A DNA stretch of 63,988 nucleotides from Gammaproteobacteria bacterium (GTDB lineage: Bacteria; Pseudomonadota; Gammaproteobacteria; DRLM01), in NCBI GenBank assembly GCA_011375345.1, contig DRLM01000077.1:1-63988 (forward strand). Reading direction: 5' to 3'. A program made the position numbers and the translations under genes. The notes under the pieces are model-generated. The model was given only the letters and a program-made list of their open reading frames with translations, was not told the DNA's origin and made no database searches. This document shows positions 1-63,988 of the stretch, one piece after another. Numbering within the stretch: position 1 is the first letter of the stretch; every line of letters begins with the position of its first letter.

Positions 1-725
1 GAAAGAGCGACGCCTGGACCGCGCCTGGCGTCGGCGCGCTGGCAGATACCGAAGACAATGTGCTGGGCCTGGCCTTGAGCTACGACTCCACCCACTTCCC
101 ACCCCTGGCCATCAGCCGCGCCGAGGGGCGCAATATCACCCTGGTAGCGGAAGACAGCGAGGTGCTGGGGGGGGATTACACTGGCGCCGTCTATACTCTG
201 GACTGGCGCGAATTTGTTCCCCTGGGTCAGCGCCACACCCTGGCACTGCGGGGCGTGGCCGGCTGGGGCACGGCGGCGCCCCGGCCCTTTCGCCTGGGCG
301 GCAGCGACAGCGCCCGGGGCACCGCCGTGGTGCCCAACGCCGCGGCTGCGGCCCTGCAGCCGTCACCGTTCAATCAGAGGACCTATGCCCTGCGGGGTTA
401 TCCCGAGGGCCTACCCCGGCTCAGCGGCCGCCGCCTGGCCCTGGCAAGCGGGGAGTGGCGCTTTCCGCTCAGCCTGATCGAACGGGGAATCATGGCACCC
501 CCCATGGGCCTGGAGCAACTGTCCGGCAAGCTGTTCGTGGACAGCGGCGCCACCTGGGATGGAGACGGCGGCCCCGAGGGCTGGGCCACCGGCGCCGGGG
601 TGGAGCTGGTGGCCGATGCCAATGTGTTCTATCTGCTCAATTTCCGGCTGCGCCTGGGCTACGCCCACGGCTTCGACTCCGGGGGCGGCAACCACCTCTA
701 CCTGCGCCTGGGGGCCTCTTTTTAG
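1..725 (+). CDS. Outer-membrane beta-barrel protein, C-terminal part (5' end lies upstream of the window)
   Basis: The frame of ORF 60..725 stays open back to nt 3. It shows an alternating hydrophobic beta-strand pattern and ends ...NHLYLRLGASF, a C-terminal Phe typical of OM beta-barrels. It looks Omp85/surface-antigen-like by eye. Confidence 0.55.
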   Translation, partial: KSDAWTAPGVGALADTEDNVLGLALSYDSTHFPPLAISRAEGRNITLVAEDSEVLGGDYTGAVYTLDWREFVPLGQRHTLALRGVAGWGTAAPRPFRLGGSDSARGTAVVPNAAAAALQPSPFNQRTYALRGYPEGLPRLSGRRLALASGEWRFPLSLIERGIMAPPMGLEQLSGKLFVDSGATWDGDGGPEGWATGAGVELVADANVFYLLNFRLRLGYAHGFDSGGGNHLYLRLGASF

Positions 726-781
726 TTATTGACTCGGCCATCAAACAACCCGCCCTGAGCTGTTTGATGGTCACCCGCCAA
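726..781 (+). repeat. Structured intergenic repeat, copy 1 (partial, left-end type)
   Basis: Shares the core TT(A/G)TT(G/A)AC(T/C)CGGC(C/A)ATCAAACA...CTGTTTGAT(G/T)G with copies at 15651 and 59096. Has a 10-bp stem CCATCAAACA (738-747) / TGTTTGATGG (761-770). Confidence 0.6.
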
Positions 782-789
782 GTGCGTTG

Positions 790-1075
790 CCACCTTCATT
801 TTCGCCATCTCCCGGCAGACGATGTCCCAGATAAACCCCATCAGCTCACGGGCGAGGCCACGCATACCAGCCTGGTGTTCCAGCCGGCCCGGGTGAGCTT
901 GCGGCAGCGTCCGCACTGGTGTTTGATCTTCCCCAGTACCCGGGCTCATCCCGCCCAAACCCGGCCACCGCCACGGCGATCGTCGCCTGGGGCACGCCCG
1001 GCCCCACATGCGCGGCGTACCGCTGTCCCGGGTCCGACGGCCGGACCAAGCCCACGGCCGCTACTGTCTCTATCC
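790..1075 (-). pseudogene. Possible decayed 3' fragment of an IS110-family transposase gene
   Basis: Minus-strand translation gives transposase-like pieces in three different frames: GLVRPSD.GQR (ORF 846..1055), RCRKLTRAG (~883-909) and MRGLARELMGFIWDIV (ORF 722..1009). These resemble the C-terminal ...ARELxGFxWAI region of IS110-type transposases as I remember it. There is no intact ORF and no N-terminal catalytic half. Confidence 0.3.
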
Positions 1076-1170
1076 GTACCTCTTTTACGTTAAACTCTGC
1101 CGTGACCTGTCCTCCTCAATGTGACTCTGTGTCGGGACTGATTTCCCGTCCCCAACATAAGCCACGCACG

Positions 1171-1199
1171 TTGAAGTTGGGCAGGCCAGAACATAGTGT
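1171..1199 (+). promoter_or_regulatory. Candidate promoter for hslVU
   Basis: TTGAAG (1171-1176), 17-nt spacer, TAGTGT (1194-1199), about 35 nt upstream of the hslV start. Sequence match only. A heat-shock (sigma-32) type promoter would be expected here but the -10 region is a poor match. Confidence 0.2.
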
Positions 1200-1233
1200 C
1201 TAAAATAACGCTCTTTTGAGCGGATGCAGGCCA

Positions 1234-1782
1234 GTGGAACAATTTCGAGGCACAACAATTTTATCGGTACGCCGTGGCCGCCACGTGGTGGTGGGCGGTG
1301 ACGGTCAGGTGTCGCTGGGGTCCACGGTGATGAAGGGCAATGCCCGCAAGGTGCGCCGGCTGTACAACGAGCGGGTGCTGGCGGGCTTCGCCGGGGGCAC
1401 GGCGGACGCCTTTACCCTGTTCGAGCGCTTCGAGGGCAAGCTGGAGAAGCACTCCGGCAATCTGGTGCGCTCCGCCGTGGAGCTGGCCAAGGACTGGCGC
1501 ACGGACCGCATGCTGCGGCGCCTGGAAGCCATGCTGGTGGTGGCCGACAGCGAGACCTCGCTGATGATTTCCGGCAACGGCGATGTGGTGGAACCCGAGC
1601 ACGAGTTGATGGCCATCGGCTCCGGCGGGGCCTACGCCCAGGCAGCCGCCAGGGCCTTGATGATGAATACCGAGCTGGATGCACGCTCCATTGTGGAACA
1701 AGCCTTGGGGATCGCCGCGGATATTTGCGTCTACACCAACCACAATCTGACCATTGAGGAACTGGGAACGGCGGCGGAATAA
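1234..1782 (+). CDS. hslV: ATP-dependent protease subunit HslV
   Basis: [73 protein letters not shown] is near-identical in pattern to HslV/ClpQ, with the catalytic Thr in TTIL. The track ORF starts at TTG 1216, but GTG 1234 gives the canonical MEQF.GTTI N-terminus. Confidence 0.95.
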
Positions 1783-1899
1783 TCCTGTTCCCGGATTCCG
1801 CCGCGCCGCATCCGGGCGACATTGAAATAAAGTCGCCTTCTCCCATTCTTTGAGGAGCGGGGGACTGTTTGTTTGCGGCTTACGAGGAATGCTTTGTCT

Positions 1900-3225
1900 A
1901 TGTCCATGACACCCCGAGAAATCGTCCAGGAGCTGGACAAACACATCGTCGGCCAGGCGGCCGCCAAGCGGGCGGTGGCCATTGCCCTGCGCAACCGCTG
2001 GCGCCGTGCCCAGCTGGATGAGGCCCTGCGGGCCGAGGTCACGCCGAAGAACATTCTGATGATCGGCCCCACCGGGGTGGGCAAGACGGAAATCGCCCGC
2101 CGCCTGGCCAAGCTGGCCAATGCGCCTTTCATCAAGGTGGAAGCCACCAAATTCACCGAGGTGGGCTATGTGGGCCGGGATGTGGAAGCCATCATCCGCG
2201 ACCTGGTGGAAATCTCCATCAAGCTCACCCGCGAGCAGGAAATGAAAAAAGTCCGCCACCGGGCGGAGGACGCAGCCGAAGAACGGGTGCTGGACGCCCT
2301 GCTGCCTCCCGCACGGGGGGGCACCAATATCCAGCAGCCGGCGGAGGCCTCGGGCACGCGGCAGGTATTCCGCAAGAAGCTGCGCCAGGGCGAGCTGGAC
2401 GACAAGGAAATCGAGGTGGAAGTGAGCGCCGCGCCGGTGGGGGTGGAAATCATGACACCGCCCGGTATGGAGGAAATGACCAGCCAGCTGCAGGGCATGT
2501 TCCAGAACCTCTCCGGCGGGCGCACCAAGCGCAAGCGCATGCGGGTGGGGGAAGCGATCAAGCTGCTCACCGACGACGAGGCGGCCAAGCTGGTCAATGA
2601 GGAAGACATCAAAGCCCGCGCCCTGGAAAACGTGGAACAAAACGGCATCGTCTTCCTCGATGAAATCGACAAAATCACCCGCCGCTCCGATGCCGGCGGC
2701 CCGGACGTGTCGCGCGAAGGGGTGCAGCGGGATTTGCTGCCGCTGGTGGAAGGCTCCACCGTATCCACCAAGCACGGCATGGTGAAAACCGATCACATCT
2801 TGTTCATCGCCTCCGGCGCCTTTCATTTGTCCCGGCCCTCGGATCTGGTGCCGGAGCTGCAGGGGCGTTTGCCCATCCGGGTGGAGCTGAACGCGCTGAC
2901 CGTGGACGACTTCGTGCGCATACTCACCGAACCTGATGCCTCACTCACCGAGCAATACACGGCGCTGCTGGGCACAGAGGGGATGAACGTGACCTTCACC
3001 GAAGACGGTTTGAAACGCATCGCCGAGATCGCCTGGTCGGTCAATGAACGCACGGAAAACATCGGCGCGCGGCGCTTGCATACCGTCATGGAACGCTTGC
3101 TGGAAGAAGTGTCCTTTGACGCCGCCGACCGCTCCGGTGAAACCTTGTCCATCGACGCCGCCTTCGTCGATCAACAGCTCAAAGTCTTGGCGCAAGATGA
3201 AGACATGAGCCGGTATATTTTGTGA
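1900..3225 (+). CDS. hslU: ATP-dependent protease ATPase subunit HslU
   Basis: [35 protein letters not shown], Walker [16 protein letters not shown], and a C-terminal ...DEDMSRYIL, all typical of HslU. Start moved from TTG 1873 to ATG 1900, with GAGGA at 1884-1888. Confidence 0.97.
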
Positions 3226-3244
3226 CCGTGATCTATTCTTCTCT

Positions 3245-3348
3245 CCCCCTCTTAAGGGGGTGGGTGAGGGAAGGGGTGGAAAACCCAAGGCCGGCACAGC
3301 GTTCCATGTGCCCACCCCCATCCCAAGCTTCCCCCCAAAAGGGGGAAG
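3245..3348. other. G-tract / C-tract structured intergenic element
   Basis: Hairpin CCCCCT-CTTA-AGGGGG (3245-3260). G-run motif GGGGGTGGGTGAGGGAAGGGG (3256-3276). C-run motif CCCACCCCCATCCCAAGCTTCCCCCC (3311-3336). Hairpin CTTCCCCC-CAAAA-GGGGGAAG (3328-3348). Confidence 0.4.
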
Positions 3349-3371
3349 AACACAGACTGCGAAAACTATTG

Positions 3372-3740
3372 ATGAGCAACGCCACACCCACCGACATCCG
3401 CCTGCACCGCGCCTCGCGCGTGCTGGAAGTCGTCTTCGACGACGGCGCCCGGTTCAAGCTGCCGTGCGAATACTTGCGGGTGTACTCCCCCTCCGCCGAG
3501 GTGCAGGGTCACGGCCCCGGCCAGGAGGTGCTGCAGATCGGCAAAGAAGAGGTGAACATCACCGCTATCGAACCCATCGGCCAATACGCCGTGAAGCTGC
3601 ATTTCAGTGACGGCCACAACAGCGGCCTTTACACCTGGGCCTGGTTGTACAAACTTGGCGCCGGGTACGATGAGTTGTGGCCTGCGTATTTAAACCAACT
3701 GGCCGCCTCCGGTTATCAGCGCAAGGAACCCGGCACGTGA
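3372..3740 (+). CDS. DUF971 family protein (gamma-butyrobetaine hydroxylase-like N-terminal domain)
   Basis: [44 protein letters not shown]...[25 protein letters not shown] is the typical DUF971 pattern. The upstream part of track ORF 3222.. runs through the G/C-tract element and was dropped. Confidence 0.8.
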
Positions 3741-4492
3741 GCGTGGAAGAAAAACCCCGCACCACCCACTTCGGCTACGAAGAAGTGCCGGTGGAAGAAA
3801 AAGCCCGCAAAGTGGGCGCCGTGTTTGATTCAGTCGCGGACCGCTACGATGTAATGAACGACTTGATGTCTTTGGGCATTCATCGCTGGTGGAAGCGGTT
3901 CACCATCGAGCTCAGCGGCGTGCACACCGGGCAACAGGTGTTGGACGTGGCCGCCGGCACCGGCGATCTCAGCGCCGAATTCGCCCGGCGCGTGGGAGAC
4001 AGCGGCCTGGTGGTGGCCACCGACATCAACGGCGCCATGCTGGGGCGAGGCCGCGAACGGCTGACCGACAAGGGCCTGGTGGGCAACATCGGCTACGTAC
4101 AGGCCAATGCCCAGTACCTGCCCTTCGCCGACGCCAGCTTCGATTGTGTCAGCATCGCCTTCGGCCTGCGCAACGTCACCGACATTCCCATGGCCCTCAG
4201 CAGCATGCACCGCGTGCTCAAACCGGGGGGCCGTTTGATCGTGCTCGAATTCTCCAAACCGGCGCTGCCGGGTCTGGGTCCGTTATACGACGCGTATTCC
4301 AAACTGCTGCCCGGCCTGGGCAAGGTGGTGACGGGAGATGCCGACAGCTACCGCTATCTGGTCGAATCCATCCGCATGCACCCGGATCAAAACACCCTCA
4401 AGGGCATGGTGGAGGCGGCTGGCTTTGGCCAGTGCGATTATTACAACCTGAGCGGCGGCGTAGTGGCCCTGCACCGGGGTTACAAATTGTGA
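3737..4492 (+). CDS. ubiE: Ubiquinone/menaquinone biosynthesis C-methyltransferase UbiE
   Basis: [48 protein letters not shown] motif [11 protein letters not shown], and C-terminal [10 protein letters not shown]. The GTG start overlaps the DUF971 stop (GTGA). The resulting 251 aa is the expected UbiE length. Confidence 0.95.
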
Positions 4493-5127
4493 GCGAGGCG
4501 CTCAAGCTTCCCACACTGGCCCTGGCCGGCATCGAAGCGGCGCTGAACCGCTGTCTGCTGCTGGACCCGTCTGTGGCACCCCGCCTGGCCGCTGTGGCGG
4601 GCAAAGTCATCGCCGTGGAACTGCGCGGCCTCAATCTCGTGTTCTATCTCGCACCCGGTCCCGGCGGCATCCAATTGCTGTCGGACTTTGAGGGCGCGCC
4701 GCACGCCACACTACGCGGCACCCCCCTGTCCATGGCGCGATTGGGTTTGGGCGGCGGGCAACGCGGTCCGCTGCTTGCGGGTGATGTGGAAATTCTCGGC
4801 GATCTTGAACTCGGCCAGACCATGGAAGACGTCCTCAGGGAGGTGAACATCGACTGGGAGGAACAACTCTCCCGCATCGTGGGCGATGTGACGGCCCATC
4901 AAGTGGGCAATTTCGTTCGCGGCGTGCTCTCTTGGGGAAAGCAGGCGGCAGACAGCCTGGGACAGGACGTGGCGGAGTACCTGCAGGAAGAAACCCGCGC
5001 CCTGCCGGAGCGGCGGGAAGTGGAGGAATTCCTCGCCTTGGTGGACCGGCTGCGGGCGGATAGTGATCGCCTGGCGGCGCGGGTGCAGCGTTTGCGTAAC
5101 ACTCTGGCTGCGCGCGCGCAGAACTGA
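4489..5127 (+). CDS. ubiJ: Ubiquinone biosynthesis accessory factor UbiJ (SCP2-domain protein)
   Basis: Sits between ubiE and ubiB. SCP2-like pattern LNRCLLLDP....[20 protein letters not shown]......I.LL, then ...[13 protein letters not shown]... and a C-terminal coiled region. GTG start overlaps the ubiE stop (GTGA). Confidence 0.75.
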
Positions 5128-5279
5128 GCGCGGCGGGAAATCCGTTGGTAGGGACGGTGCCGACTGTCAACCCCCCTTTTCAAGGAGGGGAATCAAGACG
5201 GCGTGATGCACCTTGTGCGAGTAACACTTTTGTCGCCGGTTAAAGCGCCGGTGAGCGGTCCAACAAGGAGAACAAGCCG

Positions 5280-6944
5280 TTGATTTTCGTCCGCCCCCGC
5301 CAGTTCTGGCGTCTGTTGCACATCAACCGCGTGCTGGTGCGCCACCGCCTGGACGAAATCGTGCTCGCCGCCCACTTGTTTCGCCCCGTCCGTTTTCTGC
5401 TGGTGCTCCTGCCGTGGAACTGGCTGCGCCGGCCCGAGGGCGGGCGGGGCGTACGCATCCGCCGCGCGCTGGAGGATTTGGGACCGATCTTTGTCAAATT
5501 CGGCCAGATGCTGTCCACCCGGCCCGACTTGCTGCCCGAGGACATCGCACTCGAACTGGCCCGCCTGCAAGACCAAGTACCGCCCTTTCCGGGCCGGGAC
5601 GCCCGCGCCATCGTGGAAAAAGCGCTGGGCGAATCCACCGACCGCGTGTTTGCGGCGTTCGATGAAACGCCGCTGGCCTCCGCCTCCATCGCCCAAGTGC
5701 ACGCGGCGCGTTTGCACGATGGCCGCGACGTGGTGGTCAAAGTGGTGCGGCCCGGCATCCGCGCCACCATCGAGCGCGATTTGAGCCTGCTTTACATCGT
5801 CGCCGAACTGGCCCAGCGCTACTGGCCCGAGGGACGCCGCCTGCGGCCCGTGGAAGTGGTGAACGAATACGAAAAAACGATCCTCGACGAGCTGGACCTG
5901 CTGCGCGAAGCGGCCAACGCCTCGCAGCTCCGCCGCAATTTTCTGAACTCCCCCCTGCTCTACGTGCCCGAGGTGCACTGGCCCCTGAGCCGCCGCGAGG
6001 TGATGGTGATGGAGCGCATCAGCGGCATTCCCATCGGCGACATCCAGACCCTGCGAAAACAAAACGTGGACCTCAAGCTGCTGGCCGACCGGGGCGTGGA
6101 AATCTTTTTCACCCAGGTGTTCGTGCACCGTTTTTTCCATGCCGACATGCACCCCGGCAATATTTTCGCCTCCCCGCAAGGCCAGTACATCGCCGTGGAC
6201 TTCGGCATCATGGGCACCCTGCATCCCATGGATCAGCGGTATCTGGCGGAAAATTTCGTTGCGTTCTTCAACCGCGATTACCGCCGCGTGGCCGAGCTGC
6301 ATGTGCAATCGGGCTGGGTGCCGCCCAGCACCCGGGTGGACGAATTCGAGTCCGCCATCCGCACCGTGTGCGAGCCTATTTTCGAGCGGCCGCTGAAGGA
6401 AATCTCCTTCGGCCAGTTGCTGCTGCGCCTGTTTCAGACCGCCCGCCGCTTCAATATGGAGGTGCAGCCGCAACTGGTGCTGCTGCAAAAAACCCTGCTC
6501 AACATCGAGGGCCTGGGACGCGAGCTTTATCCCGAACTGGATTTGTGGAAAACCGCCAAGCCTTTTCTCGAACGCTGGATGAACGAGCAGCTGGGACCCA
6601 GAGCCTTCGCCCGCGGCGTCAAAGAAAACGCCCCGCGCTGGGCGGAACATCTGCCGGAAATCCCCACCCTGGCCTATGAGGTGCTCAAACGGGCCGATGC
6701 CGGCCAGCTGCAGGTCGTCAGCCGCAGTCCGGAACTGGAGTCCCTGCGGCGCACCGTGCGCCAGGGCCATCAACGCCTGTTCCTGGCCATCGTGGGCAGC
6801 AGCCTCATCGTGGGCGCCGCCCTCCTCACCGGTCTGGACGGCTTCGCCCCGCGCATGCTGGGCCCGGCGCCGCTGGCGGCCTGGGCCCTGGGGGGCTGCG
6901 GGCTGTTGTTGCTGATGCTGGCCTGGCCGCGGCGCATCGATTAA
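5280..6944 (+). CDS. ubiB: Ubiquinone biosynthesis regulatory protein kinase UbiB
   Basis: RIRRALEDLGPIFVKFGQMLSTRPDLLPEDIALELARLQDQVPPF, ASASIAQVHAARL, FHADMHPGNIF, and a C-terminal TM pair. TTG start with AAGGAG 7 nt upstream. Confidence 0.95.
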   Translation: MIFVRPRQFWRLLHINRVLVRHRLDEIVLAAHLFRPVRFLLVLLPWNWLRRPEGGRGVRIRRALEDLGPIFVKFGQMLSTRPDLLPEDIALELARLQDQVPPFPGRDARAIVEKALGESTDRVFAAFDETPLASASIAQVHAARLHDGRDVVVKVVRPGIRATIERDLSLLYIVAELAQRYWPEGRRLRPVEVVNEYEKTILDELDLLREAANASQLRRNFLNSPLLYVPEVHWPLSRREVMVMERISGIPIGDIQTLRKQNVDLKLLADRGVEIFFTQVFVHRFFHADMHPGNIFASPQGQYIAVDFGIMGTLHPMDQRYLAENFVAFFNRDYRRVAELHVQSGWVPPSTRVDEFESAIRTVCEPIFERPLKEISFGQLLLRLFQTARRFNMEVQPQLVLLQKTLLNIEGLGRELYPELDLWKTAKPFLERWMNEQLGPRAFARGVKENAPRWAEHLPEIPTLAYEVLKRADAGQLQVVSRSPELESLRRTVRQGHQRLFLAIVGSSLIVGAALLTGLDGFAPRMLGPAPLAAWALGGCGLLLLMLAWPRRID

Positions 6945-6983
6945 ACAATAACCCGGCGCGTCGGGCCGGGCAAAGGAGAGGCC

Positions 6984-8291
6984 ATGAACAAGGCAGGCCA
7001 CATCGTCGCCTGGGCCACCCTGACGTTGCTGTTGGCGCCGGGCCTGCCCGGCTGTGGCAAATCCGACGAACCGCCACCGGCCAAGGGGCCCGCCCCGGCG
7101 GCCCTCACCGTCTGGGCCCACGCCGGCCAGGAGACAGAACGCGCCACCCTGCAGGCCCAGGTGGCGCGTTTCCAGGAGGCACGGCCGGATCTGGCGCTGC
7201 GTCTCAGCTTCCTGCCCGAGCGCACCTACAACGCCCAGATTCAGGCCGCGGCCCTGGCGGGGGAACTGCCCGACGTGCTGGAGCTGGACGGGCCCTACGT
7301 GGCCAACTACGCCTGGCAGGGTCACATCGCCCCCCTGGACGGGCTGTTGCCCGCGACGCTGGTGGCGGACCTGCTGCCCAGCCTCCAGGCCCAGGGGCGC
7401 TACGCCGGACGGCTCTACGCAGTGGGGGTGTTCGATTCCGGACTCGGCCTCTACGGCCGCCGCAGCGCCCTGGAAGAAGCGGGGCTGCGCCTGCCCGCCG
7501 GGGCGGAGGAGGCTTGGTCAGCGGCCGAATTCGACGCCGTTCTCGCGGCCCTGGCGGCGCGGGATACCGACGGTGCGGTGCTGGATCTCAAACTCAATTA
7601 CGGCGGCGAGTGGTACACCTACGCCTTCTCACCGCTGCTGGTCTCCGCCGGGGCCGATCTCATCGACCGCCGCGATTACCGCCACGCCCGCGGGGTACTG
7701 GACAGCCCGGCGGCGGTGGCGACGCTGCGCCGCGTGCAGGGCTGGCTCAACGGGGCTTACGTGGATCCCAACGTGGACGACGCTGCCTTCACCAGCGGCC
7801 GGGTGGCCCTGTCCTGGGCGGGACACTGGGAATACCGCCGCTACCGGGAGGCGGCGGGGGCGGATCTGGTGGTACTGCCGCTGCCTGATTTCGGCCACGG
7901 CAGCCGCACCGGCCAGGGTTCCTGGGCCTGGGCCGTGCGCCGGGACAGCGCCCGGGCCCGGGAGGCCGCAGCCTTTTTGCAGTTCCTGCTGCGGCCGGAA
8001 GAAGTGCTGGCCATGACCGCGGCCAACAGCGCCGTGCCCGGCACCCGCACCGCCCTGAGCCGCTCGCCGCGGTATGGCGAGGGCGGACCGCTGCGCCTGT
8101 TCGCCCGCCAGTTGCTGGCAGGTCAGGCCGTGCCGCGCCCGCCCACCCCGGCCTATCCGGCCATTACCAGCGCCTTTCAGCAGGCTTTTGTGGACATCCG
8201 CAACGGCGCCGACGCGGCTGCCGCCCTCGGCCGGGCGGCAGCCCTGATTGACCGCGACATCGCCGACAACCGGGGCTATCCGCCGCCATGA
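6984..8291 (+). CDS. ABC transporter substrate-binding lipoprotein (family-1 / CUT1 sugar type)
   Basis: Lipoprotein signal LLLAPGLPGC. Size and pattern fit extracellular solute-binding family 1. It is first in a four-gene ABC operon. Confidence 0.85.
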   Translation: MNKAGHIVAWATLTLLLAPGLPGCGKSDEPPPAKGPAPAALTVWAHAGQETERATLQAQVARFQEARPDLALRLSFLPERTYNAQIQAAALAGELPDVLELDGPYVANYAWQGHIAPLDGLLPATLVADLLPSLQAQGRYAGRLYAVGVFDSGLGLYGRRSALEEAGLRLPAGAEEAWSAAEFDAVLAALAARDTDGAVLDLKLNYGGEWYTYAFSPLLVSAGADLIDRRDYRHARGVLDSPAAVATLRRVQGWLNGAYVDPNVDDAAFTSGRVALSWAGHWEYRRYREAAGADLVVLPLPDFGHGSRTGQGSWAWAVRRDSARAREAAAFLQFLLRPEEVLAMTAANSAVPGTRTALSRSPRYGEGGPLRLFARQLLAGQAVPRPPTPAYPAITSAFQQAFVDIRNGADAAAALGRAAALIDRDIADNRGYPPP

Positions 8292-9178
8292 GCCGCCGCC
8301 GCGAGGCCCTGGCCGCATATCTGCTCTGCGCCCCGGCCCTGGGGGGCCTGGCGGTGTTCGTGGCCGGGCCCTTCCTGCTGGCGGTGGGGCTGGCTTTCAC
8401 CAACGCCCGCCTGGGCTCACCGTTGCCCCTGGAATGGGTGGGCTGGACCCAGTTCCGCCGCCTGCTCGAAGACCCTGTCTTTGTCCGCGCCCTCACCAAC
8501 AACGCGCTGTTCGCGGCGGTGGTGGTGCCGCTGCAGACGGCCCTGGCCCTCGCGCTGGCCTTGCTGCTCAATCAGCCCTTGCGGGGGCGGGTGCTGTTTC
8601 GCACCCTGTTCTTTTTGCCGGTGGTGTTTCCCATGTCGCTGGTGGCGGTGGTGTGGATCCTGATCTACGCCCCCGGCCCCAATGGCATGTTGAACGCCTT
8701 TATGGGCGCCGTGACACTGGGGGCCTGGACACCGCGGGATTTTCTCCATGATCCCGACTGGGCCTTGCCCGCCATTATGCTGACCTCCATCTGGCAGGGG
8801 GTGGGCTTTCAGATGGTGATCGTGCTGGCAGGCTTGCAGGCCATCCCCGAGGAGCGCTACGAGGCGGCGGCCCTGGACGGAGCCGGGCGCCGGGCCCAGT
8901 TCCGGCACGTGACCCTGCCGGGGCTGCGCAACACCTTGATCTTCGTAATGCTGGTGACCACCATTTTGGCCTTCCGGCTGTTCGATCAGGTGCAGATCAT
9001 GACCCAGGGCGGGCCCCGGTACGCCACCACCACAGTGATGTACGAGGCGGTGCAGGCGGCCTTCTCCCGCCAGCAGGTGGCCCTGGGCGCCGCCATGAGC
9101 GTGGTGTTCTTCCTCATCGTGCTGGCCGTCACCGGGGTACAGCGCCACTTGGTGCGGCAGGAGCGGGCACTGGAATGA
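8288..9178 (+). CDS. Carbohydrate ABC transporter permease (MalF/UgpA-like)
   Basis: Six predicted TM segments. EAA-type loop EERYEAAALDGAGRRAQFRHVTLPGL. ATGA overlap with the upstream gene. Confidence 0.9.
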   Translation: MSRRREALAAYLLCAPALGGLAVFVAGPFLLAVGLAFTNARLGSPLPLEWVGWTQFRRLLEDPVFVRALTNNALFAAVVVPLQTALALALALLLNQPLRGRVLFRTLFFLPVVFPMSLVAVVWILIYAPGPNGMLNAFMGAVTLGAWTPRDFLHDPDWALPAIMLTSIWQGVGFQMVIVLAGLQAIPEERYEAAALDGAGRRAQFRHVTLPGLRNTLIFVMLVTTILAFRLFDQVQIMTQGGPRYATTTVMYEAVQAAFSRQQVALGAAMSVVFFLIVLAVTGVQRHLVRQERALE

Positions 9179-9993
9179 AGCGGCTGGCGTTTTATCTGCT
9201 GCTGGCGGCGGGGGCGGTGCTGTCCGTCGCCCCCATCGCCATGATGGTGGCCGGCAGTCTGAAACCCGATGAACGGGTGCTGGTGGAGGCGGGCAGCCTC
9301 AAGGCCTTTCTGCCCGCACCTCTCACCTTCGAAAATTACCTTGATGTATTCCGGCGGGTGGATTTTTTGCGCTATTTCTTCAACAGCGCCGTCATCAGCG
9401 GCAGCATCGTCGCTGCCGGGCTGGTGGTGAACGCCCTGGCCGGTTACGCCTTCGCCCGCCTCACCTGGCCCGGCCGCGACGCCTTGTTCGCCCTGGTGCT
9501 GGCCCTGTTGATCATCCCCTTCGAGGCCATCGCCGTGCCCTTGTTCTACCAAGTCACCCTGTGGGGCTGGCGCGACACCTACCTCGTGCAGATCCTGCCC
9601 TTCGTGGCCAACGCCTTCTCCGTCTATCTTTTCTACAGCTTCTTCCTGGACCTGCCCAAGGAGTTGGACGAGGCCGCCCGCCTGGACGGCGCCGGGCCCC
9701 TGGCCACCTTCTTCTTCGTCATTGCCCCCAACGCCAGACCGGTATTCGCCACCGTGGCGGTGCTCAGCTTCCTTATGCAATGGGGGGTGTTCCTGTGGCC
9801 CTTGCTGGTCACCAGCGGCGAGGCGGTACGCCCCTTGCCGTTGGGTATCGCCATGTTCTACACCCTGCCACCCCTGGCCTGGGGCGACATTCTGGCCTTC
9901 GGGGTGATGATGGTGAGCCCGGTGCTGGTGGTGTTCGTGCTGTTCCAGCGCTGGTTCGTGCGCGGCGTGGCGGCCACGGGCATCAAAGGCTGA
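9175..9993 (+). CDS. Carbohydrate ABC transporter permease (MalG/UgpE-like)
   Basis: TM-rich. EAA loop KELDEAARLDGAGPLATFFFVIAPNARP. ATGA overlap with the upstream permease. Confidence 0.9.
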   Translation: MKRLAFYLLLAAGAVLSVAPIAMMVAGSLKPDERVLVEAGSLKAFLPAPLTFENYLDVFRRVDFLRYFFNSAVISGSIVAAGLVVNALAGYAFARLTWPGRDALFALVLALLIIPFEAIAVPLFYQVTLWGWRDTYLVQILPFVANAFSVYLFYSFFLDLPKELDEAARLDGAGPLATFFFVIAPNARPVFATVAVLSFLMQWGVFLWPLLVTSGEAVRPLPLGIAMFYTLPPLAWGDILAFGVMMVSPVLVVFVLFQRWFVRGVAATGIKG

Positions 9994-9998
9994 AGGCG

Positions 9999-11117
9999 GT
10001 GGCGGCCATCGCATTGCAGAAGGTGAGCAAGCGCTTTCCCGACGGCACCTGGGCCGTGCGGGAGCTTTCCCTGGAGGTGGCGGACGGCGAATTTCTGGTG
10101 CTGCTGGGACCCTCCGGTTGCGGCAAATCCACCGCGCTGCGCCTGCTGGCCGGGCTGGAGACACCCAGCGCCGGCGCCATCCTCATCGACGGCCGCCGCG
10201 TCGACGCGCTGCCGCCCCAGCGCCGCAATCTGGCCATGGTGTTCCAGAACTATGCTCTCTATCCTCACATGAGCGTACGCGACAACCTGCGTTTTCCCCT
10301 GCGCATGCGGAAACTGCCCAAGGCCGAACAACAGGCGCGGGTGGCACACACCGCCGCATTGCTGGGCCTGAGCGGACTGTTGGCGCGGCGCCCCGCCGAA
10401 CTCTCCGGCGGCCAGCGCCAGCGGGTGGCCATGGGCCGGGCCCTGGTGCGCGATCCCGTAGCCTTTTTGATGGACGAGCCCCTGTCCAATCTGGACGCCA
10501 AGCTGCGGGTGCGCATCCGCGCCGAGATTGCCGCCTTGCAGCAGCGCCTGGGCGTCACCACCCTCTACGTCACCCACGACCAGGTGGAGGCCATGACCCT
10601 GGGCCAGCGGGTGGCGGTATTGCGCGCCGGCGTGCTGCAACAACTGGGTCCGCCCGACGACGTCTACCGCCGCCCCGCCAACACCTTCGTCGCCGGCTTC
10701 CTGGGCAGCCCGCCCATGAACCTCTTTCACCCCGTCCTGGCACGGGCGGAGGCGGGCTGGGTGCTGCGCTGGGGCGAGCGCCGCCTGCCCCTGCCGCGAC
10801 TGCCGCCGGACCTGACGGCGGGAAGCGGACTGGTGCTGGGCCTGCGGCCGGAGGCCTTCGTGACGGGTGAGGCCCCGGCCCGGGTAAGCGTGGAAGTGGC
10901 CACCGTGGAATCCTTGGGTTTCGAGAAAATCGTCTATTTCCCCGCCCCCTTCGCCCCGTACACACCGGAAGAGGAAGCGGCCACGGGCACCGAGGCCGTG
11001 TTCGCCACACGCCTGCCCGGGCCCGCCACCGTCCGCCCCGGCGAACGCCTGGAGCTGGGGCTCAGGCTGGACGAGGCCCATTGGTTCGATGCCGGGGGGC
11101 AGCGTCTTGAATGCTGA
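9999..11117 (+). CDS. ABC transporter ATP-binding protein (MalK/UgpC-like)
   Basis: Walker A GPSGCGKST, Q-loop MVFQNYALYPHM, signature LSGGQRQRVAMGRAL, Walker B FLMDEPLSNLD, and a C-terminal MalK-type regulatory domain. The part of track ORF 9561.. upstream of 9990 lies in a different reading frame from the permease gene it overlaps and was dropped. GTG 9999 chosen as start; CTG 9990 is also possible. Confidence 0.9.
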   Translation: MAAIALQKVSKRFPDGTWAVRELSLEVADGEFLVLLGPSGCGKSTALRLLAGLETPSAGAILIDGRRVDALPPQRRNLAMVFQNYALYPHMSVRDNLRFPLRMRKLPKAEQQARVAHTAALLGLSGLLARRPAELSGGQRQRVAMGRALVRDPVAFLMDEPLSNLDAKLRVRIRAEIAALQQRLGVTTLYVTHDQVEAMTLGQRVAVLRAGVLQQLGPPDDVYRRPANTFVAGFLGSPPMNLFHPVLARAEAGWVLRWGERRLPLPRLPPDLTAGSGLVLGLRPEAFVTGEAPARVSVEVATVESLGFEKIVYFPAPFAPYTPEEEAATGTEAVFATRLPGPATVRPGERLELGLRLDEAHWFDAGGQRLEC

Positions 11118-11532
11118 GGACCGCACCCTGTCGGCCGGGGTGGTGGTACTCCGCGGCCACGGCCCCGCGCGGCGCTACCTGCTACTGCGTGCCTATCGCC
11201 ACTGGGACTTCCCCAAGGGCTTGGTGGAAGCCCACGAAGCCCCCTTACAGGGGGCGCTACGGGAAGTCCAAGAGGAAACGGGGCTCACCGACTTGGTGTT
11301 CACCTGGGGCCACGATTACATCGAAACGGGCCCTTATGGCCGCGGTAAAGTGGCCCGCTACTACCTGGCCGAAGCGCCGCGGGGCGAGGTCCGTCTCCCC
11401 GTCAACCCGAAACTGGGCCGTCCCGAGCATCACGAATTTCGCTGGGTCTCGCCAGCCGAAGCCAGAACGCTGCTGGGCGGCCGCCTCCAGCCCGTACTGG
11501 ACTGGGCCGAGGCCCGCATGCACAGCGGCTGA
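11089..11532 (+). CDS. NUDIX hydrolase (Ap4A-hydrolase-like)
   Basis: Nudix box GLVEAHEAPLQGALREVQEETGL, preceded by HWDFPKG as in NUDT2-type bis(5'-nucleosyl)-tetraphosphatases. The start is uncertain. ATG 11089 overlaps the ATPase gene by 29 nt; TTG 11107 is an alternative. Confidence 0.8.
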   Translation: MPGGSVLNAEDRTLSAGVVVLRGHGPARRYLLLRAYRHWDFPKGLVEAHEAPLQGALREVQEETGLTDLVFTWGHDYIETGPYGRGKVARYYLAEAPRGEVRLPVNPKLGRPEHHEFRWVSPAEARTLLGGRLQPVLDWAEARMHSG

Positions 11533-11564
11533 ACCGCTGCACCCTGCCGCCGCGTCAGGCAGCT

Positions 11565-11909
11565 TTACTTGTTGTCGCCGGAAGGCGGGGTAAAGAAGGG
11601 CGAAGGGAAAGGGGTGACGTTACTGCTTCTGCCGCCCGCGGGGTGAATTTTGTTGGCGCCCTCGCGCGCCACTTCGTCGATGCGGACGATGGCACCCAGG
11701 GGAATGCAGGTGCGTTTGACGCCGGCGAATTCGGCTTTCAGGCGTTCTTCGCTGGGATCCACCAGCACGCCGGACTTCTCGCCGAAGATCAAGTCCTCCA
11801 GTTCCACAAAGCCCAGTATGGGGGCCTGGTGCACCTGCCGGGCATGAACTTCGTAAAGCTTGTCTTGATTGTAAAAAATGACTTTGAAAATCTGGTTCTT
11901 CTCTGGCAT
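11565..11909 (-). CDS. DUF1820 family protein
   Basis: N-terminal IFKVIFYNQDKLYEVHARQVHQAPILGFVELEDLIFGE matches my recollection of the DUF1820 signature. Third-position GC looks coding-like. Confidence 0.7.
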   Translation of the reverse strand: MPEKNQIFKVIFYNQDKLYEVHARQVHQAPILGFVELEDLIFGEKSGVLVDPSEERLKAEFAGVKRTCIPLGAIVRIDEVAREGANKIHPAGGRSSNVTPFPSPFFTPPSGDNK

Positions 11910-11936
11910 GTGATGACAGCCTCTATATTACAGGAT

Positions 11937-12028
11937 GTTGAAAAAAGCCCTCCTGGCCTTTTTCAACGCCGGCTGCCGCCAAGGCCTTGGCGGCGGCCTC
12001 ACATTTTCAATGACTTATCGTCATTGAA
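11937..12028. other. Cluster of three hairpins/palindromes in the DUF1820 / fructosamine-kinase intergenic region
   Basis: GTTGAAAAAAGCC-CTCCT-GGCCTTTTTCAAC (11937-11967, one mismatch). Perfect 20-nt palindrome GCCGCCAAGGCCTTGGCGGC (11975-11994). TTCAATGAC-TTATC-GTCATTGAA (12006-12028). Confidence 0.4.
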
Positions 12029-12089
12029 CATGACAGTGCAGCTATACACCGCACACAGCTTGTTGAACAACGGCGCATTTCAACAACTG

Positions 12090-12968
12090 TCAAGTCATCT
12101 CGCTCAGCAGCCGCGCCAGCATGTTTTCGGCCTGGGAACGATAACCGCCGCCGAACAGATTAAGATGATTGAGGACGTGATAGAGGTTGTACAACGTCTT
12201 GCGTACGCTGTAGCCGGCATCCAGGGGATAGGCCGCACGGTAGGCGGCATAAAAATCCGGGGCAAAGCCGCCGAACAACTCTGTCATGGCCAGGTCCGTT
12301 TCGCGGTCACCGTAGTAGACAGCGGGATCGAAAACGGCCGGTCCGGCGGCAGTGAAGGCGTAATTGCCGGACCACAGATCGCCGTGCAACAAAGACGCCG
12401 GCGGGCTGTAGCCGCGGAACCAGGCCGGCAGGGCAGCAAGGCACCGTTCCCCCAGTCGCTGCAGATTACCACCATAACCCTTGCCGGCCGCCAGATCCAA
12501 CTGCCACTTCAGGCGGTGGCGCGACCAAAAAGTAACCCAGTCATCCTCCTCGGTATTGATTTGGGGCGTGGCGCCGATGGTGTTGTCCCGGTGCCAGCCA
12601 TAGCGGGTCCGGGTGTGGCGGTGCATGGCGGCCAGGCGCTCCCCCAACTCGGCATCGCCACCGGAACGGCCGGTGAAGTCCAGATAGTCCAGGGCAATAA
12701 AGGCCTCACGGCCGCTCACCCCCCAGCACCAGGGACGGGGCACCCGCACGGTGCCACTTTGGATAATGGCCTCAAGGCCTTCGGCTTCCGCGGCGAACAT
12801 GTCCACGGCGGCAGCGTCGTTGAGCTTGACGAAGTAACGCCGCCGCCCATCGCCGATAACGTAGGCGCGATTGATGCAGCCGCCGCTTACGGGGCGCTGC
12901 TCACGCGGCGTGAAGGCGGTGCGGGTGGCTTCAGACAGTTGCCGGGCGATGTCAGTCCACTCTGGCAT
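12090..12968 (-). CDS. Fructosamine/ketosamine-3-kinase family protein (YniA-like)
   Basis: MPEWTDIARQL...GGCINRAY...YFVKLND...FAAEAEGL...LLHGDLWSGNY...FDPAVYYGDRETDLAMTELFGGF matches the fructosamine kinase family. Start moved from TTG 12992 to ATG 12968 because 12992-13015 forms the tal terminator hairpin. Confidence 0.85.
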   Translation of the reverse strand: MPEWTDIARQLSEATRTAFTPREQRPVSGGCINRAYVIGDGRRRYFVKLNDAAAVDMFAAEAEGLEAIIQSGTVRVPRPWCWGVSGREAFIALDYLDFTGRSGGDAELGERLAAMHRHTRTRYGWHRDNTIGATPQINTEEDDWVTFWSRHRLKWQLDLAAGKGYGGNLQRLGERCLAALPAWFRGYSPPASLLHGDLWSGNYAFTAAGPAVFDPAVYYGDRETDLAMTELFGGFAPDFYAAYRAAYPLDAGYSVRKTLYNLYHVLNHLNLFGGGYRSQAENMLARLLSEMT

Positions 12969-12984
12969 GAATAGAGGACGCTTG

Positions 12985-13015
12985 ATAAACAAGACCCCGC
13001 TCAGTTGCGGGGTCT
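12985..13015 (-). terminator. Rho-independent terminator downstream of tal
   Basis: On the minus strand: AGACCCCGC-AACTGA-GCGGGGTCT (9-bp GC-rich stem, 12992-13015) followed by TGTTTAT. It lies 29 nt after the tal stop. Confidence 0.6.
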
Positions 13016-13043
13016 CACATTCTAAGACAAGCCGGCCCGGAGA

Positions 13044-14186
13044 TCAGCCGGCGGCGTGGTGTTTGAGACCGGCGGGAGCACATTTTTCCGCCACCGCCGC
13101 CAATACACCATCGAAGGATTTGGCGAAGGCCGTGACGCCGTCCTCTTCCAGTTTGTCAGTCACCGCACCGAGATCGATGCCCAAGGCGCCCAGGGCGCTA
13201 AGTTGACTTTTGGCCTGGTCCAGACCCTGGGTCAAGGTCGCTGCCACCCGCCCGTGGTCCCGAAAGGCGGCCAGTGTCGCTGGCGGCATGGTGTTGACGG
13301 TGTTGTCGCCAATAAGGGCTTCGACGTAGAGCACGTCGCTGTAGTGCGGGTTTTTGACGCCGGTGCTGGCCCACAGGAGGCGCTGGGGCGCGGCGCCGGC
13401 GGCACTGAGTTTTTCAAAGCGCGCATCGGAAAAGGCGGTTTGATACCAGGCATAGGCCACTTTGGCATTGGCGATGGCGATCTTGCCCATGAGGCGGCGC
13501 ACCTGCTCGCTGTCTTCATAAGCACCAGCGGCCAGCTTGTCCGCCAGGGCTTTGTCCACGGCGCTGTCGACGCGGCTGACAAAAAAGCTCGCCACTGAGG
13601 CAATACCCGCCACCGGCAGACCGCGGCGCATGCGCGATTCCAGACCGGCCTGATAAGCGTCCACCACCTCCCTGTAGCGGGACACGGCGAACAACAGCGT
13701 CACGTTGACGTTGATGCCTTCGGCCACCAGCGCCTCGAAAGCCACCACACCCTCCGCGGTGGCGGGAACTTTGATCATCAGATTGGGCCGGTCCACCCGC
13801 TCCCACAGCTGTTTGGCTTCGGCAATGGTGCCGGCGGTGTCGTAGGCCAGATCCGGCGAGACTTCCAGGCTGACGAAACCGTCGTGACCCTGACTCTCAT
13901 CATACACAGGACGCAGAATATCGGCGGCCTGTTGAATGTCCGCCACCGCCACGGCAAAGAACGCATCTCGCGGCGCAGCGCAGCCCCCCGCCAGCTGTGC
14001 CAGGGCTTCATCGTACTCCTTGCTGCCGGCGATGGCTTTTTCAAAGATAGTGGGGTTGGAGGTCACACCCCGCACCCCGTCGTCGCGCACCAGGGCCGCC
14101 AATTCGCCGGACCGCAGCAGACCACGGTGGATGTTGTCATACCACACGCTTTGTCCAAATTCTCTAAGCTGTAGCAATGGGTTCAT
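13044..14186 (-). CDS. tal: Transaldolase (long, ~380 aa type)
   Basis: MNPLLQLREFGQSVWYDNI.R.LL.SGEL..L......RGVTSNPTIFEKAI, then MIKVPAT.EG..A...L...GINVNVTLLF. AGGAGA Shine-Dalgarno sequence upstream of ATG 14186. Confidence 0.9.
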   Translation of the reverse strand: MNPLLQLREFGQSVWYDNIHRGLLRSGELAALVRDDGVRGVTSNPTIFEKAIAGSKEYDEALAQLAGGCAAPRDAFFAVAVADIQQAADILRPVYDESQGHDGFVSLEVSPDLAYDTAGTIAEAKQLWERVDRPNLMIKVPATAEGVVAFEALVAEGINVNVTLLFAVSRYREVVDAYQAGLESRMRRGLPVAGIASVASFFVSRVDSAVDKALADKLAAGAYEDSEQVRRLMGKIAIANAKVAYAWYQTAFSDARFEKLSAAGAAPQRLLWASTGVKNPHYSDVLYVEALIGDNTVNTMPPATLAAFRDHGRVAATLTQGLDQAKSQLSALGALGIDLGAVTDKLEEDGVTAFAKSFDGVLAAVAEKCAPAGLKHHAAG

Positions 14187-14536
14187 ATTCTGTGTCTCCT
14201 GACTTGGGGCGCGAAAAAACTCGCTTGCTTTATCGACTGCCGGGCTTAATTATCCAGTCACAAAATTCACATACTGTTTTGTCGCTCCGGTGCAGGTGGC
14301 GCAATGGTCCACGTTAGCGCCGGCTGGCGGGCGTATTCCCTGCACACGCCCCTGGTATGACAAAGTCTGGGGGCGGGAAATCCAGCGTCACCACGAAAAA
14401 ACCCGAAAAATAAAAAATATTGTCGGTTTTTGTGCATGGAGGGCTATACACTCACAATAAAAGTGGTTATAGTTTGCGGCAGCCCAGCAGCCTGACCTGT
14501 GATTGTGACGACCGTTTGATCGGGAGAATAACGGTT

Positions 14537-14746
14537 ATGTACCTCAAGCATCGCAGCAGCGGTTCCCTGGTGGAGGTGTTGGATACGGCTGCCCTGGCCG
14601 ATCCCTGCCACGCCACCGTAAAAGGCCGTTTTCACGCCGGAGAGGAACTGCAGGAAGCGGCGGATTTCGCCAAGGCAGAGCTGATCTTTCCCTCTGGCGA
14701 GGCGCTGCCCCGCTGCTGGCTCGACCCAAACTACAAGCATAACTAG
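14537..14746 (+). CDS. Small conserved hypothetical protein (69 aa)
   Basis: MYLKHRSSGSLVEVLD...GRFHAGEELQEAADFAKAELIFPSGEALPRCWLDPNY resembles a small protein family I have seen in gammaproteobacteria. GGGAGA lies 7 nt upstream of ATG 14537 and third-position GC is high. The upstream part of track ORF 14420.. was dropped. Confidence 0.55.
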   Translation: MYLKHRSSGSLVEVLDTAALADPCHATVKGRFHAGEELQEAADFAKAELIFPSGEALPRCWLDPNYKHN

Positions 14747-14903
14747 TACCAATTCAGCCCCATCGTGCTGCGATGCAGCAATGACCAAAACGAGAACCGG
14801 TTAACGGAAGCGTTTTTGTGTCCGATAGATACTTTGCCTCGAAGGAGCGGGTCACAGGTCTGGACGGACGCGCAGACGCAAACCGTATGTGGGTAGATTC
14901 GCT

Positions 14904-15368
14904 ATGCGTCACCGTAACATCCATCGCAAACCCGACTGGCTGCTGATACTGGCCATACTGGTTGGTCTGGGGGTCGTGGTCACAACGGCCGCGCAGGCCG
15001 AAGCCGCCATGGTGGTCAAAAAGGCCCTGGTGTGGTGCGACGGCACCAGACTGGGTTCCGCCCCCTGCATTTCCCTGTCCCCCTTGACGGCCGACTACCT
15101 CGGGCCCACCGTCACCCCGCTCCCGCCCCCAATGTACAAGCCCCCCTCCTCCCCGGCATCTGCCAGCCTCGGCGACCGGGCCAGCGAGGCGGCCTGGCGC
15201 TGGTACCGCCGCCTGTCGTCCCGGCTGGAGTTCAATCTCAAAGTGGACCACAGCGGCGCCGGAATGGGCATGGAACTGGGCGGCCTGGAACTGCGCATGA
15301 TGGTGGATGAGGGGCAGCAGCGCCTGCTCGAACCTTCCGTTTACCTTGGCGTAGACGGCGAATGGTGA
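14904..15368 (+). CDS. Hypothetical exported protein
   Basis: Signal-peptide-like N-terminus MRHRNIHRKPDWLLILAILVGLGVVVTTAAQAEA. Third-position GC is strongly coding-like in this frame. No family recognised. Confidence 0.5.
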   Translation: MRHRNIHRKPDWLLILAILVGLGVVVTTAAQAEAAMVVKKALVWCDGTRLGSAPCISLSPLTADYLGPTVTPLPPPMYKPPSSPASASLGDRASEAAWRWYRRLSSRLEFNLKVDHSGAGMGMELGGLELRMMVDEGQQRLLEPSVYLGVDGEW

Positions 15369-15598
15369 GTACGCTTCTGCTCTCCGCAGCCGGGCTTCAC
15401 ACCCATTTTCCGTAACAAACTTTCCATCAGGCACCAACAGGTAAAACCGGACTGCAGCAGATTGGCGCCCACGAAGGCGGTAAACCACAGCCAGGTGGGC
15501 CCGCTCAGCAGTTCGACGCCGTTGAACAGGGCGGCGAGCAGAAGGGACAGCAGTATAATCCCCCCTGCGATGATTCTGATCAGTCGCTCGGTGGTCAT
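15341..15598 (-). CDS. DUF2892 (YgaP-like) small membrane protein
   Basis: MTTERLIRIIAGGIILLSLLLA....LLSGPTWLWFTAFVGANLLQSGFTCWCLMESLL gives two TM helices and the G(F/W)TxxC motif of DUF2892. Start moved to ATG 15598. The 3' end overlaps the convergent gene by 28 nt. Confidence 0.65.
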   Translation of the reverse strand: MTTERLIRIIAGGIILLSLLLAALFNGVELLSGPTWLWFTAFVGANLLQSGFTCWCLMESLLRKMGVKPGCGEQKRTHHSPSTPR

Positions 15599-15650
15599 GG
15601 TGAACGCCTCCTCAGCGCCGACAGGCAAACAATGGAACTTCAGAATATTC

Positions 15651-15823
15651 TATTAACCCGGCAATCAAACAGGTCGTGCTGACCTGTTTGATTGCCGCCC
15701 GCGAAATACGGGCGCCATTGTGCGAAATGGCTGGTATTTCGCGGGCTCGCACTGACTTGCGCCAATGGCGGCACATCCCTGTGCCGCGCTATTAACCCGA
15801 CAATCCTAATTGCCGGGTTAATA
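15651..15823 (+). mobile_element. MITE-like structured repeat, copy 2 (complete unit with terminal inverted repeats)
   Basis: Perfect 15-bp terminal inverted repeats: TATTAACCCGGCAAT (15651-15665) and ATTGCCGGGTTAATA (15809-15823). Three internal hairpins: 17-bp perfect stem 15659-15675 / 15681-15697; 12-bp stem 15698-15709 / 15734-15745; 14-bp stem with one mismatch 15791-15804 / 15809-15822. There is no ORF. The left ~50 nt are shared with copies 1 and 3. Confidence 0.65.
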
Positions 15824-15845
15824 GTACAGATCAAGTTCACCACAC

Positions 15846-17042
15846 TTACCGGCCCAGGCGTTTGACTACCGCCCGGTGCAAGCGGCCCCGCCCGAACAGC
15901 CGTAACACCCACACATCCGCCCAACCCCAGAAGCGCTCCAACAAGCGCCGGTACCAAGGCCGGTGGGACCAGTATTCCCAGGTGATTTCCCGGCATGCGG
16001 CAAAATCCTGCAGTAACATGGCCGCCACCTCAGCGGCGAAACCGGCATCGAAGATTTCCTGGTTGGCTTCCAGGTTCCAGCGTGCCGTCCAGTGGTCCAC
16101 ATTGGCCGAACCCAGGCTCACCCAATCGTCGCACAGGGTGATTTTCATGTGCACAAAACGGGGCTGGTACTCAAAGATACGCACACCGTGGCGCAACAAC
16201 CGCCCGTAAAAACGGCGCCCGGCGTGACGAACGGCCGGGTGATCGGTAATCGGTCCGGGCAGCAACAGGCGCACGTCCACACCGCGGCGACCGGCCCGTT
16301 TGAGGACACGGCGCATTTTCATGGAGGGTACGAAATAGGCCGTGGCCAGCCACACCCGCCGCGTGGCCCGGCTGATGTGATGGAGCCAGGCACGCTGGAT
16401 ATCGGGCAACAGAAATCCCCGGCTGCAAGCCACCCGCCCCACCTGACCGGCCGGACTGACGACCACCGCCGGCGCGTGGAGTCTGAGCGTCTCGCCGGTC
16501 ACCCGTTTCCACGTGGCAGCAAACAGAGCCTGCCAGTCTGACACGACCGGTCCCTCGGCCTGCACCGCCACTTCGCGCCAATACGAACGCGCAGACCCCG
16601 CCGGGATAAAGTGATCGGTAAAACCGAATCCGCCAGTGAAGGCCACACGCCCGTCGATCACCAGAATCTTGCGGTGATCGCGCACGAAATTGCCGAACAG
16701 GGCACCATAGCGCAGGGGGTTGTACCAAACCAGTGCCACGCCGGCCTGACGCAAGCGCTCCTGATCACGGGGCCGCAAGCCCCTGGCCCCGAAGCCGTCC
16801 ACCAAAACCCAGCAGCGCACACCCCGCCGGCTGGCCCCCAGCAAAGCCTCGATGAATCGGTTCAACACCCGGCCCGACGTCAACAAATACAGCTCCAGCA
16901 GAACATGGGAGCGGGCAGCACCGATGGCGGCCACCATGACGGGGAGAAACCGTTCGCCCTCGCTCAGTAACTCGAAGCAATTGTCATTGCGCCACGGAAA
17001 AGCGCGTTTGGGGTCAGGCATGGAACGAGGTGGGTGGGACAT
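15846..17042 (-). CDS. Phospholipase D / cardiolipin synthase family protein (ClsB-like, two HKD motifs)
   Basis: HRKILVIDGRVAFTGGFGFTD and HMKITLCDDWVSLGSANVDHW are two HxK(x)4D motifs. Start uncertain: ATG 17042 chosen, ATG 17021 and GTG 17111 are alternatives. Confidence 0.85.
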   Translation of the reverse strand: MSHPPRSMPDPKRAFPWRNDNCFELLSEGERFLPVMVAAIGAARSHVLLELYLLTSGRVLNRFIEALLGASRRGVRCWVLVDGFGARGLRPRDQERLRQAGVALVWYNPLRYGALFGNFVRDHRKILVIDGRVAFTGGFGFTDHFIPAGSARSYWREVAVQAEGPVVSDWQALFAATWKRVTGETLRLHAPAVVVSPAGQVGRVACSRGFLLPDIQRAWLHHISRATRRVWLATAYFVPSMKMRRVLKRAGRRGVDVRLLLPGPITDHPAVRHAGRRFYGRLLRHGVRIFEYQPRFVHMKITLCDDWVSLGSANVDHWTARWNLEANQEIFDAGFAAEVAAMLLQDFAACREITWEYWSHRPWYRRLLERFWGWADVWVLRLFGRGRLHRAVVKRLGR

Positions 17043-17261
17043 AACACTGGGCACGGCGAGGCTGGGTGCATGATCCAGGGAGGACGGCCCAAGGTCAACC
17101 ACCACGCCCACGGGGATCCCCCCATCAGAAGATTGAGACAGGCTTTGTTAGTGTTCAGCCTGCTAAGAATTTATACTTGGTGGACTAAAACCAGCGCGCG
17201 CCACATGGACCTCCACGCACGGGGCGGCAGGGGATCGGCGCCAGCTTAAGGCGGGGAACGG

Positions 17262-17771
17262 ATGTTGACAGGTTTTATCAAGGCATTTTGGACCATCTGC
17301 ACTTTCAATTCGGCGCCCCAGAACCTGCCCGCATCGTGGACCCTGCTGGGCATCACCGCTGTTGGGTATTTTGCGGTAAGCCTGATGATTGCGGCGCTAC
17401 AGCTGGGCGGTGCCCATGCCTTTCCTGCGGCCCTGTTGGACGTGGTGCTGCTCAGCGCGCTCACGCGGGCGGTGTTATGGGTGAGGATGTTCGGCGAACG
17501 CTTCGTTCAAACCCTGACTGCGCTCACCGGCACGGGCGCCCTGCTGGGCCTGGTTGCCGTACCCGTGGTGGCCTGGCATCAGCGCGCCCAGGCCTCTGGC
17601 AGTGATGCCAGCCTGCCGGCCTTGATGTTGCTGGCCTGGATGGCCTGGGATCTGGCGGTGATTGCCTACATCCTGCGCCACGCTTTGTCAACGGTGTTCT
17701 ACGTTGGTGCGGCACTGGCCCTGGTGTATGCGTATATCGCCTACCGGCTGACGACTGTTTTATTCTACTGA
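17262..17771 (+). CDS. Hypothetical integral membrane protein (4-5 TM)
   Basis: Hydrophobic segments run throughout and the codon pattern is coding-like. It sits directly upstream of mpl. No family recognised. Confidence 0.6.
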   Translation: MLTGFIKAFWTICTFNSAPQNLPASWTLLGITAVGYFAVSLMIAALQLGGAHAFPAALLDVVLLSALTRAVLWVRMFGERFVQTLTALTGTGALLGLVAVPVVAWHQRAQASGSDASLPALMLLAWMAWDLAVIAYILRHALSTVFYVGAALALVYAYIAYRLTTVLFY

Positions 17772-17781
17772 TCAATAATTT

Positions 17782-19155
17782 ATGCACGTACACCTGCTCG
17801 GCGTCTGCGGCACCTTCATGGGGGGGCTCGCCCTCCTGGCGCGGGAACTCGGTTTTGAAGTAAGCGGCTCTGATGCCCATGTCTACCCCCCCATGAGTAC
17901 CTTGTTGAAGCAGGAGGGCATCGCCGTACAATCGGGGTATTTGCCGTCCCATTTGTCACCGGAACCGGACTTGGTGGTCATCGGCAACGCCCTGTCCCGG
18001 GGCAATGCTGCTGTCGAGCATGTGCTGGACCGGGACCTGCCATACACCTCCGGGCCGGCTTTTCTTGCCGACCACGTCCTGCAGGGCCGCTGGGTATTGG
18101 CCGTGGCGGGCACCCACGGCAAGACCACCACCAGCAGCCTGCTGGCCTGGATTCTGGACTATGCCGGCCTCAAACCGGGCTTTTTGATCGGCGGCCTGCC
18201 GCAAAACTTCGGTGTCTCCGCCCGCCTGGGCGAGGCACCTTTCTTTGTGGTGGAGGCGGACGAGTACGACAGCGCCTTTTTTGACAAACGCTCCAAGTTC
18301 GTCCACTACCGGCCGCGCACTGCCGTTTTGAACAACCTGGAGTTCGATCACGCCGATATTTTTCCTGATCTTGCCGCCATCGAGAGGCAATTTCATCATC
18401 TCGTCCGCACCGTGCCCGGCACCGGCCTGCTCCTGGCCCCCACCGGCGATGAGGCCCTCGGCCGGGTGCTGCAGCAAGGCTGCTGGACACCGGTAGAACG
18501 CTTCGCGGTGGATGCAACGCCCCGTGACGGTACATGGACGGCCCGCCTGCTGGAGCCGGACGGCAGCCGTTTCGAGCTGTTTTGGGGCCGGGAGTCGCAG
18601 GGCGATGTGAGCTGGACACAATGGGGCGCCCACAATGTGCACAACGCCCTGGCTGCGGTGGCAGCGGCCCGCCACGCCGGAGTACCCCCCCGGCAGGCCC
18701 TGGCGGCCCTGCCGGCCTTCACCGGAGTCCGGCGCCGCCTGGAGCGGCGGGGCGAGGCGCGTGGCGTGACGGTCTACGACGACTTCGCCCATCACCCCAC
18801 CGCGGTTTCAGCTTCGGTGGCGGCGCTGCGGCGCCGGGTAGGCCAGGCCGGCCGTATCGTCGCCATCCTCGAACCACGCTCCAACACCATGCGCATGGGC
18901 GTACATCAAAACAGCCTGGCTGCGGCCTTTGCCGGCGCCGACGAAGTATTGATTTTCCAGCCGCCGGATCTGACCTGGGACATCCACGGCGTGGCCCGGA
19001 GCAGCCCGGCCCCGGCGCAGGTTTTCGACAATGTCTCCGCCATTGTGGCCGCCGTATTGGCATCGGCCCGCAGCGGCGACCACGTGTTGGTGATGAGCAA
19101 CGGCGCTTTTGGCGGCATCCACGAACGCCTGCTCGAAGCATTGGGGGGACCATGA
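17782..19155 (+). CDS. mpl: UDP-N-acetylmuramate:L-alanyl-gamma-D-glutamyl-meso-diaminopimelate ligase
   Basis: [43 protein letters not shown]-loop [16 protein letters not shown], and an overall Mur-ligase pattern of Mpl length (457 aa). Confidence 0.93.
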
Positions 19156-19754
19156 GCCGCCATGCCATTGCCCTGGCCATGACCGGCGCTTCCGGCGCCG
19201 CCTATGGCCTGCGCCTGCTGGAATGCCTGCTGCAATTGGACCAGCAGGTGTATTTCCTGGTCTCGGCGGCGGCCCGGGTGGTCATCAGCATGGAAACCGA
19301 CCGGAAACTCCCCGCCCGTCCCACCGCCATGGCAGCAAGCTTAAGCAAACACTACGGCGCCCGCCCCGGTCAACTCACCGTCTTCGGCCGCGATCAATGG
19401 ACCGCCCCGCTGGCCAGCGGCTCCAGCGTACCCCGCGCCATGGTCATCTGCCCCTGCACCAGCGGCACCCTGGCCGCGGTCGCCCAGGGCCACAGCAACG
19501 ATTTGCTGGAACGGGCGGCCGACGTGGTGCTGAAAGAAAGGCGCCCGCTCATTCTGGTCCCGCGGGAAGCGCCCTACTCGGTCATTCACCTGGAAAACAT
19601 GCTCAAACTGGCCCGCATGGGTGCCACCGTCCTCCCCGCCTCGCCGGGCTTTTATCACCGCCCCGACAAGGTGGCAGACTTGGTGGACTTCATCGTCGCC
19701 AGGATACTGGACCAGCTGCATCTGGAGCACGAGCTCGTCGCGCGCTGGGGATAA
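19152..19754 (+). CDS. ubiX: Flavin prenyltransferase UbiX
   Basis: [93 protein letters not shown] overlap with the mpl stop. Confidence 0.93.
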
Positions 19755-19756
19755 GC

Positions 19757-20350
19757 ATGTCCACCACCACGCTCCCCCTGTTTCCGCTGCACTGCGTGTT
19801 GTTTCCGGGGGGACGCCTGGACTTACGCCTGTTCGAACCACGTTATCTCGACATGCTCAGCCGTTGCATGCGTGAGGGCAGCGGCTTCGGCGTGTGCCTC
19901 ATCAAAGAAGGCCGGGAAGCCGGTGCCCCGGCCCTGCCGTACGACGTGGGCACCGTAGTGGAGATATCAGACTGGCAAGCGGGAGAAGACGGTGTGCTCG
20001 CCATCACCGTGCTGGGCCACCGCCGCTTCCGCATCCTGTCCCGGCAGGTGGAACGCGACCGGCTTCTGCGCGCCGAGGTGGCGCTGCTGGAGGAAACCCC
20101 CGCCGCGCCCGTGCCGCCACCGCTGCTGACGGCACTGCGCGACCTGTGGGAAAACGCTTTCCCCGCCGGCGACACCACAGACAGCGACTGGCCCGCCCAC
20201 GACGCCACACTGCTGCTGGCCCGGCTGGCGGACTGGACCCCCCTGGACGCCGCCCAGAAACAATACCTGCTGCAACTGAACGATCCCATGGTGCGGCTGG
20301 AGCGGCTGGTGGGCATGTGGCGGGCGCGGCAGGATGACGGCGGTGTTTGA
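19757..20350 (+). CDS. LON peptidase N-terminal (substrate-binding) domain-only protein
   Basis: LPLFPLHCVLFPGGRLDLRLFEPRYLDMLSRCM is the typical start of the Lon N-domain (LON/PUA). There is no ATPase or protease domain. It starts 3 nt after the ubiX stop. Confidence 0.8.
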   Translation: MSTTTLPLFPLHCVLFPGGRLDLRLFEPRYLDMLSRCMREGSGFGVCLIKEGREAGAPALPYDVGTVVEISDWQAGEDGVLAITVLGHRRFRILSRQVERDRLLRAEVALLEETPAAPVPPPLLTALRDLWENAFPAGDTTDSDWPAHDATLLLARLADWTPLDAAQKQYLLQLNDPMVRLERLVGMWRARQDDGGV

Positions 20351-20470
20351 AAAGAGCAGGCAGACCAGCGCCTCCTCTGGAAAACAATATCGATACCGCT
20401 CACCAAAACCCCGTCTCCCCCGCCGCCCACTGAAAGCTGCAAGCTGAACCCGGCGCGGAGGCAACATCGG

Positions 20471-20833
20471 CTACGCCCCGCCCGACCACAAGGACCACAA
20501 CATCCACAGCCCCACCCATAAGGCCCCCACGCTCAGCACCAGCACGGCACCCGCAGCACAGTCCTTGACCAGTTTGATCTGCGGATGGCGCTCCGGGTGC
20601 AGGTGATCAGCGAGGCCCTCCAGAGCGGTGTTGATGAGTTCGGCAGCCAGCACCAGGGCCACCATCACCCCCGCCAGGGCCCACCACAGGGGCGGCGGTT
20701 GCAACAGCGCCAGAAGCGCCAACAAGGCTGCCGCCACCGCCGCCTGGGTGCGGAAGCTGCGCTCGGTGCGAAAGGCCGCCCTCAATCCTTCCAGAGCGAA
20801 GCCCAGCCGGCTGATGAAGGGTTTGTTTTTCAC
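20471..20833 (-). CDS. dgkA: Diacylglycerol kinase / polyprenol kinase family protein (DgkA)
   Basis: FALEGLRAAFRTERSFRTQ...AAELINTALEGLADHLHPERHPQIKLVKDCAAGAVL is the DgkA signature. A GTG start at 20833 overlaps the stop of the upstream gene (GTGA) and gives the typical ~120 aa. Confidence 0.85.
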   Translation of the reverse strand: MKNKPFISRLGFALEGLRAAFRTERSFRTQAAVAAALLALLALLQPPPLWWALAGVMVALVLAAELINTALEGLADHLHPERHPQIKLVKDCAAGAVLVLSVGALWVGLWMLWSLWSGGA

Positions 20834-22803
20834 GGCGGAAATACTAGCAGGGTGCGGCGGCCACCGGGACCGTCCACCCACCGCCGCTGCCAGTCTGCCA
20901 GCTCCCGCGCCAGGCGGCTCAAGGGGGTGGTGAAGTCCTCGCCCGTCACAGGCACGGTGAGCCAGGGCAGGGGCCGGTAGGCCTGCAAGGTGGACACATT
21001 ACCCACCCACAGGGGGCGCCCGGCCCCGTCCACACGCACCGCAGTGGGCCACAAGCGCAGCGCCGCTTCCCGGTCCGTCCCGGGCAGGGGCCGGATCAGC
21101 AGCAAAGCCTCGTGGCGGCCGTCGTGCACCTGGGGCAGCACAGGCAAATCTTCCAGGGGCGGATCCGGCTGCAGCCAGCGCACGGCATTGACGGGCGTCA
21201 GAGCAACAGGTTCCCGCCAGCCCCGGGCCAGCAGTGCGGCACGAATGGCGCTCAAATCACCGGCCCACTGCAGGGTCAGGGGCTGTTCGAATTCACCTTC
21301 CAGGTCGCGCCGGTGGCTGGGCAGGCGTTGCCAGGCGCCCGCCTGCCAGGCCGCGCTGCCGAGGCGGATTTCCCGGACCGGATGCTGATAGCGGCTGCCG
21401 CCCCCCTCAAGATAGTCGCTGCCATAAACCCCGGCGGCCACCACCAGGCTGAGCGCCACCACTCCCCCCAGGGGCGCTGGTGCCAGGGGGCGGTCACTGT
21501 GGCGCCGATAGGCCGCCCCCAGCAGCACCACCCAGGCCACCCCCAGCACCATGCCGGCCAGGGCCTGGGAAAACCACAGGCCACCCAGATAGAGCTGGGC
21601 CACGGCCACGGCCACCACCGCCGCACCGGCGCCGGCATAAACCAACCAGCGCAAACTGCTGCGGATGCCGGGGGCCATCATCACCGCCAAAAATCCCAGC
21701 ACCCCGCAGACCAGCACCAGCGGGCTGCTGTCCCACCAGGGCACCTCCGGACCCAGGGGCGAAGGGGCCCGGCCCTGCAGGGCAAAAGCCAGCACCAGGG
21801 CAAAGCCACCGGCGGCCAGCCAGTGCAAGGCTGGCAATATGCGCCGGCGCCACAGCAGCCACAGCAGCCCCCCCCCTTGCACCACCCCCAGCACCAATGG
21901 CTCACCCAGGGCGCTGATGGCCAGCATGATGCGGTCAGCCCAGGGGGTGCGCAGGCCCTGCAACAGGTTGAACACACTGGTGTCCGTGGCGCTGGGCGGC
22001 GCCTTGTCCAACAACCCCCCCAGGGACATGACGGTCCAGGCGGTCACCACCAAAAACGCCCCCGCCGCCGCCAGGCCCGGCGCTTCGGGGCAGCGCGGAT
22101 CCAAGGCGGCAGTGACGAAGCCTCCCAGGTAGGGATGCCGCCGGCCCCAGCTCAGCAGGCGCTCCATCAATGCCGCGGCATGGGGCTGCAACAGGGAAAA
22201 CAGGCGCCGCGCCAGCCACACGGTGAGCCACAGGACGATCACGATGACCAACAAAAACAGCGCCAGGCGCATGCCCACTTGGGCCGCCAGGCCCAGGGAG
22301 GCACCGAACAATACCCCCGGCAGGATGTAGGAGGGCGCCCACAGGATGGCGGAGACAACGTTGACGAACAAAAAGCGTCCCGGGGGCATGCCCATCATGC
22401 CGGCCACGGCGGGAATCACCGCCCGCACCGGCCCGACGAAGCGGCCGAACAACACGCTCTTGCCCCCATGGCGCTGAAAAAAGGCTTCGCTGCGCGCTAT
22501 CATGCTGGGGTGATGCTTGAACGGCCAGACGCGTTTCAGGCGCTCCTTGAAATAACGGCCGATCCAGAAGCTGACACTGTCGCCGGCCACGGCGCCGGCC
22601 ATGGCCCACAGCAAGGTCTCCACCATCGGCAGCTTGCCGGCCCCCACCAGGGCGCCGGCACCGAACATCATCAGGGCGCCGGGAACCAACACGCCGAGAA
22701 TCAACATGGACTCCGCCATGGCGATGAGCAACACCGCCACCCCCGCCCAGGTGGGGTGGGCGGCAATCCAGTCCAGCAAGGGTTGCAGGGTGTTTAGGTC
22801 CAT
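20830..22803 (-). CDS. Fusion protein: DedA/VTT (SNARE-associated) domain, PAP2-like membrane domain and a C-terminal soluble domain
   Basis: Residues ~1-200 carry DedA motifs (GDSVSFWIGRYFG-like, GKSVLFGRFVGPVRAVIPAVAGM). Residues ~270-435 have PAP2 topology, but the catalytic motifs appear substituted (see finding). The C-terminal ~200 aa (LTLQWAGDLSAIRAALLARGW...) recall the LssY_C-type domain. Confidence 0.8.
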   Translation of the reverse strand: MDLNTLQPLLDWIAAHPTWAGVAVLLIAMAESMLILGVLVPGALMMFGAGALVGAGKLPMVETLLWAMAGAVAGDSVSFWIGRYFKERLKRVWPFKHHPSMIARSEAFFQRHGGKSVLFGRFVGPVRAVIPAVAGMMGMPPGRFLFVNVVSAILWAPSYILPGVLFGASLGLAAQVGMRLALFLLVIVIVLWLTVWLARRLFSLLQPHAAALMERLLSWGRRHPYLGGFVTAALDPRCPEAPGLAAAGAFLVVTAWTVMSLGGLLDKAPPSATDTSVFNLLQGLRTPWADRIMLAISALGEPLVLGVVQGGGLLWLLWRRRILPALHWLAAGGFALVLAFALQGRAPSPLGPEVPWWDSSPLVLVCGVLGFLAVMMAPGIRSSLRWLVYAGAGAAVVAVAVAQLYLGGLWFSQALAGMVLGVAWVVLLGAAYRRHSDRPLAPAPLGGVVALSLVVAAGVYGSDYLEGGGSRYQHPVREIRLGSAAWQAGAWQRLPSHRRDLEGEFEQPLTLQWAGDLSAIRAALLARGWREPVALTPVNAVRWLQPDPPLEDLPVLPQVHDGRHEALLLIRPLPGTDREAALRLWPTAVRVDGAGRPLWVGNVSTLQAYRPLPWLTVPVTGEDFTTPLSRLARELADWQRRWVDGPGGRRTLLVFPP

Positions 22804-22821
22804 GTCCGGCCGGTTCAGTCC

Positions 22822-24366
22822 TCAGGGCACGGCACTGACGCGGGCCAACACGATGCCGTGTTTCTGATACAGCACCTCCACCTCACCCAGATCGGCCAGA
22901 TAAAGGGCTTTGGTCAGCACCACCTCGCCCGCGCGGGGCGCCCGCCGGGCCACCAGGCGCTCACTGTAGACACTGAAACTGGGGGTGTTCAAGCGCCACA
23001 TCACCACCCGCTCAGCACGGGCCCTGGCCAGCAGTGCCGCTTCCTTGATGGGCGCTTGCTGCACGGCGGCCACCACCGGGATCACATACTGGGCCAGGCC
23101 GAACACAGTGGCCAGACCCGCCGCTGCCAGGGCTTGGCGGGGCGCAATGGGCCGCCACAGCATCAGTCCTGCCATGGCCAGGGCGGCCAGGGCAAAATAG
23201 ACGCGGTACGCCGCGCTGAACTCGGCCGCAGCCTCCGCCAGCATGCTGCGGGCGAAAGCATCCCTGACATAGGGCAGCGCCGCAGTGAGCAGCTCCGGCA
23301 GAACCAGCAACAACACAAACAGCAACAAAGGCGGCAGCAGCAGCCAGCCCCGACGGGGCCAGGGCTCCCCCCACAGCGCCATCAACACGAACAGGGCGGT
23401 ATAACCGTAGACAATGTAGTGGGGCAGCTTGGTGCCGGAGAGCGAAAACAACACCAGCACGAAAACAAACCAGATGGCCAGATAACGCCCCAGGGGATCA
23501 CGGAGGATGGCCCGGCCCCGCGCCAGGGTCACCAGCAGCACCGTGGTGTAGGGCAGCACGCCGATGAGGATCACCGGCAGGTAGTAAAACAGGCTGCCGC
23601 TGTGACCCTCCATGGGATCCTGAAAGCGACTGAGATTGTGCTTAAAAAAGAAGCCCTGAATGAAGGCCTCCCCCTCCTTGGCATACTGGACCACATACCA
23701 GGGCAGGGCGATGAGGGCGAACAGCACCAGGCCCCGGGGATGCAGCACCGCCCGCCACCAGTCGCCCAGGCGGCGCTCACTCAGATAAAACAAAAACGTC
23801 GTGGCCAGGGGGATCACCACGGCCACCGGCCCCTTGGTGAGAAAACCCAGGGCCATGGCTGCGTAAGTGGCGTAGAGGTAAGCCGGCCGGCCCAGGCGGA
23901 AATACAAAAAAGCGCTGAGCATGGCGCTGGTGATGAACAGATTCAGCAGGGCATCGGCGGTGGCGGCTTTGGCCATCACCGAAATCTCCAGGGAGGCGGC
24001 CATGGTGAAAGCGGCCCACAGGGCGCTTCGCTCGTCCCGCAGGCGTCGCACGGCGGCATACACCACCCCCAGCCACAGGGTCGCCGCCACGGCGGAAGGC
24101 AGGCGCAGGGCGAACTCGTTCCACCCCAGCAGACTCACGCCGGCCGCCTGCAACCAGTGGATAAAGGCCGGCTTGTCGAAGCGGGGGACGCCATTCAAAT
24201 AGGGGGAGATCAAATCCCCCCGCAGCAACATCTCCCGTGTGGCCTCGCTGAAGGCCCCTTCGTCCAGATCGAACAGGGGCACGGCGCCCAGATGGTAGTA
24301 ACAGCCCAGCACAATGGCCAGGGCCAGCAGGCCGCGCAGGGCATAAGGGGGTCGGGTCATGGACAT
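22822..24366 (-). CDS. Glycosyltransferase family 39 (ArnT / PMT_2-like, polyprenyl-phosphate-sugar dependent)
   Basis: N-terminal PLFDLDEGAFSEATREMLLRGDLISPYLNGVPRFDKPAFIHWLQA and about 11-13 TM segments, typical of ArnT-like GT39/GT83 enzymes. Confidence 0.85.
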   Translation of the reverse strand: MSMTRPPYALRGLLALAIVLGCYYHLGAVPLFDLDEGAFSEATREMLLRGDLISPYLNGVPRFDKPAFIHWLQAAGVSLLGWNEFALRLPSAVAATLWLGVVYAAVRRLRDERSALWAAFTMAASLEISVMAKAATADALLNLFITSAMLSAFLYFRLGRPAYLYATYAAMALGFLTKGPVAVVIPLATTFLFYLSERRLGDWWRAVLHPRGLVLFALIALPWYVVQYAKEGEAFIQGFFFKHNLSRFQDPMEGHSGSLFYYLPVILIGVLPYTTVLLVTLARGRAILRDPLGRYLAIWFVFVLVLFSLSGTKLPHYIVYGYTALFVLMALWGEPWPRRGWLLLPPLLLFVLLLVLPELLTAALPYVRDAFARSMLAEAAAEFSAAYRVYFALAALAMAGLMLWRPIAPRQALAAAGLATVFGLAQYVIPVVAAVQQAPIKEAALLARARAERVVMWRLNTPSFSVYSERLVARRAPRAGEVVLTKALYLADLGEVEVLYQKHGIVLARVSAVP

Positions 24367-24483
24367 CTCGGTTGGGGCCGCGCCGGGCAGGGGCGGATTA
24401 TATCGGATTCCCGCAGCCGCCTCCCGCCGGACGCTGTGCTATGCTGAGAAAGTCTCGAAACGTCCCCCGGCTCACCCCCTGCC

Positions 24484-25614
24484 ATGGCCAAAGACCTCTA
24501 CGCTGAAAACAAAATGCTGCGCCGGCGCCTGGACGATTACATCGCCCAGGCCCACCGCAACGAGGCCAAGCTGCGGCGCTTTCAAACCCACGAGCTGCGC
24601 CTGATCAGCCTCAACTCCCTGTTCGAGCTGATCCAGAACGTGCTCTACCCGGATCCGGCCGTGTTCCACTGGGATCTCGTCACCCTGCTGCTGCTGGACC
24701 CGGAATACGAAATCCGCCGCATTCTGGAAGAGGAAGGGGTGAATCTGGCGGACCATCCCGCCTTGAGCTTCGCCGCCCACCCCAACGATCTGGATGTGAT
24801 GTTTCCCGTCTCCCTGTTCGCCTATCTGGGCCCCTACCAGCCCCAGCACCACGCCGCCCTGTTCGGCGCCACCCGCCGCGCCCCCAAGAGTGTGGCCCTG
24901 CTGCCCCTGGTGCGCCGTGGCAAGCTGATCGGCAGCCTGAACATCGGCAGTTACAACGCCGAACGCTTTGTCAAGGGGGTGCGCACGGATTTTCTCGAAC
25001 ACCTGGCAGCGGTGGTGGCCATTTGCGTGGAGAACGCCACCAACCTGGAACGCCTCAAGCGCCAGGGGCTGACCGACACCCTCACCGCCATCAACAACCG
25101 GCGCTTTTTCGACCAGCGCCTCACCGAGGAACTGGACCGCGCCGCCCGCGACGGCCTGCCGCTGAGCTGCCTACTGCTGGACGTGGATCATTTCAAGAAG
25201 GTCAACGACAACTACGGCCACCAGACCGGCGACCAGGTGCTGCGGGAAGTGGCGGCCCTGATCCGGGCCCAGCTCCGGGGCAGTGACGTGCTGTCCCGCT
25301 ACGGCGGGGAGGAATTCGCCGCTCTGCTGGCGCGGCTGCGGGCCGCCGAGGCGGCGGAGGTGGCCGAACGCATCCGCGACAATGTAGCCTGCCACCGTTT
25401 TGCCACCCAGGACGGCCTTCCCTTCCAGGTGACCCTGTCCATTGGCGTGGCGGCCTATTGTCCGCGGCAGCCCATGGATCTGGACGCCCAACCCCGCGGC
25501 GAAGTGCTGGTGGGACACGCGGACCGGGCGCTGTACGAAGCCAAATCGGCCGGACGCAACCGGGTGATCATCGCCAGGGAGGCGGTAAGTGCCGCGGCAG
25601 AGGAGTGGTATTGA
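24484..25614 (+). CDS. Diguanylate cyclase (DUF484/GAF-like N-terminal domain + GGDEF)
   Basis: N-terminal YAENKMLRRRLDDYIAQAHRNEAKLRRFQ (DUF484-like coiled coil). GGDEF domain with DxLTxxxNRR, an RxxD I-site-like RAARD, and active-site GGEEF. Confidence 0.85.
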   Translation: MAKDLYAENKMLRRRLDDYIAQAHRNEAKLRRFQTHELRLISLNSLFELIQNVLYPDPAVFHWDLVTLLLLDPEYEIRRILEEEGVNLADHPALSFAAHPNDLDVMFPVSLFAYLGPYQPQHHAALFGATRRAPKSVALLPLVRRGKLIGSLNIGSYNAERFVKGVRTDFLEHLAAVVAICVENATNLERLKRQGLTDTLTAINNRRFFDQRLTEELDRAARDGLPLSCLLLDVDHFKKVNDNYGHQTGDQVLREVAALIRAQLRGSDVLSRYGGEEFAALLARLRAAEAAEVAERIRDNVACHRFATQDGLPFQVTLSIGVAAYCPRQPMDLDAQPRGEVLVGHADRALYEAKSAGRNRVIIAREAVSAAAEEWY

Positions 25615-25643
25615 CCGCGCGGGCTCAGCAGGGCCTGAACCCG

Positions 25644-26006
25644 CTATTCGAACGCGTCCAGATATTTTCTCAAGGCCATGAACATCAATACATTGGTATC
25701 GGCGTCCAAGGGATTGAATTGCAGCCCCAGGCGGTAGCTGGGGACACCGTCTTCCGCAGTGTCATCCGGGCTGTGCCAGACCACGGTGGCGGAGACCATT
25801 ACATGCATGTCGTCCGCCTCATAAGACACCTTGACCGGCGTGCCCGCCTCCAGGGGCGCGGCGAAATACAGCCCCATGCCCGAGACGGACACATCGTTGA
25901 TACGCATCAAGGGATGCCACTCGCCTGCAACGTTCAGCTTGAACCGGCCTTCTATTTCTTCCGTCCGCAGCGTGTGCCGGTCGTGACGGCGTTGGTTTTC
26001 AACCAT
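25644..26006 (-). CDS. Single-domain PilZ protein (paralog 1)
   Basis: RRHDR (RxxxR) and NDVSVSGMG (D/NxSxxG) c-di-GMP binding motifs. AAGGGA Shine-Dalgarno sequence upstream. Confidence 0.8.
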   Translation of the reverse strand: MVENQRRHDRHTLRTEEIEGRFKLNVAGEWHPLMRINDVSVSGMGLYFAAPLEAGTPVKVSYEADDMHVMVSATVVWHSPDDTAEDGVPSYRLGLQFNPLDADTNVLMFMALRKYLDAFE

Positions 26007-26121
26007 AGCGTTCCCTTCTCGTCAAAGTGCTACAGCCGGAGATATCGGCCCCGGGTGGACATTTCTGTAGGGCGGGACACGCCCGCCAAGCGGCGGGCTC
26101 CCAAAACAGGCGCAAAGCCGG

Positions 26122-26469
26122 CTAGCCGTAGGACCGTAGCGCCAAAAACAGCAAGGAACTGTTGCGAACATCCCGGGGATTGAAGCGCAAGCCGACGCGA
26201 TACGCGCTGTCGCCACAGCGGCTGTCTTCGGACCGGCACCACATGACCAGCCCCTGGACGCGGACGTGATGTTCACCCAGGTGGCAATCCAGCACCATCG
26301 CCGTGCCCACCGCCAGAAAGACAGGCAAACGGACACCGGCGCCGTGAACTGTCACATTGGAAATGTCGTCACACGGCCACTGCCCGGTGGGGGTTTCGAT
26401 GTAAAAACAGGTGTCGTCGTGCTCGACGGTGAGATGCTTGCGTTCGTGTTCGCGGCCTTCCCTCAGCAT
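26122..26469 (-). CDS. Single-domain PilZ protein (paralog 2)
   Basis: REHER and SNVTVHGAG motifs. The C-terminal YRVGLRFNPRD....LLFLALRSYG aligns with paralog 1 (YRLGLQFNPLD....LMFMALRKY). AAGGAAG lies upstream of ATG 26469. The rest of track ORF 26122..26844 overlaps the EAL gene out of frame. Confidence 0.75.
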   Translation of the reverse strand: MLREGREHERKHLTVEHDDTCFYIETPTGQWPCDDISNVTVHGAGVRLPVFLAVGTAMVLDCHLGEHHVRVQGLVMWCRSEDSRCGDSAYRVGLRFNPRDVRNSSLLFLALRSYG

Positions 26470-26557
26470 AGTGCTTCCTTTTCTTGTTGTTATGGTCCAT
26501 GGCCGAGATTGGGTGAAGCCATTATAGCCGTATTTTGCCACTGTGGCAGAAGCGGTT

Positions 26558-28705
26558 TCAGGAACGGACGTAGCGGGAACGGGAACCCGCCGCAGCCTGA
26601 CCCGCAGCCAGCGGAACGCCGGGCCAAGACGTGGTTTTGAGCCAGTCCTCGAACTGCGCCACGGGCAGGGGATGGCTGAAATAATAGCCTTGCACCGAAT
26701 CGCAACCCAATTGGCGCAATCGCTCCAGGGTGGCGTCATTCTCCACCCCTTCCGCCACCACCCGGCAACCCAGGTTGTGACCCAAATCCAACGTGGAATG
26801 GACGATAACGGCATCGTTGTCATCGTGAAGCATGTCCAACACAAAAGACCGGTCGATTTTGATCTCGGAGACCGGCAATTCTTTCAGGTACACCAGGGAG
26901 GAGTAGCCGGTGCCGAAATCGTCTATGGACAACTTGACACCCATGGTGTGCAGCTGGGTGAGGATTTTCAGGGCGTGGCGCGGATCCGCCATAAGAGCGG
27001 TTTCGGTAATCTCCAGGGTCAGGGCGGAAGGCGGCACCTGCCACCGTTCCAGCAATGCAGCCACCTTGACCGGCAGACAGACATCATGCAGGTTTTTGGG
27101 CGAAAGATTCACCGCCACGCCCAGACCCATACCCGCCTCCCGCCAGGCGCGGCACTGGCAGAGGGCGGCGTTCAGGACCCATTCCGTCAGGGGCCGGATC
27201 AGGGCGCTTTGTTCGGCCAGGGGAATGAAGTCTTCCGGCCCGAGCAGACCCAGGACCGGATGGCGCCAGCGCAGCAGCACTTCCACCCCCTCGGTGCGCT
27301 GATAACGCAGGTTGACCTTGGGCTGGTAGTAGGGCACAAGCTGATCCTCCTCGATGGCACGCTGCAAGTCGCCCATAATGGTCAGACGTCGCACCGTGTA
27401 CGGATCCAGCTCGGCCGAATAGGCCACACAGCCCAAATGGTGCTGCTTGGCGTGGTACATGGCCACTTCCGCCCGCTGGATCAGCACACGGGCATCACGC
27501 CCCTGGTCCGGGTAATGGGCCAGGCCCAAACTGGCATCGACGACAATGTCGATGCCACTTAAAGGAAAGGGTTGCCTCAGAACCGCCTGCATTTCTTTTG
27601 CCCGCGTGAACGCCGCGCTGTGGTCGAGCCCAGGGATCAATACGGCGAATTCATCCCCCCCCAGGCGGGCCACCATTTCATCCCCGGCCAGCGCGTTGCC
27701 CAGGCGGGCGCCAATACCTTGTAGCAAACGGTCGCCGCAATCGTGGCCCAGGGTGTCGTTGATGTCCTTGAAGCGATCCAGATCCATCACGATCAGCGTG
27801 AACGCTGGTGAATCACCCGCCGCCAGCAGCGACAAGCGGCGATAGAGTTGGGCACGGTTGGGCAGACCGGTGAGGGGATCGTGCATGGCCTGATGGAGCA
27901 TGGCTTGTTGGTGCTTTTCCAATCGCAGGGCCATAGCCCGGGACAGTATCAAGGCCCCCCAGATGGCGATCCAGATCACCAGTCCCGCCGTCACCAGGAG
28001 CCGCATGCCCAGGGTTTCCAGCAATTCCGTGGCGATGGGACGGGCGCGATGGAGAGTGACCAGCGTCAGCCCGCTGCCGGGAACCGGCGCCGTCGCCCAC
28101 AGCAACACATGCGCCTTGCGCCGCACATAACCGAAGCGATGGCGGGCCGCCTCGCTGGCACCGGGCAGGAACAGCGGCTGACCCACATCCGGGAACGCCG
28201 TCAGAGGCGGGCCGGTGAGGGCTTGTCCCGCACTATCCACCACCGCCGTCAGCTCGTTGTCCACAGGAGCGTAGTCTACCCGGCGCAGCTGCACCGCCAG
28301 GGCCGGGGCGTCAGACGCTGCAGACAGGCCGGCCGCCCGGCCGGCGGCAAAATCATGCCACAACGCCGCCTGTTTCAAGCCTCCGGAATCCAGCGCCAGG
28401 TAGTAACTGACACCGCCGAAGACGAGCAACACCAAGGCGGCAACGGCGATAAACGACCACAGCAATTGGGAGCGGAACGGCAAGGTGGCGCTGGCACAAT
28501 GGGTGTCGATGCCGGCGAAGCGGTAAAAGTAGCAGTGGCGCATCACGGCGGCGGTCACATTGGCCAGACCGAACACCCCCACCAGTACCGACGATACCGG
28601 GTCGGCAAACACACCCCCGTGGACAAACCCGATGTAAACCAGGAACGAGCCGGCGACGAAGCGGAAAGACTGATCCAGGCGGCTCATATTGGGCGCGATG
28701 TTCAT
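26558..28705 (-). CDS. Membrane-anchored GGDEF-EAL protein (c-di-GMP cyclase/phosphodiesterase)
   Basis: TM segments and a ~140-aa periplasmic loop, then a GGDEF domain (LGGDEFAVL) and an EAL domain (YYQPKV, EVLLRW, LEITE, DDFGTGYSSL, KIDRSF, EGVE). Start ATG 28705 (MNIAPN...); ATG 28687 is an alternative. Confidence 0.9.
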   Translation of the reverse strand: MNIAPNMSRLDQSFRFVAGSFLVYIGFVHGGVFADPVSSVLVGVFGLANVTAAVMRHCYFYRFAGIDTHCASATLPFRSQLLWSFIAVAALVLLVFGGVSYYLALDSGGLKQAALWHDFAAGRAAGLSAASDAPALAVQLRRVDYAPVDNELTAVVDSAGQALTGPPLTAFPDVGQPLFLPGASEAARHRFGYVRRKAHVLLWATAPVPGSGLTLVTLHRARPIATELLETLGMRLLVTAGLVIWIAIWGALILSRAMALRLEKHQQAMLHQAMHDPLTGLPNRAQLYRRLSLLAAGDSPAFTLIVMDLDRFKDINDTLGHDCGDRLLQGIGARLGNALAGDEMVARLGGDEFAVLIPGLDHSAAFTRAKEMQAVLRQPFPLSGIDIVVDASLGLAHYPDQGRDARVLIQRAEVAMYHAKQHHLGCVAYSAELDPYTVRRLTIMGDLQRAIEEDQLVPYYQPKVNLRYQRTEGVEVLLRWRHPVLGLLGPEDFIPLAEQSALIRPLTEWVLNAALCQCRAWREAGMGLGVAVNLSPKNLHDVCLPVKVAALLERWQVPPSALTLEITETALMADPRHALKILTQLHTMGVKLSIDDFGTGYSSLVYLKELPVSEIKIDRSFVLDMLHDDNDAVIVHSTLDLGHNLGCRVVAEGVENDATLERLRQLGCDSVQGYYFSHPLPVAQFEDWLKTTSWPGVPLAAGQAAAGSRSRYVRS

Positions 28706-28891
28706 GCCTCGCCACCGATTGTGATTGTGGTCAAGGGCGCCCGCTACCGCCTTGCGCCCTGGTTTGCGTAAAAGAGCTATCGGACGGAATATATGGACCT
28801 TTATAGAACAACAACGGCCTTGCCCCCTCGCGGCGAGGGCCATGCCACCGGCCTGTAGGCATGCGTGCTCTTTGCCGGCGGAGTCCGCGGG

Positions 28892-29752
28892 CTAGATCAT
28901 CCCCTGGGCGCGCAAATGCTCCTTGGCCTGCAAAGCCAGCAAGGCCATTTCCAGCTCTTTTTCCCAATCGTAGGGATGGGCGGGGGGCAGGTAATCAGGC
29001 ACCGAAATATCAACGTAAGGAACGTCGGTGTAAACCTTGGTATAGCGGGTCTCTTCGATGCTGGGGGTGAGGTCGCCCCAGATTTCGTGGAACAAGTCCC
29101 TGGGCCGGATGGTGCCCCACTCATGGATCAGGGTGTAGTGCTCGGGCAAGTCGGTAAAGGCCTCGGGCACGCCGGTCTGGGGTTCGCCGGTCTCTTCGTT
29201 GATGTGTTGGGTATGCACGAAGACGATGAGCTTGGGCCGGTGTTTCACGATCTCCGGCGTGTAGTTTTTACCCGAAGGCATCCAGGAGGAGAAAGCCACA
29301 TCGAAAGCAAAGTCGATGGCTGCGATGGCCGTCTCCCGCATCTGGTAACGCTCGCGGTCGTAAAAATCGCGGATTTGATTGGGCTTGGCAGAAGGATCGC
29401 GCACGCCGATCACGTTGACCTCTTCCTGAGCAATCAAACTGCCGATGAAACCGTTGCCCGCGTGCACATCGCAAAACACCGGCGCTTCGGCCACTTGTCT
29501 GGCGTAAGCCACGATACGGCGTATCTCGTCCCGCAGGGGAAAATACGGCGCCACCGTGGGGCCGAATCTGGCAGGATCACGGTCGGGGTTACTGAACACC
29601 AGGTTGTGCAGCGGCAAGCCCTTGATGCGCTCGGCAAAAGACAAACTCTCATCCCAGGCCGGATGCTTGCGTTCCTGGAAATCGATAATGCGGTTGAACA
29701 TGTCTTCCGTAAAGGCTTCCATGTTACGCAGGGGTTCGAAGTGTTCGATCAT
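28892..29752 (-). CDS. Hypothetical protein with class-I methyltransferase-like Rossmann motifs
   Basis: VFCDVHAGNGFIGSLIA / VNVIGVRD / FDVAFSSWMP resemble SAM-methyltransferase motifs I, post-I and II, with HxGNG instead of GxGxG. It lies directly downstream of hemE. Start ATG 29752; GTG 29785 is an alternative. Confidence 0.6.
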   Translation of the reverse strand: MIEHFEPLRNMEAFTEDMFNRIIDFQERKHPAWDESLSFAERIKGLPLHNLVFSNPDRDPARFGPTVAPYFPLRDEIRRIVAYARQVAEAPVFCDVHAGNGFIGSLIAQEEVNVIGVRDPSAKPNQIRDFYDRERYQMRETAIAAIDFAFDVAFSSWMPSGKNYTPEIVKHRPKLIVFVHTQHINEETGEPQTGVPEAFTDLPEHYTLIHEWGTIRPRDLFHEIWGDLTPSIEETRYTKVYTDVPYVDISVPDYLPPAHPYDWEKELEMALLALQAKEHLRAQGMI

Positions 29753-29786
29753 CGTGACTCTGCTGCTCGAAAATGCGGTACGCACC

Positions 29787-30851
29787 TTAAGTGTGATACG
29801 GCTCGCTCAATTCATGCACCGCGTCCACCAACACTTTCACGTGCTCGGGATTGATGTGCTGGTGAATACCGTGCCCCAGGTTGAACACATGCCCGCTGCC
29901 CTTGCCGTAGGCTTGCACAATGGTGGCCACCTCACTGCGAATGCGTTCGGGGGAAGCGTAGAGCACGCAAGGGTCCATATTGCCCTGCAGCGCCACCCGA
30001 TCGCCAACGCGGGCGCGGGCAGCGCCGATGTCCACGGTCCAGTCCAGACCCAGTGCGTCACAAGCGGTGGCGGCCATGGCTTCCAGCCAGGCGCCACCGC
30101 CTTTGGTGAACAAAATCACCGGCACACGGCGGCCGTCGTTTTCGCGGCTCAGGCCGTCCACGATCTGGGCCATGTAACGCAGGGAGAATTCCTGATAATC
30201 CCGCGGGCTGAGCACACCGCCCCAGGTGTCGAAAATCATCGCGGCCTGGGCGCCGGCGGCAATCTGGGCGTTGAGATAAGCCGTTACCGATTGGGCGGTT
30301 TTGTCCAGCAAGGCGTGCAGCAGCCCGGGCCGGTCGAACAGCATGCCTTTGACGTGGGCGTATTCCTTGCTGCCGCTGCCTTCCACCATGTAAGTGGCCA
30401 GGGTCCAGGGGCTGCCGGAAAAACCGATCAAGGGCACCCGGCCGCGCAGTTCGCGGCGGATCAGCCGCACGGCGTCCATCACGTAGCGCAGCTCACTTTC
30501 GGGATCGGGCACGGGGAGTTTTTCCACGTCCGCGGCGCTGCGCACGGGGCGCTTGAATTGCGGGCCTTCACCGGCGACGAACTCCAGCCCCAAGCCCATG
30601 GCATCGGGCACGGTGAGGATATCGGAAAACAAAATCGCCGCATCCAGCTCGAAGCGCTCCAGGGGCTGTAAGGTGACTTCGCAGGCCAGCTCGGGGTTGG
30701 TGCACAGGTTCATGAAAGACCCGGCTTTTTCCCGCGTGGCGCGGTATTCGGGCAAATAGCGGCCCGCCTGGCGCATGATCCAAACAGGCGTGCGGTCCAC
30801 GGGCTGGCGCAGCAGGGCGCGCAGGAAACGGTCGTTTTTCAGAACGTTCAT
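29787..30851 (-). CDS. hemE: Uroporphyrinogen decarboxylase
   Basis: [50 protein letters not shown] is almost identical in pattern to E. coli HemE. Start taken at ATG 30851 rather than TTG 30860. Confidence 0.95.
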
Positions 30852-30915
30852 GGAGTCCAATTCTTATATGAAACTACCATAACAGCGGAAAATGAGTTAC
30901 GGCGGGAACCGGTGA

Positions 30916-31470
30916 CTAGCTCGTTGCTTCTGAATAGGCCTTTGCATCCAGAATAACGCCAAGCTTTTTATACAGCTTTGCCACTACATTTGCGCTGGCC
31001 ATAAAAAAGAAAGAGATTATGAAAACAATCGGCACCATCAACATCAACAACAAGGATCTTCTAACGATATGCCACATGGAAACCATGTGTAGCTGAGCAA
31101 CCATCTCTTCCACTTTCTTGCGAGCGCGCCGATCCAGTATCTCTTTGATGAGGTGTTCGACCCGCAAGGCGCTCCGGCTGATTTCGCCACGTTTCTGACG
31201 CGCCAGCATCATATACGCAACAACATGGATCCAATTCAGTTCATGTGCGAATCGGATATAGGTATTAAACATCTTTCTCAAGATAACATAGGCTTCACTA
31301 TCGTACGAAATCTCTCCATCGGAAGCTAAATCAAAAAGTGCATCGCGCAACTCAAAAAGCTGTTGGCGCGTTGAATCGATGACATATTGTTGCCACACCC
31401 AATAAAAAAATAAAAACCCCAGACCAAGCGTAAACAAAGCGAAAAAAGCGCTGATTTCAAGATCGCTCAT
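30916..31470 (-). CDS. Hypothetical membrane protein, AT-rich cassette ORF-C (184 aa; N- and C-terminal TM helices)
   Basis: ORF in an AT-rich island. GGAGG lies 7 nt upstream of ATG 31470. TM-like AFFALFTLGLGFLFFYWVW and LLLMLMVPIVFIISFFFMA flank a ~110-aa helical, charged region. No family recognised. Confidence 0.6.
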   Translation of the reverse strand: MSDLEISAFFALFTLGLGFLFFYWVWQQYVIDSTRQQLFELRDALFDLASDGEISYDSEAYVILRKMFNTYIRFAHELNWIHVVAYMMLARQKRGEISRSALRVEHLIKEILDRRARKKVEEMVAQLHMVSMWHIVRRSLLLMLMVPIVFIISFFFMASANVVAKLYKKLGVILDAKAYSEATS

Positions 31471-31640
31471 GCTTTGTCCTCCGGGCGGGTTTCACCTCGT
31501 GGAGTAAGACCACTTGACTCTCTGTTCGGGTCAAGCCGCTCTTCCAACTTTATAATCCGATCTTGCAAGTATTTCGTTTTACGACGGCGCAGCTCCCGCT
31601 CAAAAAGGCCGTACAACATAGACACCACTGCCAGGCCCAT
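31467..31640 (-). CDS. Hypothetical small membrane protein, AT-rich cassette ORF-B (57 aa, not in the ORF track)
   Basis: My own translation: MGLAVVSMLYGLFERELRRRKTKYLQDRIIKLEERLDPNRESSGLTPRGETRPEDKA. GAGG lies 7 nt upstream of ATG 31640. The stop overlaps the ORF-C start (ATGA). One TM helix plus a charged coiled tail. Confidence 0.45.
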   Translation of the reverse strand: MGLAVVSMLYGLFERELRRRKTKYLQDRIIKLEERLDPNRESSGLTPRGETRPEDKA

Positions 31641-31894
31641 TTACATGCCTCGTCGAAGCCCGACCAGAATCGGACAAAAAGGTCACCTTCCGCATCAATA
31701 TTGAGGTTCAAATCAGCGCTGGTGGCTCTCCCAGCGAAGGCATGAACGATATGCGCCAGGCCAAGAACGAAACTTATTGCAACCGCGGCTTTGATTCCGA
31801 ACATCAGAATACTGGCACCACGACCAACCAGCATCACCCAAAGATGAAAACGCTGCTCTCCGGAAAGTTGGTTGTCTTTTTTATTATCGGACAT
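31550..31894 (-). CDS. Hypothetical membrane protein, AT-rich cassette ORF-A (114 aa as drawn; 3' end uncertain)
   Basis: Starts 12 nt after the gltD stop. Has two TM-like segments (FHLWVMLVGRGASILMFGI, AAVAISFVLGLAHIVHAF). The last ~30 codons (CKWAWQWCLCCTAFLSGSC...) look like out-of-frame sequence and overlap ORF-B. Confidence 0.5.
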   Translation of the reverse strand: MSDNKKDNQLSGEQRFHLWVMLVGRGASILMFGIKAAVAISFVLGLAHIVHAFAGRATSADLNLNIDAEGDLFVRFWSGFDEACKWAWQWCLCCTAFLSGSCAVVKRNTCKIGL

Positions 31895-31906
31895 ACAAAG
31901 CCAACT

Positions 31907-33382
<1,476 letters not shown>

Positions 33383-33462
33383 TCACCACTTAAGAACACG
33401 GAAAGGTCAGTCATGGCCCCGTTTCAACACGCCGTGCACACCGGCATCCTCCGCGGCACAAA

Positions 33463-36400
33463 TCAAGCGGCCTGGCGCAGCGTGTCGAGCAGGGTTTCAA
33501 TCTCCGCTGCCTTGGGTTTCACCAGCCAGAAGTGGGACAGATAGTTGCCGAAGTCGTCAAGAATCTTCCGCCCCCAGGCGCTGCCGGTCTCCGCGGCGAA
33601 CTCTTCGATCATTTGCCGCAGATAAGCCCGGTGGGCGGACATGGGCTCGGTGGTGAGGCGGTGAATGTCCACCAGCTCGTGGTTGTAGCGGTCCACGAAG
33701 CCTTTGTCCAAATCCAGCACGAAACTGAAACCGCCGGTCATGCCGGCACCAAAATTGATGCCGGTCTCGCCCAGCACGGTGACCACGCCGCCGGTCATGT
33801 ATTCACAGCCGTGGTCACCGCAGCCCTCCACCACCGCCTGGGCCCCGGAGTTGCGCACGGCGAAGCGCTCGCCCGCCAGGCCCGCGGCGAACAGCTTGCC
33901 CCCGGTGGCGCCATAAAGGCAGGTGTTGCCGATGATGGTGGTGCTGCGCGACTCAAAGCTGCTGTTCGCGGGCGGGTGAACCACCAGCTTGCCGCCGGCC
34001 ATGCCCTTGCCCACGTAGTCGTTGGCGTCGCCTTCCAGATACATGTGCAGACCGCCGGCGTTCCACACGCCGAAGCTCTGCCCCGCGGTACCCGTGAGAC
34101 GCAACTCGATGGGCGAGCCCGCCATGCCCTGGTTGCCGTGGCGCTTGGCGATTTCACCGGACAGGCGCGCGCCGATGGCGCGGTGCACATTGCGCACAGC
34201 GTAGCGGTAGGTGCCGCCGCTTTTGGCTTCGATGGCAGGCAGGGCCGCACGCACCATCTCCTCCGCCAACTCGCCCTTGTCCCAGGGCGCATTGCGGGGC
34301 GCCATGCAGTGGCGCGGCTTGTCCGCAGGTACCGCGGCATCGGACAGGATGGGGCTGAGATCAAGCCGCTGCTGCTTGGGCGTCTGGCCCTCGCGCAACG
34401 CCAGATAGTCTGTGCGGCCGATGATCTCAGCCAGGGAACGCACGCCCAGGGCCGCCAGATGCTCGCGAATCTCCTGGGCGATGAAACGGAAATAGTTCAT
34501 CACCATCTCCGGCAGGCCGATGAAATGCTGCCGGCGCAACACCTCGTCCTGGGTGGCCACCCCGGTGGCGCAATTGTTGAGATGGCAGATGCGCAAATAC
34601 TTGCAGCCCAGCGCAATCATGGGGCCGGTGCCAAAACCGAAACTCTCCGCCCCCAGACAGGCGGCCTTGATGACATCCAGCCCAGTTTTCAGGCCACCAT
34701 CGGTCTGCAACCGCACTTTGCCGCGCAGATTGTTGGCGCGCAGCGCCTGCTGGGTTTCGGACAGGCCCAGCTCCCAGGGACAGCCGGCGTATTTCACCGA
34801 GGTGAGCGGGCTGGCGCCGGTGCCGCCGTCGTGACCGGCGATGGTGATGAGGTCGGCGTAGGCCTTGGCCACGCCGGCGGCGATGGTGCCCACTCCCGGC
34901 TCGGAGACCAGTTTCACCGACACCAGGGCCCCGGGATTGACCTGCTTCAAATCGAAAATGAGCTGGGCCAGATCCTCGATGGAGTAGATGTCATGGTGGG
35001 GTGGCGGCGAGATCAGCGCCACTCCAGGGCGGGCGAAACGCAAACGGGCAATGAGGCCGTTGACCTTGTGGCCGGGCAGCTGCCCCCCCTCGCCGGGCTT
35101 GGCGCCCTGGGCCACTTTGATTTGCAGCACTTCGGCGTTGACCAGATAGTGCGGCGTCACCCCGAAGCGGCCCGAGGCCACCTGCTTGATTTTGGAGACT
35201 TTTTCCGTACCAAAGCGGCGCGCATCTTCACCGCCTTCGCCAGAGTTGGAACGGCCACCGAGGCGGTTCATGGCAATGGCCAGGGCTTCGTGGGCCTCGG
35301 GCGAGAGGGCACCCAGGGACATGGCGGCACTGTCGAAGCGCCTGACGATGGCCTCCACCGGCTCCACTTCATCCAGCGGAACAGGCCGGGCGGCACCGCG
35401 CAGCTTGAACAGATCGCGAAGGGCACTCACCGGACGCTGGTTCACATGAGTGGCGTAGTCCTGGTAGATCCTGTAATCACCCGTTTGCACCGCCCGGCGC
35501 AGGGTATTCACCACCTCGGGGTTGTAGCTGTGGTACTCGCCGCCATGGACGAATTTGAGCAAGCCGCCCTGCTGGATGGGTTTGTGCTTGAGCCAGGCCA
35601 CCCGCGCCAGTTCTTTTTGATCGTTTTCCAAATCCTCGAAGCGGGCACCCTGAATGCGGGAGACGGTGCCGGTAAAGCACAGCTTGACCACCTCCTCGTG
35701 CAGGCCCACCGCCTCAAACAGCTGTGCGCCGCGGTAACTGGCGATGGTGGAAATGCCCATTTTGGACATGATTTTGTATAGGCCCTTGTTAATGCCCTTA
35801 CGGTAGGCGCGGCTTAAATCGGCCAGTTCCTTGCCGCGGATTTCCCCGGTGCGCACCATGTCGTACAAACACTGATAGGCCAGATAAGGCATCACCGCCG
35901 TGGCGCCGTAGCCGATCAGGCAGGCGAAATGATGCGGGTCGCGGGCCGTGGCGGTGTCCACCACGATGTTGGCATCGCAGCGCAGGCCCTGGTTCACCAG
36001 ATGATGGTGCACGGCGCCGGTGGCCAGCAGGGCGTGGATGGGCAGTGTGTCCGCGCCCGCCCCACGGTCAGACAAGACCAGAATCACGCAGCCGCCGCGC
36101 ACCGCCGCTGCCGCCTTTGCGCAGACCTGTCGCACGGCCGCTTCAAGTCCCAGGTGCGGCGCATAGTGCAGCTCTATGCGGCAGTGGGCATAACCCTGCC
36201 CGTCCATTTGCAGCAGCCGGGCGAACTTGGGCCCAGACAAAACCGGTGAGTCGATCACCAGCCGCGCGGCATGCTCCGGCGTTTCCCCGAACAGATTGCG
36301 CTCCCGCCCCAGGCAGGTTTCCAAAGACATGACGATCTGCTCGCGCAGCGGGTCGATGGGGGGGTTGGTGACCTGGGCAAACTGCTGGCGGAAATAGTCG

Positions 36401-37932
36401 TAAAGCGAGCGCACCCGCCGGGACAGCACTGGCAGGGGGGTGTCGTCGCCCATGGAGCCCACCGCTTCCTGGCCGGCCTCGGCCAACACCCGCAGGACCT
36501 GATCGCGCTCTTCAAAGGTGACCTGGAACAGCTTCTGGTAGACGGCCATGGTGTCGTCATCCCAGGTCTCGGGAGGCGCCTCGTCCAGCGCCGCCTCCAG
36601 CTTGCGGCAATGGTCGTTCAGCCACTGGCGGTAAGGCCGCCGGGATTTCAGCAGGTTATCGATGTCTTCCGGCAACAGCAGCTCACCGGTTTCGGTATCG
36701 GCGGCGATCATCTGACCAGGCTTGAGACGGCCCTTGGCCACCACGTCCTCCGGTGCGTAAGCGTACACGCCGATTTCCGAGGCCAGGGTGATGTGGCGGT
36801 CTTTGGTGACCACCCAGCGGGCAGGGCGCAAGCCGTTGCGGTCCAAAGAGCAGGCGGCGTAGCGGCCGTCGGTGAGCACAATGCCGGCAGGCCCGTCCCA
36901 GGGCTCCATATGCATGGAGTTGTATTCGTAAAACGCTTTGAGTTCGGGGTCGAGGGTCTGCACGTTCTGCCAGGCCGGCGGAATGAGCAGACGCATGGCG
37001 CGGAACACACTCATGCCCCCCGCCAGCAGCGCCTCCAGCATATTGTCCAGGCTGCATGAATCGGACCCGCTCATGGACACCAGCGGGCGGATGTCCGCAA
37101 TATTGACACCGGGAATATCAAATTTGTTGCCCCGCGCCACCGACCAGTTACGGTTGCCGCGGATGGTGTTGATCTCGCCGTTGTGGGCGAGATAGCGGAA
37201 CGGCTGGGCCAGACGCCACTCCGGCCAGGTGTTGGTGGAAAAGCGCTGGTGGAACACCGCAATGCTGGACGCCAGGCGGGAGTCGTTCAAGTCCCGGTAA
37301 AACACCGGCAGGTTGGCCGGCATCACCAGGCCCTTATAGGACATCACCCGCGACGACAAGGAGGGGATATAGAAAGTGGGATCCTGGGGCCGGATGGCTT
37401 TTTCGGTGCGGCGGCGGGCCACATAAAGCCGGCGCTCACCCTCGGCATCGTCCATGGCCTCCGGTACTCCCACGAACAGCTGTTCAATCCGCGGCTGGGA
37501 GTTGAGCGCTTCCTCGCCCAAGGCACCGGGATCCACAGGCACTGTGCGCCAGCCCAGCACCTGGAAGCCCTCCGTGCCCAGCTCATCCACCAAACGGGCC
37601 CGCGCCAGCTCGGCTTTGGACCCGTCCCGGTTGAAAAACACCATGGCGACGGCGTAGCGCGGCGGCAGGACCAGACCCGCCTCGGCCGCCACGGCGCGCA
37701 TGAAGGCGTCCGGCATGCGCAGCAACAAACCGCAACCGTCACCGGATTTGCCGTCCGCCGCCACCGCCCCACGGTGGGTCAGGCAGGCCAGGGAATTAAT
37801 GGCGGTCTGCACCAGCCAGTGGCTGGCCTCGCCGTCCATATGAGCGATGAGGCCGAAACCGCAGTTGTCCTTTTCGAAACCGGGCCGGTAGAGGCCGGTG
37901 TTGCCAATGGGCTTGTTGTCGGTGTCGTTCAT
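33463..37932 (-). CDS. gltB: Glutamate synthase (NADPH) large subunit
   Basis: 1489 aa. Ntn amidotransferase start ...[15 protein letters not shown], central and FMN domains ([25 protein letters not shown]), and a C-terminal GXGXG beta-helix domain. Confidence 0.98.
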
Positions 37933-37969
37933 AGTCGTTATTTCCCGGCGCGGTCACCAAACGGGCACG

Positions 37970-37994
37970 AAAAAGCGACCCCTGGCAAGGGGCG
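37970..37994 (-). terminator. Weak candidate terminator between the AAA/SPOR gene and gltB
   Basis: Minus strand CGCCCCT-TGCC-AGGGG(T)CG followed by CTTTTTC. The stem is short and bulged, so this is tentative. Confidence 0.3.
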
Positions 37995-38080
37995 AAATGG
38001 GACAGGAGTATACACGGTATCCCGATCGAGGCACCAGACAGAAGCCCCGGGTTGATAATTATTATTTTTAAATCAATAAA

Positions 38081-39661
38081 CTATCTTGATTTCGCCGCTT
38101 TTTTCACAGCGGCGAAGGGGCGTATCCAGGGCTTGGTGCCGGCGAAAGCGGCGGGCAGCTTGCGCGCGCCCTGTTCAGCCGCCTCCCGCGACGGGTAACT
38201 GCCATAAACCAAGGCATACAGCGTGCGGCCTTTACGCTTTACGGGGAAGTAGGCGGCTTTGCCCCGCAAACGGTGGTCACGGATCAAGGCCCGGATTTTC
38301 TTTTCGTCACTGGATGCGAGAACCTGCAAAGTAAAGTGCGCGGACGGTTGTCGCGCCAGCCAGGCTTGCCCCTTGAGGGAATCGGCGGGGGGCGGTGCTT
38401 TGTTGGGCGCCACCACCGGCTTGGGAGGCGCTGGCGCGGGCGCGGTGGCAGGCTTTGGTCCGGCCTTTGGCTTGCTCACCGCCGGGGTCGTCGTGGGAAC
38501 GGGCCCGGCTGGTGGCGGGGCCGGCTCCGGCGGGGGCGGGGGCGCGGACGCGCCACCCGGCGCCACTTCCGGCGGTGTGATCTCAGGGGGCGGCGCGGCC
38601 GGCTCAAGCACCGGCTCAGGCTGGGCCGCCGGCACCCGCTGAACCAATGACGCTCCGGGTGGCTTGCCCAGGGGCCGGGGCAGGGTCACGGTGGGACCTG
38701 GCGCAGCGGGCGGCGCCACCGGCGGACTGTTGTCTCCGAACAAGCCGCTCAAGGCGTAGGCCAGCACCGCCAGCACCACCAGGACACCGCCCGCGCCACC
38801 CAGGGTGAGCCAGCGCCGGGAGGGATCCTGAATTGCCGCCAGAATGTGCTGCAGCGGCGCTGCGCCCGGTTTGGCCGTGGCGCTGGGGGGCGCCATGAGG
38901 AAATCGTGAGCCAACTGCTTGATGCGGCCGGGCATTCCCCCCGACTCACGGTGAATCCGGCGGACTTCGGCCGCGTCGAACGGGTCCCCGGCAAAGACTC
39001 CGGCAGCTTCCAGGCGCTGGCGCAGATAGCGCCCGGTGTCCGCCTCCGAAAACGGGGGCACGTCAAAGCTGTGGGCAATGCGGCTTCGAAGCGCGCTCTG
39101 GGAGGGCTCGCTCAAGCGTTCTTCAATACCGGGCTCGGCGAACAACAACACACTCAGCGTATGCGTACCGTCGCCACCACTGTTTTCGGTCAGCTTGTCC
39201 AGCAGCGCCCAAGCTGGGGGCGGCAACAACTGGGCATCGTCCACCAACAGCATGGGGACATGCCCCCCCTGACGCAGCTCCCGCAGACGCTCCGCCAGAA
39301 CCTCGCCCAGGGCCTCATTCGGGTGCTCGGCGGCATCCACGCCGAAACATGCGGCCATGACCTGCAAGGCGGCCGACTCGTCCGCCACAGTCGCACTGTC
39401 CAGGATGCAAAGCTGCCAGGCGCTGTTGGCGTGCTGCGCAAATTGATTCAGCAAAGCGGTTTTGCCCGAGCCGGCCTCGCCCGTGATCAGCAAGACCTGG
39501 CTGTAAGGCGCCAGGTGGTGCATCAGGGCGAGACGCTGTTCGCGGTGGGCATCGGCGAAAAAGTCGTTGTTGGCGCTGGTAAAAGGATCGGACTTCAATC
39601 CCAGTTCGGCGTAACGCGAGGAGGCTTGCGCACCCTGCTGCCCGCTTTGTTCTGTATCCAT
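38081..39661 (-). CDS. AAA ATPase (ExeA-like) / proline-rich linker / SPOR-domain protein (DamX/PA5037-like position)
   Basis: Walker A ITGEAGSGKTALL and Walker B-like MLLVDDAQLL. TM segment WLTLGGAGGVLVVLAVLAYAL. A long P/A-rich linker. C-terminal SPOR-like FTLQVLASSDEKKIRALI...YALVYGSYPSREAAEQGARKL. Confidence 0.8.
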   Translation of the reverse strand: MDTEQSGQQGAQASSRYAELGLKSDPFTSANNDFFADAHREQRLALMHHLAPYSQVLLITGEAGSGKTALLNQFAQHANSAWQLCILDSATVADESAALQVMAACFGVDAAEHPNEALGEVLAERLRELRQGGHVPMLLVDDAQLLPPPAWALLDKLTENSGGDGTHTLSVLLFAEPGIEERLSEPSQSALRSRIAHSFDVPPFSEADTGRYLRQRLEAAGVFAGDPFDAAEVRRIHRESGGMPGRIKQLAHDFLMAPPSATAKPGAAPLQHILAAIQDPSRRWLTLGGAGGVLVVLAVLAYALSGLFGDNSPPVAPPAAPGPTVTLPRPLGKPPGASLVQRVPAAQPEPVLEPAAPPPEITPPEVAPGGASAPPPPPEPAPPPAGPVPTTTPAVSKPKAGPKPATAPAPAPPKPVVAPNKAPPPADSLKGQAWLARQPSAHFTLQVLASSDEKKIRALIRDHRLRGKAAYFPVKRKGRTLYALVYGSYPSREAAEQGARKLPAAFAGTKPWIRPFAAVKKAAKSR

Positions 39662-39683
39662 ACCTGACCCCTCATGTCATCGC

Positions 39684-39944
39684 TTAGCCTTGACCGTCCG
39701 GCCGCGCACCTTCCACGAAAACCACCCGGTAGCCCCGCCTGAGGTAATCATCACGGGCAGCGGCCATAGCACTTTCCGCGTCTTCCCGCAGGGCGTAGTG
39801 GGTTTGGTTGACGCGCCGACCGCCGCCGTCGCTGCCGGATTCACTGATCACGGTCCAGCCGCCCAGTAAGTCCTCCTGCAATAATAACTGAAAATAGCGG
39901 GACGAACGCCGGTCGGCGGCCGGCCGCTGCATGTAGATGCGCAT
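39684..39944 (-). CDS. WGR-domain protein (small, 86 aa)
   Basis: MRIYMQRPAADRRSSRYFQLLLQEDLLGGWTVISESG...EDAESAMAAARDDYLRRGY matches the WGR pattern (RFYxLxLxxDLFGGWxLxREWGR...A......KxxKGY). GGAGGGG Shine-Dalgarno sequence upstream. Confidence 0.7.
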   Translation of the reverse strand: MRIYMQRPAADRRSSRYFQLLLQEDLLGGWTVISESGSDGGGRRVNQTHYALREDAESAMAAARDDYLRRGYRVVFVEGARPDGQG

Positions 39945-39958
39945 GGGGCCCCTCCGCT

Positions 39959-41107
39959 TCAGGTAAGCTGCACGGGATCGAACAAACGATGGTATTCGGC
40001 GATGGCGTAGCGGTCCGTCATGCCGGCGATGTAATCGGCCACGGCGCGGGCGCGGCCGCGGGGACCGAATTCAGCGTCCAGGCGCCGGGCCTGGGCGTTT
40101 TGCTCGGGGGGCAGCAGGCGCGGATCGTCCATGAAGACCTCGAACAGGGCGCCGATCAGCCGTGCCGCCTTGGCGCTCATGCGCCGCACCCGGTAGTGTT
40201 GATACAGCTCCCGCCGCAAGAAACGTTTCAAGGCCAGGTTCTGCGCCGCCATGGCCGCGCTGAAGCCGATCAGGGGAGCGCCGTGGCGGCGCACGGCCTC
40301 GATGTCGGCGGGCCGGATCTCGGCCAGACGGGCGCGGCTGGTTTCCACCAGGTCGGTGACCTGGGCGTTGATGATGCGACGCACAGTTTCGTATACGGCC
40401 CGCCGCCCCGGCAACCTGGGGTGGGCCTGGCGAACGGCCCCATAGTGCTCGCGGAACAAGGCCACCTCCTGCAACTGCTCCACGGTGATGAGCCCGGCGC
40501 GCAAACCATCGTCCACGTCGTGGCTGTTGTAGGCGATTTCGTCGGCCACATTGGTCAGCTGCGCCTCCAGGCCGGGCTGGCGCCGGTCCACAAAGCGCTG
40601 GCCCAGCGCCCCCAGCTCCCGGGCCTTGTCCGGGGCGCAGTGTTTGAGTATCCCTTCGCGGGTCTCGAAGGTGAGATTGAGGCCGCGGAAGGCCGCATAG
40701 CGCTCTTCCAGCTCATCCACCACCCGCAGCGACTGCAGATTGTGCTCGAAGCCGCCGTGGTCCTTCATCCGGGCGTTAAGGGCATCCTGGCCGGCGTGGC
40801 CGAAGGGGGTGTGACCCAGGTCGTGGGCCAGAGCAATGGCTTCGGTAAGATCTTCGTTCAGGCCCAGGGCGCGGGCGGTGGTGCGGCCGATCTGCGCCAC
40901 TTCGATGGAATGGGTGAGGCGGGTGCGAAACATGTCCCCTTCGTGATTGACGAAGACCTGGGTTTTGTATTCCAGCCGGCGGAAGGCGGCCGAGTGGATG
41001 ATGCGGTCGCGGTCGCGCTGGTATTCGCTGCGGTAGGCGGGAGGCGCTTCGGCGTGGCGGCGGCCGCGGGAACGGGCCTCGGTGGCGGCATAGGGCGCCA
41101 GCGCCAC
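39959..41107 (-). CDS. dgt: Deoxyguanosinetriphosphate triphosphohydrolase-like protein (HD domain, type 2 dGTPase)
   Basis: [47 protein letters not shown]....[20 protein letters not shown] is the classic dGTPase HD signature. GTG start. Confidence 0.9.
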
Positions 41108-41111
41108 GGCC

Positions 41112-42194
41112 TTAAGCCGCCCGCCCCTGGGCGAGGACGGTGGCGAGCAGGGCCGGATCGTAGTCGTCGCTCACCACGGCCTCGCCGATGGCGCGCAGCA
41201 GCACCAGGCGGATGCGGCCGTCCTGCGCCTTTTTGTCCACCGCCATGAGTTCCAGCATGCGGCCCGGTGCCAGCCCGGCGGGACAGCGCACCGGCAGCCG
41301 AGCCCGGGCCAACAGGGCCTCGATCCGCGCCACGGCGCCGCTGTCCAGCCAGCCCAGGGCCTGGGACAGACGGGCGGCAAGCACCGTGCCCACCGCCACC
41401 GCTTCACCGTGCAGGTAGCGGCCGTAGCCCAGACCGGTTTCTATGGCGTGACCGAAGGTATGGCCCAGGTTCAACAGGGCACGCACGCCGCGTTCCTGCT
41501 CATCGGCCGCCACCAGCTCGGCTTTGTTGCGGCAGGAGCGCTCTATGGCCTCGGCCAGGGCACCGGGCTCGCGCGCCAGCAGGGCGTCCAGGTGGCGCTC
41601 CAGCCAGGCGAAAAAAGCCGCGTCGCGGATGAGGCCGTATTTGATCACTTCGGCCAGGCCGGCGCACAACTCCCGCTCGGGCAGGGTGTGCAGGGTGCCG
41701 GTGTCGATGAGGACGCAGGCGGGCTGGTGAAAGGCGCCGATCATGTTCTTGCCCAGGGGGTGGTTGACACCGGTTTTACCCCCCACTGAGCTGTCCACCT
41801 GGGCCAGCAGGGTGGTGGGAACCTGAATGAAGGGCACGCCACGCTGGTAACAGGCGGCAGCAAAGCCGGCCATGTCCCCCACCACGCCACCGCCCAGGGC
41901 CACGACGGTGGTGCGGCGGTCGCAGCGGGTCTCCAGCAACGCATCGAAAACCGGCATGAGGGTATCCAGGGTTTTGTATTGCTCGCCGTCGGGCAGAACC
42001 ACCTCGTGGCATGCGAAACCGCCGAGGGCGGCGCGGACCGGCGCCAGATACAGGGGTCCGACGGTCTCGTTGGTGACGATCATCACCTGGCGGGCGGCCA
42101 CATGGGGGGCCAGCCGGCGGGGCTCGCCCAGCAGGCCGGCGCCGATGTAAATGGGGTAGCTGCGCGCCCCCAAATCCACAGTCAACGTTTTCAT
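41112..42194 (-). CDS. aroB: 3-dehydroquinate synthase
   Basis: [93 protein letters not shown]. Start moved to ATG 42194 (360 aa). Confidence 0.95.
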
Positions 42195-42223
42195 GGGCTT
42201 AGTGTAACCGAAGTGACGGCCTG

Positions 42224-42772
42224 TCAAGGACCGTCCCGGCGCTGGCGGCGTTCGGCCCGTTTCTGCAGCCGCCGCAGGATGTCGCGCACCACCTGGCGCA
42301 CGCTGCGCCGGCCGCTTTCTATCACCCATTCGGCGGCGTCCCGGTACAAGGGCTCGCGCTCGGCCAGGATGGCCTGCAAGCGGGCGCGGGGGTCGTCGGT
42401 CTGGAGCAGGGGGCGGTTGCGGTCCCGGGCGGTGCGCTCATACAACTGGTCCAGGGAGGCGCTCAGAAAAATCACAATACCGCGGGACTTGAGATGGGCG
42501 CGGTTGGCCGGATCCAACACCGCGCCGCCGCCGGTGGCCAGCACGATGCGCTCGCGCCGGGTGAGTTCGTCGATCACCTGCGCCTCGCGCTGGCGGAAAC
42601 CGGCCTCGCCCTCCACGTCGAAGATCAGCGGAATGCTGGCGCCGGTGCGGCGCTCGATTTCCTGATCGCTGTCCAGAAATGCCCAGCCCAGCTCCCGGGC
42701 GAGCTGGCGGCCGATAGTGGATTTGCCCGCCCCCATGGGACCGATGAGGAAGATGTTGTCGCCGGGGGTCAT
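42224..42772 (-). CDS. aroK: Shikimate kinase
   Basis: [58 protein letters not shown]. Start at ATG 42772. Has a basic C-terminal tail. Confidence 0.93.
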
Positions 42773-42872
42773 GGGCGACACTATGTCAATGGCTGGCGGC
42801 AAGTGCAAGGGAGCACCCGGCAGTGCCCGGGTGGGCGCCGCCGGGTGCAGGGACAGGCCTGGGGTCGCCGGG

Positions 42873-45173
42873 TCAGTTGACGAGCGTGTTCATGCCACCG
42901 CTGTTATTGCCGCTGTTGTTGTCATCTTCGGTGGCCGCGATGCTGCCGGTCACCGCCATGGTGCCGGCGGCAATGGGATTGAAGGTCACGGTGACGGTAG
43001 TACTGGCACCGGCCGCCAGGGTACCAATGGCGCAGGTCAGAGAGGTGGTGCCGAAACAGCCGCTGGAGCTGTTGTAGGTGGCCACCGTGGAATCGGGCGG
43101 CGTGACGGTCAACACCACCCCGGTGGCGGCGGTGTCGCTGCTTTGGTTGGCCACAGTAAAGGTGTACGTCACCAAATCACCGGTTCCCGTCCCGTCGTTG
43201 GTAACGGACCCGCTGGGAGAGGCCGACACCGATGTGACCGCCATGTCCACTGACGGCGGCCCGAGTTCAACCACGCTGACACCGAAGGTTTGCGCCGATC
43301 CGCCGGGGGTGGTCACGGTCACGGAGAAAATCCCGCCCTCTTCACTGTCGGGCCCCGCCCCCTCCAGCGGCACGGTCACCACATCGGCGTTGTTGCCGGC
43401 GCGATTGGCCACGGTGTATGTGCCGAATCCCTGGGCGACGCTGCCCTGGGTGGTGCTGAATGCGAAAGTCGTGCCCGCCGGCATGGGCTGATTGTGCAAA
43501 TCGGACACCACCACAGTGATGCTCACGCTGCCATCATTGGGCATCAGTATGGACTCGCCCTCATCGTAGCGGCCGTCGCCATCGCCGTCGCGATACGTGG
43601 CGGGGTCGACCACATCCCCGCTGTCAAAAATACCGTTGCCGTTGTTGTCTGTGTAACTGGCGGGGCGGATGAAGGCATTGGCGGTGGTGCCGGACATCAC
43701 CAGCGTCAGGGAATCGCGCACCGTCAGGGTGGTCTTGCTGCTGCACAAACTGGAATGCTGGCACAGCACCCCGTTGTACAGGCCGTCGGCGGCGTCATAG
43801 CCGCCGTCTTCATCGAAATCCACGAAGATCTCCTGAGCATCACGCGTGCCGTCCTCGTCGTCGTCGCGCCAGGCTTCGGGCAGGTCGGTGAAGGTGTCGC
43901 CGTCGTCGAACACGCCGTTGCCGTTGCGGTCATCGAAGCTTTCCTCGCCCACCATGGTGGCCAGGATGGTGACCCGGCCGCCGTAGGGCTGGCCCAGGGG
44001 TGCGGTGCCTTCCTGGGGCTCGGTGGGATTGCTCCCCGTGTCCGCCAGACATTGGTTCAACGCAACATCATCCTGCAGCGTCGGATTACCCAGGGTTTCG
44101 CCGCAGGGCCGGGGAGACTGACTGCGCCAGGTAACACTGCAGGCACCATTCACCGTGGTGCAGGAACCATCAATGGAGCCGCCTTCGGCGGTGAAGGTGA
44201 CGGTGGTGCCGTCGGGCACCGGATTGTTGTAGCGGTCCGCGGCGCGGGCGGTAACGGTGACTTCCACCCCGTCTGCATCCCAGGCTTCGGGGTTCAAGGT
44301 GGTGGCGGAGACGGACAGGCTGTCCTGATCCGGAATGCCGGTGGTCACGGCGAGCTGGTCCGACTGGGTGCCGATTTCCGGCGTGGTGCCGCTGACGGTG
44401 GCGGTGACCCGCACCGGGGTGGGCACAGTGCCGGCCTGGACCACTGTCTGCACCAGGCCGCTGTCGTCGCTGACGGCGCTGGAGGGCGTCAGGGACAGGC
44501 CGCCCACCGTGGTGTTGAGGCTGAAGGTAACCGTCTTGTCCGCCACCGGACCGCCGCTTTTGTCCACCACCCGGAAAGTGACCCGGGAGGTCTCGCTGCC
44601 GTTGGCACCGCCGGTGCCCTTCAAAAACATCAGGGTGGGTTCGGCGGAGACGAACTGGATGGATCCTAAGTCCGCCGAGGCCACGGTGACCGTGCCGGAG
44701 GCGCTCACACCGGTGCCGTCGATGTCGGCGGTGGCAATGATGGTGTCCGTGCCCTGGCAGCCCTGGGCGGAATAGGTGGCGGTGGCCTGGCCGGCCACGG
44801 TGGGGACGGTGGCCGGGGTGAGGGTGGCGCGGCCGCTGGCGGCGCAGGTGGAGGTAAAGGCCACGTCCACGCTGGGCACATAGGGATTGCCGCTGGCGTC
44901 GGCCAGCACAGCGGTGACGCTGGTGCTGCCACCGGCAGCCAGGGAAGTGACGGCCACGGCCAGCACATTGGCGGTAAAGCCAGAACCGGTGCCGCTGCCC
45001 ATCAGCACCGAATCGGGGTCGGCCACGGTGCCACCATTGGTCGTCGAGCCGGTGCCACTGGTATCGCCCGTGGTGGTGGTGGTTTGCTTGGTCAGCGACT
45101 GATCACCCCCGCCGCACGCCACCAGCGTAAGCGTCAAAAGGGCGAGCACTAAACCTTGTCTGATGCGGACCAT
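42873..45173 (-). CDS. Large lipoprotein with invasin/intimin-type Ig-like (Big_1) repeats, Asp-rich Ca-binding-like loops and a DUF11-like C-terminal repeat
   Basis: Lipobox LTLVAC. At least three Big_1-like units ([23 protein letters not shown]; [22 protein letters not shown]; [28 protein letters not shown]). D-x-D/N-x-D loops ([37 protein letters not shown]). C-terminal [25 protein letters not shown]. Confidence 0.8.
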
Positions 45174-45267
45174 GTGTACCTCCGGCGGACAGCGGCGGGG
45201 TTGGCGCCTGCCCCGCCAAACTTTAAGTCTTGCGTTTAAAGCTTATCGGTCGCTGGGGCGGGCGCGT

Positions 45268-47436
45268 TTAACGCAGTCCCAGGCTTTCCTTCAATATCTT
45301 TGGCGTAACGAAGATGAGCAGTTCCACTTTGTCATCCACATTGCGGGTGGTGCGGAACAGCGCACCGAGAAAAGGCAGATCACCCAGGAGGGGCACTTTG
45401 TCCACCTCGTTGCTGCGGGTCTGCTCATAGATGCCGCCCAGCACCACGGTTTCCCCGTTCTCCACCAGCACTTCGGTGTCGATCTCGCGGGTGTTGATAC
45501 TGGGCACGCCCAGGAACACTTCGCCGACGCTGTCTTTGCTCACCCGCAAATCCATGATCACCCGGTCATCGGGGGTGATCTGCGGCGTCACCTTCAAAGA
45601 CAACACCGCTTTTTTGAAGGCGATGGCGGTGGCACCGCTGGACGTGGCCTGCTGGTAGGGAATCTCCACCCCCTGTTCGATCAAGGCCTCTTTCTGATTG
45701 GCCGTGATCACCCTGGGATTGGAGATGACCTCGCCCCGGCCTTCGGCCTGCAGGGCGGACAATTCCAGATCCACCAGATAGTCCTGACCCAATATGGCCA
45801 GCCCCAGGGCCCCGGCCGGCGAGGCCACGGGCAGGTTGACGCTGAGCCGGTCATTGAGGGACGGCGCGCTGACGGGGAACTGCTGGCCGGTGCTTTGCAG
45901 ATTGGTGAGGGCATTGTTGACGATGCCGTCATTGCCTTGGGCGGAGCCGGTCAGACCGACGATGCCGCTGCTGCCGTTTTCCTTGATCACCGTGCCACCA
46001 AAGCGCACCCCCAGCTCACGGGTGAAGTCGTCGTTGGCAATGACCACGCGCGATTCGATCAATACCTGGCGCACGGGTTTGTCCAAGGTGGCCACCACTT
46101 TGCGGATTTCGTCCAGGTTGGAGGCGGTATCCCGCAACAGCAGGGTATTGGTGCGCTCATCCACCGTCGCGGTGCCCCGCTCTGAGAGCAAAGACGAATC
46201 CTTCGATTGCAGCAGGTCAGCCAGATCCTGGGCCTTGGCGTAATTCACCTGAATGATTTCAGAGCGCAAGGGTTCCAACTCGACAATTTTCTTGCGCGAC
46301 TCCAGCTCTTGCTGTTCGCGGGCAGCAATTTCTTCCGCCGGCGCTACCAGCATGATGTTGTCGTGACGGCGCATGCCCAGGCCTTTGGTCCGCAAAATGA
46401 TATCCAGGGCCTGGTCCCAGGGCACGTCTTTCAAACGCAGACTCATGGAACCGCTCACTGTGTCACTGACCACCATGTTGAGGCCGGTGAAATCCGCGAT
46501 CACCTGCAAGGCGGCGCGCACGGGGATGTCCTGAAAAGTCAGCGACAGCTTGTCGCCGGTGAAATCTTTCTTGGCCTCCTCAGCGGCGCGCAATTCCTCT
46601 TCGCTGATGGGTTTGAGTTCAATGGTGAACTGGCGGTCCGTCTGATAGGCCAGGTGCTCGAAAGGCGGCGTGGCGCTGATCACCATACGCACGTCATTCC
46701 CCCGGGCAAAGGTATCCACCTGGGTTACGGGCGTGGCGAAATCCACCACGTCCAGGCGGCGCTCCAGTTCCTCCGGCACCGAGGTGCCGGCGAATTCGAC
46801 GATGACCTTGTCCCCCTCTTCCCGGATGTTCACCGGTGTCGCCGGATCAGAAAGGGTGGTGATAATCCGGCCCTCGCCTTGTTCGCCACGGCGAAAATCC
46901 ACGCCTTCCAGACGGAAGGGCTGCACCGCCACCGTGGACCCCGCCGGGGGCGGGGCGGCACCGGCGGAAGCGGCGGTGTCACTTTCGACGGTGATGATGA
47001 AGCGGTTGTCATTGATCCGCGTCTGGAAAGGGACCATGCGCACCAGATTCACAACCACCCGGGTCCGCCCCTTGCCCTGCACGGCGGTGATGCTGCGCAC
47101 CGCGCCGATGCCGATGGTCTCCGTTTTTTTCTTAAGGGCGCTGGTGGTGGCGGGAAAATCCAGTGCGACGCGGGCGGGATTGTCGGTGGTAAAACTGCGG
47201 GGAGGCTGCACCGGCCCGTCCAGGGTCAGCTCCACCTGCACCCGGTTCCCCGGCAGGGAGGAATAGCCGATGCTGAGCAATTGCGCAGCGGCAGGCGCGG
47301 CTTCCTTGGCCGCCACGGTCACAGCCGGCAGACAAAGCAACAGCAGATGCAAAGCCGCGGCCCATGGCGGACGCGGGCGCGACCGGACACGGCTGCCCGC
47401 GGTGTGTTGATACCTCGTCTCCACTCGTGCGCTCAT
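45268..47436 (-). CDS. pilQ: Type IV pilus secretin PilQ
   Basis: Signal peptide, two AMIN-like N-terminal repeats, and a secretin domain (VLIESRVVIA..., GVPLLGDLPFLGALFR). It follows pilP. Confidence 0.93.
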   Translation of the reverse strand: MSARVETRYQHTAGSRVRSRPRPPWAAALHLLLLCLPAVTVAAKEAAPAAAQLLSIGYSSLPGNRVQVELTLDGPVQPPRSFTTDNPARVALDFPATTSALKKKTETIGIGAVRSITAVQGKGRTRVVVNLVRMVPFQTRINDNRFIITVESDTAASAGAAPPPAGSTVAVQPFRLEGVDFRRGEQGEGRIITTLSDPATPVNIREEGDKVIVEFAGTSVPEELERRLDVVDFATPVTQVDTFARGNDVRMVISATPPFEHLAYQTDRQFTIELKPISEEELRAAEEAKKDFTGDKLSLTFQDIPVRAALQVIADFTGLNMVVSDTVSGSMSLRLKDVPWDQALDIILRTKGLGMRRHDNIMLVAPAEEIAAREQQELESRKKIVELEPLRSEIIQVNYAKAQDLADLLQSKDSSLLSERGTATVDERTNTLLLRDTASNLDEIRKVVATLDKPVRQVLIESRVVIANDDFTRELGVRFGGTVIKENGSSGIVGLTGSAQGNDGIVNNALTNLQSTGQQFPVSAPSLNDRLSVNLPVASPAGALGLAILGQDYLVDLELSALQAEGRGEVISNPRVITANQKEALIEQGVEIPYQQATSSGATAIAFKKAVLSLKVTPQITPDDRVIMDLRVSKDSVGEVFLGVPSINTREIDTEVLVENGETVVLGGIYEQTRSNEVDKVPLLGDLPFLGALFRTTRNVDDKVELLIFVTPKILKESLGLR

Positions 47437-47457
47437 GGGTTCCAGCCCTCTTTTGGA

Positions 47458-48000
47458 TCACTCAGCCAGGGCCAGCTTGGTGCGGCGCTCTTGCCAGCCT
47501 CCCAAGCCGTCCGGCACGATTTCCGTCAAATCAACTCTGTCTTCGTTGACGCTCAGTATTCGTCCGTGATTCTGTCCCAGGTAGTTGCCCTGGGTGACCC
47601 GGTACACCAAACCGTCAGGTGCCAGCACAATGGCCCAGCGCCGGCCCTCCCGCTCCAGCGTGCCCACCATTTTCAGCGTGTCCAGGGCAAAGGCCTCCAG
47701 GGGCTCTTTGCGGCGGTCTAAATCCGGGCGCACCGTGGAGCTGGTTTTTTTCTCGGTGGTGGTCTTGGTCACCCCGGTCACCCAGGGCTCAAAGGGGGAC
47801 TTGCGCCCCAAGGTGTGGTAGGCGAAGGTCTCAAAAGGGGCCACCTCGGGGATGGGTTCGATCCGCCCGCCTTTTTTGGCTTTCACCGCGGCAACGTATT
47901 GCCGCAGGTCGTCCAGCTTGTCCCCGCTGCAGGCGGCGAGCAGCAGCCCCAGGCCCACCACCCCCAGGACCTGCCGCCACCCCTTGCGATAACACCTCAT
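47458..48000 (-). CDS. pilP: Type IV pilus assembly lipoprotein PilP
   Basis: Lipobox LLLAAC. PilP pattern ...PFETFAY....RKSPFEP... and C-terminal LVYRVTQGNYLGQNHGRILSV. Position within pilMNOPQ. Confidence 0.85.
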   Translation of the reverse strand: MRCYRKGWRQVLGVVGLGLLLAACSGDKLDDLRQYVAAVKAKKGGRIEPIPEVAPFETFAYHTLGRKSPFEPWVTGVTKTTTEKKTSSTVRPDLDRRKEPLEAFALDTLKMVGTLEREGRRWAIVLAPDGLVYRVTQGNYLGQNHGRILSVNEDRVDLTEIVPDGLGGWQERRTKLALAE

Positions 48001-48607
48001 TATTCCGCCCCTTCCTCAAGATAGCGGTAGGTCTTGGCGGTGGCTTCCATGACCAGTTGCCCGCCGGGGTTTTTGGCATGTTCGATCTTGATGTCATGCA
48101 AGGTCACGATACGCGGCAGGACGGCCACACCGCTGACGAAATTGCCAAACTGATGGTAGTCACCGGTCACTTTGATCTTGATGGGCAGTTCGGCGTAAAA
48201 CTCCGCCGGCGCTTCTTTTTCCGGTTTGAACAGCTGAAACTCCAGGCCATTGGCCAGGCCGGTCTGGGAAATGTCCACCAGCAGCTCGGCGATCTCCGTC
48301 TTGGAGGGAAGCTGGCGCAGCATGGCGCCGAAGGATTCGCGCATTTCTTCCATCTGCCGTTGATAAACGCCCAGGTTGGCCGCTTTGTGCTGTTTTTTCT
48401 CAAAGTCTTTTTTCAGTTTTTCCTCTTCATCACGGGCGCTTTGCAACAAGTCCAGCTGGTTGCTGGTGTCCAGGTAAAAGCCCAGACCCAGCACCGCCGC
48501 ACACAAGACCACGATGGCGATGCCTTTGGCGACAATGGGCCAGCCGCCGACATCGCTGAAGTCCAGATTGCTGAGCTGCTGCCGGAGTTCGTCGATATTG
48601 ACGGCCA

Positions 48608-48608
<1 letters not shown>
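48000..48608 (-). CDS. pilO: Type IV pilus assembly protein PilO
   Basis: N-terminal TM followed by a coiled coil, then EIAELLVDISQTGLANGLEFQLFKP..E....FYAELPIKIKVTGDYHQFGNFVSGVA.LPRIVTL. Stop and start of the neighbouring genes are coupled. Confidence 0.85.
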
Positions 48609-50355
<1,747 letters not shown>

Positions 50356-50562
50356 TTATCGGAACCTTTATACTAAACCTTAGTTCCTAGTGTGTTGTCT
50401 CCTGCTGCATGGACCCTGTCGCTGTCGCGCTCACCGGCCCAGGCAAGAGGCCGGAGCCGCAACGTCGCACTGCCGCGAAAAGCGGGCGGCCGGGTGACCG
50501 ACGGGGCTATTTAATACGAGACGGCATACTTATCCCTTGATGCGGTTCACAATCCCCACATT

Positions 50563-52974
50563 ATGAGTCCCCTAGTCAAAGTCTTCCGCTTCGCTGTGTA
50601 CATGGCGCTGGGATTGATGCTGCTCGGCGCCGTCACGGCAGCCGGGGTATATTACTACCTGGCGCCCCAGCTCCCCGATATTGAACAACTCAAAGATGTG
50701 CGTTTCCAGGTCCCTCTCAGGGTGTACACCCGCGAGGGACGGCTGATTGGCGAGTTCGGCGAAATGAAGCGCACCCCTATCACCATCGCGGACGTCCCCG
50801 CGGGCATGATCAACGCGGTCACCGCGGTGGAGGACGACCGCTTTTTCCATCATCCCGGCGTCGACTACCAGGGTTTGATGCGGGCGGCGTGGAAATTGCT
50901 GCTGACCGGCAAGAAAACCCAGGGGGGCAGCACCATCACCATGCAGGTTGCGCGCAACTTTTTTCTCACCAGGGAAAAAACTTATCTGCGTAAGCTCACG
51001 GAGATTCTGCTGGCGTTCAAAATTGAGCGCCAGTTGAGCAAAACGGAAATTCTGGAACTTTATCTCAACAAAATCTTCTACGGCCACCGGGCCTACGGCG
51101 CCGGCGCCGCCGCACAAGTGTACTACGGAAAACCGCTGAAAGAACTGTCCCTGGCGGAAATGGCCATGCTGGCGGGTATTCCCCAGGCGCCCTCGCTGTA
51201 CAACCCGGTGACGGACCCCGCAGCCGCCCTCAAGCGCCGCAACCACGTGCTCAGGCGCATGCTGGAGGTGGGCCATATCGATCAGGAGGCGTATGAGCAG
51301 GCCAGGGCCCGCCCCATCGTCGCCCGCCTCCACAGCCTGCCCATCGAAGTGGACGCCGCCTTTGTAGCCGAGCAGGTGCGGGCCGACATTGTGGCGCGCT
51401 ACGGCGAAAATGCCGCCTACACCGCCGGCTACCGGGTGTACACCACCCTGGACGGCGACCGTCAGACGGCCGCCAACAAGGCCCTTCACAAAGCGCTGCT
51501 GGCCTACGACCGCCGCCATGGCTACCGTGGCCCGGAAGGCCATGCAAAACTGAGCCGCGAAAGCGGGCCTGAGCAGTGGGACAAGATTCTGGCCTCGCGC
51601 CGGGTGGTGGGAGGACTGCAACCCGCGGTGGTGATTGCCGTCGAACAAAAGCAGGCGGTCGCCTACCTGCCGTCCGGGGAGTCGGTGATCATACCCTGGA
51701 AGGGCCTGAAATGGGCCCGGCCGCGCATCGACAAAAAACGCATGGGACGCGCGCCGAAAACGGCCGCCGACGTGCTGGCGGTGGGGGATGTGATCCGGGT
51801 GGAACAGGGCAAGCCCCCCATGCTGGCCCAGATCCCCGAAGTGGAGGGCGCACTGGTCTCGCTGCGGGCCGACGACGGCGCGGTGCTGGCCCTGGTGGGG
51901 GGGTTCGACTTCGACCGCAACAAGTTCAACCGTGCCACCCAGGCCCGGCGCCAGCCCGGTTCCAGTTTCAAGCCTTTCATCTACTCCTCGGCGCTGGAAC
52001 ACGGCATGACCCCCGCCACGCTGATCAACGACGCCCCGGTGGTGTTCAATGACGCCAGCCTGGAACAAGCCTGGCGACCCGAGAATTACAGCGGCCGGAT
52101 TTTCGGCCCCACCCGCTTGCGCGAGGCCCTGGTGAACTCCCGTAATCTGGTATCCATCCGGGTGTTGCGTGCCGTAGGCATCGACAACACGCTGGACCAC
52201 GTCGCCCGCTTCGGCTTCAACAAGGCGGAACTGCCCCGCAATTTGTCCCTGGCCCTGGGCAGCGGTGCCGTGGCGCCCATCACGCTGGCCCGGGCTTACG
52301 CCGTGTTCGCCAACGGTGGTTTCGCGGTGGAACCCTATTACATCCAGCGGGTGGAGGACGAAAATGGCCAGACTCTGGAGCAGGCCCACCCCGCCACGGT
52401 GTGCAAGGAATGCGAGGCCCTGCATGTGAGCGACACCGGCCGCCGCGGCCTGCCGCTGGCACCGCGGGTCATCAGCCCGCAGAACGCCTATCTCATGACC
52501 ACCATGATGCGGGACGTGATCCGCCGCGGCACCGGACGCCACGCCCGCAGCCTGGGGCGTACGGATATCGCCGGCAAAACCGGTACCACCAACGACCAGC
52601 GGGATGCCTGGTTCGCCGGCTTCAATCCCCGGGTGGTGGCAGTGGCCTGGGTGGGTTTCGACGACACCCGCCCCCTGGGTGGCCGGGAGACCGGTGGCCG
52701 CGCCGCGTTGCCCATGTGGATCGACTACATGCGCGTGGCCCTGCGCAATCTGCGCCAACGGCCGTTGGAACAGCCGCCGGGCCTGGTCACGGTGCGCATC
52801 GACCCGGCCACCGGCCTGGTCACTGACGCGGCGGATCCCAAGGCGATGTTTGAGACATTCCGCGCCGGCCATGTGCCACCCCGCAGAAGTCCCCGCGCCC
52901 GCGCGGTGGAGCTTGAGCCGGATTCGCAGTCCGGCGGCGGCACCGGCAGCCCCGCCCCGGAACAGCTGTTCTGA
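50563..52974 (+). CDS. mrcA: Penicillin-binding protein 1A (bifunctional transglycosylase/transpeptidase)
   Basis: N-terminal TM. Glycosyltransferase motifs EDDRFFHHPGVD, GGSTITMQVARN, RKLTEILLAFKIE. Transpeptidase motifs SSFKPF, SRN, KTGTTN. Divergent from pilM. Confidence 0.95.
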   Translation: MSPLVKVFRFAVYMALGLMLLGAVTAAGVYYYLAPQLPDIEQLKDVRFQVPLRVYTREGRLIGEFGEMKRTPITIADVPAGMINAVTAVEDDRFFHHPGVDYQGLMRAAWKLLLTGKKTQGGSTITMQVARNFFLTREKTYLRKLTEILLAFKIERQLSKTEILELYLNKIFYGHRAYGAGAAAQVYYGKPLKELSLAEMAMLAGIPQAPSLYNPVTDPAAALKRRNHVLRRMLEVGHIDQEAYEQARARPIVARLHSLPIEVDAAFVAEQVRADIVARYGENAAYTAGYRVYTTLDGDRQTAANKALHKALLAYDRRHGYRGPEGHAKLSRESGPEQWDKILASRRVVGGLQPAVVIAVEQKQAVAYLPSGESVIIPWKGLKWARPRIDKKRMGRAPKTAADVLAVGDVIRVEQGKPPMLAQIPEVEGALVSLRADDGAVLALVGGFDFDRNKFNRATQARRQPGSSFKPFIYSSALEHGMTPATLINDAPVVFNDASLEQAWRPENYSGRIFGPTRLREALVNSRNLVSIRVLRAVGIDNTLDHVARFGFNKAELPRNLSLALGSGAVAPITLARAYAVFANGGFAVEPYYIQRVEDENGQTLEQAHPATVCKECEALHVSDTGRRGLPLAPRVISPQNAYLMTTMMRDVIRRGTGRHARSLGRTDIAGKTGTTNDQRDAWFAGFNPRVVAVAWVGFDDTRPLGGRETGGRAALPMWIDYMRVALRNLRQRPLEQPPGLVTVRIDPATGLVTDAADPKAMFETFRAGHVPPRRSPRARAVELEPDSQSGGGTGSPAPEQLF

Positions 52975-52979
52975 CGCCC

Positions 52980-53615
52980 ATGAGCAGGCATGCTTCCGGG
53001 GACGCAGGCCGCGACAGCCGCATGCGCCGGCTGCTGGCCCGGGAGGCGGCGCGCATCATGGCGGAGGAAGGGGAAGGGGACTTTTATCGCGCCAAGCACA
53101 GGGCCGCGGTGCGACTGCAGGCAAGCAATACCCGCCATCTGCCCCGCAACGAAGAGATCGAACAGGCGCTGGTGGACTATCAGCGCCTGTTTTTCGGGGA
53201 GGACCAACACGCCCTGGTCCAACAGCTGCGCCGGGTCGCCCTGGAAGCCATGGCCTTTTTTCAGGCCTTCCAGCCACGGCTGACGGGGCCGGTGCTGCGG
53301 GGCACCGCCACGGTGCACAGCCCCGTCACCCTGCACCTGTTTGCCGACACCCCGGAAGAGGTCAGCGTCTTTTTGCTGAATAACAACATCCCCTTTGCTC
53401 ATCACGAACAGTCTTTCACGCTGATGAGCGGCGCGGCCGGCACGGCCCTGGCCTTCAGCGTCGCGGCAAACGACGTGGACATGGAGCTGGTGGTCTTTCC
53501 CACCACCTGGATCAGCCGCCCTTTGCGCAGCCCGGTGGACGGGCGGGCTGAGCGGCGGGCCCCGGCCAGGGAGGTGCGGGCGCTGCTGGAAGAGTGTGAC
53601 GACAAGGGCGGCTGA
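52980..53615 (+). CDS. Hypothetical protein (possibly a degenerate nucleotidyltransferase-fold protein)
   Basis: Starts 5 nt after the PBP1A stop and the codon pattern is coding-like. LTGPVLRGTATVHSPVTLHLFAD loosely resembles the GSxxRGxxxxxSDxD motif of minimal nucleotidyltransferases, but without the acidic residues. Confidence 0.55.
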   Translation: MSRHASGDAGRDSRMRRLLAREAARIMAEEGEGDFYRAKHRAAVRLQASNTRHLPRNEEIEQALVDYQRLFFGEDQHALVQQLRRVALEAMAFFQAFQPRLTGPVLRGTATVHSPVTLHLFADTPEEVSVFLLNNNIPFAHHEQSFTLMSGAAGTALAFSVAANDVDMELVVFPTTWISRPLRSPVDGRAERRAPAREVRALLEECDDKGG

Positions 53616-53617
53616 AC

Positions 53618-56014
53618 TCAGCCCGGCTCCAGCAGCTGCGCGGCCAGTGGGCGGTATTGCAGGCCGTAGAACATCTCCAGATAGCGGCGGGTCTCGTCGC
53701 GCTCCAGATTGGTCACGTATTTCCAAAACCCGTAGATCCGTGACAGGGTCATCATCCGTTCAGCGTACAGCTTCCAGGTGTATCGGCTTTCCACCCGCCT
53801 GAGGGCGCCCTCAGAGATCTGCCGCCAGTAATCCGGCTCCGTGGCCGAGCGCTGGAAAAAACCGGCCATGATCTCGGCGGCGATATCGCCGTGGTTGGGG
53901 TCGATGTGGAAACCGGAGACGCCGTTTTCGATGATCTCCAAAGGACCGCCGTAGAGGGTGGCGAAGGTGGGCAGTCCCGAGGCCATGGCTTCGATGACGG
54001 TCAGGCCGAAGGCCTCGAACAGTGCCGGCTGCACGAAGGCGCCCCGGCGGTCGGCCACGTAGCGATACAACTCGCCGGTCAGACGCTTCTCCAGCCGCAG
54101 GCCCAGCCAGCGCACCTGGCCGTCCAGGCCGTGCTGGTCGAACAACTCGTGCATGCGGTGGATCTGCGCCTGCTCTTCAGCGTCGCCGGATTCTGCCGGG
54201 TCCACATAGCCGGCCACCAGCACCAGGTTGGCCTGTTCCCGCAAGGCCGCGGAACGGCCGTACCAGTCCACCAGGCCGGTGATGTTCTTGATCCGGTCCA
54301 GCCGGGCCATGGTGAAGATTATGGGCTTGTCCGGTTCGCTTAGCTGGCCGCGGCTGTGGGGCTGGCCGGGGTGAAAAATCAGCGCTTCGATATCTTCATG
54401 CAGACGGTGCAGGCGCCGCTCGCTGTCGCTGTAAGGGAAATACACCTCGGCGTCGGCCCCGGGGGAGACGATGTTGAATTTGGGATCGAAGGGATCCATG
54501 CCCCGCACCACCCGGTAGAGACCGGGCATGGTAAAGGCGCTGTAGCTTTCATACTGCCCCACGCTGTCTTCGCGCCCGGCGATTTCCTGGTAGGTGCTGG
54601 TAATAATGAAGTCGGCCGCGTTCATGGCGATGAGGTCGGCGGTGAACTGGCAGCTGAAATGGTACTGGGGCTCATTGTCCCGCCAGTACAGATCGGACAT
54701 GAGGTATTTGGTTTTTTCCAGCGCATGGGCGATGTTGCACTGGGTGACCCGCAGGCGCTGGGCCAGCAGGGTGGCCACCAGATTGCCGTCGGAATAGTTG
54801 CCGATGATCAAATCCGGCCGGTGGCCCAGTTCCGCCAGGATTTCGGTCTCCACTTCTTCGGCGAAACGCTCCACATAAGGCCAGATCTCGAAGCGGGAAA
54901 TCCACTGGGGAATGATCTCGCCACTCTCGCTGCGAAAGGGCACCCGCAGGATGCGGGCATTCCGGGTGCCGTGAATGTCCTCCAGACGCTGATGACAACT
55001 GGTGTTCTCCGGCGCCTCCGGTATCAGACGGGTCACCACCAGTATTTGCGGCTCAATATCCAGGCCCTGCTCCTGCAAGCGGCGGCGCATTTCCTTTTCA
55101 ACCGCCCGCACCTGGTCGAGAATGTAGACCACCTGGCCGCCGGTGTCGGGCAAGCCCAGCACATTGGCCTGACCGAAATAGCCGTGGGGCGAGAGGATGA
55201 CCAGGTTGAAAATCATGGGCACCCGGCTGAGGAAGCGCTCCAGCTGGGTCGGATCAGGGGCTTCCAGAATGTCGGACAGCAGGCTCAGGGTGTCGCGCAT
55301 GCGCTCCACCGTGCGCCCCCAGCCCGGCTCCAGCCCCAGCCCCTGGAGGTGATGGCCCACGGTGTCCCAGGTGTCGTCGGCACTGTGCTTGCGCAGATAC
55401 TCGTCGGCGTGGCGCAGGCGGCGGCGCAGCTCGGAGAGGTCTTTGACGCGCTCGTTGAGCATCAACTGCTGACCGTGACATTGATGCACCCGCAAGAAGT
55501 CCAGCAAACGGCTGTTGCCCTTGCCCAGCTCCTCGAACAGGCCGCTGGACAGACGGCGGTTCAAAAACTCCACTCCCCGGCCGATGGAACGGGACTCGCG
55601 CAGGCGGGGGAATTCCCGGTTGAAGGGACCGATGTCGAATTCCAGTGTCCAGGGTTGAGACTGATGGCCCGATACCAGCTGCTCTTTGAACTGCAGGTAA
55701 TCCGACACCGACACCGCTTCGGCTTTCAGGGTCTCGGCGTGAATGCGGAAATAACGCCAGCGCGCCACATAGCGGCGGGTGGCGATATACATCCACGGAG
55801 CGCCCACCGCCGCCTCCTGGGTGCTGTGGATGGTTTCGGCCAGGGGTGAATCCAGCAGCGCGGTTTCATTTTCCGTTTCACAAAAGGAAATGAAAGTGTC
55901 CCACAGCTCCGAACGCAACAAAAACGGCCGGCCTATGCCCAGGTAGCGCCGCATCAACAAATAAGCGGATTCGCGGTAACGCTGCATGAATTGTGTTATG
56001 GATGCTTCGATCAT
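53618..56014 (-). CDS. Sucrose synthase (GT4; 798 aa)
   Basis: Length and pattern fit sucrose synthase. N-terminal regulatory region (...[18 protein letters not shown]...LQ..L..AEEYL). GT-B core ([72 protein letters not shown]). Confidence 0.9.
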
Positions 56015-58173
56015 GCGTCCTCGCTTTGCTCTTCCGGCGCCCGCAGGGCGCCAAAGAAATCGTAATGGTCCAAGCCTTCCAAAATACCCCAGGCGTAGGG
56101 TTTTTCGGCGAAATAAATGCGCTCATGGCCGCGCAGACGGTCCAGTTCCGGACTGTGGTTGGCCACCACCACCCCCAGGGTGTTGCCGCTGAGCATTTCC
56201 TCGTCGTTGCCGGCGTCACCGACCACCAGGATACGATCCACCGGCAGAGCCCATTTCATGGCCAGATACCGCACCGCCCCCCCCTTGGAGGCACGCACCG
56301 GCAGGAGGTCCAGAAACATGCGGTGGGAGCAGACCACGTTGACATGCAAACCCTGCTGACGCAAATGGCGGCTGATGTCGGCCACCGAGGGGGCCTTCTT
56401 GGTATCGATGAAATAACTGATTTTATAAGTGCGCTGCTCTTCCGCCCCCTGCAGACGCAAACCGGGGATGCCCTGCATCGCCGCGCGCACACGCTCGGGC
56501 TCCCAACGGTAATCGATATGGCGCTGATAGCCCACGTCGGGAATCAGGCGCGCGCCATAGTGAATCTCGGTGCCCACCGAGGTGATGATGATGTCCGGTG
56601 GCGGCACGTGCCATTCTTTCAAGGCTTTCAACGCGCTGTCCAGGCGACGGCCGGTGGCGATGCCAAAACCGAACTCGGCATCGTGCTCCCGCAGCCGGGC
56701 CAACAAGGCGCGGAGCGCCTCTTCCTCGCCGATCAGGGTATTGTCCACATCGCAGATAAGAAAACGGTCGGACACCGGCAGCTTGCTCTTGGCCGGGGTG
56801 GTCAGGCGTTTGCGCTGGGACTTTTTGATCACTTTTCTGATGGCGCGCAGATAGGTGGCCACGTGCCCCTGCCAGGAGAAGTGCCGCGCCACGCCCGCCA
56901 GGCCCGCCCGGGACCAGCGCGTCCAGCGACGGCTGTCGCTCAAGGCCTCATACAGAGCGCGTCCCAGTTCGTCGGCGTCCAGGGGGTCAATAAGGACACC
57001 GTTCTTGCAGTAGCGGAGGATATCTTTGGGCCCGCCGTCCTCGGTGGCCACCACCGGCAGGCCGCTGGCCGCCGCCTCGATCAGGGTCAGGCCGAAGGGC
57101 TCGGTGAGGGCGGGATTGACAAACACCCCGCGGGACTTGGCGGCCAGGCGGTAGAGCAGCGGCACATCCTGGGATTGGTGGTGCTTGGGATAGGCTGTCC
57201 GGCCGTACAAATCGTAGCGGTCGATCAACAACAGCAGTTCCTTGAGCACGGTGCGGGCACCCTTGTCCAGCGCCTCGATGTCATCCCGGTTGCCGGCAAT
57301 CAGTACCAGATTGGCGATCTCGCGCAGCCCGGGATGCTCGCCGTAGGCCCGCACCAGGGTAGCGATGTTTTTGCGTGGATCGGCCCGGGACAGGGCCAGG
57401 ATCATGGGTTTGCGCGGCTCTTTGAGAAAGCGGCTGAGTTCCTCGAAGACGGGCGGCCTGAAACGCCCCCGGCGCGGCGGGTAGAAGCGGTCCAGATCGA
57501 TGCCGGGGGGGATGACCACCATGGCCTTGGGATCGTAATTGTCGTAGATGGCGTATTGGCCCTCCACTTCCTGGCTGGTGCTGGCCACCACCACAGCAGC
57601 ATTGTCCAGGGCGAACTCTTCCGCCTCGATGCGCTGGGTGATGTTGTACTGACGTTCGATGGTTTCCGGCCTGACTCCCTGGTCTTCCAGGCGGCGCCGC
57701 TTTTCCCGCCCCAGGGAATGGCCGGTGTGCACCAGCGGCACGCCCAGCAGACCGGCCAGGCGCGCACCCACGTAGCCGGCGTCGGCATAGTGGCTGTGAA
57801 TGACATCGGGTACCCGGCCGATGCGGCGCAGGTGCTGGAGGGCGTGATCGGCAAAGCTGTCCAGATGGGGCCACAGCACCTCCTTGCGCAAATACCGGCG
57901 GGGACCACAAGGCAGGCGGATGATGTGGGCCTTGGGTTCGAGGGGCTCTTCCGGCACGGCGTAATCGGGATCCACTTTGGGATCCACCACGGCGCGGGTG
58001 AGCAGATCCACCCGCGCCACCTCCGGGTGACGGGCCAGGGCGCGGGCCAGCTCCACCACGTACTTGGTCTGGCCGCCGGTGTCGGCGTCCCGCCCCAGCT
58101 CCAGGTTGTGCCCACGGATCAGGCCGTGGACGCTGATCAGCATGAGGTATAAGCCGTTGCCCTCTGCGGTCAT
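56011..58173 (-). CDS. Sucrose-phosphate synthase with a C-terminal HAD (sucrose-phosphatase-like) domain
   Basis: [73 protein letters not shown], then a HAD domain beginning ICDVDNTL. Start ATG 58173 overlaps the fructokinase stop (ATGA); GTG 58182 is an alternative. Confidence 0.9.
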
Positions 58174-59069
58174 GCCTCCCACTTTCTCAATGTTTCCCGG
58201 TACAACTCATGATCGGGCGCGGTGGCACCCCGCTGGCGGCACAGCGCCGCGGCGAAAGCCACTGCCCGCTGGGCAACGGTTTCAAGCGGCCAGCCCTTGA
58301 TCAAGCCGGTCAACGTCACAGCGGCGAAGGCATCACCGGCGCCCACCGTGTCCACCACCTCGGCCACCACCGGGGGGGCCACGGTGAGCACCGTACCGGC
58401 GCTGCAAAACAGCGCCCCCTGTTCGCCCCGGGTGACCACCACCAGGGCAAGCTCGTAACACCGGCGCAAGCTGTCCGCGGCGGCGGCCAGCTCGGGGGCG
58501 GGAACGCTGTCGTGCCCCAGCACCGTGGCCAGTTCGTGGTGATTGAGTTTCACCCAGCGGGCGCCACCCAGGGCCCATTCCACCGTAGCCCGGTCCCACC
58601 AGGGGGGGCGCAGGTTGATGTCCACGAACACGCCCGCCGTGGCGTTATCGCGCAAAGAGGCCAGGGTTTCCCGGCTCCGGGCGGCGCGGGCGATCAGGCT
58701 GCCGTGATAGAGAAGAGCGGGGCCGGGCGGCAGTTGACCGGGCGGTTCAATAAAGTCGTAGGCCTGCTGGGGCAGGATATCAAAACTGGGCTCGCCGTCC
58801 TCCACGCTGACGCTCACCCTGCCGGTGGGATGGGCAGGGTCGATTTGAACCCCCGTGGTGTCCATCTGCCACGCCCCCATGGCGGCGAGCACCCGGCGGC
58901 CCAGCTCGTCGTCGCCCACCCGGCTGATAAAGCGGGGATTCAGCCCGAAGCCTGCCAGATGCCAGGCCACGTTGAACGGCGCCCCGCCCAAGACGACACT
59001 GCCGTCGGGAAACGTGTCGAACAGCACTTCACCAAAGATCAGCGGGCGGTGTGAATGAGCGGCGGGCAT
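58170..59069 (-). CDS. PfkB-family carbohydrate kinase (fructokinase)
   Basis: PLIFGEVLFDTFPDGSVVLGGAPFNVAWHLAGFG, and C-terminal VDTVGAGDAFAAV (PfkB signature 2). Start moved to ATG 59069, because the N-terminal extension of the track ORF runs through repeat copy 3. Confidence 0.85.
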   Translation of the reverse strand: MPAAHSHRPLIFGEVLFDTFPDGSVVLGGAPFNVAWHLAGFGLNPRFISRVGDDELGRRVLAAMGAWQMDTTGVQIDPAHPTGRVSVSVEDGEPSFDILPQQAYDFIEPPGQLPPGPALLYHGSLIARAARSRETLASLRDNATAGVFVDINLRPPWWDRATVEWALGGARWVKLNHHELATVLGHDSVPAPELAAAADSLRRCYELALVVVTRGEQGALFCSAGTVLTVAPPVVAEVVDTVGAGDAFAAVTLTGLIKGWPLETVAQRAVAFAAALCRQRGATAPDHELYRETLRKWEA

Positions 59070-59095
59070 GGTCACGGGCGTCCTTGGATTCCCTG

Positions 59096-59183
59096 TTGTT
59101 AACTCGGCAATCAAACAGCTCGTCCTGACCTGTTTGATGGTCACCTGCGAAATCCACCCGCCATTTGGCGACATGGCGGGCGG
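59096..59183 (+). repeat. Structured intergenic repeat, copy 3 (partial, left-end type)
   Basis: TTGTTAACTCGGCAATCAAACAGCTCGTCCTGACCTGTTTGATGGTCACCTGCGAAAT shares the core with copies 1 and 2. A second hairpin is CCCGCCAT-TTGGCGAC-ATGGCGGG (59157-59180). No right-end inverted repeat was found. Confidence 0.6.
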
Positions 59184-59435
59184 ACAGCTCATCAGCAGGA
59201 AAAGGCGCGGGCCTGCCGCACCCGGACTCCAGTTTTTCGCCTCGTTTGCGGATCCTTTTAAAACCTTAGCACTTCACCGGTAGGCGCTCAAACCAAGCGG
59301 CCCGGCGATCCGGCCGGCGCGCGGGCTGAATTTTTTGCCTTGCGCATCGGGACCCGGCCCTTTAGTTTATGGCACAGTCGGGAAATGAGCAGACCATCGC
59401 CGGACAGCCGGCCACACAGGGGAGATCAGCAGACC

Positions 59436-59918
59436 ATGAGCGAGCAAGCAGCGTATGAGCGGGTGTGTGCCTCGGTACTGGGCGCCGAACTGGATGCCGA
59501 TGAGTGCAGGGTGGTCGCCGGAGTCATGGGGGTGCGCCACCTGGGTGATGGTGAGGTGCTGGTCTCGGAAGGGGAAGAAGACACCGCGTTGTATCTCCTC
59601 GCCGAAGGCAAGCTGGGCGTGATCAGTGAGATCGACGGTCAGAACGTGCAGGTGTACACCATGTCCGAGGGGGAATGTGCCGGCACCCGTGCCTTCGTGG
59701 ACCGCTCGCCCCGCAAGGCCACCCTCAAAGCCGTCGGCAACGCCACCGTTTACGTGCTGCAGCCGGCGGCCTTCGAAAGCCTGCTCGACACCCACCCCCG
59801 CATTGTTTACCGAGTGATGCGCGCCCTGTTCCGCATCACCCACATGAACCTGATGCGCATGAACCTGGAAAGCCAGCAGCTCAGCAACTACATCACCAAG
59901 TCACATGGCCGCTACTGA
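59436..59918 (+). CDS. Stand-alone cyclic-nucleotide-binding (CAP effector) domain protein
   Basis: [24 protein letters not shown]...[22 protein letters not shown] fits the cNMP-binding beta-barrel and phosphate-binding cassette. There is no HTH domain. Start at ATG 59436. Confidence 0.75.
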
Positions 59919-60079
59919 GGGCAGTCCCCGTCCAGATAAAACCAGCGACCGTCTTCTTTTACAAAGCGGCTCACTTCGTGGAGCCGCCTGGCTTTTCCCC
60001 CGCCGGATTTGAAACGGGCCACGAATTCCACTCTCCCCACCGTGTCATCCACGCCACTGCCGCAGGGACAGGCGCTCAC
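59912..60079 (-). CDS. Short SEC-C-motif protein resembling a collapsed YchJ/UPF0225 protein (55 aa)
   Basis: CPCGSG (SEC-C metal-binding motif) joined directly to [10 protein letters not shown]....[21 protein letters not shown], the typical C-terminal half of the YchJ family. GTG 60079 overlaps the stop of the upstream hydrolase gene (GTGA). The start codon and functional status are uncertain. Confidence 0.45.
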
Positions 60080-60864
60080 CGGAACACGTCCTCGAGAAAC
60101 GCTGCCATGGCGCGCCACGAGGCCAGATCGGCGGCGCGATTGTATTTCAAGGGCAGATTGAAACGGGTGCCGTATTCATCGGCGGCGGGATTGGTAAAAC
60201 TGTGCTGGGCGCCGCCATAGACAATGATGGTGTAGTCGGCCCCGGCCTGATTCATTTCCTGGATAAAGCCGGTGATCTGGGCGGGGGTCACAAAGGGATC
60301 GGCCCCGCCGTGGGCCACCAGTATCCTGGCCTTGACAGCCCCCGGCCGGGCCGGCTGGGAGGTGGCCAAGCTGCCGTGAAAGCTCACCACCCCTTGCAGA
60401 TCGGTGCCGATACGGGCCATGTGCAGCACCACACCGCCACCGAAGCAGTATCCGATGGCCGCAATTTTGTCAGGCAAGGCCAGGGGATGACGCCTGAGCA
60501 GCTCCAGCGCCGCCTTGAACCGGGCCTCCCCCAGGGGCAGATTGCGCGCGATTTCGGAGGAAAACTTCTGCGCATCCTCGGGATGGAGCGCCTGCCTGCC
60601 CTCACCGTACATATCCACCGCCAGGGCCACATAGCCCATCTGCGCCAACTGCCGCGCCCGCTGGCGGGCATACGCGTTGTGACCCCACCATTCGTGCACC
60701 ACCAGCACCCCGGGGCGCTTGCCGGCAAAGGCGTCGTCGTAGGCGACGTACCCCTTGAGCAGCGTCGCGCCGGCGCGGTAGTTCACCTCGGTGGCAATGA
60801 CCCCCGCCTGGGCGGGAAGAAAAGACATTGCGGCCCATAGCAGGGCAACGATGGGTCGTGTCAT
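60076..60864 (-). CDS. Dienelactone hydrolase family protein (secreted)
   Basis: Signal peptide [32 protein letters not shown]...[14 protein letters not shown], nucleophile region IGYCFGG, C-terminal GGAQHSF. AAGGAGAG Shine-Dalgarno sequence upstream. Confidence 0.85.
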
Positions 60865-60910
60865 GGGGCACTCTCCTTGGCTTTGGCTGCCCCCCCGGGG
60901 GGGCGCTGCC

Positions 60911-62743
<1,833 letters not shown>

Positions 62744-62926
62744 AGCTTGCCTCCATCGGTAATTTCGTTAGTCCATTATGGTTTTTGATCTGAACCGCAA
62801 AGTGCACACAGGGACGCCAAGGCGCCGCGGGACGAGTTCATTGCCACAATTCCCATCTGCCTGACTGGTGACGATGATATTGCGTGGCGGTCCTTCCGGT
62901 TCATGCTCTTACATCGTCCGCAAGGC

Positions 62927-63988
62927 TCATTTCTTTTTCTGCGGCCGTTGCCAGCCTTCCCGTGTCCGCTGCGGCGCGCGGCTGAGCGTCAGTCCGCCGG
63001 GAGGCACGTTCTTGGTGATGGTGGATCCGGCGCCGATGGTGGCACCCGCGCCCACCGTGACCGGTGCCACCAGCTGGGTGTCGGAGCCGACAAACACATC
63101 GTCCCCGATCACCGTGAGATGCTTGTTGGCGCCGTCGTAATTGCAGGTGATGGTGCCGGCACCGATGTTCACCCGCCTGCCCACCCGGCTGTCACCCACG
63201 TAACTGAGATGGTTCACTTTGGAGCCGCTGTTGATCCGGGCGTTTTTCACTTCGACGAAATTGCCAATGTGCACCTGCTCAGCCAACACCGTGCCGGGGC
63301 GGATGCGGGCATAGGGGCCCACGCGGCAAGCGGGGCCGATGTCGGCCTGGTCCAGGTTGGAGTGCGACAGCACCTCGGTTCCAGCACCAACCGTCACGTT
63401 GCGCAACAGGCAAAACGGCCCCACGCACACGCCGTCACCCAGCTCCACCCGCCCCTCCAGAACAACATTGGCGTCAATCACCACGTCGCGCCCGACAGTG
63501 ACGTCACCGCGCACGTCCAGCCGGGTGGGATCAAGCAGGGTGACGCCGGCGGTCATTAGTTCTTCGGCTCGACGACGTTGGTACGCCCGCTCCAACACGG
63601 CCAGCTGGGCTTTGCTGTTGACGCCCAGGATTTCTTCCAGGCTGCCGGCGCGGGTGCTGGCAACGGGAACCCCGTCGGCCACGGCCATGGCGATCACGTC
63701 GGTCAAATAATACTCGCCCTGCGCATTGCGGTTGTCGAGCCGGGCCACCCAGTCTTTCAGCCGCCGCGCCGGGGCGGCGAGGATGCCGGTGTTGATCTCG
63801 CGGATGGCGCGCTCGTCTTCATTGGCATCTTTGTGTTCCACGATGGCGCGGATATGGCCGTCCTCATCCCGCACGATGCGGCCGTAGCCGGTGGGATCGT
63901 CCGGCACGGCGGTGAGCAGGGCCAGGGCACCCTCGCTGCACAAACCGCACAGGCGGGTGAGGGTGTCGCCTTGAATCAGCGGCACATC
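62927..63988 (-). CDS. glmU: Bifunctional UDP-N-acetylglucosamine pyrophosphorylase / glucosamine-1-phosphate N-acetyltransferase, 3' part (N-terminus lies beyond the window end)
   Basis: ...[18 protein letters not shown]...ER.I.EINTGI.., a left-handed beta-helix hexapeptide region, and C-terminal [21 protein letters not shown]. The ORF is open to the window edge. Confidence 0.93.

Follow-up and report, generated by a model that had tools for sequence, protein, structure and literature searches.

A foreign two-gene membrane cassette between gltD and hemE related to the membrane proteins of Rst_2TM_1TM_TIR and probably disabled by a frameshift

Within a 63,988-nt stretch of a gammaproteobacterial contig (hereafter, the window), we identified a foreign, low-GC insert between gltD and hemE that encodes two small membrane proteins, AB and C. 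By profile comparison these are related, C clearly and AB weakly, to the two transmembrane proteins of the Rst_2TM_1TM_TIR anti-phage system, whose TIR component is missing here. Judging from sequence, we lean, by a modest margin over an even chance, towards the view that this pair is a mobile, self-contained inner-membrane module for phage exclusion or abortive infection, probably disabled in the present genome. The cassette had originally been proposed as an undescribed system of three unrecognised proteins; it instead corresponds to the membrane half of Rst_2TM_1TM_TIR and falls within a large family for which PHROGs already has clusters, and matches to the PADLOC '1TM-TIR' and PHROG models make its products recognisable.

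Insertion between gltD and hemE

The G+C content of the segment at 30861-31906 is 46.7%, compared with a mean of 64.0 ± 3.3% for the other 1046-nt windows (z = −5.2); the minimum among those is 55.8%, which makes this segment the lowest in the 64 kb. GC3 is 0.51-0.53 in the three ORFs drawn there (ORF-A, ORF-B and ORF-C), against 0.75 in gltD and 0.79 in hemE. These values bear out the abrupt compositional drop and the switch to A/T-ending codons noted in the original prediction, and the hand counts of G+C given with it (25/60, 22/60 and 42/60) were reproduced exactly on recounting.

The segment is horizontally acquired and has taken the place of the DNA between gltD and hemE, along with the gltD stop codon. 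In the three closest relatives by HemE (84-87% identity), gltD is followed after 53-110 nt by hemE and the junction is empty (L018/L019, L020 and L021), in agreement with the earlier view of the cassette as foreign; it is also accessory. Because these junctions are empty, we delimit an insert of ~1.1 kb at approximately 30852..31957 (minus strand), based on composition and on junction alignment to the empty sites L018, L020 and L021. It extends from the last native gltD codon (GTG, 31958-31960) to the hemE ATG (30849-30851), and its right border is approximate only, because the intergenic DNA cannot be aligned. The flanks outside the cassette are core genes, namely, the native part of gltD (31958..33376, minus strand), within a gltB-gltD-hemE synteny conserved in L018-L021, and hemE (29787..30851, minus strand), which matches Pfam URO-D and has closest homologues of 84-87% identity.

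The island had been thought to begin 12 nt past the gltD stop, but its true start lies inside the annotated 3' end of gltD. GltD of the relatives ends earlier, with '...GILDYLGV*' (468 aa), and that of L005 ends with '...DYLGA*'. In the window, the native stop was lost by insertion, so that GltD gained a 16-aa extension: 16 AT-rich codons (31910-31957) and a new stop, together at 31907..31957 on the minus strand, are inserted DNA.

We found no mobility functions of the insert's own: it has no integrase or transposase ORF, nor any integrase-sized one, and there is no tRNA in the whole window. The search for flanking repeats around the insert yielded one 12-nt repeat with 10/12 identity, probably due to chance, the other matches being short; on all these points the original description holds. 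An Rfam search of the island returned nothing relevant, and no promoter-like or terminator-like site was detected in a scan of 30600-32200. Apparently lacking both elements, the cassette would depend on read-through from gltBD for its transcription. For this genome, the insertion altered the 3' end of gltD and probably placed hemE, too, under read-through from gltBD.

The same gltD-hemE junction carries the same cassette in two other lineages, L005 and L001, and the GC3 of the pair loosely tracks host GC. Both observations would suit native housekeeping genes of a lineage with odd composition. However, the cassette, deviant in composition, is absent from all three nearest relatives rather than being present at this junction in all of them with native-like composition. 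Moreover, only 1 of 185,579 species-representative genomes carried a close relative, the insertion destroyed the native gltD stop, and the first gene of the cassette is frameshifted. With the empty sites already largely refuting it, native origin is barely credible. An L005-like donor of the flanking DNA in the window was also considered and rejected, given that nucleotide identity over the 3'-terminal 93 nt of gltD and the 5'-terminal 99 nt of hemE does not favour L005 over the empty-site relatives.

A frameshifted first gene

Three co-directional ORFs exist on the minus strand as originally drawn (ORF-A, 31550-31894; ORF-B, 31467-31640; ORF-C, 30916-31470), but ORF-A and ORF-B are parts of one gene, so that the cassette consists of two genes. 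Gene AB, the '2TM' partner (31467..31894, minus strand; ~140 aa, reconstructed as ~144 aa), is made up of the homologous part of ORF-A (31631-31894) and of ORF-B (31467-31637). Its homologues are single ORFs of 122-161 aa, found in the same position in L004, L005, L007, L009, L010, L015 and L022-L031, and homology to them runs in the A frame up to 'KWAW' and in the B frame from 'GLAVV'. A MAFFT DNA alignment against L005, L004 and L007 places a 7-nt gap in the window at 31631-31637. The frameshift site (31625..31645, minus strand), located by this seven-column gap and by three-frame translation, reads AAATGGGCCTGG immediately followed by CAGTGGTG, and the missing 7 nt are consistent with a GGCCTGG tandem repeat having lost one of its copies. 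Rebuilt AB matches phrog_27816 over positions 20-121 of 121 (E = 1.6e-10), and ORF-B alone over positions 70-121 only.

Alternatively, the three ORFs could be real as drawn, and the A/B split functional, so that this lineage would have a system of three proteins. Halves of a membrane protein divided between helices are able to come together again, ORF-B starts at an ATG of its own preceded by GAGG at 7 nt, and the conserved motifs are all intact in both halves. Yet AB is a single ORF in every homologue examined; the ORF-B ATG (31638-31640) derives from the Lys-Trp codons AA-ATG-G, and both it and the Shine-Dalgarno-like sequence are by-products of conserved Asp-Glu-Ala-Cys-Lys-Trp codons; and ORF-A as drawn would end in a Cys/Trp-rich tail of 26 out-of-frame residues without homology. 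We therefore give a functional split little credence. Programmed ribosomal frameshifting at the A/B junction was rejected as well: there is no slippery heptamer, and the homologues are in frame.

AB is laid out as two membrane helices flanking a loop of ~30 aa, followed by a basic RRRK stretch, a helix and a conserved 'DPNRxSSGLTxRGET' tail. A single-sequence AF2 model of the rebuilt protein, of low confidence (pLDDT 70), shows a two-helix hairpin. The 7-nt deletion would cut AB between the loop and the second membrane helix, and, unless the frameshift is an artefact of assembly, as it could be, or the two halves still come together, the copy in the window is probably decaying or inactive. Decay of AB alongside an intact C was observed at two loci, the window and L016.

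Against the PADLOC model '2TM-TIR' (PDLC02978), rebuilt AB gives a weak but co-linear match (E = 0.034, 12.5 bits). The L005 homologue reaches E = 0.0069, AB matches to this model being weak throughout (12-15 bits), and the other AB homologues tested against it gave no match. A match to the PADLOC '2TM effector' model was obtained for L005 AB only (E = 0.028). Rebuilt AB had no Pfam match at E ≤ 0.1 and nothing above noise in NCBIfam.

Gene C and its family

Gene C (30916..31470, minus strand) is intact and encodes 184 aa, with a membrane helix at each terminus and, between the two, a cytoplasmic helical bundle of ~110 aa. Six residues of the bundle are invariant, namely, Arg35, Arg42, Tyr61, Arg65, Arg73 and His76. 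C matches PADLOC model PDLC02977, '1TM-TIR' (E = 9.4e-10, 36.4 bits), with residues 33-168 aligned to model positions 30-160 (131 of 186 positions), which upholds the original suggestion of small membrane proteins of a defence-associated kind. Eight further members of the C family also match '1TM-TIR', at E = 1.5e-8 to 0.02, and C matches phrog_13156 at E = 4.8e-25.

Homologues of C form 2,633 clusters at 50% identity, and this family is without a Pfam family or a solved fold. For A, B and C as drawn, no Pfam model matched at E ≤ 1 and nothing in NCBIfam rose above noise; the profile of the C family, searched against PDB sequences, gave no match. The AF2 model of C is all-helical (pLDDT 92.7) and has no Foldseek match in the PDB at E < 1; against BFVD, it has one borderline match, to a mycobacteriophage 'minor tail protein' (E = 2e-3, TM 0.58).

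The two genes are tightly coupled. As originally noted, ORF-B and C overlap by ATGA in the window and C has a good Shine-Dalgarno sequence (GGAGG, 7 nt 5' of its start); the ATGA overlap of AB and C recurs in L005. Wherever upstream DNA was available, including in 10 viral contigs, a purpose-built AB profile identified an AB ORF immediately 5' of C; the exception is the Leptospira plasmid L032, in which the upstream partner is a DUF2335 protein.

Genomic contexts

The pair is found across phyla and is mobile, residing as moron-like cargo in prophages and also between core genes, and its GC3 is below that of the host in every locus checked. A tblastn search of 50,697 phage records with C recovered Burkholderia phages only, and a first viral scan with a close alignment gave no match. 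In the P2-like phages of Burkholderia, the pair is flanked by the integrase and a HigBA-like toxin-antitoxin pair. In IMG/VR prophage contigs, it adjoins endolysin/holin, CHAP, Dit, gpS, NYN plus recombinase or HSDR_N genes, varying by contig. In L022, a GH108 endolysin and a 3TM holin-like gene are 1.6 kb away, and in L030 the pair lies between small membrane proteins and a CHAP hydrolase. On Leptospira plasmids, it adjoins DprA-like and DUF4041 genes, the likely sources of the ShosA/ShosT and PD-Lambda-1 matches. The chromosomal contexts consist mostly of core genes and not defence islands (the window, L005, L001, L010 and L016), only 1 of 16 loci (L032) being clearly a defence island. Among the neighbour ORFs of related loci, PADLOC also matched PDC-S05, PDC-S57 and mad2.

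The loci near lysis genes (L022 and L030) raise the possibility of a mobile membrane module with a non-defence role, either a holin/antiholin-like regulator of prophage lysis timing or a moron for membrane stress or fitness. AB and C are small, helical and membrane-embedded with no enzyme attached, as would be expected of such a module. Against this, the position in prophages varies between the tail module, the integrase end and the lysis region; the chromosomal copies, including the one in the window, have no endolysin nearby; and holin or lysis models in Pfam, PHROGs and NCBIfam did not match the cassette proteins, the sole matching functional annotation being the defence model. We regard a non-defence role as unlikely, and the holin/antiholin reading of the original prediction finds no support here, given the missing endolysin and the varying prophage position.

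The overlapping genes, the spread across phyla and the position beside another toxin-antitoxin pair in Burkholderia phages would also be compatible with a selfish membrane toxin-antitoxin (addiction) pair, made up of a membrane-damaging protein and a second one that counteracts it; such a pair would explain both persistence and mobility, and the decay of AB with C intact in the window and L016 would fit toxin loss. However, that decay fits equally well the loss of any non-essential accessory system, neither protein matches a toxin-antitoxin family, and the two proteins are both integral to the membrane and alike in size, which is not typical of type II pairs. An addiction pair seems to us quite improbable.

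No TIR gene accompanies the pair in the window, where the ORFs of the cassette are the only ones between gltD and hemE, consistent with the earlier statement that no partner enzyme is adjacent. In the 98 neighbour ORFs of 16 related loci, no PADLOC TIR model matched at E ≤ 1e-5. TIR was likewise absent among the top 25 of 72 Pfam families for these ORFs, a list that a weak TIR match could have fallen outside, so that the PADLOC search is the stronger negative.

Proposed function

The preferred reading, a TIR-less exclusion or abortive-infection module, draws its defence role from homology to one validated three-gene system. Since the start and stop codons overlap and AB immediately precedes C at almost all loci examined, we infer that AB and C would form one inner-membrane complex. 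This complex may act alone as a phage-exclusion module: on infection, it could collapse membrane integrity (abortive infection) or block genome entry (superinfection exclusion). The original prediction held that the mechanism and trigger would be new; we found nothing to show such novelty.

A broader and more tentative proposal, which we consider less likely than not, is that the AB and C pair, and not the TIR protein, is the conserved core of a large unnamed anti-phage or superinfection-exclusion class (~2,600 clusters). The TIR gene of the AC1 phage system would then be a late add-on, the Arg/His-rich bundle of C a sensor or gate and the AB tail its partner, and the class would travel by way of prophages, plasmids and junctions between core genes in the form of a minimal cassette of two genes.

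If the TIR-less pair does act alone, the logic proposed for AC1, in which a TIR signal leads to the membrane effectors, would need revisiting, and a very widespread, unannotated two-gene membrane module would join the minimal defence or exclusion systems. Current defence-finding tools probably miss the TIR-less pair, as they would expect a TIR gene. For the genome studied here, the consequence is narrower: it carries a small foreign cassette that is probably inactivated.

Comparison with known systems

Holin/antiholin cassettes resemble the pair in consisting of small helical multi-TM proteins that sometimes lie near endolysins in prophages, as in L022 and L030, but the pair lacks a holin-family match, has no endolysin in or near the island and varies in prophage position. 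RexAB of lambda and the membrane effectors of CBASS, Pycsar and Thoeris are alike by analogy only, being small membrane proteins carried by prophages and believed to make the membrane permeable or depolarised upon infection; they show no sequence or fold match to the pair, apart from a RexB match at E = 0.09 for a single homologue. No match to SLATT or related Pfam models was obtained for A, B or C (E ≤ 1) or for rebuilt AB (E ≤ 0.1).

The near-full-length matches of C to phrog_13156 and of AB to phrog_27816 indicate the same phage-borne protein pair, to which PHROGs assigns no function; unlike those phage copies, the copy in the window is not in a recognisable prophage.

The closest known system is Rst_2TM_1TM_TIR, a validated anti-phage system from a hotspot of the P2-like phage AC1 of E. 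coli (Rousset et al. 2022, PMC9122126), from which the PADLOC models 2TM-TIR, 1TM-TIR and TIR derive. It protects against lambda, LF82_P8 and P2 (PMC9122126). Its TIR protein has been proposed to make a signal that switches on the membrane effectors, the part played by the membrane proteins being hypothesised only. The pair in the window differs in having no TIR gene, in its chromosomal position between core genes and in its frameshifted first gene, and its proteins are apparently of low identity to their E. coli counterparts, the comparison being made via profile models. In those models, C is homologous to '1TM' and AB matches '2TM' weakly and co-linearly, the gene order and strand are the same, and relatives of the pair share with the AC1 system a location in the moron loci of P2-like prophages.

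A foreign insertion between gltD and hemE

The AT-rich island between the core genes gltD and hemE is a foreign cassette of two genes for membrane proteins, the first of which carries a frameshift, and it shares homology with the membrane components of a validated anti-phage system. The genes are termed AB (rebuilt from ORF-A and ORF-B) and C (ORF-C, 184 aa). The three ORFs lie on the minus strand as originally listed (31550-31894, 31467-31640 and 30916-31470), and the reported drop in composition is genuine: a recount of the three hand-counted G+C values gave identical results, and positions 30861-31906, at 46.7% G+C, are the lowest stretch of the window (all remaining windows of 1046 nt across the 64 kb, 64.0 +/- 3.3%, minimum 55.8%; z = -5.2). 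GC3 is 0.51-0.53 in the three cassette ORFs versus 0.75 in gltD and 0.79 in hemE. In all loci checked (the window, L001, L004, L005, L007, L009 and L010), cassette GC3 is lower than that of the neighbouring host genes, by 8-35 points (usually 10-30), following host GC but staying short of it.

Even the best HemE homologues, from uncultured Gammaproteobacteria, share only 84-87% identity with the window protein; named relatives in the homologue list include Sulfurivermis and Thiohalomonadaceae. In the nearest relatives (L018/L019, L020 and L021), gltB-gltD is followed after 53-110 nt by hemE and then by a conserved hypothetical gene of ~290 aa that is also present in the window. The site is thus empty in these three relatives (L018, L020 and L021, around 3890-4001), which bears out the original view of a foreign island with clear limits, and the notion that these are native housekeeping genes is largely refuted by the empty sites and can be considered highly improbable. 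The 297-aa protein encoded just 3' of hemE (28892-29785, minus strand), without a Pfam match, has a counterpart of 287-294 aa at the equivalent place in each of the three nearest relatives and is a clade core gene of unknown function.

GltD of the three nearest relatives consists of 468 aa and ends in '...GILDYLGV*'. In the window, the native stop is absent and 16 AT-rich codons (31910-31957) precede a new one, so that the insertion created a 16-aa AT-rich tail and a new stop on the glutamate synthase small subunit (31907-31957, minus strand). The insert therefore spans about 30852-31957 and starts inside the annotated gltD, not after its stop as had been proposed. The whole window contains no tRNA, and a search for flanking repeats around the island yielded nothing convincing; a 12-nt direct repeat (10/12 identity; 30899-30910 and 32007-32018) located roughly either side of the insert is probably due to chance.

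A close-family motif, run against 185,579 species represented by one genome each, recovered a single relative, in an Ignavibacteriales MAG. Among the fetched loci, L005 (1-1291) comprises the end of gltD (66% G+C), AB and C (44-45% G+C), a terminator and the start of hemE, and L001 (1-1735) comprises C followed by hemE in a host of 37-43% G+C. Thus, the cassette occupies the same junction in both, with C proteins 50% (L005) and 46% (L001) identical to that of the window. With a HemE 74.6% identical to the window protein, L001 lies further away than the relatives whose site is empty. The recurrence could reflect either an ancient presence followed by repeated losses or several captures at the gltD-hemE junction. 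No recombinase, tRNA or repeat accounts for it, and nucleotide identity in the flanks does not point to an L005-like donor.

Disruption of the first gene

The cassette consists of two genes and not, as originally predicted, of three. In homologous loci, one ORF of 122-161 aa lies directly upstream of the C homologue, and homology to these single-ORF proteins runs in the A frame of the window up to '...KWAW' and resumes in the B frame from 'GLAVVSMLYG...'. In a DNA alignment with L005, L004 and L007, the window shows an uninterrupted gap of 7 nt at the A/B junction, where the sequence, AAATGGGCCTGG abutting CAGTGGTG, would fit the loss of one GGCCTGG tandem-repeat unit. Taken alone, ORF-B matches no more than positions 70-121 of phrog_27816 (profile length, 121), and the rebuilt AB (144 aa) matches positions 20-121 (E = 1.6e-10). 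The described ATGA overlap does join ORF-B to ORF-C, with GGAGG 7 nt 5' of the ORF-C start; the conserved codons Asp-Glu-Ala-Cys-Lys-Trp incidentally give rise to the ATG of ORF-B and to its SD-like GAGG, and the final 26 residues of the drawn ORF-A are read out of frame. It appears unlikely that three separate ORFs are functional, and the 7-nt deletion in AB has probably disabled the cassette in this genome. AB is predicted, with low confidence, to form a two-helix hairpin; helix 1 is followed by a conserved 'AG(K/Q)(T/E)T' motif and helix 2 by a conserved basic stretch, and the tail has the conserved pattern 'DPNR-SS-LT--G-T'.

A large family and the predicted all-helical fold of C

Searching with a profile built from C plus four close homologues retrieved 2,633 clusters (50% identity) at E <= 1e-3, of which 1,580 reach E <= 1e-10; almost all of the 150 best-scoring proteins are ~170-200 aa long. 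With 18 homologues as input, AF2 gives a confident model of C (pLDDT 92.7) that is helical throughout (helices 3-50, 59-73, 80-92, 94-109, 114-138 and 140-183), with no match in the PDB by Foldseek at E < 1 or by sequence. The only borderline structural match, BFVD A0A1I9SC82 (Foldseek E = 2e-3, TM 0.58), is a 198-aa 'minor tail protein' of Mycobacterium phage PhancyPhin that could be a remote, misannotated family member. Residues that are invariant or almost so, including Asp32, Arg35, Phe39, Arg42, Phe46, Tyr61, Arg65, Arg73, His76 and Ser139, sit in the membrane-proximal cytoplasmic helices and could form a site for binding an anionic ligand or a partner.

Pairing and genomic neighbourhoods

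Using a profile of seven AB proteins, an AB ORF was detected immediately upstream of the C homologue wherever a locus had upstream DNA, with two exceptions. Paired loci include ten viral contigs of IMG/VR, P2-like phages of Burkholderia (where the integrase lies on one side and a HigBA-like TA pair on the other, next to the genome end), the Ignavibacteriales MAG and several chromosomal contigs. In the first exception, L016, AB is reduced to a 43-aa C-terminal remnant, a second case of AB decay with intact C; here (4876-5603), as in L017, the C homologue is flanked by infC-rpmI-rplT-pheST on one side and a cupin/MiaB-like gene on the other. In the second, on Leptospira plasmids, the partner of C is a DUF2335 protein with two predicted membrane helices near the C-terminus that is not an AB homologue.

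The position of the pair in prophages varies (near a GH108 endolysin and holin, a CHAP hydrolase or a Dit-like tail protein; other neighbours include gpS, NYN with a serine recombinase, HSDR_N and P63C), as is characteristic of morons. A non-defence moron, possibly with a lysis-related role, is a minority possibility, and a membrane toxin-antitoxin pair is rather unlikely.

PADLOC matches among 98 neighbouring ORFs of 16 related loci comprised ShosA, ShosT/PsyrA, PD-Lambda-1, PDC-S05, PDC-S57 and mad2, and included no TIR model at E <= 1e-5. The first three likely come from the Leptospira interrogans plasmid NZ_CP043879.1 (L032, 3456-8471), going by the DprA and DUF4041 genes annotated 0.8-3 kb from its C homologue; if so, this region would be a small defence island. 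In L015 (1418-2998), a 526-aa ORF without a Pfam or PADLOC match lies directly 3' of the pair and could be an alternative third component.

Proposed function and relation to Rst_2TM_1TM_TIR

The structural and evolutionary statements on the cassette are made with high confidence. A role in defence or exclusion is more tentative, and the best overall explanation, somewhat favoured, is a foreign two-gene membrane cassette acting in phage exclusion. AB and C would assemble into a single inner-membrane complex whose cytoplasmic parts, by the positive-inside rule (RRRK after AB helix 2, RRS before C helix 2), are predicted to be the C bundle and the AB tail. The complex might act alone, without a TIR protein, through infection-triggered membrane damage or a block of genome entry. 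The cassette lacks its own promoter and terminator (a scan of 30600-32200 revealed neither a sigma-70-like promoter nor an intrinsic terminator), and its expression in this genome would occur only via gltBD read-through.

ORF-A, ORF-B and C have no match in Pfam or NCBIfam, nor has the rebuilt AB in Pfam. However, ORF-C matches phrog_13156 (E = 4.8e-25) and the PADLOC model '1TM-TIR' (E = 9.4e-10, 131/186 positions), as do eight further C-family members for the latter (E = 1.5e-8 to 0.02), and '2TM-TIR' gives weak, co-linear matches to AB (rebuilt AB, E = 0.034; L005 AB, E = 0.007). Both PADLOC models derive from the three-gene system of the P2-like phage AC1, named Rst_2TM_1TM_TIR in later surveys. 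Located at a hotspot of this phage, the system consists of a TIR protein and two transmembrane proteins and confers protection on E. coli against lambda, LF82_P8 and P2; in the authors' proposal, a nucleotide signal made by the TIR protein activates the membrane proteins (PMC9122126).

The original prediction was thus right in its general area and in calling the island foreign, but went too far in regarding a three-gene system as undescribed, because the cassette is a TIR-less variant of Rst_2TM_1TM_TIR. Beyond the window, the AB and C membrane pair is very widespread, lacks Pfam annotation and is TIR-less in the 16 related loci examined. The cassette is homologous to the membrane half of Rst_2TM_1TM_TIR and differs from that system, which includes a TIR gene, in being devoid of one.
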